A DNA stretch of 64,000 nt from Neoconidiobolus thromboides FSU 785. Lineage: Eukaryota > Fungi > Entomophthoromycota. Positions within the stretch are counted from its first letter, which is position 1; every line of letters starts with the position of its first letter. The translations under genes and the position numbers were made by a program. The notes below the pieces were generated by a model that saw only the letters and a list, made by a program, of their open reading frames with translations, searched no databases and had not been told where the DNA came from. Where the stretch lies: NCBI GenBank assembly GCA_025603075.1, contig MU626277.1, forward strand, positions 65,680 to 129,679, in the 5' to 3' direction. Of the stretch, positions 1 to 64,000 are shown in pieces.

Positions 1-2579
1 AAATATGATATCAACCCAAACGACACGTTTGAAGATATGAACCTTCATAATGAATCTATCTTTGAAAACCAGGTGGTAGAGTTCCAAAGGAACGCGGTTG
101 AGATCGATGATATGTTAATGCCAGGTAATCCAATCCCTTTAATAAGAATAGTAAATAACTCATCATTATAGACGTATCTAGAATCTTAGTTATCTACACA
201 GGAGGTACAATTGGTATGACTCATAACAGAGATAACGGATACGAGCCAAAAGCCAACTATCTAAGCGAAACTTTGGCTTCTCAATCACGATTTCATGACC
301 CAGAAGGTTTGTTTAACTCTAGCAATAACAATTCAGTAAACAGCTCAAGGGTAAATTCTTTTGTTAATCTTGCCTCTTTATCTAGCCCAATGTCGCCTAC
401 CTCCTCAGAAAGTAAAGGTGCTTCGCTCTTAACCCCAAAAAACAAACTTCGGTGGCTATTGACCCCAAAATCCCTTTATGGTAAGAGGATTAGATACGCT
501 ATCAAAGAATATGATCCACTATTGGACTCATGTAATATGACTATGGCAGGTAGATTTTTAACTATGTCCCTATTAACTATTTATACCTTTCTGCAGATTG
601 GATTAAGATAGCAACAGATATTGAAGTCAACTATAAGAAATATGATGCTTTTATAGTACTACATGGTAATATATATATGTGTAAAATTTGAGGGCTAAAA
701 TAGGTTAAATAGGCACCGATACCATGGCCTATACAGCTTCAGCATTGAGTTTTATGCTCGAAGACTTGGGGTATTTATTTTAGCAGTTAAAACCAGCATT
801 TTTACTTATACAGCTTTAGAAAAACGGTAATAATCACGGGATCTCAAGTACCAATATCAGAGGTGCGTAACGATGCTATTGAAAACTTATTGGGAGCCTT
901 GACTGTGGCTGGCCACTTTGTTATCCCAGAAGTTTGTTTGTATTTTGGCAATAAATTGTTCAGAGGCAATCGATGCTCTAAAGTAAGTGCAATTGATTTT
1001 GAAGCTTTTGACTCCCCAAATTTAAGGCCTTTGGTACATATTGGAGTTAATATTGGTAAGACATATGGGCCTTTTTTAATTTAGTTTAATTTAGTCTATT
1101 AATATTTGATAGAGGTCAACTGGAACCAAGTTTTAAAACCAAAAGCAATTGGTAGGTTTAAGGTGCATAAAGCAATGAATCCAAATGTAGCTGCTTTACG
1201 TTTGTTCCCTGGTATCACGGAAGCAACAGTGAAAGCATTTTTATCACAATCAATCCAAGGAGTTGTCTTAGAAACTTTTGGAGCTGGGAATGCGCCTAAT
1301 AGAGCTGACATATTGAATGCGTTAAAAGAAGCTAGCGCTCGTGGTACTGTTATTGTGAATTGTACTCAATGTAATTATTTTTTTTATACTGAGATGTTTT
1401 CTCATAATTAATAGGTAGAAAAGGTTCAGTTGCTGACCTTTATGCTACAGCTAAAGGATTAAAAGATGCAGGAGTTGTGCCTGGGATAGATATGACGCCA
1501 GAGGTATTAAATATTTTATTCAATAAAATTTATTTATAATTAACTTATAGTGCGCATTAACTAAATTAAGTTATTTGCTTGCAAAAGATTTGAGCGCGAA
1601 TAAAGTAAGAGAGCTAATGAGGAAAAACTTGAGGGGAGAGCTAACTGGGGAATTGTTTATTGATAATTTGGAAATTTTTGATGAAAAGGATGATAGCTTG
1701 GAATGTGGCTCTGATCTAATATTTATTGCAAAGAAATTGTCAGAGCTTCAGCTTAATGATACAATGAACAGTAATGAAAAAGTCAAAGTCATAAATCCAG
1801 GGAACAAGTTTGAAAAAACGATATTCCCAGTGTTACTTTGCAATGCGGCTGGTGTCAACGATGTAGAATGCTTAAAATATTTATTAAAGTCAAGACCTAA
1901 TAGTTTTAATGTTAACTGCGTCGATTATGAGGGAAGAACTCCGATAGTAAGTTATTCGAGTAATTGTTTAACTATCGATTTGTTGCTTATTATTTTAGCA
2001 TATTGCAAGTTCTCTAGGACACTATGATATTGCTAAATTTTTACTATTAAATGGTGCTGCTTTACACCTGTTAGATCGATCTGGGCACACTCCTTTGTAT
2101 TATGCTGCTTATCATGGGCATTCAAACATCATCCAGTTATTGCTTAATGATGGAGCCCATCTTAATAGTGCTGAGTTACGTAAATCCAAGGCTTATTTTA
2201 TTGAGTATCTTCATTTCTAATTTTTTGGTTTTGCATACTCAAATTACTTTTAGTGCGGCATCTAAGGGACTTTCAACCAAAGCAGGCTACTTTTTAGAAG
2301 CTGGCCTTGATGTCAATTGTTATAATTCGGATTTACGTACAGCTTTACATATGGTAATTAGTTATTATTTTTCTAATTTATTGTTTATTTTTCAAGGCTA
2401 TTTGTAACCAAAAATTAAGCACGGTTGAGACATTATTAAGCTTCTCTGATATACGTGGAGACATCAAAGATCGTAATGGGAAAACTTCTATTGATGAAGC
2501 TAAAGATGCGTTAGAGTTGGATCCTTCTCCTTTAACTAAGGAAATTTATCAGCTGGTCTGTAACAAGTTTATAAATTAG
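1..2579 (+). CDS. L-asparaginase/lysophospholipase with C-terminal ankyrin repeats (ASPG-like); multi-exon, 5' end probably outside the window
   Basis: Spliced reading gives RILVIYTGGTIGM (intron 125-171), DAFIVLHG/TDTMAYTASALSF, GVVLETFGAGNAP and ankyrin motifs DYEGRTP, DRSGHTPL and DLRTALH. Stop TAG at 2577-2579. Confidence 0.9.
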
Positions 2580-2712
2580 GACCAGTCAAGTTATTTTAGA
2601 ATATATATTAAATAAAAATTAACCAAAATATTAAGTATGAAATCCGGTGTAAAATTTTAATTCTAATTAAACAAACATTATAAAATAACTGTAGGTAATA
2701 AACAAAAAATAG

Positions 2713-5700
2713 TCATTTTAATTTCTTAGTAAAATATTTCAAGATAGCTTGTTGAGAGTTATTAGAATTATTGGAATTGCTAGTTTTGGATTTTCTTTTT
2801 CTAGAAGACTCGTTTTCCTTAGTTTTGGATTTCTTTTTTTCAGAGGCCCTGTTCTCTTTAAGCTTGGGTTGCTTTAAACATATATCGATATGATCATTAA
2901 TTTGTACAAGGTTTGTAAATATATTATTGAAACTATTTTGACATATTGGGCACACAAAATCATCTGGCATTAAATTGTCTGTTATTTCGTTTGCATTATC
3001 AATATCATTTGATATATCTAACATATCCTCTCCATCTGTTAAAAAAGTAAATTCGTCCTAAACAAATTAAGTTAAATTAAAAGTGCAAATAATATAATAA
3101 AATCACCTCATTTTCATCATCTAGTAACATCATTTCATTTAAGTCTGTATACTGTCTTTCTAAATTATTTTTAATTTCTTCTTTACTATCTTTATGTGGT
3201 TTCAAGTACTACAAAATGTAAACTAAAACTAATTAAAACGAAAGGACTTACTTTCAGTATCGAATTCTTATTTTCATTTTCATCTGTGGATATTAAATTA
3301 GACAACCTCAAGCCAAGAAGCCTCAATGAAACCGGGTGTTCTTTTATAAGTAACTTAAACATATTAAGTAATAATAAGAGTCATATGCACTAATGCTTTA
3401 CCTTTTTCCCGGCTTCAAACAAATCGTCACAAGTAGCCAAATATCTTGGAAAAGATTTGGATTTTACTCGAACATCAAAATCAACTGATTTGATTGTTAA
3501 AGTTACTGTTTTCCCCTAAAAATATGAATATTTAAGTGTTGCTATATATATGTTTACTTTTATTTTCTTTTTTTCGATATCCTCACTTAGAGATTTGGCC
3601 AATTCCTTTAATTTATTGAGCAAATCTTCTAAATTACTCAGTTCGCCAAATGTTCTATTATATTAATAAATATAATGTGTACTAATATTTGAACTAATTT
3701 ACCTTGATATACCTACACTTTTCCTTGATTCTAAACTAAAAAAATAATCAGTACAGTTCTTATATGGCAAAGTATAGTCACGTACATTTCAATATTAGTA
3801 TTCGCTATCCCTAAACTAGCTTTGAATAAAAACATAAATGTTTTCTCATAGAATAGACAATAAACTATTGCTCGATTCTCATACTGTTGGATCGTCATTA
3901 GTAATCAAAATAATAGTTTCTAAAAAAAAATACAATGTCTTGACATTTTTCGATTCCAAGTGAATTTAAAACTCGTTCTGTTACTCTCCCAATACCTTGA
4001 ACAATTTTTTAATATTGAAAGAGTTAAATTAGCTAAGGACATACCTGTAACCTTTCTAATTGGCAAAGATGATATAAACTTTATCACTTCTTCTCTACTA
4101 CTTTCAAGCATGAATTGACCTATATAGTAAAGTTTATTATATTTCAATATACTATACAATTATAATTATCTACCATTTGGCTTTCTATGATCGGAAGCAA
4201 TCTAAGTGAAATTTAAACATATAAGAAGAATTTTATGCTCTATCTTACTTTTGCTAATAAGCTTTTCAATAGTTAATTGAATTTTGTTAACCATGATATC
4301 ATGTTACCTATTACATGCTATCCCAGCGCTCGCTAACAATTATTTTAGTTTAAAAATAAGGTGGTTGTTTGTTATTACCAGTCAATTTCGTTTTTCTAAA
4401 CTATAAGTTTCAATCATAATATTATTGAATGAATTTACTCAAATATTTCTTCTCTTAATTTAGTCACTGCATCATATGCTGATATTTGATTTTCATTACA
4501 ATAATTCGTTATATTTAAATATGCTTAAATATAAATATGAATATCACGGTTCAATTAATTAATATCTCAAATTAGTACCTTCATCTAAACTGACAGCTCT
4601 ATTTTAATAGATAAATCAATTGACTTTACCATTATAAACCCTATCTTACCTGTAATTAAGATCATACCTCTTGATTTTGGAATGATTAATAGACAGAATA
4701 ATGACTAATACAAACTTACTTCAAAAATTTCACATACTTGTCTCGATATCTCGCTATAAAGTAAATAAGGAAACAAAAATAAAACAAAGTATATTTACGT
4801 GTATCTATCAAATCTACATGGAACTATGTTCAGCTCTTAGGAAAGGTTAATATTGATTGGCAATAATTAGACTATAAAATACTTGGGCATAACTCCTAAA
4901 AAAATTAACTGAATAAATATTATCTCAAATAGTTTACCTTTGCAATAAACCCAGGCATAGCTGACCTTACACCATATTTCCTTTTGTTGAAACTATTAAG
5001 TTGTGATTCATTTTGTACTAATCAATATACCTTGCTTCATCTAAATTTTATTTTAATATGTCAACATAAAAAAACTATTTGGAATTACAATTCGCTGTAC
5101 ATAACATATTAGGTCCCTATTTTTTTTACTATTAGCGTTGCTATTAACTTATTAAAGCCAAACTTACACCAACAGCGGTAGGAACACCTCTTAGTTTTGG
5201 GTTGTCAAGCTCTTCAACGGCAGCATAGAAAGCTAAATCATTAGATATGTTCTGCATTTTAACATTAAATAATACCATCCATATCAACATGAATAATATT
5301 TTGGGACAAATCTCTATCATTCTCCAATTCAGCTTCCAACTTATTTAAAAAAGGCAAGTAGATATTAAACTCATTAAAGTTTAAATTTTTATAAACCTCC
5401 ATCATATCTTCTACTTTTTTCTTTAATTTTTCTTCTTTTCTTTTTTCATTCTCAAAATATCTACTTCCCTATCACTCATAAATTTTGAAAATTTCAATTT
5501 TAAAAAAAAGTCAATTTACTTTCGATATCTCATAAATTTTTTTATTAATCGCGTCTCTGTCAATCACGTTTAACCCCGCTTTTGCGCTACTTGGTCCTGC
5601 CATTCTTTTGACTAAAAGATCATTTGCTTGTGTTGATTGTATTACTTGTGTTGTTTTCTCTTTGTCCCAATTCATTCCTGATCTTAATTCAACAGAAAAA

Positions 5701-5732
5701 AGACGCGATTTAAAAGAGTCGCGCTTTTTCAT
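2713..5732 (-). CDS. POLK: DNA polymerase kappa (DinB/Y-family) with C-terminal UBZ zinc finger; multi-exon, true start uncertain (5732, ~5675 or later)
   Basis: N-terminal MAGPSSAKAGL...DRDAINKKIYEISK, spliced [29 protein letters not shown] and AMPGFIAK, little-finger region GKTVTLTIKSVDFDVRVKS, and CPICQ...HIDICL zinc finger. Confidence 0.9.
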
Positions 5733-6238
5733 TTCTGACTTGATGAAGTCACTTCCCTATTTGATTGGTTATTGAAGTAGTGAGCTCTCTCAACTCCAAT
5801 CATCAAAGTTGCTTGATTTGAAATTAATTTTTTGGCATTATTTCATTTATTTAATAAAATGTTTTCAGCTGTGCCTATGTATTTAATAATGGGTGTCTTA
5901 ATTTAATTATTATAGGATTTAAAAGCTCCGACTGATTATATCATTGCGGATGTGTTTAATTTTTTACTATTACTTTGAATAATGCTGAATCCAGACTTAT
6001 ATTATAAACTAAAATACAATTTTATCTGATAAGCAATGATGTTTTTAAAGCATGAGATTTCATTTCAGTATAATATTAGATGAACTTTAAAACTGATTGA
6101 ATTAGATTAAAATGCAAGATAATCTATTATACAATCAAACTCATGATATCATAATCTGAAAATTCACTCAATTGATAATTTAACTTATTAATAAAACTAA
6201 CAGAAAACTAATACTTGCTAAGATTTTATTTCAAAAAT

Positions 6239-7615
6239 TTAAAGTCCTAAACGACGTAAATAAGCATCACGTTCGGTAAAAGTGTAAACAATACGAGTTT
6301 TTGCATATCCGTTAAACTCAGAAGCAGCACAACTAGTATAAGCACCCATATTATCACAATAGATCCAATCGTTGACATCAAGCTCAGGTAAAAGACAGTT
6401 TTTATTAATTACGTCTAAACTATCACAAGTTGGGCCCCAGATACTACTTTCAAAATTATAAGCATGTTCAAGTTCAGGGAAATCTTGGAAAAAGATACCA
6501 GACTTCATAAGCACTTTTGGATAGATCACTTGGTGATCAAACATGATACAATTGAAACTACCATAAACACCATCGTTTATATAGTACATATAAGAGGGAT
6601 GATCTGCAACACTTATTTTTGAGTTTTCAAACCCTTTTGGTCCCTCATCATCAGAAGAAGCATCACGTGGAACAACACGACGAGAAGTAACATTGCAGGC
6701 AATTACAAAAGCAGTAGTAACAAAGTAACGTCCTGGCTCAGAGATAAGCTCTAGCCCTCCTTCAGGGAAGTATCTTTTAAGACTTTTGTCAACAACCTCT
6801 GCAATTCCTTTTAACAAATCGGAATTTTGTTGATCATTGGAGCCTGGGAACCCACCACCGATATCTAAAAGTGTAGGTTTAAATCCAAATTCAGCAGCTT
6901 GGTCAAACACAACTCTAGCTCTTGAAATAGCATCACGATAAGAGTCTGGATCATGGCATCCACTACCAACATGGAAACTTACACCAATTAATTCAAGGCC
7001 AAGTTCATGAGCAAGGCTAACAAGCTGATAGCTATTAGAAAGAGAAGCACCAAATTTAACACCAAATTGACACATGGATTTGGAGTCATCAGTCAAGATA
7101 CGTAAAACAACCTGAGCATTTGGATGGGCCATTTTGATTTTGCGAAGTTCATCAGCATTGTCAAAAGTCATACGTCGAACGTTTACTGAAGCGGCAAAAC
7201 GAATGTGACTCATTGGTTTACAAGGGTTGGCGTAGATAATACGGGATGGATCAACGCCAAGATTCAAAACAGTTTGAATTTCAGTCTTACTTGCACAATC
7301 AAAGCCAGTACCAAGCGAAGCTAAAAGTCTTAAAACTTCTGGATCAGGATTACATTTGATGGCAAAGTATGGCTTAATAGTGGGAAAATTGTATTCCCAT
7401 TTAACAAGTTGACGATAAACTTCACCAAGATCACCTACCATAAAAGCATCATCTGAAGTGTTCTCGATGGCAGCAAGTTCTTGTTTAATGGTCTCGAAAA
7501 CAGGGGTTGCACCAATTGAGGATGATACCAAGGGAGTCTTGATAGGGTTGAATTTGGAAAAGTGCTTATTGATAGGCTCGGTAGCCTTAATAGGATGAGA
7601 AAATACTTCCAACAT
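6239..7615 (-). CDS. SPE1: Ornithine decarboxylase (intronless CDS, 458 aa)
   Basis: PYFAIKCNPD (PLP lysine), GFDCASK, FHVGSG, LLDIGGGF, EPGRYF, WGPTCDSLD (catalytic Cys) and GAYT motifs are all intact. Confidence 0.97.
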   Translation of the reverse strand: MLEVFSHPIKATEPINKHFSKFNPIKTPLVSSSIGATPVFETIKQELAAIENTSDDAFMVGDLGEVYRQLVKWEYNFPTIKPYFAIKCNPDPEVLRLLASLGTGFDCASKTEIQTVLNLGVDPSRIIYANPCKPMSHIRFAASVNVRRMTFDNADELRKIKMAHPNAQVVLRILTDDSKSMCQFGVKFGASLSNSYQLVSLAHELGLELIGVSFHVGSGCHDPDSYRDAISRARVVFDQAAEFGFKPTLLDIGGGFPGSNDQQNSDLLKGIAEVVDKSLKRYFPEGGLELISEPGRYFVTTAFVIACNVTSRRVVPRDASSDDEGPKGFENSKISVADHPSYMYYINDGVYGSFNCIMFDHQVIYPKVLMKSGIFFQDFPELEHAYNFESSIWGPTCDSLDVINKNCLLPELDVNDWIYCDNMGAYTSCAASEFNGYAKTRIVYTFTERDAYLRRLGL

Positions 7616-7788
7616 AATAAGATTAATGATTAAAGTTGATTGGTAATATTACCCAGGCGAACTTAAAGGAGAGCTGTAAAAGAAAGCTTCTGGACTCAAA
7701 ACTGCAAATTAAAGGTCCACTAAAATAAAAGTGGTCTAAGACTGTAAAGGAATGTAGTTATAAACTAAATCGGTTTCAAGCTAACGAC

Positions 7789-7872
7789 CTATAAGTTCCA
7801 AGGTGGTTGAGCTGAAAAGACTCGGTAAAGTTTGTGTACTGGGTTTGACGAAAACGTGTTGATAAATAGCAC
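7789..7872 (-). promoter_or_regulatory. AUG-less upstream coding region (uCC-type uORF) in the ODC 5' leader, ending ...KLYRVFSAQPPWNL*
   Basis: Minus-strand frame 7872-7789 reads VLFINTFSSNPVHKLYRVFSAQPPWNL*. There is no ATG between 7980 and the ODC ATG at 7615. The PPW ending matches the uCC described for ODC/antizyme-inhibitor mRNAs. Confidence 0.75.
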
Positions 7873-7973
7873 TTACCCTTAGTTGGAAAAGTGCTCACAA
7901 TCAAAAAAAGTAAGGTAAAAGAATGATAATAAGATTCTAAAAACTTAATTGAAATTTAAAGAAAAATTGGATC

Positions 7974-7981
7974 TATTTATA
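7974..7981 (-). promoter_or_regulatory. Putative TATA box of the ODC gene
   Basis: TATAAATA on the minus strand, about 360 nt upstream of the ODC ATG and just upstream of the ATG-free leader. Confidence 0.4.
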
Positions 7982-9970
7982 CTGTTTGGTCAAACTTAAT
8001 TTGAAATTTAGTTTGAAAATTAATGCAATGATTCAAGAAAAGAGAAGCTTAAAAACAGTCCAATTTTCAATTTAATACTTTTTGCTTAAAAATGATTTAA
8101 AGTGGAGTTTTTATACCCTGCTCAATAAAAGATTGTGCAATTCTGAGTTACTAAATTTAGCGCCTTATTTAGCTATTCCTTATCACAAAATAACATCAAT
8201 AAAAGCATAATTTATTATACTGACATGAGAAACTAAATAATTAAAGTTGAACTATTCGTAATCATGAAAAGTAAGGATAGAAGTTAAAATGACATAGTTT
8301 AATACTGGTTTAACATTAAGGTTAATAAAACATTTCAGATATCTATATTGTATCAATTATATTATATAATAAATTTCATACTATACTATGTTATATTGAT
8401 AATAAGATAGGTTAATTGCCATAATGCTAAAGTAGTGTAGTGAATACATATTAATCAAGTTGTTAAGTAATAAAGAATAATTGAATAATCAGATTAAATA
8501 CGTATGATAATGTATAAATAGATATAATATACAAATCTAAAGTATTTATCAGATATAATACTCTTATCAACAACAATGGAATCAAGAATTAACAAATCAA
8601 AGCTTTTTCAAATGAACATATCAATGAGTACAAATTATACAATCGAGCTTTTTATAAATAAAATACTATAGTTTTGTTTAGGTATCATCTGATACGAGGG
8701 TTAAAGTGCAAACATTTAGATTATTTTTTAAAATAAATATTGCTATAGTAATGTGATTTAACTATAGTAAATTTACAATGGATTGTTTGGTTTACACGAT
8801 TAAATAAGATGCTCTAAAAAAAGCTTACCATAATCGGGAAATTAAAAATTCTATTCATCTAGACAATATATACACGTATTATTCAAAAATATAAACTATA
8901 CTTACATTAATATTGATCTGATATTAGCTTATGAATTTTTATTAGTTCTCTCTTACACTATAAATTTAATCAGATTAGATTAATTAAAATAAAAATATGG
9001 TAAACAGGCTGCACCACACCCAATACAATTCATTTAACTCGGTCTTTAACTGGCTATTATTTTGTAATGCAATTATCCTATTTGTATAAAATAAATTTCT
9101 AAATATTTATTACTAATAATGATCTAAAATTCAAATTAATGTTTCATTAAAAGCGTGAAAATCGAAGTAAGCCCTATCAACCTTTAAGTCAATCCTTTAA
9201 ACCATAAAAAATTGTGGAGGTTCTATTACTATTTCATGTTATCCTATCCTGAGATTATTATTTGAAAATAGCACTCAAGCCATGCTTAAAATGAAGTTTA
9301 CTTTATAAATATGGCCATTATTCAATTTATTCGGCTTAATTATTGAAAATAATATTACTCTTGGCCAAAACTCCCAATTGATGTTGGTATAAACTACTGC
9401 TGATTTAGCATATTGTAAGGAAAAAGTGTAAAAATGAGAGATCAGATTCATAAAATTACTGATAGAGTTGAATCAATAAAGCAAAGAGTTGATTTATATA
9501 AGTTTGTAAACAAACTCCTTATTATGAATTATTTCATTTTTATTAAAATTTCAGGAAGCTCAAACAAATCATGATTACTTAGGAGCTCGCTTATTATGAG
9601 TTGCTTGATTTTTATTCTTAATTTTAGAAAATATTATTTTTGAATGGTTTGGCTTAATTATAAATTTATCATTCTTAAACCGAAAATTAACACTATTAAT
9701 AGTGAGACATAAAGAGCTATAAATATTAAAACATGATTAAAAAATTCAATTTAAGCCGAGGATTGGTAACCTATATATCAAACGAAGTAAAATAGCAATA
9801 ATTACTTAGAATATAGATGCCAAAAAGTATTATTTATTAATAGTGGTCCCATAGCTTTCTAAAAAGAAATGATGCAAGGCTTTTAGTCATATCTTTAGTC
9901 TAGCATATAGCGCTACTAATTGATATCTTTTACATTTCTAAAAAGGCTTAAAACAAGCATATTTATTAAT

Positions 9971-10068
9971 GGGGATGTTTTTTTGGCTTCATTACTTTTT
10001 CCATCCTTTAAGCGCTATTTGGGTGGAAAAATTATTAGTAAAATTCTTGAACAAAAAGATACATCCCC
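9971..10068 (+). mobile_element. MITE family copy 1 (~98 bp foldback element)
   Basis: GGGGATGT...ACATCCCC termini and internal TTTTTCCA..TTTAAGCGCTATTTGGG..TGGAAAAA. Flanks TAAT/ATAT. Confidence 0.85.
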
Positions 10069-10312
10069 ATATATAAACTTCAAAGGTATAACAGATATTT
10101 ATTAATATGATATCTATAACTATTAGCTTATAAATCCAACATAAAAGAATTTTATTTATTTAAAATTACTGTTAGAATTTTGTTAAAAAGTAAATTTAGT
10201 ATCCATATGAAAATAATTATACGACTAAATATTCTTTTATAATTATTAAACAATTAAAAAGTATGTATTAACATTTTATTCAAGCATATGCGGGGATATA
10301 AAATTCTTAATA

Positions 10313-11650
10313 TCAAGCATCGAACTCGATAATATTCGAATATTTATCAATTAAGTTGAAAGGTAAATTAGTATCATCTATGATTATTTTTTTAAGATTC
10401 TTTGAATTTTCCAACAACCACTTAACATGTTCATTAAAGCCATATCCTTCTTCACAATTTGCTATCTCTATCAAGTTTAAATTTAAGTTTACATTCTTTC
10501 GATTAAATTTAATATCGTCAATAAACTCACATCGGTTCAATATATATACCATTAAATTAGGGCAATGCTTTGTAATAAAATTATAAAAGTAAGACCCCAA
10601 ACTAAATCCATGAATTTTAAGTTTAATTAAATTTGTATTTTGCTTAATGAATACTTCTTGTAGCAAAAGAAGATCACAACTATATGTTTTTATTGTAAGT
10701 GAAGTTAAATTAGGAAAACTAAATAACTCCCGAAGTTGTTGAACTCTCAAGTTATAAAAATGCTTGACTTTTAATATCCTTAATTCTGGGAATTGATCTA
10801 CTTTTAGAGTATTAAGTTTGAAACCAAGGTCACTAATAGTTAACGCTGTAATTTTTGAAACTCCAATGAATTGTATTTCTCCGTTCTCAGCTATCACTAA
10901 ATCTTTAAGATTTGGAAAATTATCAAAGTTGATGATTAAAATATTGTCGTCTAATTCTACGTGACAAAGTGCTAAGCTTACTAATGTGGTGAATCGGGTT
11001 GCTTTAAAATAGGTATAATCTTGCTCATTCAAACTAGTATACTCTAATCCTAGACGCTTTAAATTGGTTAATCTCGTAAGTAAACTTTCAAAAAATGGAT
11101 CATTATCATCAGTAGAACCTAGATACAAAGAATGCATAGATGGAGGAAGTGTGGGCATAACTATTGATTTAAAATAATCATAAATATAGGGAATCTCTAA
11201 ATAAGTTAAATTGGATAACAGATGCTCTAAAGACATTTCATTTACAAAAACATATTCAACAAGATTCATATCATCCAATTCGTCATCCAATATAGTAGCT
11301 GTCAATTTCATTTCTATAAGTTCAACTAAATTCTTTAGATAAGTGCTAATTGAACAATTAAGATGAGCTGCGTTTGGGAAAATGCTTCTACGAATTGGCA
11401 ATTCTGGATCATTACTTAAATTTAAATATTTAATATAGCGACCGTAATATTTGTAAGCTCTTACTCTTCGTTTGTTGTCAAAACAATAGGATTTAGGCTC
11501 AATGTCTTCCCATATCAAAGGTAAAAGAAATCTATTCCAATCCTTACAACAAATTAATAAATTGACATAGTCCTTTCCGTCCAAGTGATATAAAATTTGT
11601 TTAAAATTATCTACAGGTATATTTAAAAAATCAATGCTCTTATTGCTCAT
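10313..11650 (-). CDS. F-box / leucine-rich-repeat (RNI-like) protein, intronless, 445 aa
   Basis: N-terminal F-box-like FLNIPVDNFKQILYHLDGKDYVNLLICCKDW..LIWE followed by degenerate LxxLxL repeats (NLTYLEI, NLKRLGL, NLKDLVI, NLTSLTI). Confidence 0.8.
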   Translation of the reverse strand: MSNKSIDFLNIPVDNFKQILYHLDGKDYVNLLICCKDWNRFLLPLIWEDIEPKSYCFDNKRRVRAYKYYGRYIKYLNLSNDPELPIRRSIFPNAAHLNCSISTYLKNLVELIEMKLTATILDDELDDMNLVEYVFVNEMSLEHLLSNLTYLEIPYIYDYFKSIVMPTLPPSMHSLYLGSTDDNDPFFESLLTRLTNLKRLGLEYTSLNEQDYTYFKATRFTTLVSLALCHVELDDNILIINFDNFPNLKDLVIAENGEIQFIGVSKITALTISDLGFKLNTLKVDQFPELRILKVKHFYNLRVQQLRELFSFPNLTSLTIKTYSCDLLLLQEVFIKQNTNLIKLKIHGFSLGSYFYNFITKHCPNLMVYILNRCEFIDDIKFNRKNVNLNLNLIEIANCEEGYGFNEHVKWLLENSKNLKKIIIDDTNLPFNLIDKYSNIIEFDA

Positions 11651-12840
11651 TTTACTTTATTTATTTATGAAATTATTTATATAAAGAACATTTTAAATTT
11701 CTTTTCTTTATTACAAATATTGCTTATTAACTTACTGTGCTTTTTATGATGTTGCACTTAAGAACAACACTTGTCAAATTAGTCTCCACTTTTTCAAAAG
11801 CTGGGTTATGCTTATGACGTTTTAGTAAACTTTGCAAACTTAAGTTGAACTTAAGTTACTAGAGATATTATAATAATTATATTATATTATCTTTGATTCA
11901 TGTCTAACTTTTTTAAAAATGCTGAAAAAAATCATAAAACATATTAAATAGATATCTAGAGTATTGATAAATAGTTTTAAAGAATACTAACTTTTGATAT
12001 TCAATAAGGAAAAAGTTCATTTGAATATTGAAAAAGAACCAATTTTATAATAACAAAAATATCAGAAACATCAATCAAACCTTAAGTTTTCATTATCATC
12101 AAAACATTGTAATAGCGATGCTTTATTCAAAAAAAAATACAGTCCTATTTGAACTAAATCTTTACTTATTTTTATAATAAAATTAACTTTAAGTTTTCAA
12201 ATGAAAATTCAAATTTATTAGAAAAAAACTATTTTTGATTAAATTTAGATTAATAAATAATAGTGTAATAAAGTATAACAAAATAACTCAAGACTTAATA
12301 TTAAGACTTTTTTGAGTTATAATAAAACTAGTCGCTTTCTCAAAATATTCAAATATATTCTTAATAGATGTCAAAAGCTAGTATTTTTTTGATAAATTTT
12401 AATAGAACAAAATACACTTAACATTACTATTTAATATTGAAATGCATAGCACTATATCTAACTGTAATGATAAACAATCTTCATATTTATTATGTTATGA
12501 AAAACAGTATTCCCAGTGATTAGATTTAAAATTGAAAGTTATGGCAAAAAAATTTAAATCAATTTAGTGATATAACATGATGCCGGAAAAAATTGAATCT
12601 ATATTCATTGTTTTATACTTTGTGATTTATTAAAATATTAATAAAAACTAAAAGTATATTGAGCATAGACTTTATTTTGCCTAGTACCTTATTGCTTAGG
12701 TTAATGTTTATTAACTATTTTACTTATCTTTATTAACATCAAGCTTTTTTATAATTCTGTCAATAAATAAAGAAATATGTATTTATATTTAATTTTTGAA
12801 TCTACGAATATGTAAAAGCGTAGTTTATCATATGCAATAT

Positions 12841-12934
12841 GGGGATGTTTTTTTTGGCTTCATTACTTTTTCCATGCTTTAAGCACTATTTGAGTGGAAA
12901 CTATTATTAAAATTGTTAAATATAATACATCCCC
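12841..12934 (+). mobile_element. MITE family copy 2
   Basis: Same termini and core as copy 1. ATAT direct repeat on both flanks. Confidence 0.85.
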
Positions 12935-13045
12935 ATATCCTAGAAATAATTTCATTAGTAAAAATCTATTAACTATCAAATTTTCAAATTTTAAGTTGGT
13001 TAAGAAATGAACAAAGCATAGCAGCAAACTAATATATTATTATAT

Positions 13046-13142
13046 GGGGATGTTTTTTTGTCTTTATTACTTTTTCCATTTTTGAGCACTATTTAAGTGG
13101 AAAGATTATTAGCAAAATTCTTAAACGAAAAAATACATCCCC
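13046..13142 (+). mobile_element. MITE family copy 3
   Basis: Same termini and core. ATAT/ATAT flanks. Lies 111 bp from copy 2. Confidence 0.85.
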
Positions 13143-13492
13143 ATATTCTTAAATAAAGTAGTTTAGCTATATGCGCACTACCTTCAAGATCATATTGAAA
13201 TAATAAACTTGATAAAATAACTATGTTAAAAATATTTTTATTAATATTTTTGTAAGGGATTATTTTAAATTAATAAGCAGTAAAAAATACAAAATAAAAC
13301 TTAAACTAATGCAACACTGTAAAACTCAAAAAAATTATCTTTTATTAAAAATAATTGAAAGGTGAATTATTAACAAGTTGTAATGAAAAATAGATGTTAG
13401 GAGAAGGGTATAAATGTACGTATAGAAACTATACAAACCCACCGAATTCAACTTTATAAAAAGATTGATTTAAACTTCTTAACTCAATAGAT

Positions 13493-14989
13493 TTATATCT
13501 TATAAAGTCCTGGGAAAAATTTAACCATATCTAAACCAACCTTTTCCATTTGTGCAATAATATGACGTGGCACCAATCGATGATTAACTTCAGGTTGGAT
13601 CGAAAGTTCTGTAACGAAAGTTTAGTTTGGTTAGTTGTAGTTTACTTAGCTTATTACCTTGTTCACTGAAATCAAAGAGTTCTGGAATTTGCCTATCTTG
13701 CGAATATAATACCTTAGTCTCACGTAGTTCATCAAAATAAGGATGGGCCATTGCTTCAACAGCAGTTAATCTATGACGAGGTGTATAGTTTAAAAGGCAT
13801 GGAAGGAATTCGATAGCTTCAAGTGGAGTTCCGGGTCTAAAGATCTATTTAAAATAAATAAAATTTTACAATAACGGATATGCTATAGTTTTACCTTGGA
13901 AAATGGTTGTGGATGAATTTGAGGAAATTTGTGGTCTACGTAAGCTGGATTCATATGATGAATTTGTTCCTTATCTGGGGTTCCAAGTACCTTGATGATC
14001 TCAACTAATTGATCAATCCCACTTTCTCCTGGGAATAATGGTTGACATAACATTAATTCGGCCATAACACATCCAACAGACCAAATATCTTTTTTAAATT
14101 AATTACTACTATTAAATTCATTCAAAAATAGTAATACCTATTTGGGTAGTATAATTAGTAGCACCGAAAATCAATTCTGGAGCCCTATAATAGCGTGAAC
14201 AGATATAGGCTACATTACCTTCCCCAGGAACAAGAATTTTGGCACTTTAAATAATTAATTAAAAATTCATAGTTAAATCTACAAACTAAGCTACCTCCCA
14301 AAATCGCATAATTTCAATACTCCGGTTTGACGATCAATTAATAAATTTTGAGGCTTGATATCACGATGACAGATTCCAATCATATGTATGTAAGCCAAAG
14401 AGCGAAGAAGTTGATAAGTGAAAAGTTTCACTTGAATTGGTGGTATAGTTTGGCTAGAACGAGCAAAGTGGCGGGTTAATCGATAAAGCGTTTCTGGGAC
14501 ATATTCAAGAACAAGATTGAGGTAAATGTCCTCTTTCTAAATAATAAATAAATTTATATTCGATGGAATCAACCAAAAAACATACTTGAAAACCATTAGT
14601 ATAAAAATAATACTTAAGCTCAACAACGTTAGGGTGACGAACAGAACGCATAATTTGAAGTTCACGGTTCTAAATAATTTATTAGTATTAAGTTATTATT
14701 CGAATTTCATTGATCGTCTAGTCTATTACTTACTTTGAATCTTTTATCTTGCAATACTTTCTTTATGGCTACTAACTGTCCAGAATGGGTCAAACGAGCT
14801 TGGTAAACTACACCAAAAGAGCCATTACCAATAGCCTTAAATTTAGTATAAGAAAGACTGCAAACTTCTCCTGTTAAACCGTCGTTAGCCGCAACTGAAA
14901 CCTCTTCATTAGCTTGTAAATCAACTTAAATTCGGTTTAGTATTTTATTTATACTATGACATGAATTTACCAGCTTGTTTATTGCTCAT
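13493..14989 (-). CDS. GSK3: Glycogen synthase kinase-3 (GSK3/Shaggy/Rim11-like), multi-exon
   Basis: Spliced [49 protein letters not shown] and [21 protein letters not shown]. Confidence 0.95.
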
Positions 14990-15638
14990 AGTTTATTTTA
15001 GGTGCAAGTTAGTTGAATGATAAGTTTGAAAATAATAATTGGAATGAATAAAAAAGGAATAGTATTTAGTAAGCAACTATAAAATTGAATTTAAACTATA
15101 GTTAGGTTCTTCTTTTTGTTAAGTTAGCAATTTTAGTGGAAAAAAATACTTTGTGCCTAAAAAATACTTCCCACTTTGTGATTCAAATTTAATCCATTGG
15201 CTTAAGCAATAAAGTCTAAGATCCCCAAAACCCCATTTCGTTTTCGATGGAACAATCCAAAGGGAGATTATGTTGGTGTGAGAAATTTAGTTTGTTTCCT
15301 TAAATTTAAAAACTTTTTTATTAGAAACTTGGCTTAGTTTTAATTTAAAAAAATAAAGATTAAAGTATTTTTATTAATAAAAGTTGAGAGCATATATTAA
15401 AAATAATTATTTATGTATTTTTTTGTTGTAAATAAATTAATCTTTTACTAACCCTTTGCATTTTTTTAAATATCAAGTTAATAGATAAAATAAGAAACAA
15501 GAAATATAATGTTATTAAAAGTAGTCAAGTTAATTTTTAATATAAAAATAAGATGTCATCTCAAGGCTTAATTAAATTTCATTGGCTATAAAGAACAAAA
15601 GGCAGTTCAACCATGAAAATAAAAACATATCTTTTAAA

Positions 15639-16568
15639 ATGTCACAACAAACAACATATACGTTTCAGCCAGGCTCACAAAGTCAGTTAGAAGGGGACAA
15701 TCCAGTAGAAATAATTGTTGAGCAAGTAGGTATAACTTCAAAAATCAAATATGATGGCAAAAAATAAAATACAACTTCAAAAATAAAATATTAATGATTA
15801 ATCACTTTAAAGGGGAACTACAAAGCTATTGGTAATAAAGTATGGACTTGTGGTGAAGTGTTATCGGATTTCTTATTTATAAAACGAGAAAAAATAAAGA
15901 ACAGTACAGTAGTAGAAGTAAATTAAGACTATTTATACCATTGAAGCTTATAATAAATTTCAAAGTTAGGATCAGGTTTAGGATTATGTGGGTTACTATG
16001 TTCAAGGCTTGGTGCAAAAAAAGTATATCTAACAGATAGCATAGAATCAAGTGATATATTATCAAGTTTAAGAAAAAATGTAGAATTAAATAACCTAAAT
16101 GACAATATTTGTACTATGCCAATAGAGTGGGGTATAATATCGGAAGGCTTATTCAATCTAGATAATATCGATGTTATTATCGGGTCAGATACATTCTATA
16201 ACAGAGAAGGTAGTTTAAATATATATTACAAAATATAGTAAAATCCAACTAAACCCAACTAGATTTTGAGCCTTTAATTGCCACAGTTGCATTTTTATTA
16301 GAAAAAAATCCAAATGCTAATTTTATAACAACTTATTGTGAAAGAAGGTAAACAATTAAATACGTAAAGTTCAAAATAAAAGTTAAGCTTTTTACTTTAT
16401 AGTCCAAAAAGAACCATTCAACCATTATTAGATGATTGGGGATTAGAGGCTATAATGATAGAAAAGCCTGATTTATCGCTAAAAAAGAATGGTGACTCAG
16501 TTATTCATGATGAACCTATTTTCATCTATCATATTTTTAAACCAGAAACGAAATTAATATTAAATTAG
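15639..16568 (+). CDS. METTL23: Class I lysine methyltransferase, METTL23-like; multi-exon
   Basis: Spliced GNKVWTCGEVLSDFL, VVELGSGLGLCGL (SAM motif I), DVIIGSDTFY..DFEPLIATVAFLL and TTYCERS. Confidence 0.8.
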
Positions 16569-16609
16569 TATATTTAGTTGTATCAATCTAGACGTTTATT
16601 ATCTTTTGT

Positions 16610-17987
16610 TTATTTCATTTTCTTATATAATAATGTTTTCCCTTCTTGAATTATAAATTTACAGTATTTCAAATAAATCAATCCTTTTTCTCTAATATCA
16701 TAATTAATTAATAATGGTTCAATGATCCCTTTTAATTCTTCTTCTTGCCATGGATTTTTTATATTATAAATAGCTTGGAGCCTTTCTTTTATATCATATG
16801 GCAACAATAATGGATTTATAGGGTATATATATTCATTGAATTTACTATCTCTGTAGTATAGCCCCTAATTTGTATTTTTATTAGTACAATTTATACTTAG
16901 TATTGATTAATTACATTTAACAAGTCCATATTTAATTCAAACTCACTTAGCTTTTCATTCCAAGTTTGTAAGAAATCATAAATGGAAATTGGACCCTAGT
17001 TTAAGTATTAGAATGAAGTAAATAAATAACAATCTTTATTACAGCAGACCGAGCCCTTTTTTCATTCATTATTAATAAACCTACAAACCTTGCTATTTTA
17101 ACTTTATTTAGTGAGTATTTACCATCTATTTTTGAATATGTTATATTAAGTTTTGCTGCTATATATCACTATTACCTGGATTCACTGAAGTAAAACAATA
17201 AAAGCAGTGTCTAAAAACAATAGGATCGATGCCTTGATTGTCAATAAAATCAAAGATCACCTGTTTTTCAAATTGGCTATTATTTAATCCTAATGAAGAT
17301 GTATAGCTTAAAAGCATATCTAGTAAATCATATAAATAGTCGCTATTCACAAGTCTTATTTTCCCTAAAAATTTGAATCAAAATTAGTTGATACCATCTA
17401 TTAAAAGTTACCATCTAAATCAATTGCGTTTAACTCTTTTAAATATTCTTCGATCTCTTTATCACTTGCTTGAACTGAATATTTAATTTGCTCTAAACTA
17501 AGTAACTTTTTTAAAATATAAACAACAAAAATGTACATAATTCAAGATTACTTTTAAAGGATCAATCTTATGTTCATTATGAACCCCATTATAACTACTT
17601 CTTTCAATTAGTTGATAAGCTTTCAATAGTCTTCCTGGTATCAACTCCATTATATGAGTATTATTTAATATCTTTGAGACATTGTAATCCTTATTTTTAA
17701 TCTCTGTGATTAATAAACTGTCCGAGGTCGGAGCTTGTTTTATTAGGTATGTTTTATCGGCTGAACATAATACTACTTCTTCTGAAGGCTCTCCTTTGAA
17801 ACTTAAACTAAAATTGATGATGAGTTTCAAGTATATATTCAATAACAATAGTCTATTACTTTGATTTCTTACTGATATCTAGCAAGTCTTCAAAGTCTTT
17901 CGATATTTCTGGGTCTATTTCAATTAGTTTAGATTTCACTGAGTCATTAATACTTCCTTGTTGAAACACTAGAGGATAATTTGACAT
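16610..17987 (-). CDS. DCC1: Sister chromatid cohesion protein Dcc1 (Ctf18-RFC subunit); multi-exon
   Basis: KGEPSEEVVLCSADKTYLIKQAPTSDSLLI and C-terminal LPYDIKERLQAIYNIKNPWQEEELKGII. Confidence 0.85.
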
Positions 17988-18058
17988 TTCAAAAAATAAA
18001 ATGGAGCTTAGAAAATGAAAATCCAAAAAATTAAATTATTATTTTTTGATAAATCGTA

Positions 18059-18593
18059 ATGAATTATAGTGTTATCCCAGAAGATTTTAGAACGTTGAGA
18101 GCATGTCTTTTGTGTTCTTTGGTGAAGGTACTATCGATCGAAATAATACAAAAAGGAAGCTAATCTATCACTTTTTCTATATAGAGTGCGCATTTATTTA
18201 AAGCGAATGGTTGTGAAAACTGTGAAGAGATATTACGAATGAAAAGAAAGGCGAACCGTGTTAATGAATGTACAACAAATAACTTTAAGGGGTAAAAAAT
18301 AAAAACAACCCAGTAATTAAAATATTAAAAAGTATTAGAATGATAGCCGCTTTAAGACCTCAGAACTCGTGGGCATGTCGATTTCAACATATAGGTAAAA
18401 TCTAAAGTTGGAATTTTATTTTAAACTAAATTTATTTCAAGATTCTTTTCAGCCTGGACTATATGCACTCCAGGTGTTTGGCAGAATCCCAGATGATGTA
18501 GAAGATGAGTTAGAATCAAGAGGTATACCTTATATCCCTAGAGATGGAAGTGTCAACAGGATTTATGAGGATCAAGATGAAGGTTATAATTAA
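18059..18593 (+). CDS. SPT4: Transcription elongation factor Spt4; multi-exon
   Basis: [11 protein letters not shown]...GCENCE zinc finger, [18 protein letters not shown] and [20 protein letters not shown]. Confidence 0.93.
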
Positions 18594-19322
18594 GCATTTG
18601 TAATAAGACTATCGTTAGGCTCAAATATTCAAGTAAAAATAGTTTGAAATGATTGATTTTATTACAAGTTAGTTTATTAAGTGATTAGTTCTTTTTTACA
18701 ACGATAGAATTAAATGTTTGTATTTTTAGAGGAGAATAATGCTTTTGGTATATTTATTCGTTTTTATTAAATATTATGTTTGCTGATTAATTCAGAATAG
18801 TTTGATTACAAAAAAATACTGTGAATGATATTTCAAGTAATCTCAGCTTTAAATGTATTACTTGGAGATGTTTCTCATATTTTTATCCTATGAATATAAT
18901 ATTTATTATTATTATGAAGAAGCGATATATTTTTTAACAATGCTTTTATTAAAATTTATTTTAATTAATGCGAAATTCATCAATGTACTTTGTTCAATAC
19001 ATTTTAGTGTATCCAGTGCTAAAAGGTTGGTATATACTATTGATGGATATAAAGTTTTCTGAAGCTGAATATAAAAAAGTCTAGTTCAGCCAATTTATTT
19101 TACTTTATTATTATTGAAAGGCTAGCATTTGATTATTATGGAGTCATTTGAATCTAATTTCAAAAGTTAGTTATTGTAAAACCTAAACTTTGGAATTTTT
19201 TGCCAAATATAGTAATAGCACCAAAAGAAAAATAATTTATAATAAAATTAATAAATTACTTGATAAAAGAACATATTAACAATAAATATAAATTAAGGAT
19301 TTATTTTTTTATTCAATTTATA

Positions 19323-20279
19323 ATGGAAACAGCTAAGAAAGGGACTACAACAAGTTTACTCTCGAATAGAAAAAACTTAATCGTATCAGCACTCGGAATA
19401 TTGCTATGGTTTGGAATAGTGTTGCCGATTTTAATAACAAGGATATTGAACAAAGACGATCCGCTGCTTGGCTTATATGCAGATAAAGATATCATTAATT
19501 CTGATGGGGCTATAGATGAAAGCAAATTTAATGGGATATATATCAACTTCGGATTTTATAATGTTGAAGCAATAACTAGGAATATTAATTTGTATGCAAG
19601 TATTAAACTATATGGTAAAGACTATGCTACTGAGGTTGGACTACCAGTTTCAAATATGAGTTGTGATTTTGTTTATACCAACTCTGTATTAACTAAGGAT
19701 AAGCCAGTACCACCAATTAGCTTAAAGGTACCGATGGTTATGGGCAATATTTTAGATTATCCATTTGAACAATTTATCTCTAGGTTCACAGTAAATTGTC
19801 AAGATAGTAAAAAACAACATATACCTTTAGTAATAGATTTTGAACCTTCATTACAGATATATTCTCCTTCAATAAGGATTGAAAAAATTAGTGAATTTGA
19901 TAGTGAGATTCGTAACAGTTTTCAATACACCGATTTGGAGTCTGTAGGGGTAGCTATCTTAGTGGAACAGCCAATAGCCACTAAAGTTTTTTCAATTTTT
20001 ATTAGCTTAATCATGTGGTCTTTGGCTATTTCATTATCCATAGTTACTTTTGATGTTGTAATAAATCGTAGAGAAAACCCTGCCTTTTTAGCAATGGGTA
20101 CCACTATCCTTTTCGCTATTACTAACTTAAGAAACGTGCAACCAGGTTCTCCACCCATGGGCTGCCTTTCTGATATCTTAGGCTTTTTTTGGTGTATCTC
20201 CATTATTGCTCTCTGCGCTATGGTTAATATCTTTGCTTTCTCCCTAAGATGGAGAAAGCCAGCTTCTAAAGTAGCTTAA
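19323..20279 (+). CDS. DUF4436-like membrane protein (N-terminal TM, soluble domain, three C-terminal TMs), intronless
   Basis: DYPFEQF motif and C-terminal LFAITNLRNVQPGSPPMGCLSDILGFFW resemble the DUF4436 consensus as I recall it. First ATG is at 19323. Confidence 0.7.
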   Translation: METAKKGTTTSLLSNRKNLIVSALGILLWFGIVLPILITRILNKDDPLLGLYADKDIINSDGAIDESKFNGIYINFGFYNVEAITRNINLYASIKLYGKDYATEVGLPVSNMSCDFVYTNSVLTKDKPVPPISLKVPMVMGNILDYPFEQFISRFTVNCQDSKKQHIPLVIDFEPSLQIYSPSIRIEKISEFDSEIRNSFQYTDLESVGVAILVEQPIATKVFSIFISLIMWSLAISLSIVTFDVVINRRENPAFLAMGTTILFAITNLRNVQPGSPPMGCLSDILGFFWCISIIALCAMVNIFAFSLRWRKPASKVA

Positions 20280-20776
20280 TGTTAGCTTTTGTTTAGTCGC
20301 TGTGGCTTTAATAAATAATTTAATTTTTTCTAATCATTAAGTTATTGTAAGATTTAATAATAAGAAATAGTTATTAAATGTGTTTTAATATAATATATTA
20401 ATTCAACTTTATCGCTAGTGACTTAAGAATTTATGAAAATTATAAGTAAATATCAAAATAAATTATATGAAGTACTATATTTATTTTAATGTTGTAATTA
20501 TAAATTATGATTTGGTTAATAGAACCGGATATAGTCATTAGTTATTTATAACTTTATTATAATTTCAAGTGTTATTCACAGCTTAATTCCAAAGCCAAGG
20601 ATTTATAAAACAAATTAAATAGCTACGAATTACTATTTTACCTTTTTTTTTAAAAATTTTAACCTTTTGAAATAATGGAATATAATAATTTAGAAACGGG
20701 AAGGTAACCAACAATAAAAAACAAATTGAATTAAATTAAAGATCAATATTATAGGACTCATGTAACTCAGCATAAT

Positions 20777-21549
20777 ATGAGCTTCAAAGAGATAGTTCAT
20801 AGCTTTGCAAACCGACTACTTTATTCAAGGTTTTATACCATCCTATATATCTCCATGTTTTTGTTATCTCTAGTAACTATGATCTTGGTAACAAAGCACT
20901 TTCTTTATAATATATAATCCCTAATGTTTTTTATTATAGTCCATAGTAGAAGACACATGGTAGTTTTTTAAATAATGTTCAAATTCATAAATTAATCAAC
21001 TATATTTAAGCCCTTCCACATGGTTTATAGTTCTAGAAGTTTTAATTAATATCGTGATGATCATTGAAGTTAGTATAAGGATTATTGCTGAAGGCTATGT
21101 AAGTTTATAGGTTAAAAAGCAACGTAATTAATTATCCATTTTAGTCGTATTGGGAATCAAAATCAAATATTATTGACTTAGTATTGGTATTATTATGTGT
21201 AATAACGCTTATAATATTGGCCTCAGGCTGTTCGCAAGGAGCCAGAAGCGAAGAGATAATAGAAACAGTAATAATTGCTATCCGTAGTATTGTACAATTT
21301 ATTCGTCTTTTATTTGCGTTAAGAAAGTAAATCAATTTTACTTTTATTAAGCCATTGATTTTAATATTATTTTACTATAGGAACAAAAGAAATTTAAGTG
21401 CACGTGAAAACACGATTGACTTTACTAGTTTAAGTTCAAGAATGGCCAACGGATCGAGCTCCCCTGGTCAGTTCGATAATGAATATACTTTACAACAAAT
21501 TGCTACTTCAGATGGTTTTGTTTTGGATGATGATGACGATGAACTTTAA
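20777..21549 (+). CDS. Stand-alone voltage-sensor-like (S1-S4) membrane protein, 189 aa, 5 exons
   Basis: Exons 20777-20887, 20940-20959, 21011-21098, 21145-21326 and 21381-21549 join in frame through GT-AG introns. They give WFIVLEVLINIVMIIEVSIRIIA (S2-like), YWESKSNIIDLVLV (S3-like) and IAIRSIVQFIRLLFALRK (S4-like). Confidence 0.75.
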
Positions 21550-22015
21550 AAGTTACAAAAGGAAATTGATTGATTTTAATAGTAAGCCATAATAAAATTA
21601 GAGACAAATAGTTTTATTTAATATTTTTGGATAAAATAGGAGTCTATTGATTAGCAGCGTTATCTATGGTAAAGGTTGATAGCTTTTGAAGGCAGGCACT
21701 TTATTAAAATTTAAAATGATTAAAATTGATTTAATGTTATAAGATATAATTGTTATTTAAATACAAGATGTAGATATTGTACATTAAACTAAAAGTATTA
21801 TAGTCATTATTTAAGTTAAACTGAATATAGTAAACCTATTAATCTTATAAGCTAACTTTTTATCCATAATAAAAAGCTTTAAACTACCATAATTCCAACA
21901 TTATAGGCTGGTTTTGAACGAATTTAAATATTTATCTTTAATTCACATAATTAATTTTTTGATTTTATTTTAATCTGTAAAAATTAATTTAGACACAAGG
22001 CAGCTCTATAACAAC

Positions 22016-23652
<1,637 letters not shown>

Positions 23653-24210
23653 TTTGTAAGTTTATTATTTGGTTTATTCCAATAACAAATTTATTCAATT
23701 TCTAATTTGTTTCTAGTTATGCTTAAATGTTAATTTTATAATGGGATTTTAAGTTTTCGCAGTTTACTGAGTTTTCCTCGCAGTTTATTTGGCTAATCTT
23801 GTTTTTAACTAGGAACCAACAGTGTCTTTTTAATTGGCTTTATTTTATGCAATTCACTTGGCATCCTCATTTCCTTTAAAAGATGTTTTTTTATTTTTAA
23901 AAAATTACAATTTCAAATAAATTAAAATTGTTAATAAATTAGTCAGATATTTAAGTCAATGTAGTTTTATTTCGCAAATAATTAGAATAGAAACATATTA
24001 GAATAATAACAAATGCAAAATAAAAAAAATCATGATATGAATATAATAAAAAATTTAAACTTCTATTAACATAATGTTTAAACTTTTAGCTATAATAAGG
24101 CTTAAGTTGCTTTTATTATTAAAATATTTTAATAAAGCGTAAAATATAAGTTGTTATAAATAAGTTAAAATAGTAATATTTTAAATTGCAAATTATCATT
24201 TAAATTTTTT

Positions 24211-24694
24211 CTATGAATTAAATAATTTTTCTGAACTTTGGATACTTCTGTATTGATGTTTCTTATAGTTAGTTTCTCCACAAAGGATACATACAAGTAA
24301 AAAGTTTTTATTTATTAACTGAGTTGGTATTACTAGCTTGTTATATAATATTTCATCATTTAGTATAAGAGATATTATTATAATACTAGAATGATAAGAA
24401 TGTACATTTTTCACTAATGGTATACATGAGATAATTTTTCCATAAATACAAAAACTTGGTGTTGATTTTGCTCTAACTTTTTTCCTATAAATTCATTCCC
24501 AATATTCAATAATGTCAAACACACGATAATTTCTGAGGTATGACATGTTTTAACTGATGGGATTTTATATTCATTAGCTTCCCATTTTTGGCTTAAGGAT
24601 AATTCTTTATCTTTTTTACTTTTAAATCCAACTATAACTTTGTATGATCTAAAAAATATAACACTTAGGTAGTATTTATAGTTTTTGGCTATAT
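24211..24694 (-). pseudogene. Decayed gag-like/zinc-knuckle relic (paralog A), interrupted or bordered by MITE copy 4
   Basis: Two offset frames encode WEANEYKIPSVKTCHTSEIIVCLTLLNIGNEFI...FMEKL and IIISLILNDEILYNKLVIPTQL...CILCGETNY. These align with the relic at 41.5-41.9 kb. Confidence 0.5.
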
Positions 24695-24790
24695 GGGGAT
24701 ATATTTTTATATTTAAGAACTTTATTAACAATTTTTCCGCTCAAATAGTGCTTAAAGGATGGAAAAAGTAGTGAAGCTAAAAATACCCCT
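24695..24790 (-). mobile_element. MITE family copy 4
   Basis: Reverse orientation, C>T-eroded terminus (ATACCCCT), ATAT/ATAT flanks. Confidence 0.8.
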
Positions 24791-25129
24791 ATATGTTTAA
24801 TAAATATCAAAGTCCTTATCAAGGGAGTTTAAAGAAAAAGTCTGGAAGCTTGGAGGAATTGTATATAGAACTTGATCATTGTTTTTATATATGCTCATCT
24901 TATAAGTTTGTTGTAATGTGTCAATATTTTAGCTATTATTTATTTAATAAAAGAGAATGACACAATATTGTTTTAATTGAATATTATTACTGATGTTGAG
25001 TTATCGAAGGGATAAAGTCAGCAAAACTGAGTGGGAAAATATTGGATTTTAACTAGATTCCATGAGTCTTTGCGTTGTTTTATTTTAATATGTTACTACA
25101 AGTAACTGATTTATCAATTTATAATATAT

Positions 25130-25227
25130 GGGGATGTTTTTTTTATTTCATTACTTTTTTATTTTTTCAAGCGCTATTTGAATGGAAAGATTGCTAGTAA
25201 AACTATTAAATGAGAAAATACATTCCC
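25130..25227 (+). mobile_element. MITE family copy 5
   Basis: GGGGATGT...ACATTCCC termini, ATAT/ATAT flanks. Confidence 0.8.
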
Positions 25228-25275
25228 ATATATTGACATAATAATTCACTAATAAGTGATCAATATTAAATATAT

Positions 25276-25375
25276 GGGGGGGTGTTTTTTTGGCTTCATT
25301 ACTTTTTCCATCCTTTAAGCACTATTTGAGTGGGAAAATTGTTAGTAAAATTCCTAAACCTAAAAATACATCCCC
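25276..25375 (+). mobile_element. MITE family copy 6
   Basis: GGGGGGGTGT...ACATCCCC termini, ATAT/ATGT flanks, near-consensus core. Confidence 0.85.
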
Positions 25376-25430
25376 ATGTAGTTAATCAACATAAAGTAAA
25401 AATACTTAATAGTTTTTCACTTTAGAATAT

Positions 25431-25528
25431 GGGGATATATTTTTGTATTTAAAAATTTTACTAACAATTTTCCCACTCAAATAGTGCTTAAAAAATGGAA
25501 AAGTAATGAAATCAAAAGAAACATTCCT
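25431..25528 (-). mobile_element. MITE family copy 7
   Basis: Reverse orientation, ATAT/ATAT flanks. Inverted relative to copy 6 and 55 bp away from it. Confidence 0.8.
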
Positions 25529-25957
25529 ATATTTTACTTTAAAATATCAATAATCAACAATTGATGTTAATAAAATAACCACTAATCACTTAACAGTAAA
25601 TAATAATTATAATTATAATAAATAATCGATTTAACATTATATTTACCCTTTTAAAAAAATAATCTTACAATATTTATGATAAAATAGAATCTTAATAAGA
25701 TTTAATAATTAACAGAAATTTAGATCAGCCAAATATACAATTTTAATTAATCAAAACACATTTAACTACTAAGATTTTAGAGAATATCTGAGTAGCGTCT
25801 TATAATAAATATAATAGAGATAGGGATTGCTATTTATGTAGACTTTATGGACTCTCTATTAACTTTTTTCCTCTTTTACATCGATAAAGTGTTTGATAAC
25901 TTATGTTCTATAAAAATGAAGAGTATAAATTTTATACCATAGATTAATATATAATTT

Positions 25958-26059
25958 GAGGATGTGTTTTTATGTTTAAGAATTTTATTAATAAAATTTC
26001 CCTCTCAAATGGTGTTGCTTAAAAGATGGAAAAAGTAATGAAGCCAAAAAAACACCCCC
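25958..26059 (-). mobile_element. MITE family copy 8
   Basis: GAGGATGT...ACACCCCC termini, non-palindromic ATTT/ATTT direct-repeat flanks. Confidence 0.8.
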
Positions 26060-26439
26060 ATTTTATAAATCTTTGAATAATAACTAGCTGTAGCATTTTA
26101 ATTAAAAATATTTATTTTGTAATTATAATTACAATAGTTAGCCTTTTTTATTTATAATATATTTATAACATATGATTATAAAAATTAGGTAAAACTGCAT
26201 ATTTCATTCTAATTTGATAAAGTAAACCCTTCTTGAAGACATTTATCGATCAATGATAAGTTAATTATATTTATATATCAATTATTATATATATTAATAA
26301 ATTATATATTTGACAATAACATGCATTAATTTAAATAATTCTCAAAAATTATTTACCATTCAATAAACGACACATTTAATCCAATAAAAAAATGAACAAC
26401 TAAACAAAAAATAAAAGCCACCTATTTCTTTTATAAAAA

Positions 26440-27975
26440 ATGGATGATTTTCCGCATTTAGCAGAGGCAAGGATATCAAATGAAAATGCAGCAGTAACTG
26501 AAGAATTAATTGAAAAAGTTAAAGATAAAGTAGTTGAAACCACAAAAGAGATATTACCCCATAAAGAGAGCGATGAGACTAATGAAACTCTAACTCAAGA
26601 GGGAGAAATTGGAGAAGATCATTTTCAAGTGAAAAAGTTACCTGAAATTTCAAAAAATATAACTCAACCTTTAGAATCTTTATTTGAAGCTTTTAAAAAG
26701 AAGGTAAATAACTTTAATCTATCCTATACTTTTGATTTATAAAAACACATTTAGGGCGAAGAAGTACAAGAATATTATAAAGATGACGTAAATGAATTGG
26801 TCACTAATTTAAAAAAAGATGCCAATTTTTCAATGGATTCTTTGAATACTGGCATCAATAAATTATCTTTAGGATTTAGCAATACCTTTGGGCAGAAGCC
26901 TAAAGAAGAAACTAGAGGAACTGAGGAAACTACAACGTCTACTCAAACTAGTTCAAACTCTTTTTTTTCTTCATTTACTTCATTTGCTAAAAGTTCAGGC
27001 TTAAGTAATTACACTGAAAAATTAAAGCTACCTACTGGGGTTACTGAATACGCAGAAAAGATATCTAAAAGTACCGGAATTGGTGAATATGCTGAAAAAT
27101 TAACTGAAAATGTTAGTACCTTTTTAAAACAAGCGGTAGTTATTGAAGCCCCAGATGAAATTAGAGATCAAGAAACGAAAATGATGTAATGAAATTTGAT
27201 TTAATTGTAATTATAATAATATTGGTCTCATTTAGATTTGATAGAAAGTTTGCTAAATTAATAAAACTTCAATCAAGTTCTACTACATATATTGAAGATC
27301 CAAGTACATCAGATAAAAAAGAAGCATTCGAAGCCTTTATAAATGGATTTGATTTTAATAATCTCCAAGAGCAAAATAAAGAACTATTAAAAGAAAATTC
27401 AGAAATGTTACGAATTTTTGAAAGAATAGGTAATTTTTTTAATAAGATAAAATAATTGATTTTAACTTTTTATTTAGTTCCGACTTCTATTGATGAAGAA
27501 ACGTTTTGGAAAAGATATTATTTTAATGTACATATGTTAGAACAAGAAGAAATTGAAAGGAAGAAATTGATAAGAGGTAAGTTAATCATTATATGACTTA
27601 GTATTGTTTACTAATTTGTTAGATACCATTGACAATAATGATGTTGAGCTTTATAATTGGGATGAAAGTGACGGTGAAGATGAGAAAAAAGATGAAAAAG
27701 ATGAAAAAGTAAAAGAGGAGACTCCAGAAATAAGTAAAAAAAGCGAAGATGAACTTAAAGAAACAAACGAAATAAGCAATGAGAAACCTACGATTAAACC
27801 AGTAAAACAAGATGAAAGTTACGAGTTAATTGATGAATCTGGAAAGAATACACCAATTGAAACAACTAAAGCTATTGAAAGACCAGATGATAAGGTAAGT
27901 TCAACTCTGTTGATTATAAAATGTTAATTAGTAAATTTATAGAGTGATGATGATGACTGGGGAACTTGGGAATAA
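26440..27975 (+). CDS. BSD-domain protein (DOS2-like); multi-exon
   Basis: Spliced VPTSIDEETFWKRYYFNVHMLEQEEIERKKL (BSD motif) and acidic C-terminus ending DDDDWGTWE*. Confidence 0.8.
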
Positions 27976-28387
27976 ACGAAAGCATTTTTATTATAATTTA
28001 TATGGCATTTAATTCTATTTAGAAGAATAAAGAAATTATTTTAAATAAAATTAAAGTTTAATAAATATTATCCTCTGTTTTAAATTCTAGTTAAATAAAT
28101 TAGTTATTTTAAGTTTATTATAATTAAACTCATAGTTAATATTATCTTTACTATTTCATATGTTAAATTTTAAAAAAATGACATATACTAATTTGTTAAA
28201 CTTGATTATTGTCATTGAAATAGAACATTTTAAATTCTAAAAACATATAAAAGGTAATTTATAGTGGCACATTTTCTAACCAATGAAACAAATTAAATGT
28301 GTCAAATATTGATGGGTCAATTTTAAACAAAACAATAGACTTACAAATCTTTACAGTTTTTTAAACTTTTCATTTGTATTAAAAAAA

Positions 28388-30744
28388 ATGTTAGATTTAT
28401 TTACTATATTTACCAAAGGAGGCATTGTATTATTTACCGCTAATTTACGATCGGTTCGATTATCTTCTGTAGATGAATTAATTAGTCAAATCTTTGTAGA
28501 ATCAAGACATGGGGAAAATTCCGCTTTACTTAATAATCAAAAGTTTCATTGGACTTTTGAAAATGAATTAGACTTAGTATTTGTGGTAAATTAGATATTA
28601 ATTTAGTTTTGAAAAAGACTATAATTTTATTTTAGGTAGCTTATCAAAAAATATTACAGCTATCTTATATTGATGAACTTTTAAATGTATTAAAAGAATT
28701 ATTTTGTTCACAATATAAAGAAGACATTAAAAATTATTTTGATCAAAATAATTTATTGAGAGATGAAGAAAATCAAATTCCTTTTCCAACTTTTGATTTT
28801 GATACCAAGTTCAATTCAACTGTAAAAGGAATAGAAAAACGACATGCTCAACAAGTAATTTAATTTAACTTACTGTTAATTATTTATTAAATATTATTAA
28901 AGGCAAAAAATAAAACACCGAGAAAATTTGAAGAGACTAAAAAATATCAATCCACTTTAGAAGCATCTAAAAAAGCAGCTGGTAATTAAGCTTTATATTT
29001 TAAGAATGAATTAATTTAATAAAATAAAATAGGTCAAGATAACGAAAAAGAAGAGCTTGGAATGAGTACACCAGAATCGATTTCACCCATTTTAAAACCT
29101 ATGGGATTTAAACCTAAATCAAAAAAGAAGGGATTGAAAAATGATAAAGATGAGAATGTTTCAACAGAGTAAATTAAAATTATTTTAAACTATTATAATT
29201 ATTTATTATTAGTAGTACTGAAGGCGATAAAAAGAAAAGAGAAAAGAGAGTATGGGCTGGACAGATGAGTAAAGCCAAGATGAAATCTTTAGATTATTCA
29301 GAAGCTCAAGATACCTCTGATTCCGAAATCATTAACTCATTAGTAATTTATTTGTTTTTATAACGCTTAATTAATATTAATTAAATTCCAGGTTGATGAT
29401 AATGAAAAAGGGGAATATAATGAAGATGGAACGTATGATGTAAAAGATATTGATGGAGCAGAAGAAGAAGATTATGAATACATTGAACAATTTACAAAAC
29501 CTAAAGTAGAAACAGAATCAAGATTAATGTCCATTTTTAATAGTTTAACTGGACAACATATAATTAATGAAGATGAATTAATACCAGTTTTAGCGAACAT
29601 GAAAGAACATTTAGTACAAAAAAATGTAGCTGAAGAAATTGCTTCTCATTTATGTGAAAGTGTTAAAAGTGATATTGTTGGTAAAAAATTAGGTGGATTT
29701 CAAAGTAGGTTTATTGTATTATTTTAAATAATTATTGAATAAAATAAAATAAAATAAAATAATTTTATTAGGTTTAGCAAAAGCAGTATCCGATTCTTTA
29801 CGTGAATCTATTACTCAAATATTAACACCTGGGACTTCAATGGATATTATTAAAGAAATTAATAATGCGAATACAGTCCAAAAACGGCCATATGTAATGT
29901 CATTTATTGGTGTCAATGGGGTAGGTAAATCAACGAATTTATCCAAAACATGTTTTTGGTTATTACAAAATCGAAAAAAAGTATTAGTAGCAGCATGTGA
30001 TACATTTCGTTCAGGGGCTGTAGAACAATTAGGCGTTCATGTTAAGAATTTATTAAAATTAAATCAAAATGGTTCGGTTCAACTTTACGAAAGAGGGTAT
30101 GGTAAAGATTCAGCTTCAATTGCTAAAGATGCTATTGCTTTTGGTAAGTAAATAATAATAATTTATTTATATTTATGTTGATTTTTTTATTTTTATTTTT
30201 ATTTTTATTTTTATTTTTTAGGTGCTTCTAATGGATTTGATGTTGTACTAATTGATACAGCTGGTAGAATGCAAAATAATGAATCTTTAATGAAAGCTTT
30301 AGCAAGGGTAATATTATATTTATTTTTATATTATATATAATTAACTTTATATATATATATATTAGTTAGTAGCAGTGAATCAACCGGATAAAGTAATATT
30401 TGTAGGAGAAGCATTAGTAGGAAATGAAGCTGTAGATCAATTATCAAAATTTAATCAAGCATTAGAAGATTTTTCAGGTAGTGCTCAACCACGTAAAATT
30501 GATGGTATTATTTTAACCAAATTTGATACTATTGATGATAAGGTAAATAATAATAATAATAATAAAATATTTTAAAATAATAATAATAAATATTAATAAC
30601 TAATAATTATTTTAGGTTGGAGCAGCTTTATCAATGACATTTACTTCTAGGGCGCCAATATTATTTGTTGGTACAGGACAAACATATACTGATCTTAAAA
30701 AAATGAATGTAGACCATGTTGTAAATGCATTGTTAAAGAAATAG
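28388..30744 (+). CDS. SRP101: Signal recognition particle receptor alpha subunit; multi-exon
   Basis: [16 protein letters not shown] (SRX/longin), [15 protein letters not shown] (P-loop), [18 protein letters not shown] and [10 protein letters not shown]. Confidence 0.95.
30180..30221 (+). repeat. (TTTTTA)n intronic microsatellite in SRP101. Other (AAT)n tracts occur near 30547-30610, 33552-33590 and 36780-36830.
   Basis: Read directly from the sequence. Confidence 0.8.
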
Positions 30745-30911
30745 TTAAAAAATACATATCAAGTTTCTATTGTTTTATCTAATAAAAATATATTTGTTTT
30801 TTCAAATTATATAAAAAAAGGAAATAAATATTATAAAATTATTATTTTATTTTCTATTTATTTTATAATTAAGTAGATGAGTTACTATTTCAATAATATA
30901 ATTCTTATAAT

Positions 30912-32910
30912 TTACTTTGCCCATTCATTTAAATATTCTAATACTTCTAAAGGATCCATATTTGCTGGTTTAACAGTTGGTATAACTTTTAAATTTTTAT
31001 TATTATTTTTAGATACTTTAGCTATATGTTTAACAAATGATCTTAACTCTTCAAAAGAAGAATGTTCTGAATAAGGTAAACCATAAATAGTTACTTTATC
31101 ACAAATTGAACTAGGTTTTAAATTATTTAAATCTATTTTTGATGGCGGATTATCTTGATTTGCATATTTATTTGAAAAGGTCCACCCTGTTGGCTTAATT
31201 CCTAATATGGAATTTAAATTGGGATTTATTAATTTAATTTGTTCAAAATATTCTTTTAATGATTTAGCATTAATTTGATTCATTGGAAGTATATGAACTT
31301 TAGCTTCAGTGGGATCTAAAGTTAATATATTATTTAAATTAATATCCATAAAATTCATTAATATTTGAAATTTAGCTTGTGTAACATAAACTTTAGTTTT
31401 CAATTGTTTAGCAATATTTAAAAAGATTCTTTCTTTACCAATAGAATAAGATCCAACTGCTATTATTCTTCCAATATTTTTCTTTGGTTTTGAAGTAGAA
31501 GAAAAGTAATTGAATATTGAATTTTTTAATTTATCTGTAGTAGAAGATAAACTAATAAATTCATTAGCTAATATAATGGATTTATCAATTACTTGTTTTT
31601 GAGATGGAAAGGAATAACTTGGATTACAATAAGTAGTATCGAGATAAAGATAATCTAAAGGAATTTTAGATAAAATTGAGTTTTCATTTAAATGTATATC
31701 TTTATGCACTCGAAAATCTCCACAATGTAAAATACGTGTAAACTTATTGGGATTTGAATGATCAATATTATCATCATAAGGTACTTCAAATAAAAATAAA
31801 ACAGAACCTGGACAACTAATAGAATATATATTATTAATATTAATATATATATTAGATAAAAGCTTACTGATTAGCATCAATTAAAATTACTCGAACATTA
31901 TCAATAATATATAATGTATTTAATTCCAATGGTTTAATATACTCCATGTTCACTCCAATTTTAGAATTTAATAAATTAGCTGTAATTTTACTACAAAAGA
32001 TCCAAGCATGTGAAAATGTTTTTCCAATACCACCATAGTGATCCGAATGAAAATGCGATAAAAAATAAGCTTGACATAAAGGTATAGCACCTACATTAAA
32101 TGCATCTAAACTAAATGTTGTTCCAGGTATTTTTTTACTATCTGGTAAAGGCCTTTTAATTTTTGATTTGGCATTGTGAAAAATATCAGGTGTAGTATAA
32201 TATATTGGTTGAGTAGGGTTATGTATTAGAGAACCAAGTGTGATTAATAATTCTTGATCATTTAAATCATTTGTTAATTTTATATTGTTATGTGAAGTTA
32301 TTATAGACTCATTAGATGAAGTTATTATAATTTTCTTTTCTTCTTTTATTACTTTTATTTGAACATTATTATCTATCTTCACTTTATTCTGAGATATTGG
32401 TTTTAAATTATCATCTTCTATCTTAATCTTTTTTAAATTGAGTTTTGAATCCATCTCATTCTTTCTAATCAATTCTTTTTTAAAGTTAATTTCACTCTTT
32501 AGACTCGATGTCTTCTTTGTACTAATAACATTAAAATTAGATTGATTTAAACAATTATTAATATGAGATTCTCGAAATTCTATTGAATTAATAAATTCAA
32601 ATTTTAAATTACAAATTGGACAATGAGTTGTCATTTCTTTAATTTTTGTTGTTTTTGAACTAAAATAGCTACTTTTTGTTTCTATTTTTAATTTACCATG
32701 TTTATTGAGTATGACATTTCCACTTGTAGATTTAGAAATGGATGGAAATGAAGATAATGTTAAATTTGAATTAGATTGTTTCAATGATATATTTGAAAAT
32801 TCATCATCACTATTATCAGATATTATAATTACCTCTGACGTCGAATTAATGTCTTTATTACATTTACTCTCATCTTTAACAACAGTATCTTCATTTTGTT
32901 TATTGATCAT
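30912..32910 (-). CDS. PSO2: DNA crosslink repair nuclease SNM1/PSO2 (DCLRE1A); one intron near 31810-31865
   Basis: FLSHFHSDHYGG, DANH/CPGS across the intron, LHCGDFR, LYLDTTY and PYSEHSSFEEL, plus an N-terminal CPIC..HINNC zinc finger. Confidence 0.93.
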
Positions 32911-33299
32911 AATTTATTTGAAATAGAATTTTGAGAAAGATCGATTAGAATTAAGCTTGACTATAATTGGTAAATTAATGTGAACTTTTATGCATTAACT
33001 AAGCATAAAAATCAAAAAAATTTAGCCCAAAACCAAAGATTTTGACTAATTATTCTATTGAATTTCAATATTGAAGATAATTTTATTATATGAATTATTT
33101 TTTTTACTAATTATTGATAAATTTATAGTTGATTGTATTTGTTATTCTTAATCTTTTACTTTAATATTCTATGTAGATTTCAATTGAAATAAAAGCAAAC
33201 TTTTGTAGTAAAATTTTATTTATTTATTACGTAATTCAACTTTAAATATAAAAACCAAAATTCATTTTCATTATCTCTTTTTTAATAAAAAAAGTATTA

Positions 33300-35828
33300 A
33301 TGTTATTAGCAACTACTATAATAACAAAATTCGTTTATTATACATTTATAAGTCTATTAATTTATCGTGGATATACAGTATATTTAGAATCTCAAGGACC
33401 ACTTTATAGAGACAATAAAGAAAATGAAGTAAATAATAATGATATTACAATTCAAGTTAAACCAAAAGTAACTCAAACTTCTAATGAAAATGTATTTTGG
33501 TTTGTACAAGTAAATAATATTATTGAAATATAGAAATTTAGTTCAATAACAATGATAATAATAATAATAATAATAATTATTATTATTAAATAGGTTACCG
33601 ATATCCATATCTCTGTTTATAATGATGAAGCATTATCTAATTTTCATTTGTTTTTAAGTGGTATATTACCTATTATTAACCCAGAATTAGTATTAGCTAC
33701 AGGTGATATTGTCGATGGTAAATCTAAAGATAAAAGAAAATCAAAACAATTTGAAAAAGAATGGAAATTATATAATTCTGCATTAAAAGTAAGTAAATAA
33801 TATAGTAACAGTAATAATGTAATAATAATGTAATAATTAATTAATTTTTTATTCATTTTAGTCAGCAGGAATATTAAATAAAGCAAATTATTGGTTTGAT
33901 GTTCGTGGTAATCATGATTGTTTTAATGTACCTGAATGGGAACATGAAAATAACTACTTTTTAAATTATAGCAGTTTAAAGAAACCTAGTTTTAATTATG
34001 TATTAAATAAAAATTACGGCAAATATCAATTTATTTCAATGGATGGTTGGTAAGTTTATTCTATTTTAATAATAATTATAATAATAATGATAGTAATAAT
34101 TAATATATATTAATATGTTTTTTAATTAATTTTTATTTTTAGTCCTAAATATTCTACATCAAGACATTTTAATTTTTTTAGTTATATTGATCGTAAAAAA
34201 ATGGATTTATTAGAATCTAATTTAAAGGAGGTGAAAGACATTAATCATTCTTTTTTAATTAGTCATTATCCAATTACAACAACATTATTTTCAAAATCAA
34301 GTAGTAATCAATCATTTAATCAATTATCTTCAAAATCTTCTTTATATTTATGTGGTCATTTACATGAATTAATTTATGGTAAATTTATTATATACAATAT
34401 ATATTATATATTATATGTATTATTATTATACTAATATTTAATATTTAATTAGGTATTGGTATTGATTTAAAACATCATCATGATAATGGCTTACTAGAAC
34501 TAGAATTAGCTGATTTAGTAGAACATAAAAGTTATCGAATTATTTCAATAGACAATGATATTATTAATTTTATTGATAAAAAAATGGATATTAATCAAAA
34601 TCATCAATTAAATATTGAAGAAAATGAAAAAGGAGACATAGTAACTAAATTACCAACAAATATTTATAGTAAGCCTATTATATTGATTACTAATATTAAA
34701 GACAATAAATTTATTTTAAATCAACATGATAATTTAAAATTAATGAAAGAAATAGAAACTATTCGATTTCTAATATTTAACTCAACTGAAATCAAACATA
34801 TTAAAATAACGATTGATAATGAGTTATTAACAAATCAAATTCAATTTGTTAAAAACAATTTATATGAAATCCAATTTAATAATCAACTGTATTCAAAAAA
34901 TACTCATCAATTAAGTATTCAAGTTCAAGATAGTAATGATTTTATTGGATGGCATAATTTAACATTCAATTTAGACAAATTAAATGAACCTACAGAAATC
35001 AATAGTTATGGTAATAAAATAATACAAAGTAATATGGAATATATTATTAAAAATATATTTATTATATTATATACAATTGTACTTTCAACTTTATTATTAA
35101 TGGATTTAATAGTTTATAATAATAATAATAATAATAATAATTTATTACACTATTTTATATATAGAAATAAGTATATGTACCAATTATTATTATTTTATTG
35201 TTTATATATAATCAATTTTCCAATTTATTATGGTAATTTGGAATCAAGTTATGGTAATCCTGGAGTATACATTAAAAATCAAGCAAAATATAATCATCAT
35301 ATTTATATTTATGGTTTGTATTTTCCAAATGAAAATAGTGATAATGAACGTTGGCAACCAATATTAGATACCTTTAATATGGGTAATTTTCAATTATTAT
35401 TTATTGGATTTTATATTATCTATGCTTTATACAAGATTCTTTTTATAATTGAGAAGAGTAAAGAGGAAAAGAAAGAAAAAGAAAAAGAAAAAGAAAAAGA
35501 AAAAGAGAAAGAGAAAGAGAAAGGGAAAGAGAAAGAGAAAGAGAAAGAGAAAGAGAAAGAGAGAAAAGAAAAAGAAAAAGAAGAAAAACAAGAGAAAGAA
35601 GAGAAAGAAGAGAAAGAAGAAAAAAAGAAAACAAATAACTCGTTCTATAAGATTCTTAGAGGGTTATTAAAGAGTGTTGGTGAAATTGTATTTTCTGGAT
35701 TTATTCCTATTGTTTTACTTACTTATGTTTATTCAGTATTATCATTGGGATATTATTATCAAATTTATTCTATTATCAATTTAAGTTTTATGATATTAAC
35801 AATAATTAATGTATTGATGTTATATTAA
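33300..35828 (+). CDS. TMEM62-like calcineurin-family metallophosphoesterase with C-terminal TM segments; multi-exon
   Basis: WFVQVTDIH, LATGDIVD, DVRGNHD, ISHYP and LCGHLH metallophosphoesterase motifs. Confidence 0.85.
35460..35628 (+). repeat. In-frame (GAAAAA/GAGAAA)n polypurine microsatellite encoding a Glu-Lys tract
   Basis: About 165 nt of A/G with a single C, translated as (EK)n inside ORF 34584-35828. Confidence 0.9.
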
Positions 35829-35971
35829 TTTTGATGGAATAATAAGAATAAATTTAACTTTTAGTTTATTTGATTTTATTTTTAATGCATTTCTATTTTG
35901 ATTAAAAGTGACTCTAAAATTTGATGATCAAAGTATTTTTTTCATTTTTTATTATTTTTTAAAATAGTTGA

Positions 35972-37526
35972 ATGTTTCGATTACGTCCAAGTCGAAGAGA
36001 GAAATTAATATATAATAATACAACTATTGAAAAATTAAATAGATTAAAACTTAATGAAGAAGAAGAAAATAAAAATGAATTTTCAATAGAATTAAGTAAT
36101 CTCAATTAACAATAAGATTTAACAAAAAAATTAAAACATTTCTCTTTTAATTTATATTTGAAGATGATGTCCCCTTATCTTCTACTAATTTTTGTATCCG
36201 ATCAGATAAAATCAAAAATATACTAACTGGATTAGATTGGTCTATAGCTACTTCTGAATTTAAAGGGTCTGCATTTTCAAATGATCCTCAATTTAAAAAA
36301 TATGAAAAATTAAGTTTTATTATATTAAGTAAGTTAATTTTATTTGATTTTATTTCTATTATTAAAATAAATTAATAATAATAAATTCTTTAGTTGAAGT
36401 AATTGATATAATTAAAAAACAAATGATATTAGATTATGAAATGTTATTATATAAAATTAATATTGAAAAAGAAAAAGTGAGAAAAAGAAATGTTAATTTA
36501 AAAGAGATTAAAGAAGAAGTATATACTGAAGTTATGATTAGGTAAATAGAATTATTTTATTTTTATTAATAAATAGCCTTATTAATATGTATTTTGGGTA
36601 GTAAAAATGCACTAAATAATAGTAAAAAATTAGTTGTATTTATTAATAATTTTGATCAAAAGTAAGTATTTGTAAATAGATCTATATATATTAAATATTA
36701 ATAATAATAATATATTAATAGTTCGTTTATTTGGTCAAAAAGAATAATATTTAATACTTCTATTAAAGTAATAATAATTAAGAATCATTAATCATTAATA
36801 ATAATAATATTAATAATAATAATATTAATAATAATCTATTTTATTTAGGAAGGAACAATGCTAAGTTATGTTGATTATTTTCAATCTTTAGGATATGATA
36901 TAATTTTAGCTAACCCAAATCAAAATTTATTTTATAATGGAAAGCCAATTTATGATAATCAAAATAATAATAAATTCAATACTTTAATTATACCTAATCA
37001 TGATACTTATGAAAATCATATTATTACTTTATTTAAAGATATTATATTGTATGTATTAATAATATTAATAATATTAAATATAAATATATTAAATATTAAC
37101 TAATAACTAATTATTTTATTTTAGTCCTTCAAACCCAAATCAATTATATATTATAGGACATGGAGATGCTAGTAATGGGATTATTGAATTAATTAATCAA
37201 TATCCAATAGAAAGTATAAATTATATAAAAGCTATAGCATTAATTGATAGTACTCATTCTATTTATTCTATTAATGAAGAAAATCAATTATGGTTTGCTG
37301 GTAATGTATTTCATTGGTTAAAATTAGGTGAAAATATCACAGAAGAATCCATAAATAAATTAACTTCTCGTTTTGGTTGTAATTGTTTTTCAGCTGGTAA
37401 GTTGAAATTAATATTTTAAACTTATATGTATTTATTTATATTTGTTTTCTTTTAGGCAATTATCTCAATGAAGAAAGTATCCCTCAATTAAAATATGAGA
37501 TTTCCAGTTTCTTTGAATCTCATTAA
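35972..37526 (+). CDS. Arb2-domain / FAM172 (ARB2A)-like alpha/beta-hydrolase-fold protein; multi-exon
   Basis: GTMLSYVDYFQSLGYDIILANPNQN, LYIIGHG, AIALIDSTHS and RFGCNCFSAG. Internal exon boundaries are approximate. Confidence 0.6.
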
Positions 37527-37790
37527 GCTATTAAATATATAAGTAAAAGTTAATAATTTGCAAATAAATAAAAAGTATATTTTAAAAAAAAAGAGATTCT
37601 TATTTTATACTATATAATTTTAATCAATTCAACATGATTCCATTATTATTTCAAAAGAGGGAAGTGATTACAAAAAAAGAAAATAGCTAATAAAGATTCT
37701 ATAAAAAAAAGCTTATAATAAAGAAGAAGAGTCTTGGTGGTAGATAAAATTAACATAATTTAACATTCAATCAACTCAATATGATTTCGA

Positions 37791-38475
37791 TTAATCTTCC
37801 ATTTCATTAACCTTATTTTCTTGATTTCTAACTTTATCCAAAGATTGTTGAATAGTTTCTTTTTCAAATGGTAACATATTAAGATGATGTTGTACTTCTT
37901 TAATAGCTGTTTGTTTCTCTCTTTCTTTATTACCTTGCATACTATATATATAATATTAATAAATAAAATAAAATTTAATATTAAATAATTAAATTACCGA
38001 TTCTTGAAATAATTACGCTCTCTTTTGGCACGAATTTCAGTAACCCTTTTAATAACATTGATTGTATTACTCATTAAATTACGATCATATCGTACAGGAA
38101 TATTACGTCTCTTTTCAAATTCAAAAGTGGAATCCTATAAAATAGAACTGTTAAATAATCTGTTTATAAAATAAATTAATAAATTTGAATTACAATAACC
38201 ATTTCTTTTCCAGCACTTTTTCTAAATGCCTTTGTCCATCTAACTTTACGTGGATTACGCTTCATTTTAAAGTTTTTATGACATTTGGAACGACAGAATC
38301 GAAAAGTCTATTATTAAATTTTAAAAAATAATCTTTAGTAAATATTCAATTATTACTATTTTAAATTAATAATTGATTATAAAATTCAACTTACTTTACT
38401 ATCATTTCTAACAAACATAACACCATGACCTGGATAACAACTTGAGGAACAAAAATAACACTTTTCAATTCTCAT
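37791..38475 (-). CDS. RLP24: Ribosome biogenesis protein Rlp24 (RSL24D1); multi-exon
   Basis: [56 protein letters not shown] and [14 protein letters not shown]. Confidence 0.93.
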
Positions 38476-38558
38476 CTTTTTAAAATGGACTTTTTATTAA
38501 AAAGAAAGTAGTTATTTTCAATTAATTTCAAATAATGTACTTTTTGTTCCTTCATTTC

Positions 38559-38563
38559 ATTGG
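38559..38563 (-). promoter_or_regulatory. CCAAT box in the 211-bp RLP24/EIF3D divergent promoter
   Basis: CATTGGCT. The same (A/G)CCAAT context occurs at 5764, 15196, 15581, 23833, 28280, 51218 and 54431, upstream of other housekeeping genes. Confidence 0.4.
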
Positions 38564-38686
38564 CTATTTTTCATTGAATTTCAATTCCATTTTCTCATGG
38601 AATATGGGATTTTTAAGCTGACAATTTCAAGTAAAAAAATTAATTAGAATTTTAAAAAAAATTTTACTTTAAAAAAAAAGAAAAAT

Positions 38687-40523
38687 ATGACTTCCAACGG
38701 TGCTAAACCTAGTTTTCAATTACCTATTGTAGAAGATAATGAATTATCTTGGGGACCAAATATGAGCCATTTAGATAAAAATTTTAATCAAATACCATAT
38801 GCTCCATTTTCTAAAAGTGATCGTATTGGTAAGTTTGCTGATTGGTCTAATGAAGCTAATAATCGTCAATTGGATAATAATCGTAAACAAGGTAGAAAAG
38901 GTAAAATTTAAAATAGTTTAATAATATAGAATTTTATGTGATATTTATCTATTTTCTTTTTTTATTTAATATAGAACAAGCTTATGGTGCTAGTGGTGAA
39001 AATCCATTTGCTTTCCATAATATTGACGACGCTTCTTTCTCTTTAGTAGATTCTAAAACTATTCAGAAAAAAACTACTTTAACTAAAGGGGTAATAATAA
39101 CTAAGTTGTTTAATTTGATTCTATTTATTAATATTAATGATAGAATACAAGAACCAATACTCAAAAAACAAATGTACGTAATACTGGTAATCAAAAGGGT
39201 AATACTAATACCAAACATAATGCTAATAATAAGCAAAATAATAATCGTTATGGTTATAATAATTATGATCGTGTAAGTTTTAAATTGATTTAAATTGATT
39301 TATAAAATTTATTTAAATTTAAATTTTAGCGTACTAAAGATGCTTCTGTACGTATTCAACCTGAATGGACTGTTGTTGAAGATATTGAACTTAATCGTAT
39401 TGCCAAATTAAGTCATAACGTAATTGATCCAGTTGATTTATCTATTCATGGACAATTATATCATTATAATAAGAAATTTGATAAACCAACTACTAATGAT
39501 AGTTTATTAAAAACAAATAATGAAGAACTTAAATATAGTTTATCAACTAGTGAAGATCCAATTTTACAAGAATATGCTAAAACAGAAGATGCCACTGTAT
39601 TTATTACTGATACTATATTAGCTTTATTAATGTGTTCACCAAGATCAGTACAACCTTGGGATATTTTAGTTAATCGTATTGGTGATAAATTATTCTTTGA
39701 TAAACGTAAAGGTGGTCCAATTGATTCTATTACAGTCAATGAAAATGCATCTGATCCACCATCTGAAGTTCAAAATGGTACTGAAAAGGAAAATTTAAAT
39801 TCACCAGCTTCCTTATCTCAAGAAGCATTACAAATTAATCAAGCTTTCTTAAATCAAGTATTAGATTCTAGTAAATTAAAAACATTTGAAAAACCAAATC
39901 CATTTTATGATAGTAATATCAATACTACTGAAGTTGGTTCAGCTGCCTATCGTTATCGTCGATTTGAATTAGATACTGAAATTGGTTTAATTGTACGTAC
40001 TGAAGTAGATGGTGTACAAAAAGGTAGTGATGGTACTGATAAATATTTATTAGTAAGAGCCTTAAATGAATTTGATTCTAAAGCACAAGGGTCAGGAGGT
40101 GCTTTAGATTGGAGAAGTAAATTAGATAGTCAACGAGGAGCAGTTGTAGCCACCGAAATGAAGAATAACAATTGTAAATTAACTCGATGGGCAGTACAAG
40201 CTATATTAGCTAATGCTAATTTACTTAAATTGGGATGGGTATCACGTATTAATCCAAAAGACAATCGTCGTCATCAAATATTAACTACAATGCAATATCG
40301 ACCAAATGATTTTGTTTCTCAAATGAATTTCCAATTTTCTTCTGGTTGGGGTATTGTTTATGCTATTGTTCGTCTCTGTCTTACTCTTGAAGAAGGTAAA
40401 TATATCCTCGTTAAGGACCCTATTAAGCCTATTGTTAAATTGTATTCTATTCCGGAAGATACTGAATCAAATGATCTTGATGCTCCTGAAATGAAAATTG
40501 AAGGTGAAGATAAAAATGTTTAA
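38687..40523 (+). CDS. EIF3D: Translation initiation factor 3 subunit D; multi-exon
   Basis: PYAPFSKSDRIGKFADW, RSVQPWDILVNRIGDKLFFDKR and DSQRGAVVATEMKNNNCKLTRW. Confidence 0.95.
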
Positions 40524-41529
40524 GTGTTTTTATTTTAGCTGATTTGAAAAAATTAATATTAAAATAGAAATGATTTAAATTTAATTTTGGATTTTAATGG
40601 TTTTATTTAATATTTTAAAGGTTATTGAATTAGTTTATTTATTTATTTTTGATACTACAATAATTATAAAGATTAATAATTATATATATTATTCATTATT
40701 CGTATTTTCATTTAAATATTCATAAATCCAAAAGTAATTTTACAAGATTTTATTATATCAAATTAGTATTAAAGAGTTTACTTACTTAACTACCTATTAT
40801 ATAATTAATTATATTTTGCTATACGTTAAAAACAAAAAAAAGGATTATAATAGTATAAAAGGATAGTAGAGTTTTAATATAAATTACTAAAATTAATTTA
40901 ATATTGTTATTTTATCAGTTACTTACTGTTTTTATATTATATTGATTAACCCTTTATTACAATATTAATTATTTATCAATTTGATATCTCATTAGTCATT
41001 TATTAATATATTAGTACATCAGTTGCTTATAGCAATTATGCAAAGTAAACTAATATAAAAAGTCATGTTTATTAGTCTAAAAACTTTATCTTTTATTTTT
41101 TATTTTTAACTTATTTTACTAATTTATCATCTTTGGTATTAAATACGACTCAAATCGAGTTGATTTATATTCCTATATTATAATATAGTTACAATCATTC
41201 AAAATATTAACAAACAATAACAAACTCATAATATGACTATAGATAAAAGTACTGATTAAGTTTTCCATTTGACTTTGCTAAACAGTGAGGCTTTCACTTT
41301 AAGTGTCTCTGACAAGAATTTTAATATTTGTAAAACATCACTTCAATGTGCAATTAGAATGTATCTGTTGGGTGTTGATTTCTTAGAAGGTGAAATACAT
41401 AGTAAAAAAGCTGAAGTATATCCTTGAGAGAATTTTATCGAATTAATAGTTGAAAAATTTAAATATCGGTGAATGTTGTATTCAAGGATTGTAGTATGCT
41501 AGAGATTGGATCCAGAAATGAAGAGGATA

Positions 41530-41890
41530 GAAAATCAGTATCAAATCAATAATAGGAAGTTATGGATATAAAAGCCCCAATATTTAAAGGACGAGATAAT
41601 TCAGAAATTATTATGCGTTTAACTTTGTTAAATATTGTGTGTGAGTTTATTGATAGAGTTAAAGGAAAAATTAACTCAAGTCTAGCATTTATGGAAAAGT
41701 TATTTTATGTAACCATTTATTAAAAACTTATTATAGTAACTTTTGTACCAGATGACGCTTCATCATTTAATAATTTACTAATATCAACTAAATTTTTACT
41801 CAATAAAATTCCCCCCCTTCCGATTATTTATAAATATATGAGAGTTAAAGCTATATATTTTCATTGTAGAAGTTCCAACCATGTAAGTAG
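41530..41890 (+). pseudogene. Decayed gag-like/zinc-knuckle relic (paralog B)
   Basis: 41562-41723 encodes MDIKAPIFKGRDNSEIIMRLTLLNIVCEFI...FMEKLFYVTIY*. It continues in frame as KLIIVTFVPDDASSFNNLLISTKF and later YFHCRSSNH. Homologous to 24211-24694. Confidence 0.5.
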
Positions 41891-42058
41891 TCTTTTGAAA
41901 TTTATAAAAAAGTTAAATAAAGAGCGTTTTATTTTATACATTAGTTTATAATTAAAAGTTTTCAAATATTTTTAATATGTTATTGGTTTTAAATTTTATA
42001 TAAGCAAACTTATCAAATATCCTATATACCTTATACTTTACACAAAGATAGTTCATTT

Positions 42059-42156
42059 GGGGATGTATTTTTTTGTTTAAGAATTTTACTACAACCTTTC
42101 CACTCAAATAGTGCTTAAAAAAATGGAAAAATAATGAAACCAAAAAAAACAGCCCC
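42059..42156 (-). mobile_element. MITE family copy 9
   Basis: GGGGATGT...ACAGCCCC termini, ATTT/ATTT direct-repeat flanks. Confidence 0.85.
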
Positions 42157-42935
42157 ATTTGCTAAAGATAGCAAAATTTGCATTTTAAAAATTGTGATTT
42201 TTAGATGAAATAAATTCCTATCAAAAACAATACTATGGAATTAGAATAGCTATAGCTAACTTATAAAAGACTAGTTGATTTTAAAGTATTTTTAAATTGA
42301 TATTCTATACTACTTTTAATTAAAAGCATCACTAGTTTTAATGCTGTTGAGTTTAGGGCTAGTTTCACTGTTAGTTAAGTGCAAGGTTTTGATTCCTAAA
42401 ATTAGAGTTCTATTATAGTCATTATACTTTGACAGATCTATTTCATCATTTCTATAATGAATATGTCATTTTGTTTCATTTTTCTGTCCATTTTCTATTC
42501 AATATTAATTTCGTCCGATTTGCTAATAAAGTTCTTAAAAAATGTCCGCAGAAATATTTTATATATTATCAATGTCTAAAAATTAAAGTTGCACAATAAA
42601 ATATATACAAGGTTTATTAATATTCTTAATAAAAATGTTATAAAATGGTATTAAATTACTATTTTAGTAAGATTAAAATTTTAGATAAAAATTTTACCAT
42701 GTAGTTAGGCCGCTTATTATAAAAATCAACTTACAAAGTTTGGAATCAAAAGTGAATGATGATTTTATTTGATTTGAAACAGGCATAATCCAATCAAACG
42801 TAATTTTAACCATAATAAAACTGGGTTGAGTGATGTTATTTTTAACTGGTGATGTCATGCTTCGGTAACTTCAAAGGACATATAAAAATCAAACAAACAT
42901 AATTTTATTTCTTTTTTATTATAAAATTATTTAAA

Positions 42936-43427
42936 ATGTCACAAAAATTAGGTCGTAGTCATCCTCAATTACAATGGGTAAGAGCCAGTAATGGTATTGT
43001 ACCACCCAATGCTGTTCAAGGTGGATCTGAAAATGATGGTAGACCATTATTTATTGCACGTACCATGTACAAAGGTTCTTTGATCCCAGGTAAAACCGCT
43101 CCTCATTTAGAAGGTTGTTTAATCTCCTTTGGTGGTAAAGAGGTACTTGAAAAGGAATATGAAGTTTTAGTTGGTGATGCTCGTACGCTCCAATGGAAGG
43201 AGTGTTATGGTCGCTTGCAAGTTCAAGGTTTTACACCATTAGAAGCTGGTCATGAAGGTGATGGTCTTGAGCTCTTCATTGCTAAAACACGCTTACAAAG
43301 TGGAGAAGTACTTGGTAAAGTTTCAATTAATATGTCCAATGGTATGGCCTTTGGTTATGGTGCTAAAGAGTTATTTGTTAAGGATACTGATGTTTATTAC
43401 GTTTTGACCATTCCAAATAACTATTAA
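42936..43427 (+). CDS. DM9-repeat (DUF3421) protein, two repeats, intronless, 163 aa
   Basis: QWVRASNGIVPPNAVQGG.E.DGRPLFIAR...LIPGK...GGKE...EYEVL, and a second repeat W...G..PLEAGHEGDGLELFIAK. Confidence 0.85.
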   Translation: MSQKLGRSHPQLQWVRASNGIVPPNAVQGGSENDGRPLFIARTMYKGSLIPGKTAPHLEGCLISFGGKEVLEKEYEVLVGDARTLQWKECYGRLQVQGFTPLEAGHEGDGLELFIAKTRLQSGEVLGKVSINMSNGMAFGYGAKELFVKDTDVYYVLTIPNNY

Positions 43428-44012
43428 TCCTTTCTATTATTAAATTATAACTTTATAGTAAATTGTTATTTAGATTTTGTAGCTTAATTTATTTTATAGA
43501 ATTAGAATTATTTTCAGGGTAAATAAAGGTAATAAAGTTTAATTTAATAAGCAGTTCAATAATACTAGACTAAAACTTGCCTGGTAAGCTTCTTCAATAA
43601 TATACTATTATCCTTTGAGCTTCGCTATAGCTGTTTGTTATAGGATTAATTTGTTTTATTAGATGTTTATATCATAGTTTAATATCATCACAGTTTATTG
43701 GATTTAATAAAGTAATTCGTATCTGTAAAAGAATCATAATAACTATCAAGTATATAAAGTTAATAAACCCTATACATAAAATATACAAAATTCAGTACCA
43801 TGCTAGTTTAAATTTAATATATTTGAGCGATTCTTAAAGTTGCACTATTGTATTTTAAAATTATATCATCTATAATTCATTTGACTCCAAGCTCTTTAAC
43901 CTTGCTATAATAATAAAATACAATTTATTTATATTTGCATTTGATTTTAATTTTTATATTATATACTTTATATTCATATAAGTAATAATACTGTTAACTA
44001 TTAAAATAATAT

Positions 44013-44111
44013 GGGGATGCATTTTTGTATTTAGGAATTTTACTAACAATTTTTCCACTCAAATAGCGCTTAAAAGATGGAAAAAGTAGTGAAGCCAAAA
44101 AAAACACCCCC
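44013..44111 (-). mobile_element. MITE family copy 10
   Basis: GGGGATGC...ACACCCCC termini, ATAT/ATAA flanks, near-consensus core. Confidence 0.85.
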
Positions 44112-44168
44112 ATAACTATCTGCGTAAATGTGAATTTTTGTTCTTAAAATGATTTTTAATTTCGCAAA

Positions 44169-45444
44169 ATGAATGTTTTTGACTTTAAAAAAATATTAAA
44201 AGATATATGGATACCAAAGAAAATGGACGTGAAGAATTTTACAAACAATATAAACTTAGCGTTCAAGGTAAATATAATAGGCAATATGATCAAATTTATA
44301 ACTTTATTATTTAGAGATAGAAGATTTACTCAATAGTCTTGAAGCGATAAATAAAAATGAGATAGAGAAAATTAATGAATCAATTTTATTAAAGATTCAA
44401 TCTTTACAAGAATTAACTCAAAATTATTTCCCATTTTTACCATCTTATGAACAAAAAAGTTATCAAGAGGTAAATCAATTAATCATTTTTCAAAATTTAA
44501 ATATAATTAATAGGATTTAAAAAGGTTGAAGGATAGAATAACTCAACTAAGAAACAGTTTAACCCCAAAACCAAAGTTTGGTTTTAGAAAACGAGAGTTA
44601 TTAAAAAACAACACAGAAATGAAAGTGAATTCCGAACCAAAAGTAATAAAAGAAAAGAGTAAAGAAGAAGTTAGCATAGAGCCTAGAATTGGATTCAAAG
44701 GAAGTAAGTTTAAAATTGTATATCAAGACCAAAATTAAAACCAATTTTTTAAAGACACTTTTGAGATAAAAAATATGAAAAAGCGAATTATTACTATTGA
44801 TAAAGTGGAAGATTTAACAAAAGAGAGCAGTACAAGCGTTAATATATCAGAAATCGAAAACTCAGTGATAGATTTGATTAATAAACAAACAAAAATAGCT
44901 ACTTTATATTTAAAAGAAATTAAGGATAGCATTATTTTATTACCACCTGTTTTGAACTCCATTTTGATTCAAAACTGTTTTAATTGTATCATTTATGTGG
45001 CTTCTCAGCAGGTAATCAATATTATGGGAAATAGTTTGTTTTTAACACTTTGTTAGTATCGTATGCATGGCTCTAAAAATTGTCAAGTCTTTCTATCAGC
45101 CAATTCTAATCCTATTATAGAAGATTGTACTGATATTAGGTTTGGTAAATATTTAATTGAGTTTGAGAATGAAAATGAAGAAGAACTATTTAAAGTGAGT
45201 ATGTTATCTCTTGTTGAAATTTTTTATTAATTTTTAGCATTATAATATAAACTATAACCCCGAAAACAATTTATATAATAAAGTAGATGACTTCAATTGG
45301 CTAAAACAGACTGCTTCGCCAAATTGGGGTTTATTAAAAGATACTAGAATTAATCTAGTAGCTTTACGCTCTATATATCCTGACATAAACCTTAACAAGT
45401 TGTATTCTTTTTTTAACGAATTCACCGCTAAAAGTATAAATTGA
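44169..45444 (+). CDS. TBCC: Tubulin-folding cofactor C (TBCC); multi-exon
   Basis: KPKFGFRK linker, SILIQNCFNCIIYVASQQ/YRMHGSKNC, SANSNPIIEDC and VDDFNWLKQTASPNW. Confidence 0.85.
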
Positions 45445-45798
45445 GATTTAACTCATAAAATAAATATACTCATAGTTTTGATACTACTATTTTTTAAAAT
45501 TGTTTGTATTGTTATAATTATATATGGTCAACAGGAGCTTTTATTTATTAATAATAAACGTTGTATAATCAAATAGTATCACTGAATTTAAATATTTATG
45601 AACTTTTTACAGTATAATATACAATATTACGATAACATAGTAGTCAAAATAAGTTTTGCTTCACCTTCCAATTTATGCTACAATAAGAATAACTCATTCC
45701 ATAAAAGGCAAATACTAAACAATCTGCACTTGAAAGCAAAAAAGTTTTCAGTTCTTTGATTTTAAACAAAAAAGTAGCTCCTTCCTTTTATTTTCACC

Positions 45799-47279
45799 AT
45801 GACAAACAAAAATCTTTTAGGTTTCGAAAATTTTGAAAATTCAGATATTTGTTTGTATCCTGGCCAGACTATTGGTGATAAAAAGGAGGGTATATGCTTT
45901 ATGATCATTCAACATATTGGGATTGTAAACTATTTTTTACTTTTTTTATTGAATTCCAATTAACTTTTTTTATTAGGGCACAATATCGAAGTGCTATTCA
46001 GCTATTGATCTGGTTACAGGAAACAAAATATGTCTAAAAGTTTATGATAAACAAGACATTAATAAACATTATATTTCTAGAGTAAGTTCTTGATTTGAAA
46101 CTTAGTTACTTATTCACAATTCTATAGTTAGAAAACGAAATAATGATACAAAAAAAACTAAATAATAGTACGATCGTGAATCTATATGGTCATTTTGAAG
46201 ATGCCAACTCAATCTATTTAGTATTGGAATTATGTGAAAATCAAACGTTAAGAGATTACTTGGAGCTATACACCTTAAATGAAGACCAAATAAGAGTTAT
46301 ATTATATCAAATCAGTAATGCTTTAAGGCACTGTCATAGTAAAGGAGTTATTTATAGAGATCTCAAAGCGGATCATGTCTTCTTAGATCACAATTTCAAC
46401 TGCAAACTGGGCGATTTTTCTGAAGCAATACTTGTTACCAATGGTAGTAGAGAATAGTAATAAATATTAGAAACAAAATATTATAATTTAACATTATTAG
46501 CTCCACTGTTGGTAATTACCATTATATTGCACCCGAAGTAGTGGACAATCTCATAGGATATGATTACAAAGCAGATTCTTGGTCATTTGGTGTATTAGCT
46601 TTTTATCTTTTTACTAATACTTATCCGTTCGACAATGATGAGACAGATTTACATATTAGGTAATGATTTATATTTAAATAAAATTTATACTTACAAATAA
46701 TTAGACGAATTATTATTGAGGATTATATAGTACCAAATAATAAGGCCATTTACAGTGATGCCAAACATGTCATTCAAGGCCTCTTAAAGAGAGAGCCTGG
46801 TAATTATTTTTAGCCTCTGAATTTTATAGGTAACTAATGTTGTTTAGCTGACCGATTTTCATTGAGCGAAGCGCTAAAGTGCGCATTCTTTAGCAAATAT
46901 GAAAAACAACTTGATGAACTGAAAAATGGGATGAGCCCACTTAGTAATTTGCAAAAGAAAAAGAGAAAGAGTAAGAGAATAACTGGTAAAATTTTTATTA
47001 TTAAACTTTCATTTAGAAAAGAATAATGAAGATGGATTTGAGCCTGTATTGCCAAGAACTGACGCTATTAATAAGTTAAATGAGTAAGTTTTTATATAAG
47101 CAAAAGACATGCATGATGGTAACAAATTAAATTTTAGGCGTTCAGTTTTTGATTTAAGTCAAGATACTAAGGAGGGTTTAGCTAGAGACTACTCAGTAAT
47201 ACAAACTACACCCAAACAAAAACTGTTAAAGAAATTCAAGTCTTTAGCAGAATTTATTTATGTTAAAGATAAAAAATAA
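45799..47279 (+). CDS. Divergent Ser/Thr protein kinase (PLK/Aurora-like domain, no polo box recognised); multi-exon
   Basis: GIGTISKCY, ICLKVY, ENEIMIQ, YLVLELC, YRDLKADH, GDFSEA, YIAPE and DSWSFG. Confidence 0.8.
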
Positions 47280-47878
47280 GTATCTTTTAAATTATATTAA
47301 TTATTATAGCAGTAAAAAAATTTAATAAAATTGGCTAAAGTTAGAGCTAATCATTTTTTAATAGTTATTAAATTTGAAATAGTCAAAAGTAGTTCTATTT
47401 TTTTAAAACCGTACATTTTTTTTGTCAAATTAGTAAATTTTAGAGTTATTTTCCAAATTTAGAAATGAGAACTGAAATTCAAACGTTTGAATTTTTATTT
47501 CACAAATTACAATTAGGCCTAAACTCTATTTATAAATAGTATTATCATAGCCCAACTAGAAACTATTTTTATCATATTAATGGTCTAATTTTACTGTTAA
47601 AAGCTAATATTATTCATTATGATTTAATTAAATTTCAATAATGTATTGTATTGAATGAATTTTTAATTAGGACTTCAACTAGAAAATTAATAAGTTTGAA
47701 CTTTTGTATTAAAAAAAACAAGTTTGGAATAAACACGACAATTTGAAAATAAAGATTACAAAAGTTTGATACGTATCGAGATTGATTGAGAAGAAACGAA
47801 CTTGTAAAAAAGATAAGATTATAAAAACAATGAAATAATATGACACTTTTATTCATCTCTATTTATTTATAATTCTTC

Positions 47879-48994
47879 ATGCTGTATTTCATCTCAATTC
47901 TATTATTTTCAACTATATATTCTACAGGCTTAATTAACAATGCCGAAACATTAACTGGGATGGCAAGGTATGCTCAAAACATAACTACAGGTAATTCTTC
48001 TTCTTCTGTTTTTATCATTCAACTAACCCGTTCTATAGAAAAAGGAAACTGTAACTTTGAAAATGGAAGTTATCGTAGACTTGCAGCAGTAGGTCCCAAA
48101 CTGTTTGCGGACTCTATAGCATGTGGGTTATGTATAGGAGCAAGTACAAGCAAAGGTAGTATAGTAGCTGGGGTAGTCGATTTATGTTTAGGATGTGATC
48201 CATATGACATATTGTTAGATAAGGAAAGTTTTCTTGAGTTAGGGGATCTTTCATTGGGGGCAATAAAGGTCAATTGGAAACCACAACCTTGTAGAGCACA
48301 AGGTTCTTTAAGATATATTTTTATTAAAGGATCAACACCATGGTGGTTTTCAATAGGTATACGTAACTCAGCTGCACCTGTTAAAAAGATGGAGTTGTTA
48401 GTCGATGGTAACTGGCAACAGGTCAAAAAGGAATACTATAATTATTTTACTATGAGTTTACCAGGACCAGGACCTTATACCTTTAGACTAACATCGATGT
48501 TTGATGAAACTTTGGTAGAGGAAATGGTGCCTCTTTTAAATGGTACTTCTTATAAAGGAAAAGTTCAGTTTTCTACTAGACAAGGTAGTCAACTACCTGC
48601 AGGAATATTTCCAAAAAATCAAACTGATACTAAATTAGATAAACAAAGCGATGTAACTAAAGGCTCAATTAATATTGAAGTAGATCAAAGCAACAATAGG
48701 GACTTAACTTTATCTGCAAGCTCAGAAAATTCAGAAAATTCTAGCGAGCTTGAGTCGACTTATGATATGGAAAGTACTGAAAACAGTGGGTTGAGCTTTG
48801 GTAAAGCTATTGAAAGTATCAATGATCTAAACAAAAAATTAACTGAAAATGAAGCTAGTAATATAAGTGAAGTAAGTGATACTGACTCTCAAGAAACTTT
48901 TAACAATCAAGACGAAAATAGAAGTGTTTTATCAGCTCCCATTAATATTAACCAAGAAAGTGAAATTACCTCTGAAGGAGATTTAAAAGGATAG
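47879..48994 (+). CDS. Secreted expansin-like protein (DPBB + CBM63-like) with Ser/Glu/Asn-rich tail, intronless
   Basis: Signal peptide MLYFISILLFSTIYS, CGLCI...VVDLCLGC (DPBB-like), and PWWFSIGIRNSAAPVKKMEL..DGNWQQVKKEYYNYF resembling the EXLX1 domain 2. Confidence 0.85.
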   Translation: MLYFISILLFSTIYSTGLINNAETLTGMARYAQNITTGNSSSSVFIIQLTRSIEKGNCNFENGSYRRLAAVGPKLFADSIACGLCIGASTSKGSIVAGVVDLCLGCDPYDILLDKESFLELGDLSLGAIKVNWKPQPCRAQGSLRYIFIKGSTPWWFSIGIRNSAAPVKKMELLVDGNWQQVKKEYYNYFTMSLPGPGPYTFRLTSMFDETLVEEMVPLLNGTSYKGKVQFSTRQGSQLPAGIFPKNQTDTKLDKQSDVTKGSINIEVDQSNNRDLTLSASSENSENSSELESTYDMESTENSGLSFGKAIESINDLNKKLTENEASNISEVSDTDSQETFNNQDENRSVLSAPININQESEITSEGDLKG

Positions 48995-49077
48995 TATAAG
49001 TAATACGATAACATGAATCATAGAATGTTAAATAGTAATTATTTGAACTAATTTGTTAACTATTTTTATTTTAAAGA

Positions 49078-50877
49078 TTATTCTATTATACTTTTTAATA
49101 GCTGCCTTTTAACCCTTCTAAACTTTATTATATCTATTTCATATTTGCTTAATAAATCATCCAGAAACAAATTACACCATTTTTTAAATTTTACTTCTGG
49201 ATCATCATACAACAAATGAAAGCTCTTATGTATCTCATTAATTAAACTAGAATTATATATATTGATTTCTGTATTTAGTAAATCAATGATTAATTTTTCA
49301 AAGTGTTGATAACTCCCCATTCTTCTATACATTTTAAATCCAATAACAAATGTCTGATCATTAACTTTATGCTGCTCCAATAAATAATTATATACTTCAT
49401 TGAAATGACTTAAAGATCCGAGCTGTACGTAATAATTTAAAACTCTGTTCCCAGCAACAGTTATGTTTTCGGTTAGTTTCGAGTATTCATTAAATAAATC
49501 CTTAATTTTATCACCATCCATTCCATTTTTGCAGCCTGCAAGGATATTGAGCAAAATAACATCTTTATCTTTTGGCAATCTAGTAAAGTCATTGGAGTTT
49601 AAAAGAGCAAAAAAACTATCATTTCTGCCTTTAGTTAAATAAAAATTAAGTAGAGTTTTATTGAATACTTTATCATGTGAGATATTCAACTTCAATATAC
49701 TTTCTAACTTATCCTCATTATATTGTATTAATTTCATATACTTTACCATCATTGTAAGTGTACGAATATCTAAATTTTGTGCGGGGTTTTCCATTACTTT
49801 ATCATAAAATTTCCAAAACAATTCTTCGCTATCTTTAGTGACTAGCAGTTGGTTTAAATATATATTATTTGCTACTATCGAAGGTTGTTGGTTCATTTCA
49901 TTTAAATATAACATTTCCAATTCTTTTCCCATCCCCAAATTATTGTATATCTTCATTAAATAAACCTTAGTTGGCTGATCAAATTCTATTTGACTATTCA
50001 TTGACCATGCAAGTAAGCTTTTGATTTCTTGACTTTTAACTAATGACTTTACTAACTCATTGTTAGTTAGAACTGAAAAACTTCTTAAAATAGCCTTAAA
50101 GGTGAAATTTGATGGAACTAGTTCTGAATTTTTATAATCTGTTATAGTTTTTCTCAAATGCTTCAATTTGTTTATTTGAAGATTTGAAGTAGAGTTGTCA
50201 TAAGAATGTGCGTAAAACAATAGACTATAGAGTGAATCATTGACTGGAATTCGATTATCTATTAATTGCTGATAAAAAATATAAACTAGTTTAAAGTGAT
50301 CTTCTTTTTTATCCAAAGATAATGTTCTAATAAGTAGCCAAACTAATCGCATGCTCTTCAATGGTAAACTAGCTAACCGAGCTAATTCTTTACTAATTTC
50401 AACTAATTTTTTATCCTTTTTATACTTTACCAATAATAGACACCCATTTATAAACATTTCATGATTTAACAACTTATTTATTATTTCCAATTCAATATCC
50501 CTTTTAATTTCATATGTATTGATCAAGCTACTTAAACTTATCTCGCTTTCGCCATCTTTACCACGTCTCAGAGTTTGCAAAATAAAATCACTAATATTAT
50601 CTACATTTTTTGTTTCACTAACGTTCTTCAGCTCTGTAATTAAATTTAGTAGTTCCATTTCTTTCTCTCCCAACTTTGGGTTACTACTTTCTAACCAAAA
50701 TAACATGGGATTATACTCTTCCTCGATCGAACTCACACTATATTTCTCTTTTATAGTCTTTTCTCTTTGTTTTGGTATCATTAGTTTCATGTTTGTTGTG
50801 CTCCCATATTTCTTCGATATAAATAATAATTGTTGAGTTATTTTTGTCTTATGGCTATTTAACTTTTTGACTAGCAT
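49078..50877 (-). CDS. Helical-repeat protein, probably a mitochondrial PPR-like protein; intronless, 599 aa
   Basis: Basic N-terminus and repeated PPR-like motifs (PVNDSLYSLL, PSNFTFKAILR, PSIVANNIYLNQL, LDIRTLTMMV, VNDQTFVIGF). Confidence 0.5.
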   Translation of the reverse strand: MLVKKLNSHKTKITQQLLFISKKYGSTTNMKLMIPKQREKTIKEKYSVSSIEEEYNPMLFWLESSNPKLGEKEMELLNLITELKNVSETKNVDNISDFILQTLRRGKDGESEISLSSLINTYEIKRDIELEIINKLLNHEMFINGCLLLVKYKKDKKLVEISKELARLASLPLKSMRLVWLLIRTLSLDKKEDHFKLVYIFYQQLIDNRIPVNDSLYSLLFYAHSYDNSTSNLQINKLKHLRKTITDYKNSELVPSNFTFKAILRSFSVLTNNELVKSLVKSQEIKSLLAWSMNSQIEFDQPTKVYLMKIYNNLGMGKELEMLYLNEMNQQPSIVANNIYLNQLLVTKDSEELFWKFYDKVMENPAQNLDIRTLTMMVKYMKLIQYNEDKLESILKLNISHDKVFNKTLLNFYLTKGRNDSFFALLNSNDFTRLPKDKDVILLNILAGCKNGMDGDKIKDLFNEYSKLTENITVAGNRVLNYYVQLGSLSHFNEVYNYLLEQHKVNDQTFVIGFKMYRRMGSYQHFEKLIIDLLNTEINIYNSSLINEIHKSFHLLYDDPEVKFKKWCNLFLDDLLSKYEIDIIKFRRVKRQLLKSIIE

Positions 50878-51308
50878 TGCTATATGAAATTGAATTAATA
50901 ATTTTGAATTTTGGATTTTATTTTTCGAAATTATTGTTATGCAATAAAATATATTTTTTGCAGGTCAATTTTGAAATAAATGGTGATGATAAGAGTATTT
51001 AAAATAATATATCAAAAAAATCAAAGTATTTAAAGTAAATTAATTGATATTGTTTTAGTATTAAAAACATCATTACTGAAAGCTTCATTTTGTATATACC
51101 ATTTGTTTATCAATATTAAAAAAGCTTAAAGCTAAACTATAAAATTTTCATAATGAATTTACTTTTTTAGCAAAATTAATATGAAAAACCAATCAACTAG
51201 GCCGGAATAGCTTTCTAATTGGCTAATATTTACTTATAGTTGTTTACGTATGCTATCTCTTTCATATAACTTAGTCTCAAGCAATTTTTTAATTATTTTT
51301 TAAACAAA

Positions 51309-52681
<1,373 letters not shown>

Positions 52682-52770
52682 ATCAGAAAGTATTCTTTTT
52701 AACAACATTAAATTTAAAATAATCGGAAAAAACATTTTTATTTTATTTGACATTTATTTATATTTACTTA

Positions 52771-54340
52771 TTATTTTGAAGGGCAATAATTTTTATCATC
52801 CAATACAGCGATAGAAGCACCTAAACACCATCCAGTTTCTAAGTTTTTAATTTTCTTAGCAGTACGTATCAATCGACCATCTTCAATGTCAAAACCTGTA
52901 TTTAATAAAGTATATAAATAAGTAACATCAAAACATCTATAAGGCTTAGATTCAAGTTGATCTAAAGCTACTTGGTTTCCTTCAAAATATTCTTTATCGT
53001 TATTACATATACGTTTTGCTAATTCCTTAATTTCTTTAACTGTAAATTTCTCGTTCAATCCAAAAGGTTGAGTACGATCATAAAAGAAAGAAAAGGCATA
53101 AATGTCATTATCTCCAAAAGTATCTTTTAGGCTAGGTTGATAAATCCCATTGAAAGAGCAGGGATTTAAACGACATTCTTTTTCTTTTTCAAACAATCTC
53201 TTTGCTAAAGTATGGCATTCATCAAACGAAGTAGCTACTCCTATGGCTTTATACTCTTTTCCATCTTTTAGGTATTGGATTTCGTGGCCCTTTTTAAAAC
53301 AAGGATGATCATAACTATCAATCTCATTATCGTTTTTGGTATTCGCTTCAATTAACAATTGATGTGATCTAGATCTTGCTTCATTTAAACCATATCCAAG
53401 ATAACTTTGTTGGTATAAAACATGATGTCTTCCAGAAAAATCAAGTTCGAACTTGTGTTCGCCATCTTCCAATTTATAAGGAAGTTGAAACTTGGGTTCA
53501 AATACTAATTGCACAGAGCCACCACCTAAGTCAATAGTTGCTACACTTGAGCCTTCTTTGGCATCTGAGTTTAATTTTTCCAATAAATAATTTACAGTAA
53601 TCCAAGCATAGACACCTAAAATAAAGTTTAAAATACTATAGTATATTTAATGCTAATAGCATACCTTCATCCTTTCCACTCATAATTTCAACCCCATTTT
53701 TATCAATAATAGGAAACGGGAAGTGATGTTTAATACGATGACGTACTGCGCCTAAAACTGCATCACTTTTCTTTTTGTAAATTCTGAGACCAGCGGTAGC
53801 TTTGACAGCAATTGGAGTACATTCATGTAACTCTTTAGGTACCGACTTTAAAGCTACTTTTAAAAGTTTATCTAAACTTTTTGCTGCTTCTTCAGGGTCT
53901 GAGATATAGTCTGAAAGCCCAGGCTTAAGTTGCTCAAATACTTCATCTTCAATTTCCGGGTTCTTCTTACAGAAATTAAATCTATATACATGGATTCTTG
54001 ATCCACTGGAACCAGCATCGATCATTAATACATATTGCTTTAAAGGTTTTCCTGGATAAGCAGAGCTACAGGCATTAGTCAAACCTTTGGTAAAAATATA
54101 AGATTGAATCCTAGAACTATTTACTAAATTAAATTTACCTTGCTCTTTGGGCTCTAAATTAGCTTTACGCGAAAATAAATAGATACCAAGTACGAATAAA
54201 CAAACAGCAGCTAAGATCTTGATAAATTTACCATTGTCTTGTTTCAACTTTTTTGAAACAGAGTTATTTGTATCATACTCTTCCATAAGCATAGGATCTG
54301 TATCAACCCGATGTGGTTCTGAAAGTCTTCTTCTTGCCAT
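52771..54340 (-). CDS. GDA1: Golgi guanosine diphosphatase (GDA1/CD39 family); one intron near 53618-53663
   Basis: IDAGSSGSRIHVY, ATAGLR, MSGKDEGVYAWITVNYLL across the intron, DLGGGSVQ and GWCLGA. Confidence 0.93.
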
Positions 54341-55132
54341 TACTAAGTTATAATTGAGTCAAGTTATCAATATGAGTTTTCTTTATTTTCTTGCTTTTAT
54401 TTGGTCTCTCCAACCCTTTTTTTGTTCTAACCAATCAAAGTTGGGTTAGTGAATTTGCTTACTCTTTTAATTATATCATTTCAAAATATTTCTTTTAGTT
54501 AAACAATCGGATTATATTTTATATGTATAATTTATCCTTTTGTTAACTATTATAAAATTTTAAAATTACAAGTTTGACAGCAATGAAAGAATAATAAAGT
54601 TTAATAATTATACTTTAATCCGATATTTTAAAAAAACGATTTCAAAAGGTTAGATTTTTTCAGCCACCTGCTTTCCATGGATAAACTCTAATCGGTATAA
54701 AGACTGTATTAAAAATTCGCTTTAAATTTTGAGTTATTACTAAATTTACTTCTTCAGTGATAAGGAAGAAAAAAGACATTGATCTATAATTGTAAAGTGG
54801 ATAATACCATAACTCAATAATAAACTATCAATTTATACATATAAACAGCAACTTTTATTAATAAAAATAAGTCTTATAAGCAATGGATGAATAGCTTAAA
54901 CAATGGTAAGTATGTAAGATTGGATTATAAATTAGATTGCTAACAATAAAAACACTCTAATATAAAATAAAGCCAAATTAAGAATACCAAAGTTACAAAT
55001 AAAGTTCATGCGTTAAACAAAAATAAAAAGATTTAATTTTAAATGAAGCATATCAAACTAACACTACACGATTAAGTATAACAACTAATCAAAATAATAA
55101 AATTCTACTTAAAATCTAAACAAATCTAAAGT

Positions 55133-57037
55133 TTAAGAAGATAATGCGGAAGGAACCAGTAGTATATCCTCTTTAAGCCATTCCATACGATAAGCTAATC
55201 TCTCTTCTAACTCAGAATGTAATAAATATTGATTTACCCCTTGTAAATAACTATTCATCTTTACTTTTTTAGGCTCTTCACTTGGTGTTCCTGGTGGGGA
55301 ATTTGAAAACTCAAGTACAGCCAACTCAAAATAAGAATAACTTAACGTTGTTGACTGGAATGTATTTGAACCTGGAAGATTAATCAGGTGACTTAAATGT
55401 TGTTGTGCTAAATCCCAATCATTTGATTCTCTATAGATGGACCCTAATATCATATGGCTTAAGATATTCACCTCATCATCCATTATGATTTGATCTGGTT
55501 TTGGAGCATTAAATGAATTGAGCTGTTCAATAAGATCGCCAAGTTGTTTTTGAGACATAAAATGGAATCCGTTAAAGTAATAAGTAACTTCAAGTTGAGG
55601 AAGAGACTGTAATAAAAGATCAGAAGTACTGTTAGCATTTAAACGCTCGTTATAGAAATGAGATCTGCTTTTTACAAATGCCTCAATTGGGATTGTTCTT
55701 CCGCCAATTCTTTTTTTGATTAAAGTTGGTGCTTCTATAAATAAATTGCTGGCTTTAGTTACTTCGCCAACACGAAGGTAGCATGTTGCTTGTAGATAAC
55801 AGTAAAAGGCTTTTGACCAGTTGGTTTCGGTATGTAATTCAGAAAAACATTCAGCTGCTTTTAAATAATCACCTACTAAAATCTTACACCTAAGTAACAA
55901 ATTAATATTTATAAATCAAATATTGTTATTCAAACTACCATGCATATTCATATAAAATTAAATATTTCAATTCTGGCCAAGAATCAGTTTTTTGGTTTAG
56001 TGCATTTTCTAAAAGTGTAGTCACATCGTCAAGGTCGCCCTTTAGCTTGAGGAACTTACACTCTAGAAGGATCCATATACGACCTTGGGGATAAATACTT
56101 CTGAATTTTGGAATTAAATGCTCTGCTTCTTGATATTCTCGAGTGCTAGAAACAGGTAGGTGTGAAATAAAAGATAGCCAACCAGAGTAAAAGGATAATA
56201 ACAACATGGATGATAAAGACCCATGAAGGCCTTTATAAAGTATGGAATTCTTTAAATAGGAAATGGCTTCACTTCTTTCTACTACATGAAATCCAACACT
56301 ACTAAGTAAGCCTTTTGCTTTACGTGGTAAAGAAGATATCATTAATTTTAATAATCCTAATCCAAAGCTAACACCACTTATTAAAAAGCTGTCAAATGGA
56401 TCTAAAATGATTAATTTTAGATATTGTATTTGTTGATTTAGTTACCTTCCGTTACTTTTGAAAATGGTTCATTGTTTAAATCTTTTTCATTTAATTCCAA
56501 ACCTACCGCTTTATCCAAGAATACAAAGCTATCATATGCTTTTTTTAATCGGTACGCTGCTTTAGCATACTCTGATAGGGATTGTGACAAAAAGGAAACA
56601 GCAGAAAGCATTATCAAAGAATCGGCTGATACTAATTTTAATAATAATTCTGCTTTTTTGAGCTTTTTATATGACATCGAATTAGCATCGATGGTTTTGA
56701 GTGAGCTAGTTATTGCTGTAGTCCAGGCACTAGCTGTATTTTCCGAAGCTTGCAATTCTTTAGAGGCTAAACTAAAGCCAGACTCTTCGAAACCCATAAT
56801 ACTAGTTTGAAAGGCTAAGGTAGCTTTACCAAATGAGATCATCGGATTTTTCTCATTAGGGTAACTTGAATCTGATCCTAAGTTTTCTTTTTCATTTAGT
56901 AAAGCTTGAGCTTGTTTAATTCTATCGTTCAAAATATGATCGAAAGATGCTTCTAATTCCAACAATCCATCATAGAGACACTGTAAACTTTTGGTGTTAT
57001 CAATTGGTTTTGGTTTGCTTCCAAATAGACCGAACAT
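55133..57037 (-). CDS. IML2/TTC39 (DUF3808) TPR-like protein; multi-exon
   Basis: LKYLILYEYAW, AECFSELHTETNWSKAFYCYLQA and IGGRTIPIEAFVKSRS resemble the Iml2/TTC39 family. Confidence 0.75.
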
Positions 57038-58471
57038 GTTAAATAAAAAGAAATGAAAGATAAAAAGAACTGATTATTAAATAAAATGGTGTTACCCTAA
57101 GTTCTATTATTAATAATAGTTTTTTGATTTTCAACAATTTATTGATTAGATTTTATTAAGGGGTTAGCCATATTTGGATGATAAATAACAGAGGCTAATT
57201 TGGTAGCAACCTAATTCTTACCCCATTTGCTTAATTTGGTAATATCACTGCCCGTTTTTTAGTAACTAACTTATTTCTGCAATTCATTGGTTCTGGAGCT
57301 TTATCTTATGTTTAAGCTATTTGAAGAACCTAAATTAATTATGAACTAAATTTAAAAATTTTACATAAAATAAGGTCCTAAATCTTTAAAAATAAATCTC
57401 TAATTACATCACATGTACTAATTTAAATTTTATGCGATCTTTTGCAAAAGCAATAATTTACCCGGGGATTAACTGTTTTTATATTAAATAATGAGCCAGT
57501 TTATATATGACAAGATTATTTATAATAATAAATGGCCTATAAATTCGTGATACATATATAAATATGTTACTAGAATAAAGTAAATATTTAGACATTACAA
57601 AGCTGTTTTTTAAATTTTTGGTCGTTTTAATCCATTTTATAATAATTTATAATATTATAAGTACTTTTTATAAGTAATGCGATTTCGGTAATAGCAACTT
57701 TGAATTTTTTTGAAATCTTTAACATTTTAAAAAATTGGTCTAACTAATATTTTTAAATCAACCAAGCTCAAATTGTTGCAAATAAACTTAAATTATTTAA
57801 CCTAAGATAAAGTTTTTATTTACTAGCGTTAACTTTTGTGTTTAAATTAAATGATTTTAAAGACTATTCAAATAATCATTAATAGCTCATAGTGTAAATA
57901 ATACATCGCTTTATTCCCTCAAATTTGTAAAATAAAAAATAAAAATGTTTGGGTATAAAATTGAAAGCAAGTTATAAAATTATTACAACTACTATCTTCC
58001 TATTCAAAAATTGCTAACAAATATTATTGAAATATATTATAAATATATGTGAAGTACTATGCCTAGAATATAGTTAAAATAAAACAAAAAATTAATAATG
58101 AACAATCATTAGACTATTTTAATTTTAAAAATATGGTTTTCGTTTTATTTCTTAGTTTTAAAAGAGTATAACCCCATAAGTGTTTCATTTATGTAGGAAG
58201 GAAAAAGTACAAGCGTATGTGCAGTTAAAGTGGAAACGATGTTGTTTTATTTTATTTCTCTACTTATTTGTGAGTTATAGCAGAAATATAAAGAGTATAA
58301 AGATCAGATCATTTTTCCAGCCATTGCGCTATTGTAGCAAAAACTAATAACAATTATGGATTATCTATTTAAAAAAATCGAACGTCATAAAAACAAATCA
58401 TTTTATAAATCAAAATAATAAATAACATTTTTACAATATAAAAAAGCGGAGTAGTGAATCGCATTAAAAAT

Positions 58472-61400
58472 ATGAATCAACAATCGTCGACTGGGTCAAA
58501 TAATAAGCGAGATGTAAATGAGCTAGAGAGCATTAATGAAAAAATAGATAGTGTGGTATTTTATATTTACCTTAATACTTATGAATCTAATTTTTAGAAT
58601 TTTGAAAGAGAAAATTTAAAGCTTTTCTTAAAAGCGAAGCCTAAAAGCTCTGAAGAGTACAGCAGTTGGAATGAAATAGGAAAGAACAAAATAGGGATAC
58701 TACAACCAAAAGTTCAAAAGCAAGAGTCAGATTTACAGATGTTAAGAAAGCAGAACAAAGAGATAGAGGAAATATTAAGGATAAATGAAAAAGAATTAGT
58801 ACATTTAAGAGAAGAAACGACTATCTTCATTAGTAAAAAAGCTATACTTATATAAAATAATTGAGTTAAAATATTTATTTAGATGAAAATAGTAAATTAA
58901 AGGAAGATATTAAAATGAAAAATGAAACGACTATTGATTTGGTTGAGTATTTTGATGAACAAAGGCATAATATTAAACATGTAAGTTTTATTATTAGCTT
59001 ATTTATGTTTATTAAATTTGTGTTTTGAGTTTACTGAAATAAGGAATGAGCTTTCTAAGGCTATTCCAATAATAGAAAGAGAAATCTTAGAAGGAACTAT
59101 TGAGCATAACAACAAGCTAAAGCTTATGAAAGAGTATGATTTAAAAAATGAGCATATTCAAATTATGCAATCTAAATATAATAAATTGAATGACGCGCTT
59201 CAAAATGGAGAAGCTCTTCCATTTTCTGCTGAATTTACTGTCCGTTCATTTTCAAATGATAATTCACTATTCTCATCACCGATTTCGACAAGGAGCCATT
59301 TGATATCGGAAATCAAAATTAAATCAGTTGATGGTGAAGGAAATGTAGAGTATAATGATAAACATTCTAAACTATACCAAGGATTAGATGCTGATCGTTA
59401 TAAAATGAACCAAGAATTGGATGAAAGTTTTAGAGAAATAATGGAACAAGTTATGGAAAAAGCTGCAGCTAAGACAGAACTAGAAAATGACATTGAAAGC
59501 AACTCTCGAGAGTATATAGAAAATAACTTTAACAACTTAATCCTTGAACCTGCGGTTTATCCAAATGAAAAAGACGAAATTGATAATACTGTGAATTTTT
59601 CTATGAATAGGGATAAGAAAGAGTATGAAGAGAACCAAGAAGAAAAACAAAGAGAACACATTGAAGCATCTAATGACTGTGATGTTTTGGATCAATGGGA
59701 TAATAGTTCGAATGGAATAAATTATGAAGAAATTAATGAAATAGGTACATCTGAAGAGGAAATTCAAGAATTCTTAACACATATCAAAGACGTGGCTAGA
59801 AATATTGAAACTAAAATTCTCGTTGATTTCAACGTTACTTCAAGTCAAAATTTATCAGATTTTACATCCACACTTAACGATATGGTTGAAGATAGTGAAA
59901 CTAACTTTATAGATCCAGATGCTACTCCAACACAAAACTCATTACTTCTTCTACCAGAAATTAATAATGATCACATAAATATATTTAAAAATGATGGAGA
60001 TCTTACTCCAACTATTGAATCGGTTTCTTTTTTATATAGTGAATCTAATACTGATACAATAAAACCAAGCTTAGAATTTGAAAGCTCATTAATCGATGAA
60101 ATCAATATTCTGGAAAGTGCTGGAGATATAAATATAACCAATGCTTATATAGACAATGATGTTGAAGGAAATAGCTGTGAGTTGTTTGCAAATGATGATA
60201 GTTTAAATAATAATAACAATATATCTGATAATAGCACTGGCACAACTAAGAATGATTTGTTCAGTAGTAATGAGAGCTCCGATGGTATTAACCTGTCTGA
60301 TAGTGATAATAGCTCAATTGATGATGAAATAGAAGATGAATCTATATCGTTTAGAGGAAAAAAGAAGCAATTATATAATCTTGAATGTTCGTCATCAGAG
60401 ATACTTACTTCATTTTCGCTAATGACATCAGAATCGTTCAACACTAACAGTCTTTTAAATGTGAATCATGATCTCGAAGATAAACAATATGAAGTTCGTG
60501 ATAACAAAAAAGATGAAACCTATGATAATGAACAAAGTAAGATTCAAGGTAACGAACAAAATGGGGCCCAATCCGTTATTCAAGGCGAGATTCAAATAAG
60601 CAAAAAGGATGTGATTCCAGTTATGAATTTAGTTACCACTCAAGCCAACAACACGAATGGAAATGAATTTATTATTCAAGACAATATTCAAATGTTTGAA
60701 CAGAATACAATCCAAGATGTTGATCTATATGACATTCAAGTCAATGGGAAAAATGAAAATCAAGCTATTATTCAAGATGAGATTCAAATTGATCAACATA
60801 ATGGAGCTTACATTTACGAACAGGATAGTATTCGTGCTACTAGTTTAAAGTATATTCGAGCCAGTGTAGAAAATGAAACTCAAGCTATTAAAAAAAACGT
60901 CAATTTGATAAATGAGAGAGGCGAAATACAAAAATATGAACAGGATGAGCCCCAGGTTAATGAACAAGTTGATATTCAGGAATATGAGGGAGATGGTATT
61001 CAAGCTATTACTCAAAGTGATAGTCAAATTAATGCTCAAAATCAAATTCAGGATGATAAAGATGACTTTTGCATTGATGAACAAGAGGTCGCCCAGCCTG
61101 GCAAACAAGATAATATTCAAACTATTAGCCCAGGCAACGCTCAAGCTTACGATCAAATGTATATTGATGTTCAAAATGAAGCTCAAGGTCTACAGAATAA
61201 AACTCAAACTATTTATCAAGGTATTATTCAGGAATATGAAAAGGATGAAGCCCATACTAACATACAAAGCGAAATCGGAAATAATAGTCAAAATAGAATC
61301 CAAACTAGTAGGGAAACGGATATCTCAAATATCGATATTGATATAACTCATGCTAAAAAACAAAACGAGACTGAAAGTGATATGAAATATAATGCGCATG

Positions 61401-62803
61401 TTGAAAGTCAAGTTATTATTGAAAATAGTACTCACGTCAACAAAGCAAATGACATCCAAACCGTTGGTATATATAAAATTCAAGGTGATAGAGCAAGGGA
61501 CACGCAAGGTTATGTACATGATGGAACCCGAGCTATTGATGTGGATGAACTCCAAACTACTAGCCAAGATGAAGTTCAAAGTAGTAGGGAAAGTAGTGTC
61601 CAAATTTATGCACACGATAAAGCCCAAGCTATTATTCAAAATGATACTCAAGATGGTGTGCAAAATGAAGACCAGGATGGCAAGCAAAACAAATTCCAAG
61701 CCAATGAGCAAATTGAAATTCAAATGATTAAGGAAGGCGAAATTCAAGACAGTGAACAAAACGGGATCTATAATGGTAGCCAAAATAATATTGACATATA
61801 TGGTCAAAATATAGTCCATGTTATTGCCCAAAGTGATCTTCAACTTTATAATCAAAATAGGTCTCAAAATGTGACTCAAAATGATGAACAGGGTGAATCT
61901 CAGATAAATGACCAGGACAAATCTCAAATATGCAGGGAAGGTGATATCCAAATCAATGAGCGACATGAAATTCAAGCTGTCAGTCCAAATGATACCCGAG
62001 TTAACGAGGAAGGCATAATTCAGGATGATCAAGATGCAACTCAAGGTAATGGTAGAAGTGAAATTCAAGATAATACGCAGAATGAAGTTCGAACTAGTGA
62101 GAAGGATAAAAGTCGAATTATAACTCAGGCTGAGGTTATAGCCGATGAGTACAATAAAATTTATAGTATCAGTCAAAATGGAATTCAAACTAATGAAGAA
62201 ATTGAACAAAATGCTGATCAACCTGTTAAATTAAATAAAATCCAAGCCATTATACAAAATAAAGTTCAAACAATTAATCAAGATGTAGTTCGAATTAACG
62301 AACAAAATCAAATTTACCTTAATCAGTTAAATGATATCCAGATTAATAAGGAAAATCGAGTTCAAGCCATTAGCCAAAATAAAATTCAAACTAATGGGAA
62401 TGATAAAGTTCAAGCTGATAAACAAGACTCAATTCAAGCTATTAAGCAAAATGAAATTTTAAAGCAAAGCTTTAGTTATAGTAGGATAATTAATTTTGCT
62501 GTATCACCGGTAATAGTATCATCTATTATATCAATTATTATATTTTTGCCAATTATCATATCATATACTAGCTTACTTCTTAAAAAGTGCTTATTGTACG
62601 TGTTTAGTAATGATATGAGCGATTTTGAATATACTATATTTTATTATATATTTGACTTTTTTTATGAGATCAATGAATACTTATATAATTTTGTAACAAA
62701 CTGCCCTTATTATAGACCAATAATAAAACTAATGAGGTTTATTCATTCTCTTGGTTTACCATATGTTGGATTTGAGAATATAATTTATGCTAAAAATTTT
62801 TGA
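58472..62803 (+). CDS. Giant (~1400 aa) uncharacterised protein: N-terminal coiled coil, acidic middle, Gln tetrapeptide-periodic region, C-terminal hydrophobic segment
   Basis: ORF 59018-62803 plus upstream exons from ATG 58472 joined by GT-AG introns (about 58556-58598, 58832-58882 and 58981-59028). Confidence 0.75.
60535..62460 (+). repeat. Degenerate 12-nt / 4-aa repeat region (xxxQ, often xxIQ)
   Basis: Examples: QAIIQNDTQDGVQNEDQDGKQNKFQANEQIEIQ and QAITQSDSQINAQNQIQ. Confidence 0.75.
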
Positions 62804-64000
62804 TTTTTCGGATAATTATCAAAGCCAATAAGTACCAGTTGGAATATTGCCCATCTCTCATAGTCTGTTTAATATCGGATAATAAAAACTAATGTATTGA
62901 TCAAAATTCAACCAGTAAAATAATAAATTGTAACTGCCATAGTTAAGAGTTACTTAAAGTTTTGATTTATTTGGCCCTTGGTGAGTAGTTAAAAATAAGT
63001 AAAAGAATAAAATTTTATACGTTTATCAGTAATAATATTTTGATTTGATTTGATTTTCTCTATTAGTTCTTATAGTGTAAAAGCTTACAATCGTCTATTG
63101 AAATTAAAGTTGGTTATGTTTTTTAAATCTATTTATATCACCATTGATTTTATAACGTTGATAAGGCGATTAATGGCTTCTTTATATAATCATCACTAGT
63201 AAATTTATTAAATTTAGAAAAAAAATAAAAGATTTTCCCAACACCACTCTTAAATCTAATTTAAGCAACAAATATAGATGGCTATTTAATACTGTGTATT
63301 CTCTATAAGGTAATCGACTCTGTATCTATAAGCAGTAGTATTCACAAGAGCAAAAGAAGGTTCAGTAAGAAAAGAATAAAATCAATATTAATATTTGCTG
63401 CCTGAACAATAAGAGTGTTTAAACTACTAAGATAATACGGAAAAATTTAAACCAATCAAAGGAAGCAAGAAATTTAACGGATTAATTGATTAATAAAAGA
63501 TAAAGTTTATGGTAAGGATAAACCAAAAATCAAAATGTTGTGAACTTTATTAAAGCTACGACTTACTTAGAATCCGAGACATTTAAAAAAAAACTTTACA
63601 AAACTAAACAATGATATTGCTTCATCTTCAGCATTTTATGTCCATTTACATTAATGATTTCAACCATTCTAAAATAGTTTTCATAACGATCATAATTTAA
63701 CATAGAGGGATGTTTTTTTTGACTACCACAAGGATCAATCATTAACTAAAACAAAATGTTGCATAGTTTATCAACCGATGCCTTTGGTATCGTTTTGTAA
63801 TTTTATTATTCATTATGTGGCCTTGAAAAACATGACAAAAACAAAAGCTAAATAGTAAAGGCATCCCTAATCATAAAATCCGTAAGCAGTAAAAAGCTAA
63901 AATGGCATAAAACTTGAAGGTTTTTAGCCCTAATGATCAACTTATTCTGAGTTGCTAAAATTACATTTTTTTCGAAGGAAATTTTAAACACTTTACAAAG

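Follow-up and report, generated by a model that had tools for sequence, protein, structure and literature searches.

Homologs of ornithine decarboxylase (ODC) in animals, Pezizomycotina, Basidiomycota and Zygomycota carry uCCs, or upstream conserved coding regions (PMC2811004). Two adjacent prolines are found near the C-terminus in almost all of them, and their putative start codons include AUU, UUG and ACG (PMC2811004). The shortest have 'as few as 22 codons in Zygomycota', a class that according to this source has been described since 2008, and the animal and fungal groups are considered to be of independent origin (PMC2811004).

The mode of action has been worked out for AZIN1, where polyamines hamper the eIF5A-assisted synthesis of PPW and cause the ribosome to pause; scanning ribosomes then queue back to the weak start codon, initiate there more often, and the main ORF is repressed (PMC9082881, PMC11550727, PMC10855120, PMC8705083). 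The C-terminal motif in animals is PPWxxPS-stop (PMC10855120).

Here we describe the ODC leader in a stretch of 64,000 nt from Neoconidiobolus thromboides FSU 785, referred to below as the window. An earlier reading made from the letters of this DNA (the sequence-only reading) had proposed that the leader contains an AUG-less, near-cognate-initiated PPW uCC. This core claim has gained strong comparative support from the presence of PPW frames in 9/13 leaders, the codons kept in the transcript contig L001 and the length of 22 codons. Overall, we put the probability that the window element is a functional polyamine sensor of the uCC family at roughly 0.8, its dependence on polyamines and eIF5A being argued from the family.

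Results

The ODC gene and its transcript

The gene and its transcript occupy the following positions.

6239..7615, minus strand: ODC coding sequence, 458 aa, intronless, with PF02784 and PF00278
6210..8041, minus strand: ODC mRNA, unspliced, 5' end at or upstream of 8041, poly(A) near 6209-6212
8108..8115, minus strand: TATAAAAA box, about 70 nt upstream of the 5' end in run X1

The ODC frame (7615-6239) is intact, and both Pfam domains are carried by the window protein and by all of its relatives. The closest ODCs are those of Entomophthora muscae and of two transcript contigs, with best identities of 62-64%, and the window ODC appears nearest to Entomophthorales ODC.

Transcript evidence came from assembled contigs of four RNA-like runs (X1, X2, X3 and X6), a form of data in which minor isoforms are hidden and 5' ends are imprecise. 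X1 yielded a single contig, 6212-8041, with 0 mismatches and with adapter sequence directly beyond 8041. The X2 contig covers 7590-7969, beyond which weak depth continues to about 8083; X2 also has a loose poly(T) end at 6209, which on the minus strand represents a poly(A) tail. The X3 contig spans 7590-7909, and that of X6, a strain about 97% identical, spans 6218-8137. The contigs are colinear with the genome and none of the four runs shows joints. Depth is zero beyond the bounds of 6212-8041/8137, indicating that the source is mRNA and not contaminating DNA.

Because the X1 contig reaches 8041, the ODC leader is at least 426 nt long, and the TATA at 7981 is itself transcribed and lies inside the leader. 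The sequence-only reading had taken this TATA box for the promoter, with transcription starting just below it; the RNA 5' end instead lies at 8041 or further upstream. The X1 5' end is better matched by the TATAAAAA box at 8115-8108, which is thus the likelier core promoter, a role that we infer from its position. The uCC proposal also needed transcription to start upstream of 7789, and this proved to be the case, as the RNA contigs cover the frame.

The ODC 3' UTR is very short, with AATAAA at 6230-6225 and a poly(A) site about 27-30 nt past the TAA stop. In both X2 and X3 the contigs fall into two variants that differ at 5-6 places within the ODC coding region (6482-6605 and 7316-7435), which suggests that two alleles or strains were present in the samples.

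An ATG-free leader with a PPW frame

Within the window (26.9% G+C) the mean ATG-to-ATG gap is 61 nt. The ATG-free stretch from 8196 to 7615 measures 578 nt and is the longest of the 2087 such gaps on both strands; the ATG-free ODC leader of about 360 nt claimed previously therefore holds, the real stretch being longer. When the leader was shuffled with dinucleotides preserved, the probability of finding no ATG was 0.06 at 426 nt and 0.02 at 522 nt.

The minus-strand frame 7872-7789 begins after a TAA (7875-7873) with GTG 7872, reads VLFINTFSSNPVHKLYRVFSAQPPWNL, and closes at TAG 7791-7789 with the C-terminal end QPPWNL-stop. Its stop lies 173 nt ahead of the ODC ATG at 7615. Frame and distance are exactly those that had been claimed. 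Two features are assigned within it.

7789..7857, minus strand: uCC TFSSNPVHKLYRVFSAQPPWNL, 22 sense codons from ACG 7857 (A at -3) plus TAG 7791-7789
7798..7806, minus strand: PPW codons CCA CCT TGG, predicted site of a polyamine/eIF5A-dependent pause, 57 nt downstream of ACG 7857

Such a frame might be a chance product of an AT-rich leader and have no function, as it is short, lacks an AUG, and CCN-CCN-TGG is found at 3 sites in the whole window. However, the motif arose with a probability of only 0.001-0.004 per shuffled leader (dinucleotide-preserving), whereas a PPW frame is present in 9/13 early-diverging-fungal ODC leaders against 0.6 expected from the shuffles. Furthermore peptide, start codon, spacing and hairpin are all conserved, as detailed below. 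The comparative data effectively refute a chance origin, for which we see a negligible probability.

Conservation of the PPW frame in other fungi

The window was compared with ODC loci from 12 other sources, using leaders of up to 1 kb each. PPW frames were identified in the following leaders, shown with their C-terminal ends.

Window: FSAQPPWNL-stop
L001: FSAQPPWC-stop
L004/L005: YLKPPPWC-stop
Basidiobolus: FPEPPPWLPCSLGLA-stop
Rhizopus (L007) and Mucor (L008): RRGFPPWLS-stop
Thamnocephalis: FSGPPPW...
Mortierella: FRRSPPWLPENQGLV-stop
Rhizophagus: RSPPWQVA-stop

PPW is thus kept across phyla as an amino-acid motif, while its codons vary. The nearest relative, L001, is represented by a transcript contig whose leader of 325 nt encodes ...LFRVFSAQPPWC-stop. 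RVFSAQPPW is identical between L001 and the window, and the four nucleotide differences in this stretch (GCT/GCA, CAA/CAG, CCA/CCT and CCT/CCC) are all synonymous changes at third positions. Elsewhere the two uCC frames differ by offsetting single-codon indels, and the stop stays 1-2 codons past the Trp. Among the four closest taxa, identity at four-fold degenerate sites of the ODC coding sequence is down to 28-45%, a level at which neutral leader sequence should no longer be alignable. The codon-level conservation on which the proposal depended is therefore present in the comparison with L001.

In Rhizophagus irregularis (L013:1789-1985) the uCC is split by a 110-nt GT..AG intron placed between ...GHQ and RSPPWQVA-stop. 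After splicing the frame reads ITELQKQVVKLIIFRGHQRSPPWQVA-stop.

A PPW frame was absent from Entomophthora muscae (3 kb upstream searched), from Dimargaris (2 kb) and from L015, and the same 3 kb and 2 kb of E. muscae and Dimargaris contained no hairpin module; the leader available for L003 is only 155 nt. Since E. muscae and Dimargaris lack the frame, the PPW element is not universal among these fungi. A search of metagenomes with back-translated RVFSAQPPW returned only two GC-rich bacterial contigs, which is as many as chance would yield, and neither has an ODC in its vicinity.

Start region and spacing

An AUC-ACG-type dicodon is located 51-66 nt upstream of the TGG in the PPW-bearing leaders. 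Basidiobolus has the variant AUC-AUC, L004 has AUU-AUC, and the window has AUC-AAC-ACG. The Rhizophagus dicodon is missing from the unspliced leader but present in the spliced form. The second codon of the dicodon always has A at -3 and in five lineages also G at +4, and an AUY-ACG start region is kept in 8 lineages.

Counted from ACG, the uCC has 22 codons in the window, L001, Rhizopus and Mucor. With this count and A at -3, the window frame matches the length reported for the Zygomycota uCC (PMC2811004). ACG 7857, which the sequence-only reading had listed among its candidate starts, is thus well placed, having the same context and length as the Mucorales uCC. The in-frame alternatives are GUG 7872 and AUC 7863. 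The distance from start to PPW is conserved at about 60 nt, or about two ribosome footprints.

A conserved hairpin 5' of the uCC start

Folding of the leader revealed a further element upstream of the start codon.

7868..7895, minus strand: conserved hairpin with stem AGCACUU/AAGUGCU, from folding, directly 5' of the uCC start

The hairpin (7895-7868) has a dG of -12.7 to -16.5 and a z of -3.6, and its 3' edge lies 10 nt 5' of the ACG in the window and about 10-13 nt in most lineages. Its 3' arm includes both GTG 7872 and GTAAGT. Nucleotide conservation between the window and L001 extends 5' of the ACG (GCACTTTT ... AAGTGCTATTT) but is shifted by 2 nt in frame, and this out-of-frame conservation is explained by the folding of the hairpin. 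When the 45 nt before the start region were folded, an equivalent hairpin was obtained in 9/9 leaders, with stems as follows.

Window (7895-7868), L001, L004 and Basidiobolus: GCACUU(UU)/(AA)AAGUGC
Rhizophagus: GCACUU/AGGUGU, G-U variants of the GCACUU stem
Mucorales: GGACUG/CAGUCC
Thamnocephalis: GGACGC/GCGUCC
Mortierella: GCAGGC/GUUUGC

The hairpins map to L001:87-110, L004:2840-2867, L006:2772-2798, L013:1751-1779, L007:1761-1782, L008:1595-1616, L009:1018-1045, L014:1570-1593 and L015 about 50-76. In stability the hairpin ranks in the top 1.7% of 45-nt windows within the leader studied here and in the top 0.4-20% across leaders, giving a Fisher-combined p of 5e-7 for 9 leaders from taxa that are not fully independent. 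All 54/54 cells of the six outer stem pairs are standard pairs, compared with 31-50% when the partner is slid by 1-3 nt. As the register was chosen by hand (MAFFT left the stems out of register), the 54/54 arises partly by construction, and for the pairing only the compensatory changes carry weight; double compensatory changes are seen at 3/6 pairs.

The gap of 10-13 nt between hairpin and ACG is close to the stretch of mRNA that the 40S exit channel accommodates. This agreement suggests that the hairpin may re-form behind the scanning complex and hold it over the weak start.

The hairpin bears on the possibility that the conserved leader blocks act at the RNA or DNA level only, as a protein site, a structure or a promoter, and that the PPW frame is untranslated. 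Conservation upstream of the ACG is indeed partly structural, and translation of the uCC is itself deduced from sequence. The coding region behaves otherwise: the RVFSAQPPW differences from L001 fall only at synonymous third positions, indels comprise whole codons, the stop is kept, and PPW persists across phyla through changing codons. Moreover, the Rhizophagus intron interrupts the element yet leaves the frame intact. Folding of the entire leader gave an unremarkable z of -1.3, and an Rfam scan of 7500-8250 gave no match beyond a plus-strand snoRNA, which was rejected as sub-threshold (E 0.64). We therefore allow a purely RNA- or DNA-level role only a slim chance, and favor a translated uCC.

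The choice of start codon can also be weighed against the hairpin. The uCC could belong to the same family and yet begin at GUG 7872 (27 codons) or AUC 7863 (24 codons). GUG is usually a stronger near-cognate start than ACG, which would favor it here, and GTG-CTA-TTT is identical in the window and L001, with both frames comprising 27 codons from GTG to stop. However, GTG 7872 has T at -3 and sits in the 3' arm of the hairpin, a position that explains its nucleotide conservation without any coding role. No other lineage has a GUG at this position, all of them keeping AUY-ACG or AUY-AUC with A at -3, and it is the count from ACG that gives the published Zygomycota length of 22 codons. Initiation at GUG or AUC is accordingly unlikely in our view, and ACG 7857 is taken as the start in what follows.

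The 3' arm also bears on splicing. It had been proposed that a short intron from GTAAGT 7876 to an AG at 7839 or 7812 joins ATT 7901 to the PPW frame, such that splicing sets both start codon and uORF length. The motifs do exist on the minus strand (GTAAGT 7876-7871, AG 7840-7839 and AG 7813-7812), and intron-split uCCs occur elsewhere, as the Rhizophagus uCC is truly split and L015 has GTGAGT after its ATC-ACG. Joints were nevertheless found in 0/4 RNA runs, the contigs being colinear through 7909-7590. Removal of either implied intron (37 or 64 nt) would take out the conserved start region around the ACG. Additionally, L001 has AAAAGTGC in place of GTAAGT. Because GTG 7872 and GTAAGT both belong to the hairpin arm, their presence is accounted for, and use as a start codon or donor is less likely. 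Splicing at 7876 is not the major form, although a rare isoform is compatible with the contig data; as a switch for start and length it is highly improbable, and the proposal was dropped in favor of the unspliced uCC from ACG 7857.

In L015 the order is hairpin, then AUC-ACG, then GTGAGT directly 3' of the ATC-ACG, which suggests another intron-split uCC.

A second conserved uORF ahead of ODC

Between the uCC and the ODC start codon lies another short frame.

7649..7699, minus strand: second conserved uORF LSPEAFFYSSPLSSPG, from UUG 7699 (G at -3, A at +4), 16 sense codons

It ends in Pro-Gly-stop, with TAA at 7651-7649, 33 nt before the ODC AUG. The corresponding sequences, given from three codons ahead of the UUG, and their stop-to-AUG distances are as follows.

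Window 7708-7649: FAVLSPEAFFYSSPLSSPG-stop, 33 nt
L001 (about 220-283): SAGLNPTAFLFNSPLQSPG-stop, 43 nt
L003 (about 85-139): LTGLNPISFFYSSPLQAPG-stop, 16 nt
E. muscae (L002 about 2918-2981): TAGLNPEAFFYISPLLAPG-stop, 19 nt

The uORF opens with an invariant UUG (context CAGKUUUGA), closes with UAA and is exactly 16 sense codons long in 4/4 taxa. Variable columns number 9, 7 and 16 of 20 at the first, second and third codon positions, and 9/20 residues are invariant in the uORF frame versus 2/19 in the other frames. The uORF is absent from the remaining lineages compared, and on this distribution appears specific to the Entomophthora-related clade. A reading of the block as RNA structure was rejected, since RNAalifold found no consensus (-0.17 kcal/mol).

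The second uORF resembles HOL1 MLLLPS-stop and the PS-stop small uORF of plant AdoMetDC in being short, conserved as a peptide, terminated by Pro-x-stop and located in a polyamine-pathway leader. Those uORFs differ in ending with Pro-Ser-stop, whereas the one described here ends with Pro-Gly-stop, is apparently initiated at UUG and has no sequence similarity to them. A literature search found nothing specific on stalling at Pro-Gly-stop.

In the window only (7616-7699), the second uORF is in frame with ODC and no stop follows its TAA, so that readthrough would produce an N-terminally extended ODC. The spacing in the relatives (43, 19 and 16 nt) is out of frame, and the window arrangement is probably a coincidence.

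Discussion

Comparison with described uCCs

The window element lies in the transcribed 5' leader of an ODC-homolog gene (PF02784 and PF00278; RNA 6212-8041). It has no in-frame AUG, a conserved near-cognate start in good Kozak context, C-terminal amino-acid conservation with two adjacent prolines, and the length of about 22 codons typical of Zygomycota. At the sequence level it thus shows every feature that defines the uCC family of ODC homologs and falls within the 'Zygomycota' group, to which it adds a lineage that could not be sampled in 2008; the published alignment of this group entered our comparison through the review and our own extraction of the Mucor and Rhizopus leaders only. The animal ending PPWxxPS-stop is not shared, as the window has PPWNL-stop, L001 PPWC-stop and the Mucorales PPWLS-stop. 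Two statements of the sequence-only reading consequently need correction. The AZIN1-like pattern 'F-x-A-x-P-P-W' that it named differs from the animal motif PPWxxPS-stop given in the literature, and the element, which was presented as new, belongs to a class already described for Zygomycota since 2008.

The closest match is the Mucorales uCC. Both are found in an AUG-free ODC leader, have 22 codons from an ACG with A at -3 and a preceding AUC, place the Trp at codon 20 with two residues and a stop after PPW, and carry a hairpin about 10-13 nt 5' of the ACG. They differ in the peptide before PPW (YRVFSAQ in the window, SLFDRRGF in the Mucorales) and in the stem (GCACUU/AAGUGC versus GGACUG/CAGUCC). 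In addition, the window host stands near Entomophthorales, and the second conserved uORF is found only in its clade. Apart from PPW and the start region the two peptides have little in common, and the case for homology with the Mucorales uCC over convergence rests on this common architecture.

The vertebrate AZIN1 uCC shares with the window element a non-AUG start, PPW near the C-terminus and a location in the leader of an ODC homolog. In both, the distance from start to pause site corresponds to a whole number of ribosome lengths, the expected basis for queuing. In contrast to the window element, the AZIN1 uCC starts with AUU instead of ACG, has about 50 codons instead of 22, spans roughly 90 nt instead of about 60 nt from start to pause, and ends in PS-stop; it is from the AZIN1 case only that the function is known.

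Proposed mechanism

Transcription of the leader, its depletion of AUG and the conservation of frame, start, spacing and hairpin were observed directly. From these we infer a sequence of events that includes translation of the uCC, a pause that depends on polyamines and eIF5A, and roles for the hairpin and second uORF. Most scanning 43S complexes would pass the weak ACG 7857 and continue to the ODC AUG, and the minority that initiates at ACG would translate 22 codons. At high levels of free polyamines the eIF5A-assisted formation of the Pro-Pro-Trp bonds (7806-7798) would fail, the ribosome would pause, and scanning ribosomes would queue behind it. A queued 43S would then be parked over the ACG, because the start is located about 57-63 nt upstream, roughly two ribosome footprints. 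The parked complex would allow more initiation on the uCC, closing the leader and lowering ODC synthesis. Spacing of about 60 nt from start to pause, maintained over very deep divergence, is what the queuing model would predict.

The hairpin at 7895-7868 belongs to the conserved module, and its probable contribution is to hold or slow scanning complexes when they reach the weak start. The second uORF (7699-7649), with its Pro-Gly-stop end, could pose another obstacle 33 nt ahead of the ODC AUG.

Extending this to the whole group, we hypothesize that the 'zygomycete' ODC uCC is more than a peptide and represents an RNA device with three parts, conserved across Mucoromycota and Zoopagomycota. 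A Kozak-optimal ACG would be flanked by a hairpin ending about 10 nt on its 5' side and by a PPW pause site two ribosome lengths downstream. The hairpin would serve as a backstop, re-forming in the wake of the scanning 40S and keeping it on the weak start. Fungi of the Entomophthora-related clade would possess, in the second UUG/Pro-Gly-stop uORF, an additional and independent sensor, acting by stalling or at termination, that lies 16-43 nt ahead of the ODC AUG. This extended proposal is tentative, and we give it less than even odds.

Distribution and significance

The Mucorales are the lineage of the published "Zygomycota" group that was confirmed here, and the uCC now reaches beyond them to an Entomophthorales relative, Basidiobolus, Zoopagales, Mortierellomycotina and Glomeromycotina. 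Such a distribution suggests that the uCC arose long ago among early-diverging fungi. Three aspects seem to go beyond what has been published for this class, namely the range of taxa, the conserved hairpin and the second uORF; we found no mention of the latter two in review-level literature, through which the 2008 alignment is known to us.

The conserved spacing of about 60 nt constitutes natural comparative support for a queuing model that was derived from mammalian AZIN1, and the hairpin and the Pro-Gly-stop uORF are concrete, testable additions to that model. All of these leader elements are missed by annotation pipelines.

Rhizopus, and not Mucor, has a second PPW frame (L007:1900-1990, ...KIWTTPPWYIKIF...), and 14 nt separate its end from the ODC ATG.
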